From NCBI GenBank assembly GCA_951406725.2, contig OX597823.1:101246001-101310000 (forward strand): 64,000 nt of DNA, in the 5' to 3' direction. A program made the translations under genes and the position numbers. This DNA comes from Octopus vulgaris (lineage: Eukaryota). Positions 1-64,000 of the stretch are shown piece by piece. The notes below the pieces were generated by a model. It was not told the DNA's origin, searched no databases, and saw only the letters and a list, made by a program, of their open reading frames with translations. Every line of letters starts with the position of its first letter. Position 1 is the stretch's first letter.

Positions 1-1822
<1,822 letters not shown>

Positions 1823-2105
1823 TATTCATCTTTGCTTTTGTCTCTCCTCTGTCACATTCACTTTTCTTTCTCCCATTCTTATATATGAGTGTTTCATTAT
1901 AGTTTGGCTCTCTTATCTCGCTCCCACACACACACTTTCTCTCACTTTCTCGCTTTTTACCCATAACTTTTTTCTCTCTCCCCCATGCTCTTTGTCTTGT
2001 TCTCTCTTTCTCTATTTCACTCAGCCCTTCATTCAAAGCTTTATTATATATGTTAGGGGTCAAAGCTTTTCCAAGGAAAAATAATATATATCATATATAA
2101 TAAAG

Positions 2106-2164
<59 letters not shown>

Positions 2165-2789
2165 CGAAACAGTCATCTGCTTATGTGTATGTGCGTGTGC
2201 GTGCGTGTGTGTCTTAGTGCATGCGTGTGTGTGTGGTATGTGTGTTTGTGTGCGTGCATGTGTGTGCATACATGTGTGTATTTGTATTATACATTAAAGC
2301 TATAGATGCGACCTCCGATTACAAACGAAATTGCACGAAATGATATATCATTATACGAGTGAACCAGATATTTAGCTACGTAAATTGCAGTGGTCAAACA
2401 AGAAAAAAGAAACAGAAAGAAAAGAAAAAGTAAAGAAAAAGAATAAGAATACTTGTTGAAACGTCCTAGGGTCAAATCACATGCTTATTAGCAAGCTACT
2501 AGACTATTAAGTGGTATAATTATGCAGAATTGATGGATGACATAACTTGGTCAAGTAATGTGAAGGGTTTTAACTCACCTTAGCCATTTATAACTGAAGT
2601 CCAAGTGCGTTTGATCATGCATGTATGTATGCATGTATACATGTCTGCATGTCTGCATGTATTATATATGTATGTCTGCATGAATATATATATATATTAC
2701 CTGTATCGTATTGATATGCATTATATATGTATGTATATATGTATAAAAAAAATATATATATATATATTACGGAGATGTACTTGCATAGC

Positions 2790-2975
2790 ATGTGACCCGA
2801 TCTGAGATCGTGTGCTGGAAAGAAAACAATTGCAGCGTGGAAGGTGTTTATAAGCCATTTAAGAAACACACAAAAACCGTTAGATTCACTTCAACATTTA
2901 AATTTCCTTTGCCAAAATATTTTCGTCACTTTGAGACCGCGACCGGCTCACTGACAAAATTCCGTTCTGCATCAC
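2790..2975 (-). mobile_element. Probable PLE terminal-repeat/tail fragment carrying a hammerhead-like motif
   Basis: Embedded in TA-rich repeats. 2790-2879 recurs as an inverted copy at 3838-3927. HHR-like fold at 2908-2958. Confidence 0.55.
2908..2958 (-). ncRNA. Hammerhead-ribozyme-like motif, minimal type I, variant G3-C8 core
   Basis: Minus strand reads TTTGTCA GTGAGCC G GTCGC-GGTCTCAAA-GTGAC GAA A-ATAT-T T TGGCAAA. This gives a 7-bp stem I, a 5-bp stem II, GAAA and a palindromic stem III. Confidence 0.5.
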
Positions 2976-3555
2976 GTATATATATATACATATATATGTA
3001 TGCTTATATATGCATGTACATACACACGTATATATGTATGCATGTATATATGTGTGTATGGTGCAGGGTATAAGCAAGAGAATAACAGAGTGCTCTAAAT
3101 TGAATATGTTTATATATTCGTTTATGTGAATATCCGTGTGCAGGAATATATATTCATTCGCATACGCAAACATGTGCCATACACATACACACACACACAT
3201 TCGTACACACATGCGTGTATGATTGCGCATATGAATGCGTGAGTGCGCGCGTGCGTGTGTACATGTGAATGGGTGTATTTCTGCTGCACTTAGGTAGAGC
3301 AAAGTATCATAACCCGAACAGGAAGCCCGCGAATCTATTTGTTGCATTTTATCCTAATTTTGTCCAATTGACCTTGTTGATGTCATTACGGCTTAAATGT
3401 CAAACATATGTTATAAACGAGGACATGCACACTAACGCGCAAGTATAGTCGCACAGGCATACACGGGCAGTCATAAATATATATGCAAGAAACAGCCATC
3501 TCTTTCTCGCTCTCCCTATCTGTGTCTGTGAATATGGAGGGGAACGAAGAGAGGC

Positions 3556-4271
<716 letters not shown>

Positions 4272-4360
4272 TAATCCAAACAAGAAAACAAAAAGACAAC
4301 AAGGCAAGGATGTGGAACAAATAAAGTATTATTGGACGCTCAGGAAAGAAGGGAAGGAGG

Positions 4361-4395
4361 GTTTGACGTTTCGAGCGGAGCTCTTCGTCGGAAAC
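4361..4395 (-). ncRNA. Minimal type I hammerhead ribozyme motif (PLE type)
   Basis: Minus strand reads GTTT CCGACGA A GAGC-TCC-GCTC GAA ACGT C AAAC. Stem I is GTTT/AAAC, stem III is the palindrome ACGT, and the cleavage triplet is GUC. Confidence 0.75.
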
Positions 4396-4689
4396 ATAGG
4401 AGAAAGAAAGATCCCGAGACGAGAGGACAGAGGAAAAAAATTGCAGGTAGTATTCACGAGGTCACATATTAAAAAGACTGAAATGGTAAAAATGGAGGAA
4501 ATTGTTTTTAAAAAGAGAGCTGAATCAAAGAAGGAATGGTAAAAAAAGTGTGCGAGATGACAAGGGTGTGTGTGTGAGTATGGGTGTGTATGGTGGACAA
4601 TGGCTAGTAGCAGGCAGTAGTAGAATTAAGGAGTAGAATTAAGGAGTGGTGTAGGGGTAACCTAGCAAGTCAGAAAGGCAGCTCAGAAA

Positions 4690-7320
4690 CAGGGAGGTAT
4701 GTGTGTGTGCGTGTATATGTATCGTGTGTGTGTTTTGTTGTAGTATGTGTGTGTGTACGTGTGTTTTTTGTGTGTATGGCGAGTAACTGTGCTTAACTTA
4801 GTGTATGTGTGCGTGTGTGCTTGTACGTGCGTGTGTGTGTGTATATATACGCATTTATGATTGTGTGCATGTATGTATGGTTGTGTGCCGTATGGGATGT
4901 ATGTGTGGGTTCATTTGTGTGTGTGTGCGTGTGCGTGTGTATTTATGTGCGTGTAGTTGTGTGTACGTGTATGTGTGCGTTTGTATGTGTGTGTGTGTGT
5001 GTAAGCGTAAATGGATCTTTATGCGTGTATCCGTGGAGTTGTGAGTTTCTTTTTGCGCGTGTGCGTGCGTGTGTGCGCGCATATTTTGGTGTGCGTATGT
5101 ATGTGTGTGTCTGTGCTTATATGTGTGTACCTATGTGTATGTGTGCGTGCGCGTGGAGGTATATGTTGTGTGTATGTATATGTGTCGGTGTGTATGTGAA
5201 TTAGTGTGTGTTTGTACGTCTATATGTGTGTGTGCGTGTATTGTATATATATGTAAATGTGTGTGTGTACGTGCGTGGGAGTGAATGTATGTATGTGCGT
5301 GTGTGTACAAATGTAGGGGTTTATATGTGTGTTTATATGTTTATATGTGTGTATATATGCATGCAAGGACACACTTCGCAACTGAAAGATTGATGGAAAA
5401 GACTATCGCGGTACGGGCGCATGCGAATCTACAGGCACACACGCACACGCCCAGACGTACGCCCGAAATAAAGCCAGACCCCACAGGCATGCGTGCATGC
5501 ATGTTTGTATGTGTGCGTGCGCGCGCGCATGCATGTGTGTGCGTGTGCATGCTAGTGTGTATGTAGGTATTTGTGTATGTATGTATGTATGTGTGAGTGT
5601 GTATGTGTGTATGTCTGTGTGTATGTATGTCCGTATGAGTGTATGTAAGTATCTGTGTGTGTATGTGTGTATGTGTGTGTGCGTGTATGTATGTGTGTAT
5701 GTATGTATGTATGTATGTGTGTGTATGTGTGTATGTATGTATGTGTGTATGTGTGTAAGTGTGTGTATGTATGTATGTATGTATGTATGTATGTATGTAT
5801 GTATGTATGTATGTGTGCGTGTGTGTATGTATGTATGTGTGCATGCGTGTATATGTGTATGTATGTATGTGTGCATGCGTGTATGTGTGTATGTGTGTGT
5901 GTATGTATGTATGCATGCATGTGCGTATGTATGTGTGTGTATGCATGTGTGTATGTATATGTGTATGTGCGTATATGTGTGTGTGTATGTATGTCTGTGT
6001 GTGTATGTATGTGTGTATGCGTGTGTGTATATATGTATGTGTGTATGTATGTATGTGTGTGTGTATGTGTATGTTTGTGTGTATGTGTATGTATGTAAGT
6101 ATGTATAAATAAAAGTATGAATGTATGTATGTATGTGTGTGTACGTATGTGTGTGTGTGAATGTATGCGTGTGTGCGTGGGGTGCCTCTGGAGTTGTGTG
6201 GGCGTAATGTATGTATGTATGTATGCGTGTGTGTGTGTGTGTATGTATGCGTGTGCGTGTGTATGTATGTGTATGTATGTATGTGTCTTGTGTGTATGTA
6301 TGTATGTGTGTATTTGTATGTGTGTGTGTATGTGCGTAGGTTTATATCTGTGTGTGTATGTATGCATGTGTGTATGGGTGTAAGTGTGTGTGCGTGTATG
6401 TATGTAGGTATGTATGTGTGCGCGCGTGCATGCATGCATGTATGTGTGTGTGTATGTATACACACACAACACACACACGCTCACACACACACACACGCTC
6501 ACACACACACACAACACACACACGCTCACACACACACACACCACACACACACGCTCACACACACACACAACACACACACACACACAACGCACGCATATGG
6601 GGCCGGCCGCACACCAGGCGCGCGCGCGTCCGCGCGCCCGCGGAGCCGCTGACACCTACACCAAAAAACCGAACTCCATCAATCCCTCAAATAAAAAGCG
6701 TGCGCCTGGATACAAATATATGTATGTGTGTGTGCGTGCATGCCTGTATGTGTGCATGTGTGTGTGTGTGTGTATGTATGTATGTAAGTATGTCTGTACG
6801 TATGTGTGTGTATGTATATGTGTATGTGCGTATGTGTGTGTGTATCTATGTGTGTATGTATGTATGTATGTGTGTGTGTGTGTATATATATGTGTGTATG
6901 TATGTGTGTATGTATGTATGTGTGTGTGTATGTGTATGTTTGTTTGTTTGTTTGTGTGTGTATGTATGTATGTATGTATGTGTGATTAAATGTGTGAATG
7001 TATGTATGTATGCGTGTGTGCGTGGGGTTTCCTCTGGGGTTGTGTGGGCGTAATGTACATGTGCGTGACGTGCGTGTATGTGTGTGTCTCTACTGGGTGT
7101 TTATAAAGGTGTGCGTATCTGTATGGGTATTGTTTTGTTGGTGTGTGTGCACGGGCATGTGTGTGCGCGTGGGTGTGTGTGTGTGGTGGGGTGTATAGGT
7201 GTGGAAGTATGTGTCCGTACAAGTAGGTTGTATGTGTGTGGTGTATTGGAGGTAGGTGTGTTGGAAGTAGGTATGTGGGGGGTGTTCGTGGATACGTGGG
7301 TATGCGTGTGTGTGTTTCTG
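4690..7320. repeat. Compound degenerate (TG)n/(TATG)n microsatellite block with an internal strand switch at ~6460-6720
   Basis: Read directly. It generates many low-complexity ORFs. Confidence 0.95.
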
Positions 7321-7376
7321 TATAAGGATTAAAAATAAAAAGGGAGAGGGGGAGAAAGAGAGGTGGAGCACAGTCA

Positions 7377-7921
7377 CTAAGAGGAGGGGGCTGTGTTGAG
7401 TCCGTGTGGGGTATTGGTTTGTAGAGTGAAGATGAAGCGTTGCTCCAAGTGGAGCTTGGATTGCGGGAGACCGTTGTGTGGGGCGAGACCAAACACTGAG
7501 ATGTCATCGGGGGAATGGCTGGCCGAGCGGAAGTGACGTGCGACGGGAGAAAAGGACCGTAGGCGAACATCCCTCAGATGTTCGGCGAATCGGTCTAACA
7601 AACGGCGTCCCGTCTGTCCTATATACAGCATTCCGCAGGGGTTGTATTTAATACAGTATATGAGGCCAGACGAAGTGCACGTAAAAGAATGTCTGATACG
7701 TACAGTTCGCTGGTTGGAGCCGGTGACAGCAGTGGTGTTGGTGATGAAGGGGCAGGTGTTGCAGCGGGATCTAGAGCACGGGAATGATCCGTGTGGTGCT
7801 GAGGGGGAAGAAGAGAGGGTGCTATGGACCAGGAGGTCGCGTAGATTCCGGGCTCGTTTGAAGGAGGACAGGGGTGGGTTGGGGAAAATGGGGCAGGTCG
7901 TGGGATCGAGCTGGAGGCGAC
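7377..7921 (-). pseudogene. PLE C-terminal fragment: Cys-rich linker plus GIY-YIG endonuclease
   Basis: FKRARNLRDLLVHS, PCSRSRCNTCPFI, FTCTSSGLIYCI and LYIGQTGRRLLDRFAEHLRDV..SPVARHF motifs. Confidence 0.88.
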
Positions 7922-8020
7922 ATATATATATATATATATATATTGGTAAAAACGATAAGATAACAAAAGAAAGAAAGAGACCTCAATATTATGTAAATAG
8001 AGGAAATTTATCTATAAAAT

Positions 8021-8319
8021 AATATGTAAAATTACTCAATAGTCAAGATAAAACTCTGAGTTTTAGATGACGAAGTGGAAATCCACAACACCATCTCTTC
8101 GGTTATCTGGCCATCTGAAAAAAAAACGCTATGAAAAAATACCGTTATATAAAGGGAAATTACTGTGTTATAATTCTGCTACTTATATAAAATAAGATTA
8201 AAATTTCATAGTAAAACATGTAAACATAGCTAGTCATACGCTCACATGTGCGCTCGCGGACCCACGTGCGTACTTATACGTCACTATGAAAACGTACACA
8301 TCTTCACTCGCATTTTTCG
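8021..8319. repeat. PLE terminal repeat (3' copy), inverted partner of 10982-11285
   Basis: Near-identical reverse complement. Confidence 0.92.
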
Positions 8320-8880
8320 CCAAATATATACGCATATATATACAAACTCATACACACACACATGCGTACCGTAAAAGTTCATACATACGTCTATATACGC
8401 ACAAGCGCAAGAAAAACCAAGGTTAAAGGTAACAGAAAAAACATTAGGAAGTATACAAAGCATAAAAAAACACGTTCATATACGGACATGCCCTTATGCA
8501 CTCATACACACACACGCATGTACATACCCGCACATGTTTATATACGCATACATACACACGCATATACGAAAAATGAATATACATATGACCCCCACCACAA
8601 AAAAACCCTAAAAAAATGGAAAAATACTAAGTAAAAACGTCTATATATATGCATTCTTATGCCCGCACACACGCACACATCTAAAACTGCCCACCCATAC
8701 ATATTCACACACGTGTACAAACAAATCTATATACACGTCTATATAGGCACAGGAAAAAATGCAGGATAGAAAAGTACAGAAAAAATTAATATGTGTGAAA
8801 ATATATGAAATAATAAGAGGTATAATGAGATAAAAAACTTTTTGGGACATAATATAGAAAGCAAGTTCTATCTGTTTTCT

Positions 8881-10934
8881 TTAGGGGACCAAAAACGTAA
8901 CAAAAATGTTGTCACATGTGGGCATGATCCAAAAAGTTCTGTCTTTGAGTTTAGACATGTTAGTAGGGTCTAAGCTGCTTTTCCAGATAAGCCATCTCTC
9001 CATGTCGCATAGACCGCACTTTCCGCTGCCGTTGGTGTAGGGCTTACATTTGGCCAAAATCTTCCAATGGATGTTATAATCGACACCTTTATATTTTAAA
9101 GACCAAATATGATTAGATAATTTTGTCGCTTTTCTTTTGTTCCAGTGCCTAAAACTCAAGGTGTAGTTATTGAACCTGACCTTGAAATTACCCTCTGTAA
9201 GGCCCACGTATTTCTTCGTCGAAACAGTGTCTTTAGTGGTTATAGAGTTCACGGTAGCTTCATAGATGACGGCACAATTTTTTATTCCTGCATGAACAGC
9301 TGTTTTCTTATTGTAGTTTTTGTATGTTATGTGTGATTATATTTTTAAAATTGGTAGTAGAACTAAAACTAATTTTAAGTATGGTTAACTGGAAAATGTC
9401 TATCAGTGTTAAGAAATATTTACCTATATTGAAGGTCACCTCGAGTGAGTAAGGGGGTGTAAACCAGATGATCTTCCTATTTCTATTTTTCCTCTTCTTT
9501 ACTGTTGGGCTAGTAACAGGTGTATATTTTATATTTTCGCTAAAACCACTATCTTTTAAAGCCTTATTATAAACTGGGGCAACGCTATTAAAAATGTCCT
9601 TATCGGAGGAGAGGCTAGAAATTCTCTTACTAATATTTTTAACTAAATTTTTGAATACTATAGGGGGATGGCATGAACCTACATTAATATAACTAAGTCT
9701 ATCATTGGGCTTCCTATAAGGTTTATAAATATTCTTATTTAGATCTAAGGAAACGTCTAGGAAATTTACAACCGTCAGGTTAGTATCTATAGTAATACCA
9801 AGTCCGAAGTATTTCATTAATTGGATAATATGCTTCCTAAAACGATCCTGTGCTGGTCCATTTGCATTAGCGGTTAAAGCGAGGGCATCATCTTTGTAGA
9901 TGGCGAAATATACGTCAGGAAATTTCTTACCTAAAGTATCTAGGAGAAAAAATCTAATAAGATCGCAAATGCCTGCTCCATCATATGACCCCCATGCTCA
10001 CATCGAAAGCACCCTCTGTGACGGTATTCTTGACCCACTTTGCGTTCTCACTGAAAAGTAAGGTCTTTCTAGCATGGAAGATTATGTCCTTATCATTTGT
10101 ACTGATTTCTATGAAATCGCTAGCGAAGACGAGAGCTTTATCTAGCAGTTCTCTAGAGATAGAGGCATAAAAATCAACAATATCGAATTGTGTAAACCTC
10201 GCTTTTTTCTTATTCTTAATGGCTTTAAACCAGTCTACGTCTTCTATACTATTGGACCATTGTACTAGCCTAGTAGCGGTCTTAATTTTCGCATTTATTT
10301 TATCTAAAATTTCTTTACTAATAATCTCAAGTTCTGACTTAGCTGGGTTGATAAGCCTACATTTAGGGTTGGAAAAGAAGTTCTCTTTGTGGTCTTTAAT
10401 TGTAATAAAGGCCTCTTTGGGGAAGGACTTCTATTTTTTTTATCTAATTTAAGTTGAGCGGCGATAATGCTAGCTTCTTTATTAATTTCATTATATGTCT
10501 GTGGCCTAGCCTTAGTGTAATTATTAATGATGCTGTTGTGTAAAAGTTGTGTATATTTACTGTTATCTACCAGGTATAAGTTCTTGGTTTTATCCGAAAA
10601 AAGTGCTTTTTTCTTGGAGCTTTTTATATGTTTTATATCTTTTTTCAATTTATATTGGAAAATGTTAAAAGACTTACGAAATTTTATTTTATTCATAAGT
10701 TTCAGTAGGTCCGCTTCGAAATCTTCCAAGCCTTTAATCTTGGGGGGGATTTTTTAAAGAGTTTATACGATAGAAAGTATTTTCCATGGTGTCCACTTCT
10801 GTATTAAAAAAGAAAGCAATCCATCTCATGCACTTAATTAGATCAGTAATTTTCTCTAAAAGTTTCTTAGAATAAAGTTCTCTTGATGGGATTGGTATGT
10901 TTTTCATAGAATAATCTATGTAATATGCGTCCAT
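8881..10934 (-). pseudogene. Frameshifted PLE RT-GIY-YIG polyprotein
   Basis: N-terminal YSMKNIPIPS..MRW.AFFF; SDKTKNLY; QFDIVDFYASI; FDVSMG.YDGA; YKDDAL; VNFLDVSLDL..YKPYRKPN..YIN..SCHPP; IIWFTPPYS; YVGLTEGNFKVRF..TKLSNHIWSLK..CGLC. Confidence 0.9.
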
Positions 10935-10981
10935 ATTAAATTCTTCTGTGTGTAAGAGTCCTCAACCGATGTTAGGCGATA

Positions 10982-11285
10982 CGAAAAATGCGAGTGAAGA
11001 TGTGTACGTTTTCATAGTGACGTATAAGTACGCACGTGGGTCCGCGAGCGCACATGTGAGCGTATGACTAGCTATGTTTACGTGTTTTACTATGAAATTT
11101 TAATCTTATTTTATATAAGTAGCAGAATTATAACACAGTAATTTCCCTTTATATAACGGTATTTTTTCATAGCGTTTTTTTTTTTTTCAGATGGCCAGAT
11201 AACCGAAGAGATGGTGTTGTGGATTTCCACTTCGTCATCTGAAACTCAGAGTTTTATCTTGACTATTGAGTAATTGTACATATTA
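10982..11285. repeat. PLE terminal repeat (inverted 5' copy)
   Basis: Near-identical reverse complement of 8021-8319. Confidence 0.92.
11197..11259 (+). ncRNA. Hammerhead-like motif in the PLE terminal repeat
   Basis: AGATAA CCGAAGA GATGGTG..GTGGATTTCCAC..CGTCATC T GAA ACTC-A-GAGT T TTATCT. The partner copy at 8046-8108 (-) has GAAA changed to AAAA. Confidence 0.6.
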
Positions 11286-11301
11286 TATATATATATATAT
11301 A

Positions 11302-12333
11302 TTCTCTCTAGTTTCAGCTCAGAGCTGCGGCCATGCTGATGCTCCGCTGTTTTGCTACATTGTTATTACTAAGAGCCTCATCTAATATGTGGCACTTGCT
11401 GAAGAATGGAGTTTGATATAACTACCCTCATTTGCACCTCTTGCCGTGAGGTAGATTCATCTGGGACTCTCGACAGGAAGATGTCCAGCTTTGATTTAAA
11501 AAACCCTACATCTACTTTGTACAAGTTCCTCAGACTCTTTGGGAGAATATTAAAAAGCTGTGAGCCTTTGAAACTCAGGCTGTTGCAGTAACTGGTCTTG
11601 AAGCGTGATGGCATTGCCGGGACGTATGGCACCATGCAGTGTCGTCCCGTTCTGGCATTGGTGTAGCTTTCAATGCCAAAATGTGGCACAGTTCCTTCCA
11701 GGATCTTCCAGATATATATTACTGCATACCTCTCCCGTCTTCTCTCCAGGGAGTAGAGTCTTAGCTGTTTCAACCTTTCCCAGTAGCTAAGCTGTTGCAA
11801 AGAGACGATCTTCTTTGTGAATCTTCTCTGGATTGCTTCAAGGTCCGCTGTTAATTTCACACTGGTGGGTGACCATAGCTGTGAGCAGTAATCCAGGTGG
11901 CTGAGGACGAATGTCCGCCAGAAGACTATCATGGTTTCCTTATCTCTGGTTCTGAATGTTCGTAAGATCCATCCAGTCAGTCGTCTGCACCTTGTCGCCA
12001 TCCTGGCAATGTGCACTTGGAAAGAGGTATCATCACTCATGTCGATACCCATGTCCCTCACCGACGTAGGCTCTGGGATTGAAATTCCCTGTGGACCAGT
12101 GTACCCTGTAAGTTTCATATTCAGTTTTGGATGCTGTTAGCGCAGGGCTTGGAATTTTTCAGCATTAAACTGCATATTATTATCCTCAGCCCATCTGTAA
12201 ATTGAGTCCAACTCCTGCTGCAGGTGTGCAACATCGCCGGGGTTCTGTATTTTCTGCGAGACTTTCGTATCATCTGCATAGCTTGCCAGAGTGGCTATCC
12301 GGACATTTGAGGGCATATCTGAGAGGGCCACTA
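11302..12333 (-). mobile_element. 5'-truncated CR1/L2-group LINE (RT C-terminus and 3' end)
   Basis: ASYADDTKV, MQFNAEKFQ, GWILRTF, HLDYCSQLWSP and YWERLK.LRLYSLERRRERY motifs. The 3' tail reads CAGCATGGCCGCAGCTCTGAGCTGAAACTAG. Same family as 36540-38435. Confidence 0.88.
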
Positions 12334-12823
12334 GGTATGGATCCATTATATGTTGTGCAAATGAATATATAAAATTATATAACATCACCTCGCTTCACCT
12401 GCTGGTGATAATTTGAACAGTACATTATGAGAGCTCTACCGGTTTTTGATTGTACTGCCGCAGTTTTTAAACACAGTAAGAATCTAGGGAGACCAGCAGA
12501 AAATTCGAGATAAGTATAGGGGCGGTCGGCTATTTTATAATATTAGTGAGATGAATAAATATGCTGTGATTGAGAGAATAAATTCACATTTCAGAAAGTA
12601 TATGAAATGAAACAGAAAATGTTCAAATTTCGGGCGTGTTTATAAATCAATAGTGTTCCCATACTTTTCACTCTATCACCAATCGATGAAGTAGAGGTGT
12701 GAACATATAATTTTATATACACATTTCCGCTAGAAACATTAATCGATGTAAACGAAATGATATGCAAAAAATGCATAGATTTTATTGTATGTAGCTAGAT
12801 TTATATTTCGTATATCTCTGTTT

Positions 12824-13057
12824 AAGGCGGCGAGCTGGCAGAAACGTTAGCACGCCGGGCGAAATGCATAGCCGTATTTCGTCTGCCGTTACGTTCTGGG
12901 TTCAAATTCCGCTGATGTCGACTTTGCCTTTCATCCTTTCGGGGTCGATAAATTAAGAACCAGTTACGCACTGGGGTCGATGTAATCGACTTAATCCGTT
13001 TGTCTGTCCTTATTTGTCCCCTCTGTGTTTAGCCCCTTGTGGGTAGTAAATTAAATA
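12824..13057 (+). mobile_element. tRNA-derived SINE (family A), full length, 22-bp TSD
   Basis: Pol III A-box-like TGGCAGAAACGTTAG and B-box GTTCAAATTCC. TSD TATATTTCGTATATCTCTGTTT at 12802-12823 and 13058-13079. Confidence 0.92.
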
Positions 13058-14455
13058 TATATTTCGTATATCTCTGTTTGTTAATACATACACATATTTA
13101 ATTGACATTGCTCTGAAATATATTTTTATTTCATTGAATTCTTTGTCAAACTCTTGCACGAAGAAATCACGAGGGGCCTTGTCGTTTTGATTGTAAGATA
13201 GCTATTTTATTGTTTTACAGCTAAAACACCAGAACCGCTTCGATATTCCCTTTTTCACTCTTAGAAGAAAGACAAAGGCTCAAAACCTTAGATTCTTCAT
13301 TTCTCACGGTTGTTAAAATTACCGAATTCCTCTACGACTCTCCCATTTCACACGGTTGGGCTGGCTATTGAGTACTTAAAGTAACAAGTTCATAGCAGCT
13401 GAAGTTTGTTATTCGACAGACTGGTGTTTGTATGGGATTAAAAGCATGTTAAACTGCGAGGGGGTTAATTAGTTTTCGGCTCCAAAATTGTGGTTCTAGA
13501 TTACGGTAAGAGAACATCAACCAGAAAAGGAATCAAGGGAAGTTATTTCTATAAGGCGCTGGAAGTGTTCATCTGTTTTATTCTTTGTGCCCTTAACACC
13601 TGATGGGGTCGAGGTGCACCATCGGTATACAAGGTGTGGCTTGGTCTTTTTAAACCTGGCGGCACACGTCCTTCACACGCTGTAAACGCAGCCGATTTCC
13701 TTTTCGAGTGAAAGAGCGAGGCAGATAGATGGAGAATGTGTTTAAGAGATAGAGAGAGAGAGAGAGGAGAGAGAGAATGAGTGTGTGTTGTGAGAGAGAG
13801 AGAGTGAGTAAGAGAGAGAGTGAGAGAGAGTGAGTGTGTGTGTGTGTGTGTATGTGTGTGTGTGTATGCTTGCAAGCGAGAGGGAGACGAAGAATCTGTT
13901 TTAGTACAAAATGCGGAGTTGGATCTAGTTGGGATTTGAACTCAGTGGAAAGAGAACCAGAACGGACACTACGAGACAGTCTATTCTAACTCTAGCGATA
14001 TTGCCAACTTGCTGTTTATGAAGTGTTTGGGATCATATGTAGAACAACAGAGGAAAGTTAGGGTGGTGAGTGGCAGAGCCAGTGGGGCAGTAGAAAAAAT
14101 AAGTTCCAGTATTTTGTCGCGTCTTGGTAGATTCGGTGTTGGAAATCCATCAAGGACAGCTTTATCTTTCATTGTTCCGAGGCCGATAAAATATATAGCG
14201 GACATGTTCAATGCTGGATTATATTGACTATATTTCTCTCAAAGAATTATGTTGCGCCAAAGTTAATAAATCGTTATATACATATAGGAAGTTTCCTGAA
14301 AAGTGAAGTGGCGTTGCCGAGTCTCAGAAGATAAATCTAAGAGGACAAACTGCGTTGTCAAATAAATTCTTGGAAAGTGAAATGAAAGCGATCTGTTAGT
14401 CATTGGATTAAACACACACACACACACACACATATACATACACACAAACAAATAC

Positions 14456-14519
<64 letters not shown>

Positions 14520-16146
14520 GCCTGTCTGTCTGTCTATCTATATACATATTTGTGCAATGCTTATGGATTATATAGATGCTGTATCAAAAATATGGTACAA
14601 TATACTGCATTTGTAACTGTTTGTTACAAGTCATAAGTTTGTTGTAAGTCATAAATTTGTTGTAAGCGGCCTTTTCAATTGTATCATCGAGTTCAACAAA
14701 TCTAGTTAGTTTACTTCATAAATAACTCTTTGTCGCTCTATCTTTCTCTCACTGTATATGTATGTGTCTGTGTGTACCCGCATAAAGATATTTCTCATAA
14801 AGGGAAAGATATATTTACATTTGCATCTGACTTATTGCAACGTCTGTCAAAAACTTTCCCTCGAAACATAATTATTCCTCTTCTCACAATAAATACTAAC
14901 TGAGTATTTTAATCGCTATTGATGGCAGTGTCGGAGTCGCTGATTGTGGTCTTTGTGGTTAGATAATCATATTATTAGTTAATATTGCAAACAGTTATGA
15001 TAATAGTGAGGCTATAGTTGTACCAGTAGAGATAGTATTACTGGTTGGTCAGTTTGACGACCATCAAGTATACATGGACAATACTAAGGGAATTAGTTTT
15101 AAATTCAAACTGTATTTATTCTCTCTCCACTTTTCAAGAGGCAAATAAATACTCGGCAATTAAAGTATCTTCGCGTTTTTTCCCCCATTCAACGGTGTTT
15201 TTATCATCCTGAATATTTGACAAATAGATAAAGACTTATCAACGAACGTAAGTCTATGAAAGATCATCAGTATCTTGTCCCGACAACGTTTTTCTTTTAT
15301 ACTTTGCTTTGTTTTTATCATAGTTCGTTTTGACTAGAAAAAAAACAACAGATAAGCTATGAAGGTAAATGTGGGATTGTAATGTTGAACACATCCACCT
15401 TCCAGAGTAGATGAAAGTCGTACATTATTATCTAAATAGCGTTTTAAACAGATCGGAATCAATATGACCTCTAATACACTAGACTGTTGTTATTGAATAG
15501 GGGAAGGAGGCGAACTTGTAGAACCGTTAGCTCATCGAGCAATATGCATAACGGCATTTCGTCTTTATGTTCTGAGTTCAAATTACCTTACATCCGTCTC
15601 TAGAGGCAAACGAAATACCTGTAAGCATTTCGCCCGGCGTGCTAACGATTCTGCCAGCTCGCCGCCTTGTAAATTGAACAATAATAAAAAGAAAACTGTA
15701 ACTTTTCGGGATGTAGCCTGGAGGGTTTTTTCGTATTAATTGTTTGGACTTTGTGAACACATACCAATTGTTTTCATAACATTTTTAACGCTTTGAATTA
15801 AATGTGACCATTTTGCGTTGAGTCTGCAGTTTGAATCACTTTAACCAAATTTTAGCAGGCCGGATTTTTTATCATCACGATACACCGCCAGCGACTCCCT
15901 GAAACTGCCCCCTGAAATCCCCGTTGAGAAATACTGATCTAAAAGAATAATTCAACAATGCAATTATTTGATCAACACAAATTTATGAAACGCTTCTACG
16001 TACTTCCTATTGAGGAAATGGAACACATAAGCGCAAAAATAGAGGGCATTAAATGCTTGATTTTAAAACCAAAATAATTGAATTTTGATTGAACTTCATC
16101 CAAGTTTAGCTTAATTCGCGCGTGCATAGAACGCACGAGCGCACGA

Positions 16147-16164
16147 GCCGGGCAATACTGCTAG
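16147..16164 (+). mobile_element. Helitron-type 3' terminus remnant
   Basis: GCCGGGCAATACTGCTAG|TATATA, one mismatch from the end of the Helitron at 52806-52823. Confidence 0.6.
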
Positions 16165-16257
<93 letters not shown>

Positions 16258-16859
16258 CAGCAGTGAGTTGCATATGACCGAGAGTTTCATGCATGATAAT
16301 TTTCAAACCTCTGTCGATTTTAAAACTTTGTCGATTTATAGATATTTATTAATATTCTCATTTATCGAATTCTATCTCTGCTGGTTGTTCCACCCCACCA
16401 TCTTACACACACAAACACATAGCAACATCATTTTATTCCAAAATTCTGATATCTAAATGTCATCATCATAATGATGTATACTTCATGACGATCTAGCTCC
16501 GACTATCGATATCTAATAAAGAAATTAATGTTTGAACGCTTGAATAACAAATGAAGACTGGTCAGACCATTTAGTTAGCTATGTATTCATTTACTTATTA
16601 TACTTTTATTACTTTTGATTGAAAAATCATGTAGATAAGGGTCTCTGAAATAATATTTACCTCTAAAATAAACGAAAGAAACAGAAATTCAGCCGAAGAT
16701 GTCATTGGGGGATTGATTGTTCGTCGTTGTCGTTCTAGCAGACTGAAATAGCAGCCAAAGAAATCTCGCTCAAACCACGAAAATAAAGAAGAATGAATGA
16801 ATGAACGAATAATAACAATGGTTTAAAATTTTGGAACAAGTTCATTGAAGTGGGTAAGT

Positions 16860-17422
16860 GTCAACTTGTACTTATTTTATCGACCCCAAGAGAATGAAAG
16901 GCAAAATTGACCTTGACGGAATTTGAACTCATAATGTTAACACGGACGAAATGCCACAAATCATCTTGTCCGGCGTGCTAACGATTCTGCCAACTCGTCA
17001 CCTTAACAGAAACAATAATAATAATATTTTCTACGGTAGGCACAAGGCCTGAAATTTGGGGGAAGAGGATAGTCGATTACATACACCACAGTCCTCAACT
17101 GATACTTATTTAAGCGACCCCAAAAGGATGAAAGGCAAAGTCGACCCCGGCGGAATTTGGAACTCCGAACGAGAAGACGGACGAAATACCTATTTCTTTA
17201 CTACCCACAAGGGGCTAAACACAGAGAAGACAAACAAGGACAGACAAACGGATTAAGTCGATTATATCGACCCCAAAGCGTAACTGGGACTTAATTTATC
17301 GACCCCGAAAGCATGAAAGGCAAAGTCGACCTCGGCGGAATTTGAACTCAGAACGTAACGGCAGACGAAATACGGCTACGCATTTCGCCCGGCGTGCTAA
17401 CGTTTCTGCCAGTTCGCCGTCT
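16860..17422 (-). mobile_element. Cluster of three family-A-related SINE copies; the youngest is at 17190-17422
   Basis: Repeated TCGACCCC..AAGGATGAAAGGCAAAGTCGACC..GGCGGAATTTGAACTC core. Confidence 0.85.
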
Positions 17423-17423
17423 A

Positions 17424-17483
<60 letters not shown>

Positions 17484-17487
<4 letters not shown>

Positions 17488-18042
17488 GCCCTGATGCAGT
17501 ACCAGGCAGTGGCTCTCATGGCTTCTGATCTTAACTGATTGGAAGTGTTATCATGTACATTGTTTTGTCTTGGTATAAAAGATGGGCTACAGCAAATATT
17601 CTGCTCAATACCACAGATTTGCTTGTCAGTTGTTTGACCTTAACCAGTTGAGCATGTCCCTTAGTGGCTGACGATATGTGCATCTCTGATCACGAGCAGA
17701 AGTAGTGGGGGAGCATCATAGCCATGTGTTGAGAGGGATTCTTTGGGGTTTGAATAGTTCACCTCTGGAAACATGGGTGGTTCTTTCAACATCCTTAAAC
17801 AACCCTTATTCAGGGACCGTTTGAGCGGGATGGGCTACTCAACCTGAAGAAAATTCTAACTGGGCCCCACCTGCAAGGTCATGTGCTGTTTATCTTGATA
17901 TGAGATCACCATTTCGCGCACATATGGTTGTGATGCATGTGCCTGGTGTGACCTTTATCAGACGGGTAGTCATGATGGGTATATTGGGCTTCGTATATTT
18001 TACCCCAGTGTCACTTTGATGGCATGCACTGCTCTCTCACTC
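17484..18042. mobile_element. ~560-bp non-coding element embedded in a (TAA)n tract
   Basis: Sharp compositional change with (AAT)n on both sides and no ORF. The repeat nature is inferred. Confidence 0.5.
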
Positions 18043-19683
18043 AATAATAATAATAATAATAATTTTTCCTAATTTTGGTACAAGGTCAGCAATTTTGAGG
18101 GAGGAGGAAGTTGATTACGTCGAGTCCAATATTTGACTGATATTTCGTTTTATAAACCCCGGAAGGATGAAAAGTAAAGTTGCTTTTAGCGCGATTTGAA
18201 CTCAGAATATAAACTGCCAGAACATATACCATAATGAATCTTGCTCGATGCTCAAAAATATTTACTAAACCACCGCTCTTATTACCTCTGGTAATGATAG
18301 TTTCTATCATAAGCACGGGGCCTGAAATTTGGTGAGGGGGAAGTGTTAACAGATTAAATCAATCTCAGTGTTTGTTTGGCACGTCTTAATTAACCCCCAA
18401 AGGGTGAAAAAGGAATAGTTGTCCGCGGTATGATTTGAACTTAGAACATAAAAATTGCAAAGCATTTCGTCCAACGATCTAATGATTCTGCATAACCTCT
18501 GCTCTTAGATTCGAATAGAAATATTCGTTTCTAATCAAGCGAAAGACCAGCCCTTCTGAAGGGCGGGGGGAGGTTAATTGGTGCCATTGCTCCTGTTTTT
18601 GACTGGTACTTTATTCTATCGGTTCCGAAAGAACGAAAGGTAAAATTGACCTCGACGGGATTTGAACGTAAACAGTCGGAAGAAATACTGCAAGAAATAT
18701 CGCAAGACACTCTAACTACCACTAGTAATAATACCATTCCCTATTTGTCTTGGTGCACTGTTTTTCTTTAATTTTACTAATTCAGAAACTGTCTTAAATT
18801 ACTATTTGCTAGAATATTCGTTTTCTTGCATCAAAATAGATGTTATCATTTACACACACACACACACAAGAACACGCACACACACACACGCACACAAACT
18901 TGCGCATATGCTCTCATACACTCACACACGCACATACAAACACAGCATATATAAAACACAGACAGGCAATGATAAATACACACACAAACACGCACAGCAT
19001 GTATAAAACACAAACAATAATATACAACACATTAAAAAAAAAGCACTTATACAACCTCCCCCCCACACACCAATAAAAACAAACGCACAATAATATATGG
19101 CACATACACACACTCACACACAACAACATAAACGAACATAAAATAACATTGTGAAACCCGTGCTAGAAACTGAATATGGCCATTTATAAGTATTCGCTCT
19201 TGCAAAAAATTCAAGTTATGATGAATCTTCATACACTCTCTGGATCCCCCCTCTCTCTCTTTCCATCTCTCTTACACACACACACACAAGCAAAATAAAA
19301 AACAAATAGAAGGAAACAAAATGATACGTTCATAAATTTATCGTCTGGTAAAAAATGGTCGAATTCACAGCTTGTGTGACATATACGCATGAATATGCGG
19401 CTACACACACACACAAACATGTTCACACAATTTCTCCGCTTTGCATGATATTCCACATTTAAACACATGAATACACATTGTATAAACAAACATACATAAA
19501 CATATACAAATACAAGGCTACTACGCTTACAACTGCAAAAAAGGGGGGCGGAAGGCCATCCATCCCAAATACTGTGCAGCAGAACTTACGAATACCAAGA
19601 ATACCAAGAAAAACAAATAACTACAACCGCCGCCACCACCACCACCACCACCACCACCACCACCACCACCACCATCACCACAT

Positions 19684-19912
19684 ATTTCTTAATTACCCAC
19701 AAGGGGCTAAACACAGAGAGGACAAACAAAGACAGACATAGGTATTAAGTCGATTACATCGACCCCAGTGCGTAACTGGTACTTAATTTATCGACCCCGA
19801 AAGGATGAAAGGCAAAGTCGACCTCGGCGGAATTTGAACTCACAACGTAACGGCAGACGAAATACCGCTAAGCATTTCGCCCGGCGTGCTAACGTTTCTG
19901 CCAGCTCGCCGC
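19684..19912 (-). mobile_element. SINE family A, full length, inserted in (CCA)n
   Basis: Reverse complement of 12824-13057. Confidence 0.9.
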
Positions 19913-20437
19913 CACCACCACCACCATCACCACCACCACCACCACCACCACCACAACCAGCACCAATACCGCCGCCACCAGCACCAGTACCACCACCACC
20001 ACCACCACCACCACCACCAATACCGCCGCCACCAGCACCAGCACCACCACCACCAGCACCAATACCGCCGCCACCAGCACCAGCACCACCACCACCAGCA
20101 CCAATACCACCACCACCACCAATACCACCACCACCAGCACCACCAATACCGCCGCCACCAGCACCAGTACCACCACCACCACCACCAATACCGCCGCCAC
20201 CAGCAGCACCACCACCACCAGCACCAATACCACCACCACCACCACCACCACCACAACCACCACCACCACCACCACCACCACCACCACCAATACCACCACC
20301 ACCAGCACCACCAATACCACCACCAATACCGCCGCCACCAGTACCACCACCGCCGCCACGACCAGCACCACCAGCACCACCGCCGCCAGCAGCAGCAGCA
20401 GCAGCAGAAGCAGCAGCACCACCACCACCACCACCAA
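19905..20437. repeat. Compound (CCA)n-derived trinucleotide/minisatellite array
   Basis: CCA/CCG/GCA/ATA triplet variants, open in five frames. Confidence 0.92.
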
Positions 20438-22141
20438 ACATTGTACACTCGTGTCTTTAAATAGAGACACGGTTTTCTTTTACAAGGCTCACTGTATTTA
20501 AGTATATAGAGGTTGTACAGACACTCATGTACTCATGTTTGCCTTTCCATGTGGACATATGTTACTCAATACAATGCACACCACTGTGCTAGTGTGTAAA
20601 CTCATACATATACGTGTATGGCTGCGCATTGGCATATAGTACTGAACACGATACAAACTATGTCTAAGTCTGTGTACAAGCTGCATAGAGACTGACAGGA
20701 CCACATACATATACAGGCATTATCCTTGTCTGATGCTTGAGAAACCATACTTCTCTCCCCGCCTTCCATTCTACACCATCACAATAAATAAATAAATAAA
20801 AATATGGTGTGATGAATTATATCTGTAGCTAAATTGCTTTACGATTTTGAAAAAAAAAGGAAGAATTTGTTCCTGTCGATTGGTTCGCTAAATTGTTTTG
20901 ACATTTTTATATGCTTCGTTTACGATCAGATATTAGGCGAATCAGTTCAGCATTGAGATGTAACGAAGAGAAATACAGGTTGATAATTTGGTTACAGACG
21001 AAGGCACCTGCCTACATAATTTGTACAATTTTTGTAGTTATACACGAAGTCACCTGTATACATAAACACGCATGTGTACATATGCACATATGGGACTTTA
21101 TGTGGTATGCATATGTATTTTATATAGGTTTAAATATGTATGTATGTATGTATGTATGCATGTGCACTTATTTTTTAAAAGCATAAATATATGGTGATTA
21201 AATGGCTTGATAAATACTAGCAGTAAGGAATAGTTGTCCACGACAGTTTGTAACTGTTCAACTTGCCAACATGCATATGCTGACACCATTTGGATAATTG
21301 GAATATTACCAGCGATCTTTTAGTGTGTCATTCTCTTGAGATATTTCTCCTTCCCTAAGTGAATTCAGCATAAAATTAGGAACCAGAGTTCATACATACT
21401 GAGAAGGTGGACTCTCGACGATCAAGTTCGAACCCTGGTTAGCCCTGAACATTTGCGCCCCGGCAGAATTTGAACTCAAATGCAACGAACCGGAATAAAT
21501 ACAATCGACTTCAGTCCTTGTCCAGTACTTTATTTTATGAACTCCGAGAGGACGAAAGGCCAAGTTAGCTTCGGCAGGATTCGAACCCAGAGCGTAGTTG
21601 AACCGGGCCGTAGGGTATTCTATTCGACACTCTAACGAGCCCGCCAATTCATCATGAATATAATTAAAAAACAAAACCAAAAATATACAAAATCTAATAA
21701 GAAATAAAAAATGCTAGAAGGAAAAAATTCTTAACAGCGTAAATAAGACCGTGTTATAAAGCAATGAGAAGAAATATTAAAAGCAGATGTATTTTACAGG
21801 GAGAAAAGACAGAGAGAGTGGGGGAGAGGGGAGGAGAGAGAGAGAGAGGGAGAGGGAGTCAGACAGACAGACCGGCAAAGAAGGGGAGCAAGAGACAGGG
21901 AGGGATGAAAGTTGTTGAAATTAAAATGAAGAAAAATAATGAACAGCTTATTTAAATGCAGGAGGAGACAACTCACAAAACTCTTCTTTCCGGTGAATCT
22001 TTATTCGAGAATCCGGAGCTGTTGGACCTGCTTCATCTCGTTCTAAGCTTACTCCGTCATAGACACACATATACAGATACAGATTTTGTTATACTTAGCG
22101 AAATAAAGACTAAAACGGGTGATTTGTCTGAACCATACTTT

Positions 22142-22364
22142 TTTTTATTTCTTTACTACCCACAGAGGGGACAAACAGGGACAGACAAACGGATTAAGTC
22201 GATTACATCGACCCCAATGCGTAACTGGTACTTATTTAATCGACCCCGAAAGGATGAAAGGCAAAGTCGACCTCGGCGGGATTTGAACTCAGAACGTAAG
22301 CGCAGACGAAATACCGCTAAGCATTTCGCCCGGCGCGCTAACGATTCTGTCAGCTCGCCGCCTT
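22142..22364 (-). mobile_element. SINE family A with 11-bp TSD
   Basis: TSD AACCATACTTT at 22131-22141 and 22365-22375. Confidence 0.9.
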
Positions 22365-25300
22365 AACCATACTTTCTGCTCATCTTTTACATTTATCGTT
22401 AGGAAAACTGTGTAATCTATGAAGAAAAAATGTAAAGGCAATTACAATATAATAAAATAGAGGCAACAACGTAAAGGCGAATGGCTTTGTAGTTAGGAGT
22501 GTTAGGCTCTTGACCATAAAGTCGCGGGTTCTATTCCTGAACTGGGTAATGCATTGTGTTCTTGAGTAAGGCACTTCATTTCATGTTGTCCCAGTCTATC
22601 CCAATCAGGTGCTAGAGCAGCCCTCTCTCCATCCTGCTGTCAGCTCTTAGATGTACCATTGAACGAGATGTGGTGGGGGTGTCGAGAAGTTGTCCATGTT
22701 TGTTCGTGACTACATAGGCACCTAGTACAATTGGCGAAAGCGTGATATATATCACCAAGTCACATTCACTCGCGCGTGGTGGTTTGCTAGGCTCTACTTA
22801 GCAGCCATGTTGCGTTGTCGTTAGTTTTCCTTTCTGCGCCGATAAAATGAATCTAGAGAAGACATCGTGAATAAGCGCCATCAATTTCGTTCAGAGGGGA
22901 AAAAAATCTTTGAAGAAAGTGTTAAGCGGAATTGACCAACTGACAAGTGGAGCTGTATCGGATATATTAGCTTACTACAATTTTGAAGTACAAACAAGGG
23001 AAAATGTAAGAACCAGGTATTGCTGCAAAAAGAAATCTTAAAAAGAAATCAGTCGAAAGGTTTCAATTAGAAACGGGAAAGTGGAAGATTTACATACAAA
23101 AAAAGTATAATGTAGGATGGTATACGAATAGAAAAGATGCTGTAACCGGGGGGGGGGGGATCGATGTGTTTGTGTGTGTGTGTGTGTGTGTGCGTTTGTA
23201 TATATATATACGCACATATATGAATGATTATCTTTTTCAAGGTACCTCGAATACAATCAAAATAGCTCTTAAAAGAGACGTATAAATGTATGTGTGTGTG
23301 TATATATATCATGTATCTATATGAATACATACATACATACATACATACATACATACATACATACATACATACATACATACATACATACATACATACATGC
23401 ATACATTTATGTACACATACATGTAATAAGTCTTTCTTTTTTATGAGGTAACTCGGCTACATTCGTTGAATCCTCGAAAAAGACATTTCATACTTCCCGA
23501 TGCTACTAAATTGCAACGTGTATGTATGTATGTATGTGTGTATGTATGTATGTACGTATGTATGCGTGTGTGCATGTGTGCTTGCATGTATGCATCATTA
23601 TACAATGCAGTATTATAGATCCTTTTCAGCCTATTTTACCAATCCGTTTCGTAGACAAGAGTTTAGGAAAATACACAATCCTGGCGCTCCTCAGAAAGGC
23701 TGGTAGGTTGTGTATGGATTCGGCTCTTTTTCAGTGATGGTCACTACGTGCATGCATGAATGAACAAAGGTTTTATACAACAATATACTCACATGAAAAG
23801 GAAAGCCAGAGAATATATTGGTACATAAGACCAGTATTCAGGATTTGACTGAATTGTTTGAGTTTTGAGATGAATATCCACCATAGCCTAAATGGCTAGT
23901 AGACTTAATCCGTCATCCGGCTTAACATGATCACCGGACACATTGAGTACCTTTATCAAACCCCACTCTGTTGTTGCTAGAGTTCGGATCATGTCTCCAG
24001 TTTAAGGATAGCTTCCACCCACTCTCCCACAAAACTTGGTTGTCCTACAAAGGGCCAATGGCACTGCCTTTCCCCACTGACTTTAATTCTGATTAGAAAA
24101 TAAAACAAATACCTCAATAAATCGTACCAACCACCAAAGAATTCTGAATATTTGTAGTAAAAGACCGATAATACCATTTTGCAAGGAGCAATAGCTGTTA
24201 GGTATCAGATATCGACATTATATCTTCTTTGATCTCCTGCGATAAAGGATACATGAAGACCCTCGATGAGAACTGACCAAAGTCTCGTAGAACTATACCT
24301 TTGCTTTTATGGCTTCCAAGTCAAGAGGTTTATTGATTATTGAAATTAGTCTTAGAAAGGGACGTTTACAGCCATGTTTAACCTGCTTTGTGCACACGAC
24401 ATGAATATGAAGGTCTTCGGTTGTGCTGAACACAACCCATCAATTTAATCGGCATTAGTTGTTGTTGTTGTTGTTCTTCTTCTTCTTCTTCTTCTTCTTC
24501 TTCTTCTTCTTCTTCTTCTTCTTCTTTTCTTCTTCTTCTTCCTCTTTTTCTTCTTCTTCTATACCTACTTATATGCAGACATACACATATATTTACGCGT
24601 GTGTGAGTGGGTGTGAGTGAGTGCACGTGTGTGTATGTGAGTACGTGTGTGCGTACGTGTATGTGTTTGTGTTCGTGTATGTGTGTGCTGTTTCCTTTCG
24701 TAAATTCAAAAGTAACGCTCGATGTAACATATATATCACAACCAATAGATATCTAGAAAATTACATTGCATTTACCACACACACACACACACACAGTTAC
24801 ATGGTGGTAACTTATAATCCTTTAATGGCTTTGTTATTTTCGGCTACACATGGCTTAATTCTGTTAAAAGGAAATACGAGCGAAGCACTTTCGTTTTCCC
24901 CATTTCCAAACTAGAAGATAAAAGATAATGAATAAAGATTGATTTTGATAATGAGGAATTCTTGTTGCTGTTGATATTTTGATATTTAATAAAAATTCGC
25001 GAGGAGGATTAAACTGTGTTCACAGGCAAGTTTTGAACATCTGTCTAACTATGTTTACATGGCGTTAATAAGATGAAAATAGGAGCGAATCCTAGGAAAA
25101 TCTATTGAACTATAGGCACAAGGCCTGAAATTCTGGGGAGGAGCTAGTGGATTACATAGAGCCTTCTGCTTAACTGGTATTTATTTTATCGACCCTGAAA
25201 GGATGAAAGGCAAAGTTGACTCCCAGAGGAAATGTCGCTAAGCATTTTTTCGACGTGCTAACGAGTCTGCCAGCTCACCGCCTTTGATAATAATCTTTTC

Positions 25301-25389
25301 GACTATAGAGACACAAGGCCTGAAATTTTTGTGTAATGGGCTAGCTGATTACATCGATCCTATTGCTCAACTGGTACTTATTTTATTGA

Positions 25390-25655
25390 TAAGGCGGTGA
25401 GCTGGCAGAAGCATTAGCACGCCGGGCGAAATGCTTAGCAGTATTTCGTTTGCCGCTACGTTCTGAGTTCAAATTCCACCGAGGTCGATTTTGCCTTTAA
25501 TCCTTTCGGGGTCGATTAAATAAGTACCAGTTACGCACTGGGGTCGATTAAATAATTACCAGTTACGCACTGGGGTCGATATAATCGTCTTAATCCGTTT
25601 ATCTGTCCGTGTTTGTCCTCTCTGTGTTTAGCCCCTTGTGGGTAGTAAAGAAATA
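25390..25655 (+). mobile_element. SINE family A nested inside an older opposite-strand SINE (about 25310-25790)
   Basis: 17-bp TSD GGTACTTATTTTATTGA at 25373-25389 and 25656-25672. Internal duplication of TACCAGTTACGCACTGGGGTCGAT. Confidence 0.9.
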
Positions 25656-26089
25656 GGTACTTATTTTATTGACTCCGAAAGAATGAAAGGCAAAGTCGAC
25701 TTCGTCAAAATTTGAACCCAGAATGTAAAGCCTGAAAAAATACCGCCAAGCATCTTATTCCGTGTGCTAATTATTCTGCCAGCTTTCTGCTTTTGTAAGG
25801 TCTAGGATAATGATCTGGAACAATATCTCTATTACATTATGTTTCATTTTAAGAGATAACAGCAGGACAACAATAACTTATTGGAGGGGGGGGGGCTACA
25901 TCTAAGTTATCAGAGGATGTTGAACTATAGATGTCCTTCCAAAATCATGATGGAAATGATCAGGACGCTGACAGAAAACGAACAGTGGAGTCGTGAGTGC
26001 TGATTGATTTACAACACCGATGATTTGAACCATGAACAGGAGAATGTGACGAGCGCGTCATGACGACTGCAATAATGAGGTTGATGATG

Positions 26090-26470
26090 AAAATAATAAT
26101 GGTGGTGGTGGCGGTAATGATGATGATAATGATGGTGGTGGTGGTGGTAATGATGATGATAATAATGGTGGTGGTGGCGGTAATGATGATGACAATGATG
26201 GTGGTGGTGGCGGTAATGATGATGACAATGATGGTGGTGGTGGCGGTAATGATGATGATAATGATGGTGGTGGTGTCGGTAATGATGATGATAATGATGG
26301 TGGTGGTGGCGGTAATGATGATGATAATGATGGTGGTGGTGTCGGTAATGATGATGATAATGATGGTGGTGGTGGCGGTAATGATGATGATAATGATGGT
26401 GGTGGTGGCGGTAATGATGATGATAATGATGGTGGTGGTGGCGGTAATGATGATGATAATGATGGTGGTG
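26090..26470. repeat. 33-bp minisatellite (ATGGTGGTGGTGGCGGTAATGATGATGATAATG), about 11 copies
   Basis: Read directly; it explains the 11-aa periodic ORFs. Confidence 0.92.
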
Positions 26471-26599
26471 GTCGTGGTCGCGGTGGAGGGTGAGGAGGAT
26501 GATGGTGGTGGTGGGTGAGGATGATGATGGTGGTGGTGGTGGTGGGTATGATGGTGATTCATTTAAACGTATTCCTCTGCCAACAACCTTGGTACATTA

Positions 26600-26839
26600 T
26601 ACCGTAATCCCTCGAATGTCGCCGGTGTTACGTTCCAAACCCCACCGGGATAGGTGAAAATCTGCGACCTAGAAACAGTACTGTACTGTATATATATTTT
26701 ATTATTTTCATAATTTGTGTATATTTATTTTATTATGAATACAAAACAACACCACGGAGGAATCGACATAAGCTTAAATAATAAATCGCAATTGGAGAAC
26801 TATGATAGGTGAACCGCAATATGGCGAGGGATTGCTGTA
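26600..26839. mobile_element. Tigger/pogo-type MITE
   Basis: TA-CCGTAATCCCTCG ... CGAGGGATTGCTG-TA imperfect terminal inverted repeats (TIRs) with TA flanks. Confidence 0.75.
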
Positions 26840-27739
26840 TTGTTCTTATCATCAGGAATCTTACCATTTACTAGTATATTAGTTACTATATTTTATCCTT
26901 TAGACTCGGCATAGTCAACACTTTTTTGACCAGCAGAACGAAATTGAGATATTGCTCATGATAAATCAAACTAAAAGAAAAAATCTAACGTCGTATTAAA
27001 TTATTGTATGTGCTTCAGTCGGATCGTATTCAAGTGTTGTCGCATAATAAACCAAATTGACCGCACGTGATAAGTAGACCGCACTTTACCCATGACTACG
27101 TAAGAGCTTGTGTTGTTCATTGGCGTGTACTACGTAATAAACTTTCTATGTGCAAAATACTGGAAAAATACAAAACTAAATATACAAAAGTGATATTAAA
27201 CAATATAAAAAATATATGGTTTTCATCCTATCAGCGGATGTGAGGCATGTTCTGTCTCAAAATGCTGTTTATGGCATCTACTATAATTAACATCAAACTA
27301 TGAATTTAGAGGATATATTAGAAACAAAACAAAGGTAAAAAAAACAAACACACACAACCCTTTTTGTTCCAGCAGCTGCATAACTTGTCCGCCAATTTGA
27401 TTTCAGATCGCAGATATAAACTATCTACAGAAGGCTACATGTGGCAATGATAATATATGAAGCATTGAGTGCGTCTGCGTGTGTGTGAGAGAGTGTATGT
27501 GAAAATGTATGCACAAGTTTGTGAATGTGTGATTATTTGAAAACGCTTACCGTATCTATAAAGAGCTGGATAATACAGCTGGATATTGTTGGAAGAAGGC
27601 ACATGGCAGCTACTGTTTGTGTTTGTCTTTGTGGGTATATTTGTGAGAGCGCGTGATTGCATATAGGTATATAACTGCCACTCTCTCTCTCTCTCTCCCT
27701 AATGTATATCTCTATATATATTGTATATATATGAATGTA

Positions 27740-27850
27740 TGTCATTATTCAGTTTATTCCACGATTTCTTGCCAATAGAGAAAGAACCGGTTTCTAACCT
27801 CGATCCAAGGCCCCTTCATTGGAATTTCAACATCAACAATAGGGTATTTT
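27740..27850 (-). mobile_element. ~110-bp interspersed repeat associated with (ATGT)n; second copy at 32322-32426 in the opposite orientation
   Basis: Reverse-complement similarity. The 32322 copy ends AATAAAACTGATCAATGA(CATA)n, like a retroposon 3' end. Confidence 0.65.
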
Positions 27851-28213
27851 TGTATGTATGTATGTATGTATGTATGTATGTATGTATGTATGTACGTATG
27901 TATGAATTAGTTATAGGCTTCATTAGAATCTAGACCCATCAACACGTAGGACACCAGAATTGGCTAGGTACCATATAATATGGTTCACAGAGAGGTAAAC
28001 AATCATGACAGTACTATATTTTGTCAGGATACTGCAGGTATGTAGATATGTAAGCACCAAATCCAGTTATAAACGTAGATCCGACTCAGGGTTGGTTTCT
28101 AGTACGATAGGAATAAAAAAGAACAATGGGATTTAAAATTTATAATAGCTGTGTATATTTTTCGAAATTCCTTCTTTTCTGTTACTACATACATACATAC
28201 ATACATACATACA

Positions 28214-28247
<34 letters not shown>

Positions 28248-28724
28248 CACACTCGCAAATATATGGTCACATAAAAGTAGCTTGTCTTGATTCATGTGAA
28301 TTTGGAATCAATGATGTGTCACAGGTCGGCGTAATGTAACACTGACTATTCTGACCAGAATGCAACCGGAAAGGAGAATATTTCTGCGCTCTTCCTCATT
28401 TTAATAACTATATATAGATCTGAATACATGTGTGAGAAAGTTTTTCATTTTTAGTCAATCAGCAAATAAATAGATAAATAAATGTGCAAATAAAATGGAA
28501 ATGGAAATGAAAAAAAAACCAATTTTGCTTAATTGAAAATGTTCGAGTTTCAATATATCTCAAATGCATCGCCATGAGCTAGAAATATCATGTAAACAGC
28601 AATGCAAATGATGATGGTTTATTACAGCGCGCGCGCATACAACCCACATACCACTTGCATAACACACACACACAGTCAAGACTATTTTATTGGAATACAA
28701 ACATGAACTGATGAGTATGTATGC

Positions 28725-28757
<33 letters not shown>

Positions 28758-28881
28758 ACGGGAAGCTTTATGAAAATAGACAAAAGACGAAGGCAGGTGG
28801 GAAACAAACAAACAATTGTATTAGTATGGCGCTCATCCTAATATAATAATGACCGTAGTATTTTTACATATTTGTAGATAC

Positions 28882-28920
<39 letters not shown>

Positions 28921-28921
<1 letters not shown>

Positions 28922-29230
28922 TTTATTAAAAGCAGAAGAAATATCACAAAAAGTGTTACTCGAAGTTTCACGTTCCCGTTCGTCGGACAGTTGGGGTGAT
29001 AGATGAATATCGGAGGAAGGGGTGTAAAAAGGATCAGCGTTTCAACTCTGTGTGAATATATGTGTGTGTATGAAAATGGGAGGCGCGCGCGCGCGCGTGT
29101 GTGTGTATGCAATGGAAATGGGCTAGTGAACTTTCAATGCTGAAAAGAAAGCTCAAACAGCATTTCAACTCTGAGTATATGTATGTATGTCTGTGCTTGT
29201 ACAAGGGAAGTATGTGAATGTTTGTATCTG
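28921..29230 (-). mobile_element. PLE terminal-repeat fragment with HHR motif at 28954-28989
   Basis: Minus strand reads TGT CCGACGA ACG-GGAA-CGT GAA ACTT-C-GAGT A ACA, then ..AATAAAG(TA)n. Homologous to 35546-35616. Confidence 0.7.
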
Positions 29231-29284
29231 TGATTACTATGTACCTTATTTTATACCTTATTTACATATAAAATACTACAATTA

Positions 29285-29316
29285 GCCGTCTTTTTTGACG
29301 GCATAGCGTCGGCTAG
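29285..29316 (+). mobile_element. Possible Helitron 3' terminus
   Basis: Hairpin GCCGTC-TTTTTT-GACGGC, then 10 nt, then CTAG|T. Confidence 0.45.
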
Positions 29317-29360
<44 letters not shown>

Positions 29361-29383
29361 TACATACATACATAATATATATA

Positions 29384-29424
<41 letters not shown>

Positions 29425-29435
29425 TATTATTATTA

Positions 29436-29912
29436 TATTGGGTTGGCAAGAAAGTAATTTCGATTTTTTAGTGCGAAATAAAAGTCATTTTGTTTTCATA
29501 CAAAGAAGGAACTTTAATCAATTATATATTTTCCATTTTGTTCGATGACCTTTTTGCCATCTCTCTGGTAACTTCATGGTTATGCGCTCATAGAACTTCT
29601 GGTCCTTATCAGCCAAGAACTGAAACGAGTGCGATTTTAGGTCATCATCATTATTGAAAGGTTTACCACTGAAAGAATTTTGCAAACCTCGAAATAAATG
29701 GTAATCTGTTGGCTCAGATCTCATAAGAGATCACTTTCCAACCAAATTCCAATAATTTTTCACGAGTTAGCAAAAACGTGAGTTGTTTAGTGTTGTCATG
29801 GTGGAACACGATTCCTTTATGATTTGCCAATTCTGGCCATTTTTCTTTGATTGCTTCCTCTAGTTTCATTAGTTTTTGACAGTAAACATCTGAATTGATC
29901 GTTTGCTTCCTT
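29436..29912 (-). mobile_element. Mariner transposon fragment (transposase C-terminus plus TIR)
   Basis: DYHLFRGLQN..GK.F..FYER...LPERWQK motif. TIR-like TATTGGGTTGGCAAGAAAGTAATTTCGATTTT. Confidence 0.85.
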
Positions 29913-30234
29913 TATGGAAATACAAAAGCAAAACATGGCGAAAATGTTTGTGTTTTGCACTCCATGTTAAAATTGGAAAAAGTGAATAAGCTCCTAAGAT
30001 TCAGAGTGGAAAACTACATCGATACACCAAATTTTAAAAATTTCACTTAACTTCAAAATTTCCACACGTGCAGCCAAACTGAACAGATACCATTATAGTT
30101 CTAGATATGTGCATATATAATTATATGCTAAACTTTTGGGATGACTTGTATCTGTAATCTAATAAGCATTACTTTTTTGTGATTTTGGTACTGAGGCAGT
30201 CTGTAACATATACTTGTGCCCCAATAATTAACGG

Positions 30235-30265
<31 letters not shown>

Positions 30266-30326
30266 TGTATGTATGTATGTATGTATGTATGTATGTATGT
30301 ATGTATGTATGTATGTATGTATGTAT

Positions 30327-30873
30327 GTCAGGTCACTTTCGAGTGCTACTCGTAACATGTAACCCAGTACAACCTGTTGCATGGTCGGGTCGTCGACGAC
30401 TAAACTGGCAACCCCACCAAGCTTGCTTGGTGAGGAGGGTGTTTATTGGACACTTTGCGGGATGAAAAACAAAACCCGTCAAAGGGCGGAGGAACTCTTG
30501 AGAGTCAACGGCTATCCAATAAATGTCTTAAGGATGTATCATGCATACATAGACATAATCGGACTGAATACCCGATCGTGCGGTTAAACCACTGGGAGTG
30601 AAGGACCCTAGCCTTTGTTAGGGCATCCCTCTAGGAGAAGGTAACTCAGGTAACTGGGATAACTCCGACATAAATCCTGCGGCTCAGTGGTTACCGATGA
30701 TGTTGACTTGTTCTTTTCGGATTATGGCTGCTGTTGCTTAGTGAGTGGGATTGACTCAGTGCACAGCCTTTCCTCATTTTGAAAAAAATCTTCTTGCACA
30801 GGCATTGCACGATAACAACATTGATTAAGCTTCGTGCAATAGCCATACTCGATAACGAGGGGACAGCCACCAA
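30327..30873 (+). mobile_element. Non-coding retroposon, probably an RTE-derived non-autonomous element, within (ATGT)n
   Basis: Flanked by (TATG)n on both sides. CCTTTGTTAGGGCATCCCTCTAGGAGAAGGTAACTC resembles RTE 5'-UTR motifs (recalled, not searched). Confidence 0.5.
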
Positions 30874-31086
30874 GTATGTATGTATGTATGTATGTATGTA
30901 TGTATGTATGTATGTATGTATGTATGTATGTATGTATGTATGTATGTATGTATGCATGCATGTATGTATGTATGCATGTATGTATGCATGTATGTATGCA
31001 TGCATGTATGCATGTATGCATGTATGTATGTATGTATGTATGTATGTATGTATGCATGCATGTATGTATGTATGTATGTATGTATG

Positions 31087-31117
<31 letters not shown>

Positions 31118-31130
31118 GTATGTATGTATA

Positions 31131-31544
31131 TTTTATCTTTATCTTTTATCTTTTACTTGTTTCAGTCATTTGACTGCGGCCATGCTGGAGCACCGCCTTT
31201 AGTCGAGCAAATCGACCCCGGGACTTATTCTTTGTAAGCCCAGTACTTATTCTATCGGTCTCTTTTGCCGAACCGCTAAGTGACGGGGACGTAAACACAC
31301 CAGCATCGGTTGTCAAGCAATGCTAGGGGGACAAACACACAAACACACACACATATACACACACATATATATACATATATACGACAGGCTTCTTTCAGTT
31401 TCCATCTACCAAATCCACTCACAAGGCATTGGTCGGCCCGGGGCTATAGCAGAAGACACTTGCCGAAGATGCCACGCAGTGGGACTGAACCCGGAGCCAT
31501 GTGGTTGGTTAGCAAGCTACTTACCACACAGCCACTCCTGCGCC
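31131..31544 (-). mobile_element. tRNA-derived SINE (family B, CORE-like) with a LINE-derived 3' tail
   Basis: Head GGCGCAGGAGTGGCTGTGTGGTAAG..GGTTCAGTCCC; CORE-like GGCAAGTGTCTT; tail GGCGGTGCTCCAGCATGGCCGCAG..CTGAAACAAG with TAAAAGA repeats. Degenerate copies at about 35280-35400, 38955-39100 and 58540-58765. Confidence 0.85.
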
Positions 31545-31822
31545 TATGTATGTATGTATGTATGTATGTATGTATGTATGTATGTATGTATGTATGTATG
31601 TATGTATGTATGTATGTATGTATGCATGTAATTATGTAAGTATATATGCATGTATGTATATGCGTGTAAACATGGATAGCATTGCATGTGAGAATCTGAA
31701 TTTTCTGATAAACTTATGGACACATATAAGTAATATAGTTCGTGGAAAAATTCAATCAGCCAAGATTATCTCCGCAATTTTAAAACAAAAACTTCCTTTT
31801 AAGTCTTAAATCATACATGCAA

Positions 31823-31853
<31 letters not shown>

Positions 31854-32688
31854 CGCTCAAAAATATACAACTTTTCGATTTAAAGGGAGATTTTTATCTC
31901 CAAATTGCAGAGATAATCCCAGTTGATAGAAGTGTTCCACACGCATATTAGTTTCTGTGTTTTTCTGTGTATACGTACAGATAGTTTAGTTAAGAGACAC
32001 AGATTCATACATGCATACATTACAAGTTTAGATTTATACCTGTTATTATTGGGTCCTCGGGATATGTAACACACTGCCTAAATACGAATCTTGAGAAATT
32101 AGGCTTCCCAAAACCAGAAAGGAGTAAGCCAATTCGAAGAGTACAGATCCAATCCATCACTAGAGCTGTAAAAATCTGTAAAATTTTCCAGAAGTTTATC
32201 ATTTAAATATTTATGGGCATGTTTAGATATGCAACTAAATGCATAAAAATACATTCATAAAGCAAAACATAAATCTGAATACATATATATACATACATAT
32301 ATACATACATATATACAAACGAAAATGCCCTGTTGTTGATGTTGAAATTCCATTGAAGGCCCCTTGGATCTAGGTGAGAAAGCGGCTCTATTGGTAAAAA
32401 ATCTTGAAATAAAACTGATCAATGACATACATACATACATACATACATACATACATACATACATACATACATACATACATACATACACACACACACAGGC
32501 GCATGCATAATCTACTCTTCGATTTTTAAAACTGTAGGATGTGATTTGGTCGATCGACTATGTAGTAGCACAGGGAAAGCTCTCCTTTATCCTCAGCCAC
32601 ATGCAATTTGTAAACAGCTGTTGATAATCTTTGGTAATTGTTTATAAGCAAATTAATTTCAGCTGTGCATTTACATTTACCATACTAA

Positions 32689-32738
<50 letters not shown>

Positions 32739-34165
32739 TTAAATAAAACAAAAATATACATCTGTTTAATATTGTCTGCTCATTTCGCGTCATAGCAACA
32801 ATACTTGTTAATCGAAATATAGTGCAAATTTGTATACTGGCTTGTAAGCATAATTTATACCTTTTCTCTTACAAAATACAATTCATTTAAGTAATTATTG
32901 TGAATAATTAAAAATCAACAATATAAAGACATTACAAAAAAGAAACATATAGTTATACCATGATTATAGAGTCATTTGATAAAACTTAATTTTTCTTTTC
33001 TATAAACTTGTGATTTTCCTCATTGAATTGTTGTTGCTTTGATCTGATCGTAGGTTAGTTCTGATCGAACCGTGACCATTCAGTCTTCTTATGAGTGTAA
33101 TGTGCACTTTTTTTTATGGCGATCGGGTTTGATTGAATCGGCGATTTAGTTGCTATTTCTTGCGGTTCATGTAAATGTCTCTTGCTCTCTTATGCACAAT
33201 GAGTTGTTGCTGCAGCTGCTGGTGTTTAACTGTAGATCAGCTCAGATTTAGGGAGATTATGATGAAGTATATTCCAGTTATGACAATCCTGCCTTTTTGG
33301 AAGTATGTCATCAACTAGATGATATGGTATGTCCTTTCCTGAACTACTATAGTGTAAGTTGAGGGAGATTATTTCACGTCTATGAATCTAGGAATGGATA
33401 TGCATGCTATTGTTCTGATTCTCGCTGCTTTGCTTGCCAATAATAATTTAATATCAGCTTGGCAGGGCCCAACAGGCATCAGTAAATGTTTTGTATACAT
33501 GTTTTGATTGATAGGGACAGTTATTTTCTTCTAGTTCCAGTGTTCTTGGTGTTGCCTGTCACTGAGGAGACACAACAAAGCCGAAATACCGGTGCCTGAT
33601 ACACCCCCGACTGGAGCAAATTCATTTCTCATGCACGTCGTCTACAGGGAGAATTAGTTCTCCAAAGTCGAAATCTAACAAGGAAAAGACATGTTGTCAT
33701 TCAAATCTGGCGAAAGTGTTAATAATGAACATACATATCGTTGTTTGGATTCTTGCAAGTTCTGCCTAATCAGAGATGACAGCGAACTAAACAACAATAA
33801 CACAGCGAAAAAGTGAAGAAGATGGATTCTTTTCACGAAATACTCGCGGCTTTGGATTCCCAAGGAATTTACTTGAGAAATGTAACACTTCAGTCCAGTG
33901 TTTAAAGAAAATATTTGAAAATTTTTCAGACAGCCGATTCACAAGTATCATACATTAAGTTAAAAGTGGCGTGATACAGATTATCTTATTATTATTGCTG
34001 TTGATGTTTTTGTTGTTGTTGAAGTTACTGTTGTTGTTATGTACATATATTCATATGCTCTATGTAAACTATTTATATAAATGGTTTAGCGAAGAAACAT
34101 ATTTACAGAAAAAATGTACAAAAACACATGTACACATGCGCCCATTCACACGCGAACTCACACGG

Positions 34166-34221
<56 letters not shown>

Positions 34222-34341
34222 ATGAATACATGTGTGTATGTGTAGTCACATACTGTCAGTTATGAACAAACTTTTTCAGACGCACAAATGCAGAGATATT
34301 CACAGGATTATTTACATATAAGGAAGTAATAAGAATATATG

Positions 34342-34373
<32 letters not shown>

Positions 34374-34618
34374 CATAAACACATACACACTCACACATAT
34401 ATATATATATATATATATATCATACTTACAATATACATTATATATAATTTGATACAAATATATGCGTGTGTGTATATATGTATGAATATGCATATGTATA
34501 TATACATGTGTGTATGTACATATAACGTATATGTATATGTGTGTATGTGTGTATGTATATATATATATACACACATATATATATATATACATATATATAT
34601 ATACATACATATATATAT

Positions 34619-34684
<66 letters not shown>

Positions 34685-35423
34685 TCATTATCGCATACAC
34701 AGACATACACGCCCACATACACATACACACACGCATATTTATAAGAAAGATGGAGTAAGAGAGAGGGGTGAGAGAACGGAATAGAAAAGAAGGAAGATAG
34801 AATATTATGTGCGCCAATAATTGTGTTTTAATGTGCGTCACACAATGGAAACAAGAGAGCTTCTCATTGAATTAATGCAACATAGAGAAATTCTTGAGAT
34901 ATTCATCAAAATAATATCAACAAAAGACAAAATAACAAAGCACAATAAACAAAAAATATAAACAAAGAAACGAAAGAAGTAATAACAAAGTGCTAACAAC
35001 AAACAAAAAAATGTCCTTCCTTGTTAAATTCGGAATAAGGTGGGCGTACAGCATGTCTGTGAATCGTCAGTAATGTCCGATCTCATATGGCCCTTGACAC
35101 AAAAAGAAAAGAAGAAAGAAAGCGGACATAAATGAATGTCCTCCATATTTGTTGCATATCTTAAACGCTATACGCACGCAGCTGTAATCTGGGAGCGCCA
35201 TCTTTGACGTTTCCTAGTTGCTGCTGTAGCTTAAAAGCTATATAACCGTCTGTTGTTTACATACTGAAAGAATGTTTGTATAGGTGCAGGCGTGACTGTG
35301 TGGTTTAAGAAGCTCAATTTACAACCACATGGTTCCGGGTCCAGTACCACCGCGTGGCACTTTGGGCAAATGTCGTCTACTATAATCCTGGTCCAGTGAG
35401 TGAAACTGAAATTCAATCGTTTG

Positions 35424-35457
<34 letters not shown>

Positions 35458-35483
35458 TGTATGTATGTATGTATGTATGTATG

Positions 35484-35545
<62 letters not shown>

Positions 35546-35546
<1 letters not shown>

Positions 35547-35890
35547 TTTATTTAAAGCAGCAGAAAATTCAACAAAACCTGTTACTCTGAGTTTCACGTT
35601 GCCGTTCATCGGACAGTTTTTGCTAGAATAGAACCGATATGTCAATTCTATCCAGACTAGTATAAACGCTACACCTTTAAAAATGTAAAGGTGTAGGGTT
35701 TATACTAGTCTGGATAGAATTGACATATCGGTTCTATTCTAGCAAAAACTGTCCGATGAACGGCAACGTGAAACTCAGAGTAACAGGCTTGGTGTTGAAT
35801 TTTCTGCTGGTTTAAATAAAGCATATTACTCTACCACTGGTATTTGAGTACTCTCTTTTCCACCTTGTTTCACATTTATGAGTTTACTTC

Positions 35891-35892
<2 letters not shown>
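35546..35892 (+). mobile_element. Fold-back PLE remnant: inverted terminal-repeat pair plus 3' tail, in (TA)n
   Basis: Arms 35546-35679 and 35686-35821 are near-perfect reverse complements with a 6-nt loop. A 70-bp tail follows to 35892. Confidence 0.85.
35749..35786 (+). ncRNA. Minimal type I hammerhead motif; mirror copy at 35579-35616 on the minus strand
   Basis: CTGT CCGATGA ACG-GCAA-CGT GAA ACTC-A-GAGT A ACAG, with a GUA cleavage triplet. Confidence 0.75.
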
Positions 35893-35927
<35 letters not shown>

Positions 35928-36539
35928 ATATAATATAATATAATATAATATAATATGATATAATATAATATAAATAATATATATATATACACACATATAT
36001 ACATAAGTATTTATATAGGTATGCATGTATAGGTAAGGACGTCACAAAACATAAACATGAAATACGAAAATAACGTTGGGTACGAAAAGAACGAAAGAAA
36101 CAAATGGAAAACAAGACAAGTAAGAAACGACCCTTCATCAGTTGTCGGCTGTCCTTCTACTCCTTATTTCGAGCAATGAACGACAAGATAAGTTTTTGAA
36201 GGCAGTTGCTCTCGCGAACCAAAATAAAATTTGGGATTTGTGGAGGGTCAAAGTTGGTAGAAAAAATAGGACATACAGGATCTACTTTCGATCTATTTTG
36301 TCCCGGTTCATCATTTATTTAGCATTAGGTTAGAGTTTGAAATGTTTGTCAAAAGCCGAGCATTTGATCACAAAGTTTAGTATTTCACCAGAATCGATAA
36401 AATAATGCCAATAATTGCTTACCAATTCCATTGAGTCATTGAATCTACTGCATATATGTATGTTTGTGCGTGTTTGTGTGTGCATGTGTGTGCGTGTGTG
36501 TGCGTGTGCGTATGTGCATATGTGTGTATATATACATAG

Positions 36540-38435
36540 GTATGCCAAAGAAACAGCTACGGCGCACTGTAGGATAGGTTCACTCCTTGAAAAGGATGGC
36601 ACACTCACAGAAAATCCAATGAGGGTAAGTGAAATACTAAATAAGCAATTCAAGAGTATTTTCACTCCACCCCTAGGGCATTTTCAAGTCAGCAATCCAA
36701 CTGACTTCTTTACCACTGCAGATATAAAATCAGAGGCAGCGATGATTGATTACATCAATATAAAGGAAGACGATGTAATAAAGGTTATTGATGAAATGAA
36801 AACAAACTCAGCTACTGGCCCCGATGGATTCCCAGCAATCCTTCTAAAAGTATGTAAGAGAGTCCTAGCAGGACCACTGCAGTTCCTCTTTCAGAGCTTC
36901 CTTGCAACTGGTAAACTCCCAAGAAAACTGAAGGAAGGTAAAATATGCCCTATTCATAAAGGAGGTAGAAGAGCAGAGGCCAAGAACTACAGACCTATCT
37001 CTCTGACCTCACACATCAGCAAGGTCATGGAACGAATAGTCAGAAGGAAACTAATCACCTTCCTTGAAGAAAATGACTTGCTGCCTGACACCCAACATGG
37101 TTTCCGACCAGGAAGAAGCTGTTTAACTCAGCTCCTACAACACTATGACTGGGTGCTGAAACGACTGCTCAACCACTCAAATGTGGATGTCATATATCTC
37201 GACTTTGCAAAGGCCTTTGATAAAGTCGACCATGGAATGATATGTCACAAACTGCGTGATCTTGGCATAGTTGGAAAATTGGGAGAATGGCTTCATGACT
37301 TTCTGAAGGATAGAAGTCAGGTGGTAGTAGCCATTAACACGCAAATAGTGAGCGGTGTTCCGCAAGGCACTGTTTTGGGACCACTACTGTTCAAAATGGC
37401 TCTCTCAGACATACCCTCAGCCACGCAGAGAGCCATGATCACAAGTTATGCAGATGATACAAAAGTTTCACAGGCAGAACCCTGAAGACATTAAGAACCT
37501 TCAATGTGAGCTGGACAAAATATACAAGTGGGCTGAAAAGAATAGCATGCAGTTCAATGCTGAAAAGTTTCAAGCTTTATGCTATCAGCATGCAAAACTA
37601 AATGCAATACCCAATAAATACACTGGACCTGGAGGGATTGCAATCCCAGAGGCACAATCAGTGCGAGACCTGGGTATTTACATGAGTGATAATGCAACCT
37701 TTCATGTGCATGTTGCTAAATTGGCAATGAAATGTAGGCAGCTGACCGGATGGATTCTTAGAACCTTTAGAACAAGAGACCAGGAAACCATGATGGTCCT
37801 CTGGAAGACACTTGTCCTAAGCCACTTTGACTATTGCTCTCAGCTATGGTCACCATCCAGTGTCAAGTTAATCACAGAACTTGAGGCGATCCAACGAAGC
37901 TACACGAAGAAGATAGCCTCTGTGCAGCATATAAGCTATTGGGAAAGACTCAAGAGACTGAAACTCTATTCCTTAGAGCGTAGGCGAGAAAGATATGCCA
38001 TAATATATATCTGGAAGATCCTAGAAGGACTTGTCCCAAACTTTGACATCGAGAGTTACACAAATGCCAGATCTGGGCCCCACTGCACAGTGCCAAGGAC
38101 TCCAAATTTGCCATCAAGATGTAGGACAAGATACTGTGATAGCCTGGGCTTCCGAGGGCCACAGCTCTTCATTATCCTCCCGAAGAACCTAAGAGACCTG
38201 CATGGGGTGGATGCAGATGTCTTTAAAATAAAACTGGATCTCTTGTTGCCAGGTGTCTCAGATGAACCAACTTCACGGCAGGAGGTGCAGATGAGGGCAG
38301 CTGCATCGAACTCTCTCATGTACCAAATGGCAATTGCTAAAAAGCATTCGTGAAGTAAAATCATGTAGCAACACCAAATGGCGGTGCCCCAGCATGGCCA
38401 CAGCTTGTGAGCTGAAACTAGATAAAAATAAAAAA
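36540..38435 (+). mobile_element. 5'-truncated CR1/L2-group LINE with most of the RT domain and an intact 3' end
   Basis: ATGPDG, NYRPISLTS..SKVMERIV, QHGFRPGRSC, YLDFAKAFDKVDH, SGVPQGTVLGP and YADDT motifs. Frameshift near 37480; stop at 38353. Confidence 0.92.
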
Positions 38436-38594
38436 TCAAAAAAAAAAATCATATATCATATGTATATATGTATAAGTTAATCATACCAAGGATCTATATT
38501 CATTTAAGGGATGTTTGCATAGTATATTATATTGATTTGAATATCTTTTGAATAACTGACGTCTATATGTCAATTTCTCCATTTTCTTCTTTGA

Positions 38595-38638
<44 letters not shown>

Positions 38639-38798
38639 TATATATATATTGACCATTCTTTTGTGTACACCTGCAAGTAAATGTGCTTCACTGATGAGAA
38701 CTAAATGACCGTTTCTCAACCTCACTTTGTGTCACGCTCAACTTCTATACCCCACACTCCTAGAAAATCGTGCGCTCCACTATGAATGGACAAAGTAT

Positions 38799-38888
<90 letters not shown>

Positions 38889-40182
38889 CACACTCACACA
38901 CTCACACACACAAACACACACACAAAAAAATACATACATACATAACACACACGCGCGTAGCTGTGTAGTAGGAAGTTTGCTTCCCAGTCACACGGTTCCG
39001 GATTCTGTGCCACTGCGTGGTACCTTTGCCAAGTGTTTTCTATTATGGAGTTGGACCGTCCAAAGCTCGAGTAGTGGGTTTGGTAGACGGAAACTGAAGG
39101 GAGCTTTGTGTCAAAATTTTAAAGCAATATTAAGAAGTTCAAGCCTGGCGTCACTCGAGAGCGTGTATGGCTGGACAGCAAGTACTTTGCTTCTCGTTAA
39201 CTGCCTTAGATGCATATATAGTTTCAAGCAGACGAACGTCTCTCTTTTCTTAGCCATGAACCAGTTGCGGCAGCACCCACCTGGTATTCGTTATAGCTTA
39301 GAGCAACAGGAAATGAAATGGCATGTTGAAAGACACAGTACACCGACAGGTTCAAGAATTTATGACTTTATGATAACATGTCAAACAACCTAATCGTGCC
39401 TTCACCTATTCGACACACGATGCCTTCACGTGCCTTCACCTATTCGACACACGATGTAAATCGAAATTTGATTCTCAACGTAAAATATACTGGAGATGTT
39501 TCTCATCAGTGGCGGCAAGTGCAAGAAAGTAATCGTCGTCTGCTGCAAATTTCGACCTACAGCACTCAGAAGATTGGTCTGATCCCAAGGAAGGTGCCAA
39601 AGAGAATAAAAAAAAAAGAAGGAAAATGTAGATGGCTATGCTGTGAGAACGAGGAAAAAACACAATTCTTACAATGTTATCGTATTTTAAACCATTGTAA
39701 ATGAAATCTATTCCCCCTCATACACAGATATAACCATGATTTATACAGCACCACAATTACATATGGAATATGACATTTTCTTTCTTCAAATTTAATTCGC
39801 CTTTGAATGTAATAGACTATTAATATATTCAATTGAATAGACTATTTCCTTTGAATTTAACTGGCTATTATTTGAATTTAATAGACAGTTACTTTAATAT
39901 ACATGACACAGACCTGTACTGAAGAAGCTTGAAAAGTCGAAATGTGTATAGAGAGTGTCAGATAAAGTGTTGAAAAGAACAGTTAGTTATCTACTGATTT
40001 CATAGGACGAAAAAAATTTTTTTCGGTATTTTTTTAAATGATGATGTGTATTTTCATATTCAACGTCTTTTTATTTTTATTTTAGAAAGGTTGTGTACAC
40101 ATACATAGAATTTGGTAAGGGTGATAAATCGTTTCCCCATCTCTATCTTTCACGCCTTCAGTCTGTTCTTCTCATATTCAGA

Positions 40183-40264
<82 letters not shown>

Positions 40265-40421
40265 GTATATATCTTATATATGTATTTAGATATGTATGTA
40301 TGTATATATGTATGTATAAGATAACTTACATTTAGATAACTTAGATATGTTTCGACCAAAGATTGGTTCAGGCCATGTCTAACTTAATAGCACCACCTGA
40401 TAGCATTATTCGAATCCTGTT

Positions 40422-41345
40422 TAAGTCAAGTTTTGTTCAAGTAGTGAGTTCTTGTTGGGTGAGTTGTATCAAGTTTTGTTCAAGTACTGAGTTCTTGTTG
40501 GGTGAGTTGTATCCAATTATGGGTGGCTTGTCTGGTATTCTTTGAAGGAATCTATCGAGACTCCGTTTAAAGTTGATGGGATCCTTTTCCTCTTTGATCT
40601 CCCTCGGGACAATGTTAAATAGGGCAGGGCCTGTTGAGGAAAAGAAATTATGTTGCAGTGTACATGTATGTTGTGATCTTGAATTGGGCAGGGGACGTAT
40701 GGCCCGTGGTCCCAGTCTTGAATGAACCTTGAAGCTAATGTTAAGGTCGTTTGGGCAAAGTTGGCGGTATATTCTCCACATCGTACAAATGATGTACCGC
40801 TCACGGCGACGCTGGAGAGAGTAAAGTTTCAAGGCTTTAAGGCGATCCCAATAATCGAGAGCAGCCATGCCTTCAATTTGTTTAGTGAGTGCCCTCTGGG
40901 GTGACTCAATCCTGGAGATGTTTTGTCTTGTATGGGGAGACCACAGTGGGCAGCAGTGTTCAAGGTGTGGCCGTACAAAGGAGGAGAAAAGTGGTATGAT
41001 GACACCTTGTTCTCTGGACCGGAAAGTTCTTAAGATCCAGGAACTCATCCTACGAGCTATATCGACCTTCTTGTTGATGTGTGCACTCCAACTGAGATCG
41101 TCATCAACAATTACACCCAGGTCTCTGATATTGTTGGAGGCTGTGAGCGGTTCCCCTGAAGGAAGAGAGTATGGTTGTTTTAGTGAGGAATTTCTTCCAA
41201 AATGCATCAGCTCAAATTTTCCCTCATTCAGTTGCATTTTGTTTCTGTCTGCCCATTGACTCACAGCATATAGATCAGACTGGAGTTGAGTTCGGTCTGC
41301 TTCTTCATTGACGATTTGCTGGAGCTTAGTGTCATCAGCAAATAT
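40422..41345 (-). mobile_element. 5'-truncated CR1/L2-group LINE of a second subfamily
   Basis: IFADDTK, MQLNEGKF, RDLGV, WILRTF, VRPHLEHCCPLWSP and YWDRLKALKLYSLQRRRERY motifs. 43-bp tandem duplication at the 3' end (40426-40511). Confidence 0.88.
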
Positions 41346-41390
41346 TTATATATATATACATACATACATATATATATATATACATATATA

Positions 41391-41768
41391 TACGAAAGGG
41401 TACCCAAAAGAAACCGGAATTTTGCAATGTTATTTTATTCACTTAGTTTTACATGTTTACAGTTTTATGGCCTTCAAAGTATTCTTCATTTGAAGCACAG
41501 CATCGTTCCAAACGTATTTTCCACTGTTTGAAGCATGTTGGAACTCTTGCGGAGTGATACCTTTTAACACCTCCGTCGTTTTTTTCTTCACTTCTTTCAC
41601 ATCTGCAAATTCCATAGCACCAGCTTTTGTCACCAGTGATGACCTTCGAAACAAGTCCGGATCAACTTCCAACTGTTCTGTTAGTTTACAATACGCATAC
41701 AGTTGTGACTGCTTTTGATCTTCCGTAAGCAAGCGAGGCACAAATTTTGCTGCAACACTTTTCATTCG
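41391..41768 (-). mobile_element. Internally deleted mariner fragment
   Basis: AAKFVPRLLTEDQK and an ITGDESW-like motif. TACGAAAGGGTACCCAAAAG terminus next to (TA)n. Confidence 0.8.
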
Positions 41769-42294
41769 CAGTTATTAACCACAAGTTATTTATCGATAAT
41801 TTCTTAGTCGATTGGCGTAATTAAATTAAATGAGGATCATTTCAAAACCGTAAAAATAAATTAATTAAACTGGGTGGCACAATATTTCTATTTTGCGCAC
41901 GTGATAATTGTATGATAAAAGACTTATCATACAATTCTACTAAACCTAAACATAAAAATTGGTGCAATTTACTGCCCGACGCAGCTACATAACATAAACC
42001 AAGATTATTACCGAAAATATCAATAATTCTATATGTGCTTACTTCGTATTAAAAGTGAGAACATGCTTTATGTTTAGTCTTGAAATTTAAAATATTTCCC
42101 AAATCTTATACACTTTCACGTGTGGCCCAGCACGAAACATTGCACCTTTTGGTCATTGATTCTACTTTTCAATGTGCATGTATATATCTATGGGAATGTA
42201 TATACGTATGTACGTTTGGGTATGTAGATATATATATATATATTTATGGTGCGTACTGTCGTCTGAAATACGCAAAAATGAAAATAACACTGAC

Positions 42295-42970
42295 ATCTCC
42301 TGCAACTCTTCTGGACGGCCTCCTTGTTTAAGTTGGTGAATGCTGCCATAATCCTTGCCTTCAGTTTATCTTTGGTATTACAAGGAGTTTTATTGGTCTC
42401 TCGCTCAACTGCGCTCCACACATAATCAAGGGGGTGGCAGTCTGGGAACTTAGGTAGCCAGATGTTAGGGGTGATGTGGTCGCAGAAATTGTCTGGAAGC
42501 CATGACTGAGTTCTCCTGCTTGTGAAGCATGGTGCAGAATCCAGTTGTCAGACATAGGGTCTTCCAGCAGCCACCTTCTTGACCGATGGCGGCACTCCCT
42601 TCTCCAGGCACTTGATATACGCCTCCGTTTTGAGTCTGAGGCCATGTGGGGAGATTAATGCATAACGCCGCCATCATTAGTGATCACTCCAAACACCATG
42701 ATGTTGACTGGATGTTTGATTCTTATCACTCTCGGTACATATTGGAGCTTCTGACGTTTCCTATTGGAGCCTCCGGCGCGAATGCCAAGCTGTACAGCGT
42801 GTCGTTTCCAAATTTCTACCAGAGTGGATTGCGCCATGGTGCTGTTTTTTGTCACAGACGGTGCCCAACTGACCCTACTATACTGTGTAGTCGACAAAAT
42901 CAAAAACATACAATGCGCATGCGCGAAATTAAAAATATGAAACGGCAACATTACCTGTCGCGCCCTGTAT
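42295..42970 (-). mobile_element. Internally deleted Tc1/mariner-superfamily element
   Basis: [15 protein letters not shown], then a SPDC.PLDYVWSAVER-like motif. TA-CAGGGCGCGAC terminus at ~42970. Confidence 0.8.
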
Positions 42971-43019
42971 ATGTGGTGTGTGTGTGTGTCTATGTAGAAC
43001 AAAAAAGGAACTACCTATG

Positions 43020-43200
<181 letters not shown>

Positions 43201-43336
43201 ATATATACATATGCGTGAGTGAGTACTTATGTATGAGCGATGTTTACAGATATGTGCGTGCGTTCGTGTGTGTGTGTGTGTGTGTGAGAGTGTGTATGTG
43301 TGTGTGTGTGTGTGCGTGTATGTGTGTGTGTGTGTG

Positions 43337-43373
<37 letters not shown>

Positions 43374-43630
43374 ATGTGTGTGTATGTTGTATCTTTTAGT
43401 CAGAATGTAAAGGCAATGTCCGTGACCCTTTACATGGCCTCTAAGATTAGTGGGTAGAAGGAAGGTATCCTAAGACACCGAAGGCCCTGACCTGAATGCT
43501 TGCAAGGGAGTGAACTAACCCAAAGGCACCGTAGGTGCTTGGCGTTCATGTTAATCCAAACGATCTTTATACACACCCGCGCACCCAACACGCACATGCA
43601 CACTCACATACTCTTGTGTAGATATGTGTG

Positions 43631-43689
<59 letters not shown>

Positions 43690-43735
43690 ATGTATATCTA
43701 TCAATTTCGCTCTCTCTCTCTATTTCTCTCCCCCC

Positions 43736-43770
<35 letters not shown>

Positions 43771-46423
43771 CATACATATAGTTATGTAGCTAAGTATATG
43801 AAGAATGTAAATATGTTTACTGATCGCATGTGTTGCGTTTAATATTTCGAACATCTGTCGAAGCCAGGTCGTGCGGTGCGATTTGACCTCGCTGTGTCAA
43901 AAGGAAGTAAACTGATCACGTGCACCAACTTCATATTTCTAAAGACAGACTCAGCTGTGAATCTAGTTTTTTTTTGTTTTTTTAGTCAATGTTGTTATTC
44001 TTTCTTTCTCCCTTCTTTTTTATTGTTGTTCTTTAATCCCTGTTATCAGCCCACGAAATCTCCTTTGGGGACAGACATTAAAAATACGGCAAGATTATCT
44101 TGTTTGCTGTAAGTTTTAAGGAACAAACTGTTGCTTTGATAATTAAAGCTTTCTCAATGACCAGAATAACTTCCTCATCCAACCTTAAAATATAATATTA
44201 CATTCTTAAGGTCAAATTTATCTTATTATTATCATAGTTTTTAAAAAATATTCTCTGTATATTTAGTGAATCTATCGTTTTCAGAGCAGTAGAGTTTGAG
44301 ATAAAAAGCTTTGACGAACTGGAAGCACGTCAGAACGTCAGACAAAATATCTTGCTGCATTTATCCCAGATCTTTAAGCTCTGAGCTCAAATCCTTCCTA
44401 GGTTAACATTGCCTTTCATCCTTCTGGATCAATAAAATACAATACCAGTGAAGTTACGTTGTGGAGACAAATACATCGACTGACCAATTCCTCTAAAAAT
44501 TGATGGCCTTGTACCAAAGTTAGAAGCAATCATTAGAGCACTGAAAAATGCCTTATTTGTTGCGACCATTTACATTCTAAGCTCAAAATCTGTCTAGTTC
44601 AACCTTGTGTTTCATCCTTTCGTTGTCAATCAAGACTAGGGTCGATATAATCTCATTTTCCTCTCTCATAAAATTACTGGCGTTGTGGCAAAAATTAAAA
44701 AAGAATTACTATCATCAGTATTATTGTTGTTGTTAAGGCAGCGAGCTGACAGAATCGTTAGTCAAAATGCTGCCAAGGTTGACTCAGCCTTTCATCCTTT
44801 CAGGGGTGATGTAAACTCAAAGTAATTATGGTTAGTTCATATTATGATAGGTAGAAAAAAAAGTTTGTAGATCGATTTACATTTGATCCAGTCCCGCTGC
44901 CGAGACAGACAGCCAGACAAACAGATAGACCAAATTACAGTATGAAATCATGATTCTGAAAGAGTAACTGACTCTTTTTACTATTTTGAAATGTATTCAT
45001 AAAACTTCGATTTTTCGGTATATCTGCATAGGATAATGCAAGCGATTTCAAAGAACATAACTCAGTGGTGAATTCAGGCATCAGAACAATCACATAACAT
45101 TTCCTTCAAAGAGTTTCTAATGCACAGGGACCAATTAAACCTTTTTTAATGCTTCTTAAAAATCTCAACTTAATGGAAGTCCGAAACAGGTTACTTCGAA
45201 GAAAAAGAGGTTAAAATTGTCGAGATTAAGATCCGAATTCTCAAAAATGTTCCTTATTAAATTCTTCAAATTCACACGGAGAATATAAAACTAGAGAATG
45301 CGATATTATAGTTGTAAAAATATTATGACACGCTATTATTATTTACTCTCGGGTCAACCCTGATAGAACAGGTCTATGGCCAAAGGCTTTCCTGCCATAA
45401 CTATTCCATGGTATTCTATATCAGAGGACTATATTGTCCAACAGATTAGGATTTACGGCCGATTTAGATGTTATTTCTAGCAAGATAAGTGACTACACAC
45501 ACGATTAGCTGGACAAATCTTTGCAGCCTTTGTTTGGGTCTTTAACGTTCTGAATCCAAATTCCGCTGGGGTCACCTTTGGCTTTCGTCCCTCCGGAGTC
45601 GATAAAATAAAAGTACTGATCAATTACTGGTGGTGATGATATCGACTAGTTCTTACCCTTCATAATTGCTGGCCTTGTGCCAACATTAGAAACAACTGTG
45701 ATTGATGTGAGTATTAATCACATACATCACGGAGTATGTTTCACTTTAAAAAACACAGTCTATTAGTAAAATTAACCAGGGTTAATTTTATTGCAACTGT
45801 GTTAATAAATCTCTTATTATAAAAGGCAGATTTTATCTGCCTCCCTTTGGGAGTTATAGAAATCTACAATATAGGATTTCTTCAATTACAATTTACCTAG
45901 CATTTTTAAGAATAGAATGCATCGGGTCATGCCAGGTCCAGTTTTTAAAATTTAAACTCCAATTAAGCAAAATTTACAGAAAACTCACATTCTGGTGTGT
46001 ATGTCAAATGCTTTTCTTAGTCTGGTTTACAGCACACGCAAACGCACACACACAGTGTGCAACGAATAAAGTGAAACTAGATGTAATATTTAAAAAGAAA
46101 GCAGCAAACAGAAACAAATAAATACATAATGATTTAATCCTCACACAATTTCTTCAATTAGACTTTACCTATGATTTTTCAAAGAACTTTCATTGGTTCA
46201 TGCCATACAAAATTTCTTTCAATTTCACCCCCAATTAAGACAAAATTCGAGAAAACTCAATATTTTAACATTTCACTTTGAAGCCTTTACTCTGCCTATT
46301 ACTCCAACTTCCTCTTTAGACACATAGACACGCTAATATATACGACAGTGTCAATTGTTGACAGACATTGTAAGCTAACGTGTGTGTGTGTCTGTGTGTG
46401 TGTGTGCGTGTGTCTGTGCGTGT

Positions 46424-46454
<31 letters not shown>

Positions 46455-46974
46455 ACAGGGGTGAGCCATTCAGACTGGTCATCCATTTTGGCGAGAAGAT
46501 CCCTTATCGTCTTTTATGCTACACCACTGGTTTTCAGTTCAAGAAGGACTATTCATTATAATACATCAGTTCCACACATTTACCCTGGATTCCATTTCGG
46601 ACAACTGCACAAACATTTGCCATTTCACACATGTATGTAAACAAATTCCTTTCTTTAAAATATTTCAATTCATTTTCTTTTTTCAATTTACGTTTCTATA
46701 CACTTTACGCAAATATTTGATTAAACAACTAAAACACTTCACATTTCGAACATGTACGTAAACTACTTCCTTTATTGCAAATCTAACTTTCTTTTCTGGC
46801 TTTTAACTCAAATTTCTATACATTTTACACACTCTGTCGCTATACTTGCATAAAAAATTTCTTTCAGCTGCTAATATTTATTTCTTTTCCTTCCACGCTT
46901 TACATTTTTCCACATTTCATTCAAATTACAATTTCTATCTTTAAGTAACTTTCACCCTTTCTTTTTCACATAAA

Positions 46975-49900
46975 ATGCCACCGAAAAAGAGAAGTCACAT
47001 CGGCCGCCATACTGCAGCAGCAGCTGCGAAAAAGGCGAAGCGCAGCGCCATAAACGCTTCTGCTGTTGCTGCACAAAGGGCTTCAGAGGACCCACAACAA
47101 AGGGCCACTCGACTGGCTACAAACGCTGCGGTTGCTTCATACGATGCTGCTTCCACGGCTTCAGACGGTCCGGAAACAAGGTCGAAGCGCAGCGCCATAA
47201 AGGCTTCTGCTGTTGCTGCACAAAGGGCTTCAGAGGACCCACAACAAAGGGCCACTCGACTGGCTACAAACGCTGCGGTTGCTTCATACGATGCTGCTTC
47301 CACGGCTTCAGACGGTCCGGAAACAAGGTCGAAGCGCAACGCCATAAACGCTTCTGCTGTTGCTGCACAAAGGGCTTCAGAGGACCCACAACAAAGGGCC
47401 ACTCGACTGGCTACAAACGCTGCGGTTGCTTCATACGATGCTGCTTCCACGGCTTCAGACGGTCCGGAAACAAGGTCGAAGCGCAGCGCCATAAAGGCTT
47501 CTGCTGTTGCTGCACAAAGGGCTTCAGAGGACCCACAACAAAGGGCCACTCGACTGGCTACAAACGCTGCGGTTGCTTCATACGATGCTGCTTCCACGGC
47601 TTCAGACGGTCCGGAAACAAGGTCGAAGCGCAGCGCCATAAAGGCTTCTGCTGTTGCTGCACAAAGGGCTTCAGAGGACCCACAACAAAGGGCCACTCGA
47701 CTGGCTACAAACGCTGCGGCTACTGCTGCTTCAACATTTTCGACACATTCCCACGACTCAGACCAGCAACGTTCTACATTCCAGCGGAACAGTCGACGCC
47801 GCGGTCTGACGAGTCCAAACAGACCTTACTGGCATCTACGTGCTTTCAAGTATGAGCCCAACTTCAATTACTCGATGCACGCTGACATAAATATTGGGGA
47901 AATGTTCTTCAATTGACAATTCTGCAATGCTAAAAAGTGGGCTGGGGAACCACCTGCGATGTGCTGCTTAAACGGTAAGGTCAGCTTGCCCCCTCTTCGG
48001 GAGCTGCCAGACCCTTTGAAGGAATTACTTACTGGTTCCACCTCAAGGTCATCAAAATTCCTTCAACTCATCAGGAAATACAATTGTGCATTTCAGATGA
48101 CTTCTTTCGGGGCTAACGTTGTCAGAGAAACTGATTGGATGCCTACTTTCAAGGTCCAGGGCCAGGTGTACCACCTTATTGGGTCACTCCAGCCACTACA
48201 ACATTGCAAACCTTCGTTCCTTCAAATTTATTTTATTACAAATTATAATAGGCAACTTGGTTTGCGTTTCGACGTAATTCCACAACATGCAAACACTAAC
48301 GCTGACAATTTCGACAGGGACGTGCTGCTCACTCTGCAAAACATGCTTCATGACCACAACAGCTATATTCGCAGTTTCAAATACGCCTTGGAAACAGCCC
48401 CTTCACCAACATTCACCATTGTCATCGATGCTGACAAAAGGCCTTCTGGGGAGCACGCGCGGTGATATAACGCTCCTTCGTGCAATGAAGTGGCCATAGT
48501 TCTCCATGGTGAACAGCACAAGCAGCGGGACATATTTCTTCAAAGCCGCGACAGTGGTCTTCAGCGTATTAATGAGTCGCATCGGTCATATGACGCCCTG
48601 CAGTATCCCCTTCTTTTTACGTATGGAGAAGACGGGTACCATTTCGGCATTCCTCACCACAAACCAAACGAGCCCTCGGCTGCGACATCTAAAACTGTTT
48701 CATGTATGGCTTTTTACTCATACCGCTTCATGACAAGGCATAATGATTTCAACCCCCTGCACAGATCACGGCAACTGTTTCACCAGTTTGCAGTTGAGAT
48801 GGCTGCAAAGATGGAGTCCGAGAGACTGGGCTTCATCAAATTGAATCAGAAGCAGCTGCGCTCAGACTCCTACATCCATTTGCGTGATGGCATCAGGAAT
48901 GACACTGACGCCCGCAATATCGGCAAAATGTGCATTCTCCCCTCAACCTATACAGGGGGCCCACGGTACATGCACGAGCGAACACAAGACGCTATGACTT
49001 ACGTTCGGCATTATGGGCGACCCGATTTATTCATTACCTTTACATGTAACCCAAAGTGGGTTGAGGTAACGCGAGAACTTCTCCCAAGGCAGCAGTACTG
49101 TCATTGCCATGATATTATTGCAAGGGTTTTCAGGCAGAAACTGGCTAAGCTCATTCTTTTAATAAAAAAAGGCCAGGTTTTTGGGCCTGTTAACTGCCAC
49201 ATGTATACTGTTGAGTGGCAGAAAAGAGGGTTGCCACATGCGCACATTTTGCTTTGGTTGGTCAACAAAATAGACCCAACAGTTCTTGATGATCTCATTG
49301 CAGCAGAAATTCCGGACCCAACTGTTGACCGGCACCTGTACGACATTGTGAAAGCACACATGGTACACGGTCCGTGCGGTCCTGGTTTTCAAAAGTTCTC
49401 CTCATGCCACAAAGACCACGTGTGCACTAAACGGTACCCAAAGAGGTTCGTGGACGAGACCCTGACCGGCCGCGACGGATACCCACTGTACAGAAGAAGG
49501 CACCCTGACAATGGTGGATTCACTATAACGTTACGGGGTCATCAAGTGGATAATAGGTGGGTACTGTCCATTTCTGATGAAAACTTTTAACGCTCACATA
49601 AATGTGGAGTTCTGTCATTCAGTCAAGTCTATAAAGTATATATGCAAATATGTTAACAAGGGTTCTGACGCTGCCATGTTTGGCCTTCAAAAGGACAATA
49701 GCATGGACGAGGTGTCACAGTACATGGCAGGTCGGTACATAAGCAGTGGTGAAGCTTTTTGGCGGATATTCGGGTTTCCACTTCACCAAAGGCACCCCGC
49801 CATCATACAACTAGCGGTTCATTTGGAAAATGGCCAACGAATTTACTTTACTGAACAGACTGCAGCTGATTTGGCGGCAAATCCAAAACAAACAACTTTG

Positions 49901-51982
49901 ACCGGTTTCTTTAGGCTTTGCCAACTTGACACATTTGCTAAAACACTTTTATACCCTCAGGTCCCGTCCTACTACGTGTAGTCAAACAACAATTGGGTGC
50001 GTAGGAAGTCGGGTCAGGATGTTGAAGGACATCCTGGTGTCAAGTTTAACAGTTGTCTAGGAAGAGTCTACACTGTACCTCCAAACCAACATGACTGTTT
50101 TCACCTGCGCCTTCTCCTCCATGAGGTTTTAGGCCTACAAAGTTTTCAAGACATCAGAACTGTTGATGGTGTATTATGTGATACTTTCCGTGAAGCCTGT
50201 TTTCGGCGTCGTCTTTTGGAGGATGATTCACAATGGGGCGCCACTATGGCAGAAGGTGTTTCATTAAAATCTCCTAAAAAAATCAGATCGCTTTTCGCTA
50301 TTCTATTACTATGGTGTGACTTGGCTAATCCCGCCTCTTTATGGCTTACCTACAAAGATGATATGTCTGAAGATTTCCTGCATCACGCTCAATCGCTACA
50401 TCCATCAATGGAGGTCGGGTACACTGACCTCATTTACAACAGGGCGCTGCTTGAAATCGAAGATACTGTACTCGATATGGGCGGTAGTGCCTTGCCGGTC
50501 TATGGCCTACCTTCAACAAACCGGGAAGGCACAAACACTCTGTCTTCACATTTGCTGCGTGAGACATGTTTTAATGTTGACGAGCTTGCCGAGTACATAG
50601 CCGACAATGAGCCAAAGCTCTTTCCAGAACAGAAGTTCGCTTACAACTCCGTTGTTAATTCAGTCCGGGCCAAAGCTGGGGACATTTTTTTCCTGGACGC
50701 TCCTGGGGGCACTGGGAAAACTTTTGTCAACAAATTAATATTGGCTGAGATAAGGCGAACACAAGGCATTGCCCTAGCTGTGGCATCATCTGGAATTGCG
50801 GCTACTTTGTTGCCAGGCGGCAGGACAGCTCACTCTACTTTCAAACTCCCACTTGACTTAGCGAAGACTGAGACACCAACTTGCAACATCAGTAACAGCT
50901 CCGATCAGGCAGAAGTCTTCAGACGATGCAAGCTTATCGTTTGGGATGAATGCACGATGGCCCACAGAGGTGCTCTTGAGGCACTAGATAGATCTCTCAG
51001 AGACATCAAACACTCTTCAGCTCCCATGGGAGGCATAACACTTCTTCTTTCAGGGGACTTCCGACAAACACTTCCCGTTATTCCCAAAGGGACTAGAGCT
51101 GATGCTGTAAGTGCGTGTCTTAAGTCATCCACATTGTGGCCACTGGTGAAGACTCTCAAACTTCACACCAATATGCGTGCTCATATGCGACGTGATATCA
51201 CATCAGCAGCATTTTCTCACACCCTCCTTGCACTTGGCGAAGGCAAAATACCAGGGGATGAAAATGGTAATATTGCCATCGATTCCATTTGTACCATTGT
51301 TAACACGCCTTCTGATCTCAGAGATGCAGTCTTCCCAGATCTACAAGCTAATTATCAGAATATGGATTGGATTGGCCAAAGGGCTATTCTGGCCCCGAGG
51401 AATAAAACTGTTCACCATATTAATGATGAAATGCTAAAACTCATTCCTGGGGATGTCTATGTATATAAGTCTATTGATACAACTCCTGACCCAGACGACG
51501 TCATCAATTATCCAATAGAGGTACTCAATTCCTTTGAGCCCCCCGGACTACCACCACACATTCTCAAACTTAAAGTTGGTGCCCCTATAATGCTCATTAG
51601 AAATTTGGTTCTCCCAAAACAATGTAATGGCACACGTTTGATCGTTAAGTCCTTATCTCCCAATCTGATTGAGGCCACCATTATCACAGGGTGCGGTCGA
51701 GGCAACGTTGTGCTCATACCTAGGATGCATCTTTTCCCATCAGGAGCAGACCTACCTTTCATATTTCGGAGGTCCCAGTTCCCAGTAAGGCCATGTTTCG
51801 CAATGTCAATTAACAAAGCGCAGGGTCAAACACTGTCTGTGGCAGGAATACATTTGGGAGAGCCATGTTTCTCTCATGGTCAGCTTTATGTTGGCTGCTC
51901 ACGTGTCGGCAGCAACAGTGATGCTTTCGCATTCCTTCCACAACGAAAAACAAAAAACATTGTGTACAAGGAGGTTTTATAG
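46975..51982 (+). pseudogene. Helitron Rep/Hel transposase (HUH-Y2 Rep plus PIF1-family SF1B helicase), disrupted
   Basis: PDLFITFTCNPKW, VEWQKRGLPHAHILL, KYICKYVNKG, DAPGGTGKT, IVWDEC, GDFRQTLPV, FAMSINKAQGQTL and HGQLYVGCSRV motifs. In-frame stops at 47914, 48463 and 49979; one frameshift near 49560. Confidence 0.93.
47036..47720 (+). repeat. 147-bp (49-aa) near-identical tandem repeat, ~4.6 copies, at the Rep/Hel N-terminus
   Basis: GAAGCGCAGCGCC recurs at 47037, 47184 and onward with period 147. Confidence 0.95.
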
Positions 51983-53340
51983 GATTACTACGTTTCATCA
52001 TTTTCAAACACGTTAGTATTTCACTTACATACGACTCTCTTTTATGACGGCATTTACATTTCTAGGCGTTTCATTACATTAATTCACACTTAACCAACAC
52101 CTGTCCTTCGCTCAACTCTATTTCTATCCATTCATCATCAATCCACCAGCCTCATCTTCTATATCCAACGTACATGACACATCTACCCCCTACATCTACA
52201 CTCTCATTGTTAAAGTTTACATGAGCGACAACACGATCGCAACATACACTTTCGAAACTAATCAACAGATCATTTTATACAACAACAAATTTAATCAAAA
52301 CGCCCATCAATGAAAACATCTCCACCACTGTATTGTGATTCACCTAATCAGCACCACTACAGTCTTGCCGGTCTGACATATGGTGAGTAGATGCTATTGT
52401 TCTATATTTTATAAATTACACATATTTACTTACCCATGCTTCATTCCTCTCTTGCCTACATATGAAATCCACTCTCTTTTAACACAGCATCAAGTTTTGG
52501 AACAGCACATCCGCTGCCGTTCGTGCAAAACGAAGAGACCCTATTCACCTGCGAACGTTTTACATCGCCTTCCACGACTATCAAATTCTTACAATTATGA
52601 GAACAATAACATGGCTCATTTCAAGGCAACCTCACATTCAATTCTTACACCATTCTACGAGGGGGTAGGAACACCTTTACATGGCTTTCTATACACTTAC
52701 AAATACATTCATTCGCCGTGAACTTATATCAATATTTGCCTGAATAATCATCATAATTCAGTGCAATCATTAACAGTACTTTCAAGCAATTCAGCCCCGA
52801 GCAACGCCGGGCAATTCTGCTAGTATATAATACTTTCTAATAAATAATGAAACATTTTCTTCCTCTTTTTCTCTTTTTGGTTATTGTATTTGTTTAATAG
52901 TCTCGCCATTTCTTCCAAACATTGAAATATATCCTGTTAATATAATTTGTTTCTATTAGTATTATAGCTATTTTATAGTCACACCCTTTACCAACACAGA
53001 AATATATCATGTTAATCATGTGTACAAAAGATCATTGAATCAATACTGTAAAGAGCGAATTTACAAAGTTTACAGACTGTTATGGTGTAATTTTCTGGAC
53101 CTTGCCTATAACCACTCTCACTGGTAATTTCCCGATGTAATAGCAGCAGGAATCATTATTTATCGTTCAGATGTTACAATTACAAATGAAACAATGCCTA
53201 AACTGACAAAATTCTTAGCTTCTTTGACTGTTTTTGAATGCAACAATAGTCTTGTCATTGTTTGCGACTATCTCAATTTATTATGACACCAGGTTATTAC
53301 CGAATTCTCTTTTGTTTGGCTAGCAAAACTGCTTTAGGCA

Positions 53341-53403
<63 letters not shown>

Positions 53404-53588
53404 GGTGAGAGAAAGAGATGGATGTAGGGAGCTGAGAAGGGTAGGAGGTGGTATATTCGGTCGAGCAACCGAATACCCTGCGGTGTTTAACTACATTCTA
53501 TATGTTGTGAGTTCAAATATTATCCAGGGTTATTTTTATTTTATCTATCTACGGCCTATGGTAGGGGTAACACTGAAGTACTGAAGAA

Positions 53589-53621
<33 letters not shown>

Positions 53622-54289
53622 CAGACAGACAGACAGAGAGATTAATGGATTGATAGGAGCAGTTCAGTGACAGACAAAAAGCGCCGAGGTATTTATTTTA
53701 TAAAATTATTTCCCTTATATTTTGAGATGAAATTCAGCACGGGCCGACTATGCCTGTCATCATTTCCAGTATCGCTTCCTTTTTTTTTGTTGACCTGTAA
53801 GTCAACTGTAATTTATTAAATCTATGACTAAAGATAGTCTTGTCGTGGCCATCTCGTCTTTTTATCTATGTGTCATTTTCATATTTAAGACAATAAGCAG
53901 TGATTTGAGAGAGACTAAGCTGCTATTTCTAGTCGGCTGATCGAATGAATCGTGTACTGGTTATGGCTCCTCTTTTGAAATGTCTCGTCATGCTTCAACA
54001 TGTTGGAAGGGTTTGGGGTGGAGTGCGGTGTGGAAGTTTCAGATACAGAGTATTCACTACCTTTCATGTTGCAAATTATCTAATGTAAACTTAACATTAT
54101 ATTGAGTTCAAGTATGAGGAGACATTTCAAAAAGAGAAGCAATACTTTATGGTATCGACCTTGGAAATTTTTAATTGATTTTAAATTGATATTAATCAAA
54201 TTAATATTCAATTTTTCACCCTTAATATTTTTAATTTATACATAATACATACATACATACATACATACATACATACATACATACATACA

Positions 54290-54325
<36 letters not shown>

Positions 54326-54386
54326 TATGATAGAAATATCATTATTTCTAATTCTCTTTAAAGGTGACTACGGCAGCGGTAATGGA

Positions 54387-54541
54387 TATTAATAGTTATT
54401 GCCAAGCTAACATGGCGGTCCAGAAAAATATGACGAACGCTGCCGCTAATTATCTCCAAGAGGCGATGGCCTCTTGGAATAATCAACGGCAGTATTCATC
54501 CTATTTCTCTGGACTGCCATGTTAGCTTGACGATAACTATT

Positions 54542-54545
<4 letters not shown>
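54387..54545. mobile_element. 159-bp imperfect palindrome (hairpin MITE-like)
   Basis: TATTAATAGTTATTGCCAAGCTAACATGGCGGTCCAGA ... TCTGGACTGCCATGTTAGCTTGACGATAACTATTAATA, with centre TCCAAGAGGC-GATG-GCCTCTTGGA. Confidence 0.75.
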
Positions 54546-54586
<41 letters not shown>

Positions 54587-54594
<8 letters not shown>

Positions 54595-55643
54595 ATGTAG
54601 GATAAAACTTTTTCGAAAAAAAAATTTTTTTTTCTCAATGGCCAGCATATTAAAAAATACTTTTAAAGGTTAAATTTATAAACAACTTATAAATAAAGGC
54701 AAACGAAAACATTTCTAATGCCAAATATGCCGAAATTAGACACATTGTCCATAACCATTATAAATTTTTCACAATACGCACGCTACTCAAAAAACGTCGA
54801 CAGAAATTTCTAAAAAATTCCATTATTACCATATCGGACCGATTTCAGGGTTAGTTCGTAAGAACCCTCCCTTCGTCAGTGATAAATGTGGCAAAGAAAT
54901 AAATGAGATACTTACTCATGCCCATGGAAGAAGCAAACACCAAGTCATGAGCACAATTAAGTACCCCAAATACATCCAAAATAGAAATATTCTAGCCCAT
55001 TTGAGACACGTGCGATTTGAACTGAGGCTCTCACAGAGTGAGAGAGTACGGAAGTGAAATTTATATTTAATGTAGGATAAAAATTTTTCAAAAAAAAAAA
55101 AAAAAATTCGCCATATTTGGCATTAGAAATTTTTTCGTTTGCCCTTATTTATAAATTGTTTATAAATTTAACCTTTAAATGTATCTTTTAATATGCTGGC
55201 CATTGATAAAATTTCTTCTTTTTTTTTCCAGAAAATTTTATCCTACATTAAATATAAATTTAACAGTGTTCACTTCCGGACTCTCTCACTCTGTGAGTGC
55301 CTCAGTTCAAATCGCACGTGTCTCAAATGGGCTAGAGAATTTCTATTTTGGATGTATTTGGGGTACTTAATTGTGCTCATGACTTAATGTTTGCTTCTTC
55401 CATGGGCATGAGTAAGTATCTCATTTATTTCTTTGCCACATTTATCACTGACGAAGGGAGGGTTCTTACGAACTAACCCTGAAATCGGTCCGATATGGTA
55501 ATAGTGGAATTTTTTAGAAATTTCTGTCGACGTTTTTTGAGTAGCGTGCGTATTGTGAAAAAATTATAATGGTTATGGACAATGTATCTAATTTCGGCAT
55601 ATTTGGCATTAGAAATGTTTTCGTTTGCCCTTATTTATAAGTT

Positions 55644-55651
<8 letters not shown>
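54587..55651. mobile_element. Head-to-head pair of >1-monomer copies of a ~480-bp non-coding HHR-bearing unit (retrozyme-like or tandem PLE terminal repeat)
   Basis: Left arm period 475 (TTTAATGTAGGATAAAA at 54591 and 55066). Right arm period 486 (CATATTTGGCATTAGAAAT at 55112 and 55598). The arms are reverse complements, with (TA)n flanks. Confidence 0.8.
55433..55501 (+). ncRNA. Type I hammerhead ribozyme motif with canonical core; mirror core at 54832-54884 on the minus strand
   Basis: TTGCCA-CATT-TATC A CTGACGA AGGG-AG-GGTTC-TTAC-GAACT-AA-CCCT GAA AT-CG-GT C C GATA TGGTAA. Bulged stem I, long stem II and a GUC triplet; A.C mismatch at the first pair of stem I. Confidence 0.75.
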
Positions 55652-55713
<62 letters not shown>

Positions 55714-57121
55714 GTGTGAACAAGGAAGATTGGCTTGAGCAAGGCCGCTTTATTACATAATACAACATTTATTTCAACTCCCTTTACCAGTAGCATGTAT
55801 ATATTTACATATTTTTGCTTGTATGTTCGTGCGTTTGTGCATGAATGTTGACAGTTCAGTTTTTAAGTAGTTATTATTTAGGCCCCCCCAAGTTAGCCAT
55901 GATTAAGCAGGCCTATGACGAAAGCTAAAACAATCCTTTGTTTTTGTATATCGACCACTACACTCTTCTATGAATTCTTTATTCTAGAGAGTAAGATGTG
56001 ATTTTAAAAGGAATTTGACTGCCATTTCCACCGGGTTGAACGACCATATGATGCTACCTTGATATTTAACACAATTGTGATGTCTACTATACTGTACTTC
56101 ACATTGACTCTTAACTTATGATGAGGTCTTAGAGGAGCTGTCATGACAAAGTGCGTGTCTTAGACATTTGGAGACCAGGTGTAGCCCTTATCTCTACAGA
56201 TTTTACTACAGTCAATTATTTTCAGAAAGGAAGTGACAAACAAACGCCTGATCTCGGCTTGATTTGAACTCATAATGTAAAGAGCCATAAACAAATACCA
56301 CAAGGCATTTATTTTTGCCCAACGTCCTAAACGATTCTCCCGGGAGCAACAAAGTATAAATTGGGAGTCAGCTGCTAGGTCTATTATGAAGTGTATTGAG
56401 ATATTTTAAGAAGTAGAAAAAAGGCTTCGTAAGAAGGATTCGATGCGCGGTGTCTCATAACAATAGCATCTATATTACCGATAACATACAGATCTCTATT
56501 GTACACATTATCACACTCCTAGTTATTGGAAAGTGTATTAATATAGACATTCAGATTTGCCATTCACTTCGTAAGGTTTCTAAATATTCTGAAATATATA
56601 ATACCAGATCGCTAATGACAAAAGTCGTTTCTTTCACTGGTTATACCAGAGAGTCTTTCCTTGCAACAATGCAATAATTACGTGTATTTGTATGTAGCCA
56701 CTCCTGCGCCTATCTGCTTTTCTCTGGAGAAGAACACTACATGAAATGTTGGATCTTCCATGCCTCCCTGCAAGTTTACTGCACCTTGTTTATCCATGTG
56801 GGCGTGCGTGTACGTTTGTATGCATACCTGCGTATATTGCATGAATAATGCATATAATATGCATACACATATGTGCATATATATGTAAGTGCACAAACAC
56901 ACATGCGCGCGCACACTCACGCGCACACGTGTGTGTGTGTATGTTTGTGTAGGGACGTGGTCTAGTGTTTAGGGTGCTTCGATCACGATTGTAAGATAGT
57001 GATTTCGACTCACGGAGCGGGCGGTGCGTTGTGTTCTTAAGCAAAACACATTTCACATTGCTTTGCGATCACTTCTACCCATGACCTGTGGCAAAGTTTG
57101 CACCTGTAATAGCAATGTCGA

Positions 57122-57223
57122 CTAGCAGTATAACCCGGCTTTGCTCGGGATTAAGTTAGGATTATTATCAAACCAAACTAAGTAACATCGATGTCAAATT
57201 TGGGCGAAATCCGTTGAAATTGG

Positions 57224-57293
<70 letters not shown>

Positions 57294-57484
57294 CTAATAT
57301 AGGATGAAAATTTTTTCAGGAAAAAATTTCATCAAAAGTGGCAGCATATCAAAATACTTTTAAAGGTTAAAATTATAAACAACTTATAAACAAGGGCAAA
57401 AAAAAAATTTATTTCCATGCCAATATGCCGATAACCGACTTTAAATCGTCAATTTCCACATTTCTCTTTTGCCCTTGTTTATAA

Positions 57485-57518
<34 letters not shown>

Positions 57519-57902
57519 GCAACACACACACATACGCACACTTACGTACCTAAACCTATTGCATACATGTTTTTTGTACGCATACATGTTCGTGTGTGTG
57601 CGTGTTGCCCGTATATCAACAAAACACTTTTTTCCTCGATGGAAAAAAAACAACAACACAAGTCTTAACAAAAACTCATTCGTCCCTAGAAGGGGACTTA
57701 ACTCCTGTTCGTAAACAATGGTGATTTCTCCGACTTGAAAATTGTTAATAGTTTTGGTAGAAAATTTATTTTTACTGCTAATCACTGGTGCCTCTGGAAA
57801 AAATAAGTTGACGAAAATACAACTAGGTCATAACGAACGTCGTCCTAAAATTGGAGTGACATGCGTGCTAATTTGTGGGTGTGCATAAATTACATTCAAG
57901 AA

Positions 57903-57947
<45 letters not shown>

Positions 57948-57968
57948 CCTGCCTTTTATATATACAGA
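57122..57968 (-). mobile_element. Non-autonomous Helitron-like element, or two adjacent end fragments, with nested insertions
   Basis: Minus-strand 5' end A|TCTGTATATATAAAAGGCAG at 57968. 3' end CCCGAGCAAAGCCGGGTTATACTGCTAG|T at 57122. Both ends match the large Helitron. Confidence 0.65.
57294..57487. mobile_element. Diverged fragment of the 54587-55651 unit, again with a short inverted arm
   Basis: Similar to 54593-54735. CTTATAAACAAGGGCAAAA / TTTTGCCCTTGTTTATAAG inverted pair, with a (TA)n flank. Confidence 0.7.
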
Positions 57969-58411
57969 TTTGATGGAAGGAGTCAGCTAATGCACAGCAC
58001 ACACTTTTTGATCTCTGTAAACAAATCATGTGCACAAGTTTTTTGCAAGAAGTCGCAGAGACCTCATGTGTCGTTTACGACCGGAGAGATCATCATACAC
58101 GAGCACACACAAACACATTTGTCTCCATGTAAATGGTTGTCGATTGGCAATATGTGATAGAGCGACACATAGCCTGTTTTACGATGTTTGTACGTCGCTC
58201 TCTGAACTCTGTGTTCCCTTTCGAGATCGAAAAATGAAGGACAAGTCTAGTGCTGAGCAGCCCTCTCCTCTCTCAGCTGTTAACATTCAGGATGTTCTGG
58301 TGGGTCAAGGATGGTATGGAGAAGAGGGAATCAACGGCGTGGGAATCGAAAACTGTGATATATCCAATTAAGTCATCTTGGATTGTGAACAATACCATGA
58401 TTATATATGCG

Positions 58412-58469
<58 letters not shown>

Positions 58470-58485
58470 TGTGTGTGTGTGTGTT

Positions 58486-58516
<31 letters not shown>

Positions 58517-59404
58517 ACGCGCGTATCTTTTTGTCTTTGACTGTCTGCCACTACCGCTTGACAACCTGTGTTGGTGTGTCTCGTAAACTAGCAGTTCGGC
58601 GAAAGAGTCCGAGAAAATAAGTACGAGACTTCAAAAAAAAAAAAAAGTCAGATCGACTGGGGTCGATCTGTTCGACTGGGGTCGATCTGTTCGACTAAAA
58701 AACCTCTTCTAAAAGCGGTGCCCCAATATGGCTGCAGTCCAATGACTGAAACAAGTAAAAAAAAAACCTGACACATAACATTATCTTGGGCGGAAGGTCA
58801 ATGCCCTTCAAGCTTACAGGCTCTCCCAAACTCCCAAGATTAACGCTGTTGATTCTCATTCCGATTATAGAGATTTCTTTATTGTTTTTCTTCTTTGTAT
58901 ATGGGATTGTGGAAGTCTATTTAATGTCTGCGTTTAACTTAATAAAATGGCCAATTTCAATTTAAAATCTTGCTGCAAGAATGATATCTTCGTGTTGTAA
59001 TGGTGATTATATTCCGGATAGTTTCAAAGTTTTATTGGATTTTTCCTTAGCCACATGGTGTTACTTCATATTAATAATAAGCTCCAAACTTTTCAATATG
59101 ACAGCTTATATAGCGGTCTGTTTTATTTCATTTGATTAAAATTCGTCAGATCTACCTACGCTCGTATAAGATTTATTGGTATATTTACATTACGACCATC
59201 AAATCTTGTGACGACTGCACCTTGTTATTCTTTGTTTGCTGAATATACGGGGGTATTGCGATAATATTATTAATTTCAGATAAAAAATGGTTTAATCTTA
59301 ATCTTACTGGAATGTTATTTTTCACTTTTAATGCTGTTTCTTGTATATTGAACAGTCGGGTAAATTTGAACGCATGCGTCTATATCTGTGCTGTATGTGC
59401 ACTT

Positions 59405-59479
<75 letters not shown>

Positions 59480-60557
59480 TACTATTTTAACTGTCTGTGC
59501 AGTATATAAGCTTAAACGGTCAAAGTAAAAGAACTGTTTTAAATTTTGCACAAAAATAATATACTCTACTTAATAATTTTACTTTCTTTATATATAACTA
59601 AAACATTTACTACATTACATATATGTGTGTGTGTTAAAGAGAAAGAGAAGGAGAGAGAGGAAGAGGGGGCGGAGGGAGGGAGAGTTCGTCTGATTCAATA
59701 ATGTTTCACACACACAAATATACAGATATACACAAATACACATTGGTTTGTATCATTCACTCGCTTCGTCACTAGCGATGTAACGTAATTAATTCATTTT
59801 CTTTTCTTTCTTTAGGTGTAGTGTTAATTAACGTTCTATGTAAATCATAGGGTAGAAATTAAAATTAAGATAAAAATGCAAACAAAAGTCAAATATTCTA
59901 TATTGTATATATGCAAATACTTTTTCTTATCTGTTGGCGTTTCGATTTAAATACACCGTCAGTACAGATTATGCACAATAAACGAATAATTCATAATAGT
60001 AATGAATTGAAGTCAACGTGAAATTCTTCAAAATCGTGTAGAGCCGGATAACCTACATTCTATACTAAATATATACAGATGTAAAGAACTACTTTATTTT
60101 CTGGACCATGTTTTACGACATAACGAGGTAATATATTTTACCAATGAGGCAGCCTTGAAGAAGACATTCGACGTGCTCGAAATTGAAGTCAAATCTTCCT
60201 CAAATGATTGTTCTCTTAAATGAAGAAGTCTATGCTTGACAGTGTTGTCTCTGATAACCTAAAGGACAAATGGTTTCGGCTCGAACGCTTATTATCTTAT
60301 CTCTGCTCACCTGAGGTCAAACACCACCAGTATACTCTATCCAAGCCAAAGAAAGATTTGCGTAGTGGCTTCATTTGCTAGAAATAGCAACTAAATATAA
60401 TTCAAATCTCATTCTATTATCCAACAAAATGAAAGAACATTGGATAATGTTGTCCATGATACACTGCGCATAAAAGAAGACGCTATGCACCAGACTCAAG
60501 ACCCATAGTTGTGACTCACAAGCAAGTATGACCTGGTATCATGTACCATACCTTTCC

Positions 60558-60657
60558 TTATTGTTTTAAATGCCTATGTTTTAAATGCCCATTATTTTAA
60601 ATGCTTATTGTTTTAAATGCCCATTATTTTAAATGCCTATTGTTTTAAATGCCTATG
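60558..60657. repeat. ~17-bp tandem repeat (TTGTTTTAAATGCCTAT-like), 6 copies
   Basis: Read directly. Confidence 0.9.
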
Positions 60658-61691
60658 CAAAACAAACAATGAAAGTGATGCGTCCGGCTTCTCACAGCAA
60701 CTGGAGCCAGTAAGTCTTCACCACAGGAATGGTAAAAGCCCTGGCAGAATAAACTTTTTTTCCATACGTGCTGTGAAGAGAGAGAAATAAACAAATACAA
60801 GAGTCTGACCTTAGGTGCTTTCGGACCTTGCACAGCCGATTTCCTCCGCAAAATCAGGATAACTGCATCTCGTCTGAGAAATGCACTCTGCGAGGTGAAG
60901 TGTCTGTTGTAGCGAGTGTCGTTGGTCATTTTCCGCGGCGATACCTTCGCAATCATGTCTGCAAGGCGTGGCTAAACACACCATTTATTCTTGGGTTGTA
61001 CACCTCGTTACTCCTCCCCCATTTTCTGCTGCTTAATACCCTCCCTTTTTATTTCTTTTCTTTGTTTCCTTGGTGAGGTGGCTATGAGTTTTCTTTTTCT
61101 AGGTATTTTGATCTGTTATACTTTTAAGGTTCATTTTTTTTTTTACTTTTCTTCCTGTTAAAGTTCGTTGTTAATAAAATTTGATTAATTTACGCCTTAA
61201 TTCAAAATACACAGCTATTGTACTTCAAGTACAACGACGATGGTAACTATTCATAAAACATAGAAAAATAAAATCCGGGTAAATTTGGTGGTGGTCGGTG
61301 TAGGCAAAACTTATACAACGGAATACATGAATTTGGGCAAATTATTATGCGGTGGGTAAAAGCGCGATCTGATGTTTCAGGGACTAAAAGAGAGATGAGA
61401 AGAGAAATAATGCTCATTGTTGGTTACTTGGTTACTCTACCTTAAATAGAATTGTTAACCTTCCTTCCCCCCTCTCTCTCACACACTCTACAGTTATTCT
61501 ACCTTCACCAATACAATTACAACTTATAATCCACATCTTCTCTCTTCCCTTCTACCAATTCTACTTCTCTATCACTTTCTACCCTCTTTTTCTACAACTA
61601 CTTTTGCTACATCTTATCGCGACAATTTCAAAAATTTATTATAGTATAATACTGTTTCGCAACAGGTATATAAAGGTCTTTTATTTTTCAA

Positions 61692-61719
61692 CTAGTGTGT
61701 TACCCATTATATGATGGGT
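61692..61719 (-). mobile_element. Possible old Helitron 3' terminus
   Basis: Minus strand reads ACCCATCATATAATGGGT hairpin, then AACACA, then CTAG|T. Confidence 0.4.
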
Positions 61720-63039
61720 GATATTAGTAATATAGTTATAAACTGGGTGGTATCAGGTGATGTTACATAACTATAATTATTATAATATTCATGTATGCTG
61801 GCTCCATAAAACTAATTCATACTGAAAATAAAATAATATAGTGTCACTGAAAATAATATTCTTAGAGTATTACTGCATTATTGTAATTGACAGTTAAACA
61901 GTATTATTGTTATTGATAACATATATTTATCGTGAATATCCAAAGAGAAATTTGTTTTATTTAAATTTTATTTAAATTTACTATATATTTATACTTTGAA
62001 AATTAGTATTCATTCCATTTTGTATAAATCACCAATAAATTTGAAAGAAATAATATTATAAATATTCTGTTCATGCTAATTTCCAGATATTTGCCCACAC
62101 TAGCGAAATCATATTCCTAATATAACTCGTCACATGATAAGCAACACTCAAGCAGTTACGTAGTTCGCTTCGATGTTATTTTATACAAGGTCGTGACTAA
62201 TTCCAATATTTGTTGTTGAATTTGTATTTTATATTATAAATTTCTATCGTGTCTGCATCTACGTGTATTTCGGAACATTGCCAATGTTGTCCACATTCTT
62301 ATTTCTTGTTACTACTGTCATTGTTTAACCCAAGGTTTCTGATCATAAGCTTGCTCGATCAGAGCAAGATTATGATCAAAGTCATTCCAGACGTAACATA
62401 GCTTTGATTATTGGTGACGATGTTGCTACTCGCTTCAGTTTATCTCTGTTTGACGTAGAAAGCCTTCAGGCCATCGTGGATATTAACACCGAACCATTTC
62501 GGTATTCTGCAGTCTTAACATTAACATAACTTTTTTATGAGCTATTATGTCTACATGTAGTATATAGTTTTTATCATCAAATCTAGCTTTCGTGTAATAA
62601 TAAGCCAAAATATTGTATAGCAGTAGTCGAGATTAAAGAATGCCGAGTCAATACGTTACTGAAGAACCAATTGAATGATTTCAAATTCGAATCTTGTATG
62701 CGTTGCTGCGTTGAGTCAGCAGTAAAAAAACTTTTAATTCTCTGGAGTCAATTGAGGACCATGTGGCTGGAAATGGGTACCACATGTTGGGGTAACGGCA
62801 TGGAGTAACAACAGATTGCAGCAAATAGCATTAGTAGCGTAAAATTATCTTGCAGTGTTTTGTTCAGTATCGTGTAGAACATAATGCTTATCCGAGACAT
62901 TCCTTTCGGGGCTCTGTTCCTGCCTCACCACCCGTAAAAAAAAACAAGACAAAGAAATAACAAATAACCTCGGAACCTGGTAGCGAGTTCAATTTTTACG
63001 CATTGATTGACTAAATTGTCAGCTTTATTATATTACTTG

Positions 63040-63215
63040 CAGAAATTCCGCCGAGGTCTACTTTGCCTTTCATCCTTTTGGGGTCGATGAAATAAGTATC
63101 AGTTGATTACTGAGATCGATGTAATCAACTTAACCCCTCCCCCGACGTTGCTGGCCATGTGCCGAAATTTGAAGCCATTATTATTATTAATGTTAAGGTG
63201 GTGAGCTGACAGAAG
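63040..63215 (+). mobile_element. Degenerate family-A-related SINE; similar remnants at ~15505-15670, 18065-18720, 21390-21650, 44330-44820, 45520-45700 and 63920-64000
   Basis: AAATTCCGCCGAGGTC.ACTTTGCCTTTCATCCTTT.GGGGTCGAT core. Confidence 0.75.
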
Positions 63216-64000
63216 TACTAGTTGAGAACTAGGGCCGATATAATTTTGTAGAAAGAATTATTTTATTACTTGACTCGTTAGAAATAGCAGTCAAGTTTCC
63301 CTCGAATTACACTCTAATGTCTTAAAAAAGACAAGTTGGATAATGTACACAGAGAAATAAAAGGGGTGATCATGGGTGGAGTGTCTTTGGTCATAGGTTT
63401 AGTTTTCTAAATCTGACAGGGGCATATAAAGATGATGGTGGAGAGCCATACAATTCACAATGGTGTGGGGTGTTTCTCGTTGAAGATTTTGCTTCCACGT
63501 AACAGATCAAGTATAGTTGAATGGCTAAGATGTCCAGTTCACGACCATATGGTTCTGAGTTTGTTCTCATTGCGCAGCACCTTGGGCTGTTTTACCCAGG
63601 TGCGTGGCTGAGCGAGTACAGTGTTTTACTCATTATCGTAGGATTGTGGTTTCGATTCCCAGATCAGGAGGTGCATTGTGTTCTTGGGCAATACACATCA
63701 TTTCCCATTGATCCAGTCCACTCAGCTGTGAGATGAGGAACCCTGCAACAAACCAGCGTCCCGTTTGATCTTGATCATTTATACGCCGTGGAAATCGAGT
63801 GTCCGGCCTTAGGAGTAATAAACAAGGACTCAAGACAGGCCCTTAATACTTTAGGTTTACCAGTAGCTTGGCTGTTGACGTTGTTACAGATACGGGCAGC
63901 TAGAACATTTGTAGGAAGAGAGGGTGGTGAGCTGGCAGAATCGTTAGCATGCCGGACAAAGTGGTTAGTGACAGTTAATCCGTGTTTGCGCTCCGAGATC

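Follow-up and report, generated by a model that had tools for sequence, protein, structure and literature searches.

The insertion at positions 54546-55684 of the window, as we call the whole 64,000-nt stretch of Octopus vulgaris contig OX597823.1 that was analysed, is a copy of a dispersed, ORF-less 486-nt repeat that carries a covarying hammerhead fold; it was probably inserted in trans by a Penelope-like element (PLE), and its template was probably a circular monomer RNA. We are highly confident that PLEs mobilise the unit; given such mobilisation, a circular template is likely. Like PLEs of the same genome, copies of the unit stop within TA microsatellites at one or other of two fixed points, which makes it a likely PLE hitch-hiker. 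We place the family among the animal non-LTR retrozymes, as a non-autonomous member mobilised by PLEs and thus in effect a non-autonomous PLE; it is not categorically new.

The locus consists of two arms of the unit joined head to head (Table 1). The arms share an inverted match of 388 nt at 97% identity, each is longer than one unit, and (TA)n tracts lie on both flanks. The longest stop-to-stop frame in the insertion is 97 aa and has no Pfam match, and the GC content of the unit is 0.32-0.33, i.e. under 45%. Inverted arms longer than one unit, a (TA)n setting and the absence of a meaningful ORF had all been described in the original prediction, which as an observation is real in large part and stands partly confirmed. 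The 3' end of the left arm is end2, the distal of the two fixed points; it includes the tail and runs into (TA)n, the outermost few bases being common to arm and microsatellite. The 3' end of the right arm is end1, the proximal fixed point, which is tail-less and also runs into (TA)n. A conserved hairpin lies inside the tail just before end2, and by analogy with a PLE studied in vitro (PMC11167929) the tail may represent the interval between two reverse transcriptase (RT) start sites. A second, short insertion of a diverged subfamily further along the window also sits in a microsatellite. Elsewhere in the window, positions 46945-51982 hold Helitron remnants with Helitron_like_N and PIF1 helicase frames, which follow a 147-bp tandem array that matches STPR, and LINE-type fragments (RVT_1; zf-RVT) lie at 36415-38353 and 289-1398.

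Table 1 Features of the head-to-head insertion and of a second insertion, in window coordinates.
Feature	Position	Strand	Details
Left (TA)n target microsatellite	54546-54591	none	
Left arm	54581-55108	minus	5'-truncated; 528 nt; period 475
Tail between the two fixed 3' points	54588-54676	minus	~90 nt; at the left arm end only
Type I hammerhead, left arm	54820-54892	minus	predicted cut between 54832 and 54831
9-nt deletion in left arm	55058-55059	minus	directly 3' of the internal end2 copy
Head-to-head inversion junction	55104-55108		arms overlap by ~4 nt
Right arm	55104-55656	plus	553 nt; period 486
B-box-like 9-mer	55305-55313	plus	GTTCAAATC
Type I hammerhead, right arm	55435-55507	plus	predicted cut between 55495 and 55496
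CUGACGA core, right arm	55448-55454	plus	
Stem II, right arm	55455-55480	plus	
GAAA, right arm	55481-55484	plus	
GUC in loop of stem III, right arm	55488-55490	plus	
AUA triplet, right arm	55493-55495	plus	
Right (TA)n target microsatellite	55647-55684	none	
Second short insertion, subfamily C	57285-57485	end2 arm minus, end1 arm plus	diverged, ~77% identical

A scan of the window for three-helix hammerheads gave one match per strand, namely the two arms, and 0 matches in 30 block-shuffled windows. Searches against Rfam, over 10 kb with a limit of E ≤ 1 and over 141 nt with E ≤ 10, returned no hammerhead, and this hammerhead family thus escapes Rfam detection. We aligned 16 hand-chosen sequences, 15 of them distinct and from three subfamilies, with MAFFT. 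The supported fold has a stem III of AUCG/CGAU, an unbroken inner stem I of 6 bp, a 2x2 internal loop and an outer helix, instead of the bulged stem I originally described. In this fold, in which the cut follows AUA, the core is invariant and the three helices covary: 94.4% of the alignment cells in the 15 distinct rows are paired, and both sides have changed in 13 of 23 pairs across the three subfamilies, well above slid controls, although these counts are not independent because the 15 rows represent about three lineages. A cut after GUC leaves stem I just 74% paired and needs a 2-nt loop III, and the GUC triplet is replaced in subfamilies B and C. The compensatory pairs under the AUA fold and the lack of conservation of GUC therefore identify AUA as the predicted cut triplet. 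Thus the original assignment of a hammerhead core to each arm holds, while the cut that it placed after the GUC moves, the GUC being loop III. The window sequence scores -18.3 kcal/mol in the AUA reading compared to -10.1 kcal/mol in the GUC reading; its unconstrained optimum, at -21.0 kcal/mol, is a partly misfolded form. Self-cleavage of the unit is accordingly predicted by the folding model to occur after AUA. Two consecutive hammerheads on the same strand are absent from this locus. With one hammerhead per arm, on opposite strands and head to head, it could not itself release a monomer; the window locus is an offspring copy. Two other hammerhead-core-like starts in the window, at 36141 (minus) and 39919 (plus), failed the three-helix scan and are possibly decayed or minimal PLE hammerheads.

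The repeat is widespread in the genome (2.8 Gb in 227 contigs searched). Exact matches to the subfamily A hammerhead number 550 for a 21-mer and 65 for a 50-mer, and a first-look search returned 2827 candidates, a figure that is not a copy number. Two further subfamilies were found, B at ~75% and C at ~67-80% identity. We analysed 202 loci in five sets: 29 best matches, 57 exact-hammerhead loci, 74 loci anchored 3' of the hammerhead, 17 multimer loci and 25 subfamily B loci. Together the sets include 64 of the 65 exact-50-mer hammerhead loci; the 3'-anchored set derives from 89 matches, the rest of which are second matches in one locus or fall in other sets. After removal of repeated fetches these loci contain 311 distinct arms of at least 40 nt, subfamily C loci being outside the counts. 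The multimer loci with consecutive hammerheads comprise 16 dimers and one tetramer, and no array of more than four units was found among exact-motif pairs, the copies being dispersed. The largest array, L243:4504-7057 on the small contig C55, carries hammerheads on both strands, four in one orientation and two in the opposite one. Its tetramer units alternate in length (473/503/474 nt), with a ~28-nt deletion in units 1 and 3 only, and it is a candidate source locus or product of a dimer template. Two pairs of near-duplicate loci, L037/L038 and L049/L050, lie 12-15 kb apart. In contigs of sequencing run X2, a 52-nt skip removes the start of the hammerhead core (window 55398-55451, 55529-55569), with a matching loose end in run X5, and other loose contig ends suggest a fourth subfamily. 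Contigs of three runs, presumed to be of RNA but possibly of DNA, cover 29 of 29 bins; neither strand, ends nor circularity is readable from them, and they carry no weight in the argument. Titles and the opening lines of abstracts gave no published description of the repeat family, a search that may miss the taxon; the supplements of PMC7229834 and PMC8557442 may list relatives.

The ends of the arms carry the clearest signature. With unit positions (u) numbered from window 55104 at a period of 486, 256 of the 311 arms have one of two fixed 3' ends ~90 nt apart: 130 stop at end1 (u55-70) and 126 at end2 (u140-165), the remaining 55 ending elsewhere. The class limits were fixed after a first view of the ends and prior to the count of pairs. 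Of these 256 classed ends, 229 run into at least three TA units. Next to each end point lies a hairpin that subfamilies A, B and C all retain. At L034, L037, L038, L031 and L052 there is a minor third 3' end, near u27, which runs into TA-rich sequence. Only the 5' ends scatter across the whole unit, and random permutation of the ends, as expected of the free circular permutation originally proposed, is ruled out by the two fixed 3' points. Fixed 3' ends are compatible with a circle, since the RT of a PLE initiates at set internal positions, two of which define the tail (PMC11167929).

Head-to-head insertions follow a strict rule. Both ends could be classed in 58 of the 92 distinct head-to-head junctions (two of the 58 come from one locus, L181), and end1 is paired with end2 in 58 of 58. 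Inspected by eye, the 34 pairs with one unclassed end include 16 that look mixed, one (L145) that looks like end2 with end2, and 17 that could not be assigned. Single-arm loci show both kinds of end, with 43 at end2, 39 at end1 and 12 at other points. We also considered fold-back copying of the first cDNA and rejected it: in 34 of 58 pairs it is the end1 arm that has the more 5' start, and so the arms are not nested.

Variants shared between copies bear on the template. Opposite arms of an insertion share rare letters, i.e. those found in under 5% of other loci with homopolymer and tail columns excluded, at 56 of 8898 sites (0.63%) versus 159 of 525,483 (0.03%) for random pairs, and successive rounds of one arm do so at 30 of 6852 sites (0.44%). 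Divergence is 5.4% between rounds, 5.5% between opposite arms and 8.4% between different loci, and at L198 an identical private deletion is present in both rounds. The sharing between opposite arms argues for one template lineage per insertion, and that between rounds, together with the L198 deletion, for a monomer bottleneck; early local gene conversion could be an alternative source of the variants common to rounds. Sites confined to later rounds count against a plain monomer circle: three-way comparisons gave 8 rare patterns common to the three copies, 3 limited to the later rounds and 1 of another kind, and window position 55131 has the family letter, whereas both terminal rounds have G.

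Among the 256 classed arms, 177 traverse the cut site, 53 are longer than one unit and 18 traverse the cut a second time, counts that are inflated because some samples were anchored on the hammerhead; the 3'-anchored set alone gives 57 and 9 of 102. The length of the cut region is kept in 199 of 201 passes, and 62 of the 69 arms that reach u400 pass u385. Genome-wide searches found 5 breaks at the cut versus 8 and 2 in two control windows, which on inspection reduced to 4 true junctions versus 4 and 2; the search patterns miss most junctions that directly abut (TA)n, and one such case was found (L166). A linear, hammerhead-cut monomer was rejected as the main template, as 5' ends are not in excess at the cut. 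Intact passage of the cut without an excess of breaks implies that the template was either religated or uncut. Taken at the level of sequence, the evidence favours a template that passes through a one-unit (monomer) bottleneck. Folded as a circle, the monomer gives z scores of -6.4 and -4.6 (40 shuffles each). The rolling copying of a circular RNA that was originally suggested fits the monomer bottleneck and the intact cut passages; the random permutation of ends expected with it fails.

A four-step route would produce such insertions. Rare tandem loci with two hammerheads would be transcribed, and the monomer would be cut out after AUA and ligated into a circle. A PLE protein would nick both strands of a (TA)n target, as the end pattern and the PLE studied in vitro suggest (PMC11167929), and each 3' end would prime cDNA at one of the two internal RNA sites ~90 nt apart, one per strand. 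Each cDNA would then be extended to a varying length, in most cases past the cut site and in some beyond a full round, which is the pattern observed in the arms. Finally, the two cDNA ends would be joined by microhomology to give the inversion, and extension on a single strand would leave a single arm. A PLE protein cuts and extends both strands and is predicted to dimerise (PMC11167929). We tentatively propose, as a possible rather than a probable refinement, that a single RT-endonuclease dimer of a PLE takes up one circular hammerhead RNA and primes the two nicked strands, always one at each of the fixed sites, rolling past the ligated ribozyme junction.

The rival that survives best retains the same element and the same PLE route but has a linear, uncleaved tandem transcript as template, with the RT jumping from the 5' end of the RNA to end2 and the hammerhead only trimming transcripts or acting late; we regard it as rather unlikely. 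Five deletions begin at u152-161, clustered next to end2, where they fit such a jump from a linear 5' end, and 4 of 72 passes across the end2 junction are deleted; against the rival, 68 of 72 are intact. The alternation of unit types in the L243 tetramer counts against a plain monomer circle, because one such circle cannot give it. In vitro data favour unprocessed RNA: the one PLE so studied, from anole, could dispense with hammerhead cleavage and mainly used RNA that had not been processed (PMC11167929). Of the Xenopus retrozyme dimers assayed in vitro, 1 of 9 was cleaved (10.64898/2026.07.22.740005). The 5' ends are slightly commoner at u163-189 in one sample (6 of 17 at risk), whereas the other samples show no pile-up there. 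An active mid-unit hammerhead would destroy a linear template, yet the hammerhead has been kept with compensatory changes. With rounds as divergent as they are today, there is also little sign of mixed-dimer templates: 4 sites are confined to later rounds compared to 5 and 6 for the control patterns, and 33 are common to all three copies.

Insertion in trans places the enzyme outside the unit, and PLEs of the appropriate type are present in the same genome. We scored 150 of 6136 GIY-YIG candidates and examined 36 distinct places, so PLE families may be missed. Intact 781-aa RT+GIY-YIG ORFs occur at 12 loci. Neptune-type PLEs of this genome end in (TA)n at two points ~35 nt apart, and a second PLE family has the same two-ended (TA)n anatomy with a tail of ~35 nt. 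The inverted PLE loci L112, L286, L288 and L294 have one end of each kind in 4 of 4 cases, in three of which the query itself favoured the tailed arm. The autonomous families examined have minimal hammerheads with a palindromic stem III. In alignments with the unit, the 3' ends of the PLE loci examined (the GIY-YIG loci and one further family) gave chance-level matches at most, a point against the proposed route. A minimal hammerhead-like motif is found in the young 781-aa Neptune-type family (L094-L121, e.g. L109:5395-5440); we take its core to carry U at position 3 and A at position 8 where C and G are usual, a change that keeps the pair, and the core of the family at L120 presumably has C at position 4.

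One could instead see the unit as the terminal repeat (pLTR) of an autonomous PLE outside those found, the copies being its 5'-truncated stumps. Tail, inversion and (TA)n targeting are indeed features of PLE ends (PMC8557442, PMC3846280), the limited share of GIY-YIG candidates examined leaves room for such a family, and three loci (L164, L014 and L028) carry PLE ORF fragments just past the 3' end of the unit. All the same, we consider this improbable. Of the 256 arms, 53 exceed one unit, and these extend into a further unit copy, never into an ORF. Fragments of a PLE ORF lie nearby in 14 of 202 loci, and in the flanks of 1.5-3 kb none of the 202 has one upstream of the hammerhead, in the pLTR position; the three adjacent cases are separated from the unit by TA repeats. 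The hammerhead also differs, with a closed stem III and an extended stem I in the unit versus the minimal, palindromic form of the autonomous families. That the unit is not an ordinary terminal repeat on a PLE ORF, as originally held, is borne out, and PLE-type mobilisation of a hammerhead-bearing, non-coding unit is supported by the PLE insertion signature. The interpretation offered in the original prediction is thus partly supported overall. At L164:1528-1640, a few TA repeats separate the end of a unit arm from a 5'-truncated PLE ORF that follows it in the same direction; two insertions into a single microsatellite, or else a template switch, would account for this arrangement.

Spread by a LINE RT, as a Pol III SINE or by satellite amplification at the DNA level is very improbable. 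In the SINE-like hammerhead repeats of Schistosoma, the promoter-like motif is a Pol III promoter. The octopus unit has the B-box-like 9-mer that had been pointed out originally, and it is kept in subfamilies A and B; a functional role is not supported, as the 9-mer is absent in 4 of 4 subfamily C copies that cover the site and the sense unit holds seven runs of at least four T. A tRNA search of the unit found none. The unit therefore lacks the hallmarks of a Pol III SINE, i.e. a tRNA head or conserved A/B boxes and no internal terminator. Poly(A) is likewise absent, the two fixed ends fall one per strand, and the dispersal of the copies, in arrays of at most four units among exact-motif pairs, does not resemble satellite amplification. 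Just 3' of end2 (window 55268-55320) lie ACTTCCGG, kept in subfamilies A and B, and CACGTG, kept in those and also in C, which we take to resemble ETS and E-box sites; as sequence motifs they might mark an internal promoter. Lastly, long inverted repeats in microsatellites are difficult to assemble, but an assembly fold-back is the least probable reading of all because the two arms differ by ~10 substitutions, one 9-nt indel and end type, the same anatomy recurs at the 92 junctions of the family, and opposite-strand joints also occur in contigs of another DNA-like run (X19).

The unit shares many features with the metazoan non-LTR retrozymes (PMC7229834; 10.64898/2026.07.22.740005): it is non-coding, of low GC (33%) and highly self-paired, has a canonical type I hammerhead, forms monomers, dimers and a tetramer, and co-occurs with autonomous PLEs. 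It differs from them in its length of 486 nt, which exceeds the 170-400 nt reported for invertebrate retrozymes and lies within the 51-972 nt of a vertebrate survey, and in that the family consists mostly of dispersed, 5'-truncated arms rather than arrays. The window locus, with its single hammerhead in each head-to-head arm, lacks the two consecutive same-strand hammerheads by which the preprint defines an 'active' copy (10.64898/2026.07.22.740005). In common with EN+ PLEs of the Neptune/Nematis type (PMC8557442, PMC3846280, PMC11167929), the family shows 5' truncation, inverted partners that are likewise 5'-truncated, partial tandems, a tail that may be present on one of the two inverted ends, insertion into AT-rich/(TA)n sequence and a pair of internal RT start sites by which the tail would be defined. 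Unlike these PLEs, the unit is ORF-less, its tail is ~90 nt rather than 30-40 nt, its hammerhead has the canonical form, with a closed stem III and an AUA triplet, where theirs is minimal and palindromic, and its sequence does not match the PLE ends examined in this genome. The non-autonomous Chlamys elements, e.g. MRC1, are likewise ORF-less PLE dependants, with pLTRs and head-to-tail multicopy insertions (PMC8557442). They generally resemble their autonomous partner at the 3' end, however, and belong to a clade that lacks canonical hammerheads. The Schistosoma repeats resemble the unit in being short and in having a promoter-like motif upstream of the hammerhead (PMC6765202); here, in contrast, not all subfamilies keep the B-box-like motif, and runs of T interrupt the sequence ahead of the hammerhead.

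That PLEs mobilise animal retrozymes via circular RNA is a standing hypothesis supported by co-occurrence and pLTR similarity, and the 2026 preprint describes the mechanism of mobilisation as still open (10.64898/2026.07.22.740005). Neither insertion-end maps nor a PLE tail on retrozymes appears in the available text of PMC7229834 or of that preprint. A tail on one of two inverted ends has already been noted for PLEs (PMC3846280, PMC8557442), so the qualitative rule is known; what is new here is how strictly the one-end-per-arm rule holds and that a retrozyme follows it. The insertion signature of PLEs is thus found on the copies of the retrozyme itself, which is direct genomic support for PLE mobilisation. 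If the proposed priming of both strands on one circle is true, it would tie retrozyme circles directly to the target-primed reverse transcription of PLEs, would explain the one-sided tail, and would provide a minimal substrate of 486 nt together with intact candidate enzymes from the same genome. As the RNA is short and defined, both start sites are mapped, the cut site has been corrected and these candidate enzymes are intact, the question of a circular or a linear template becomes directly testable.
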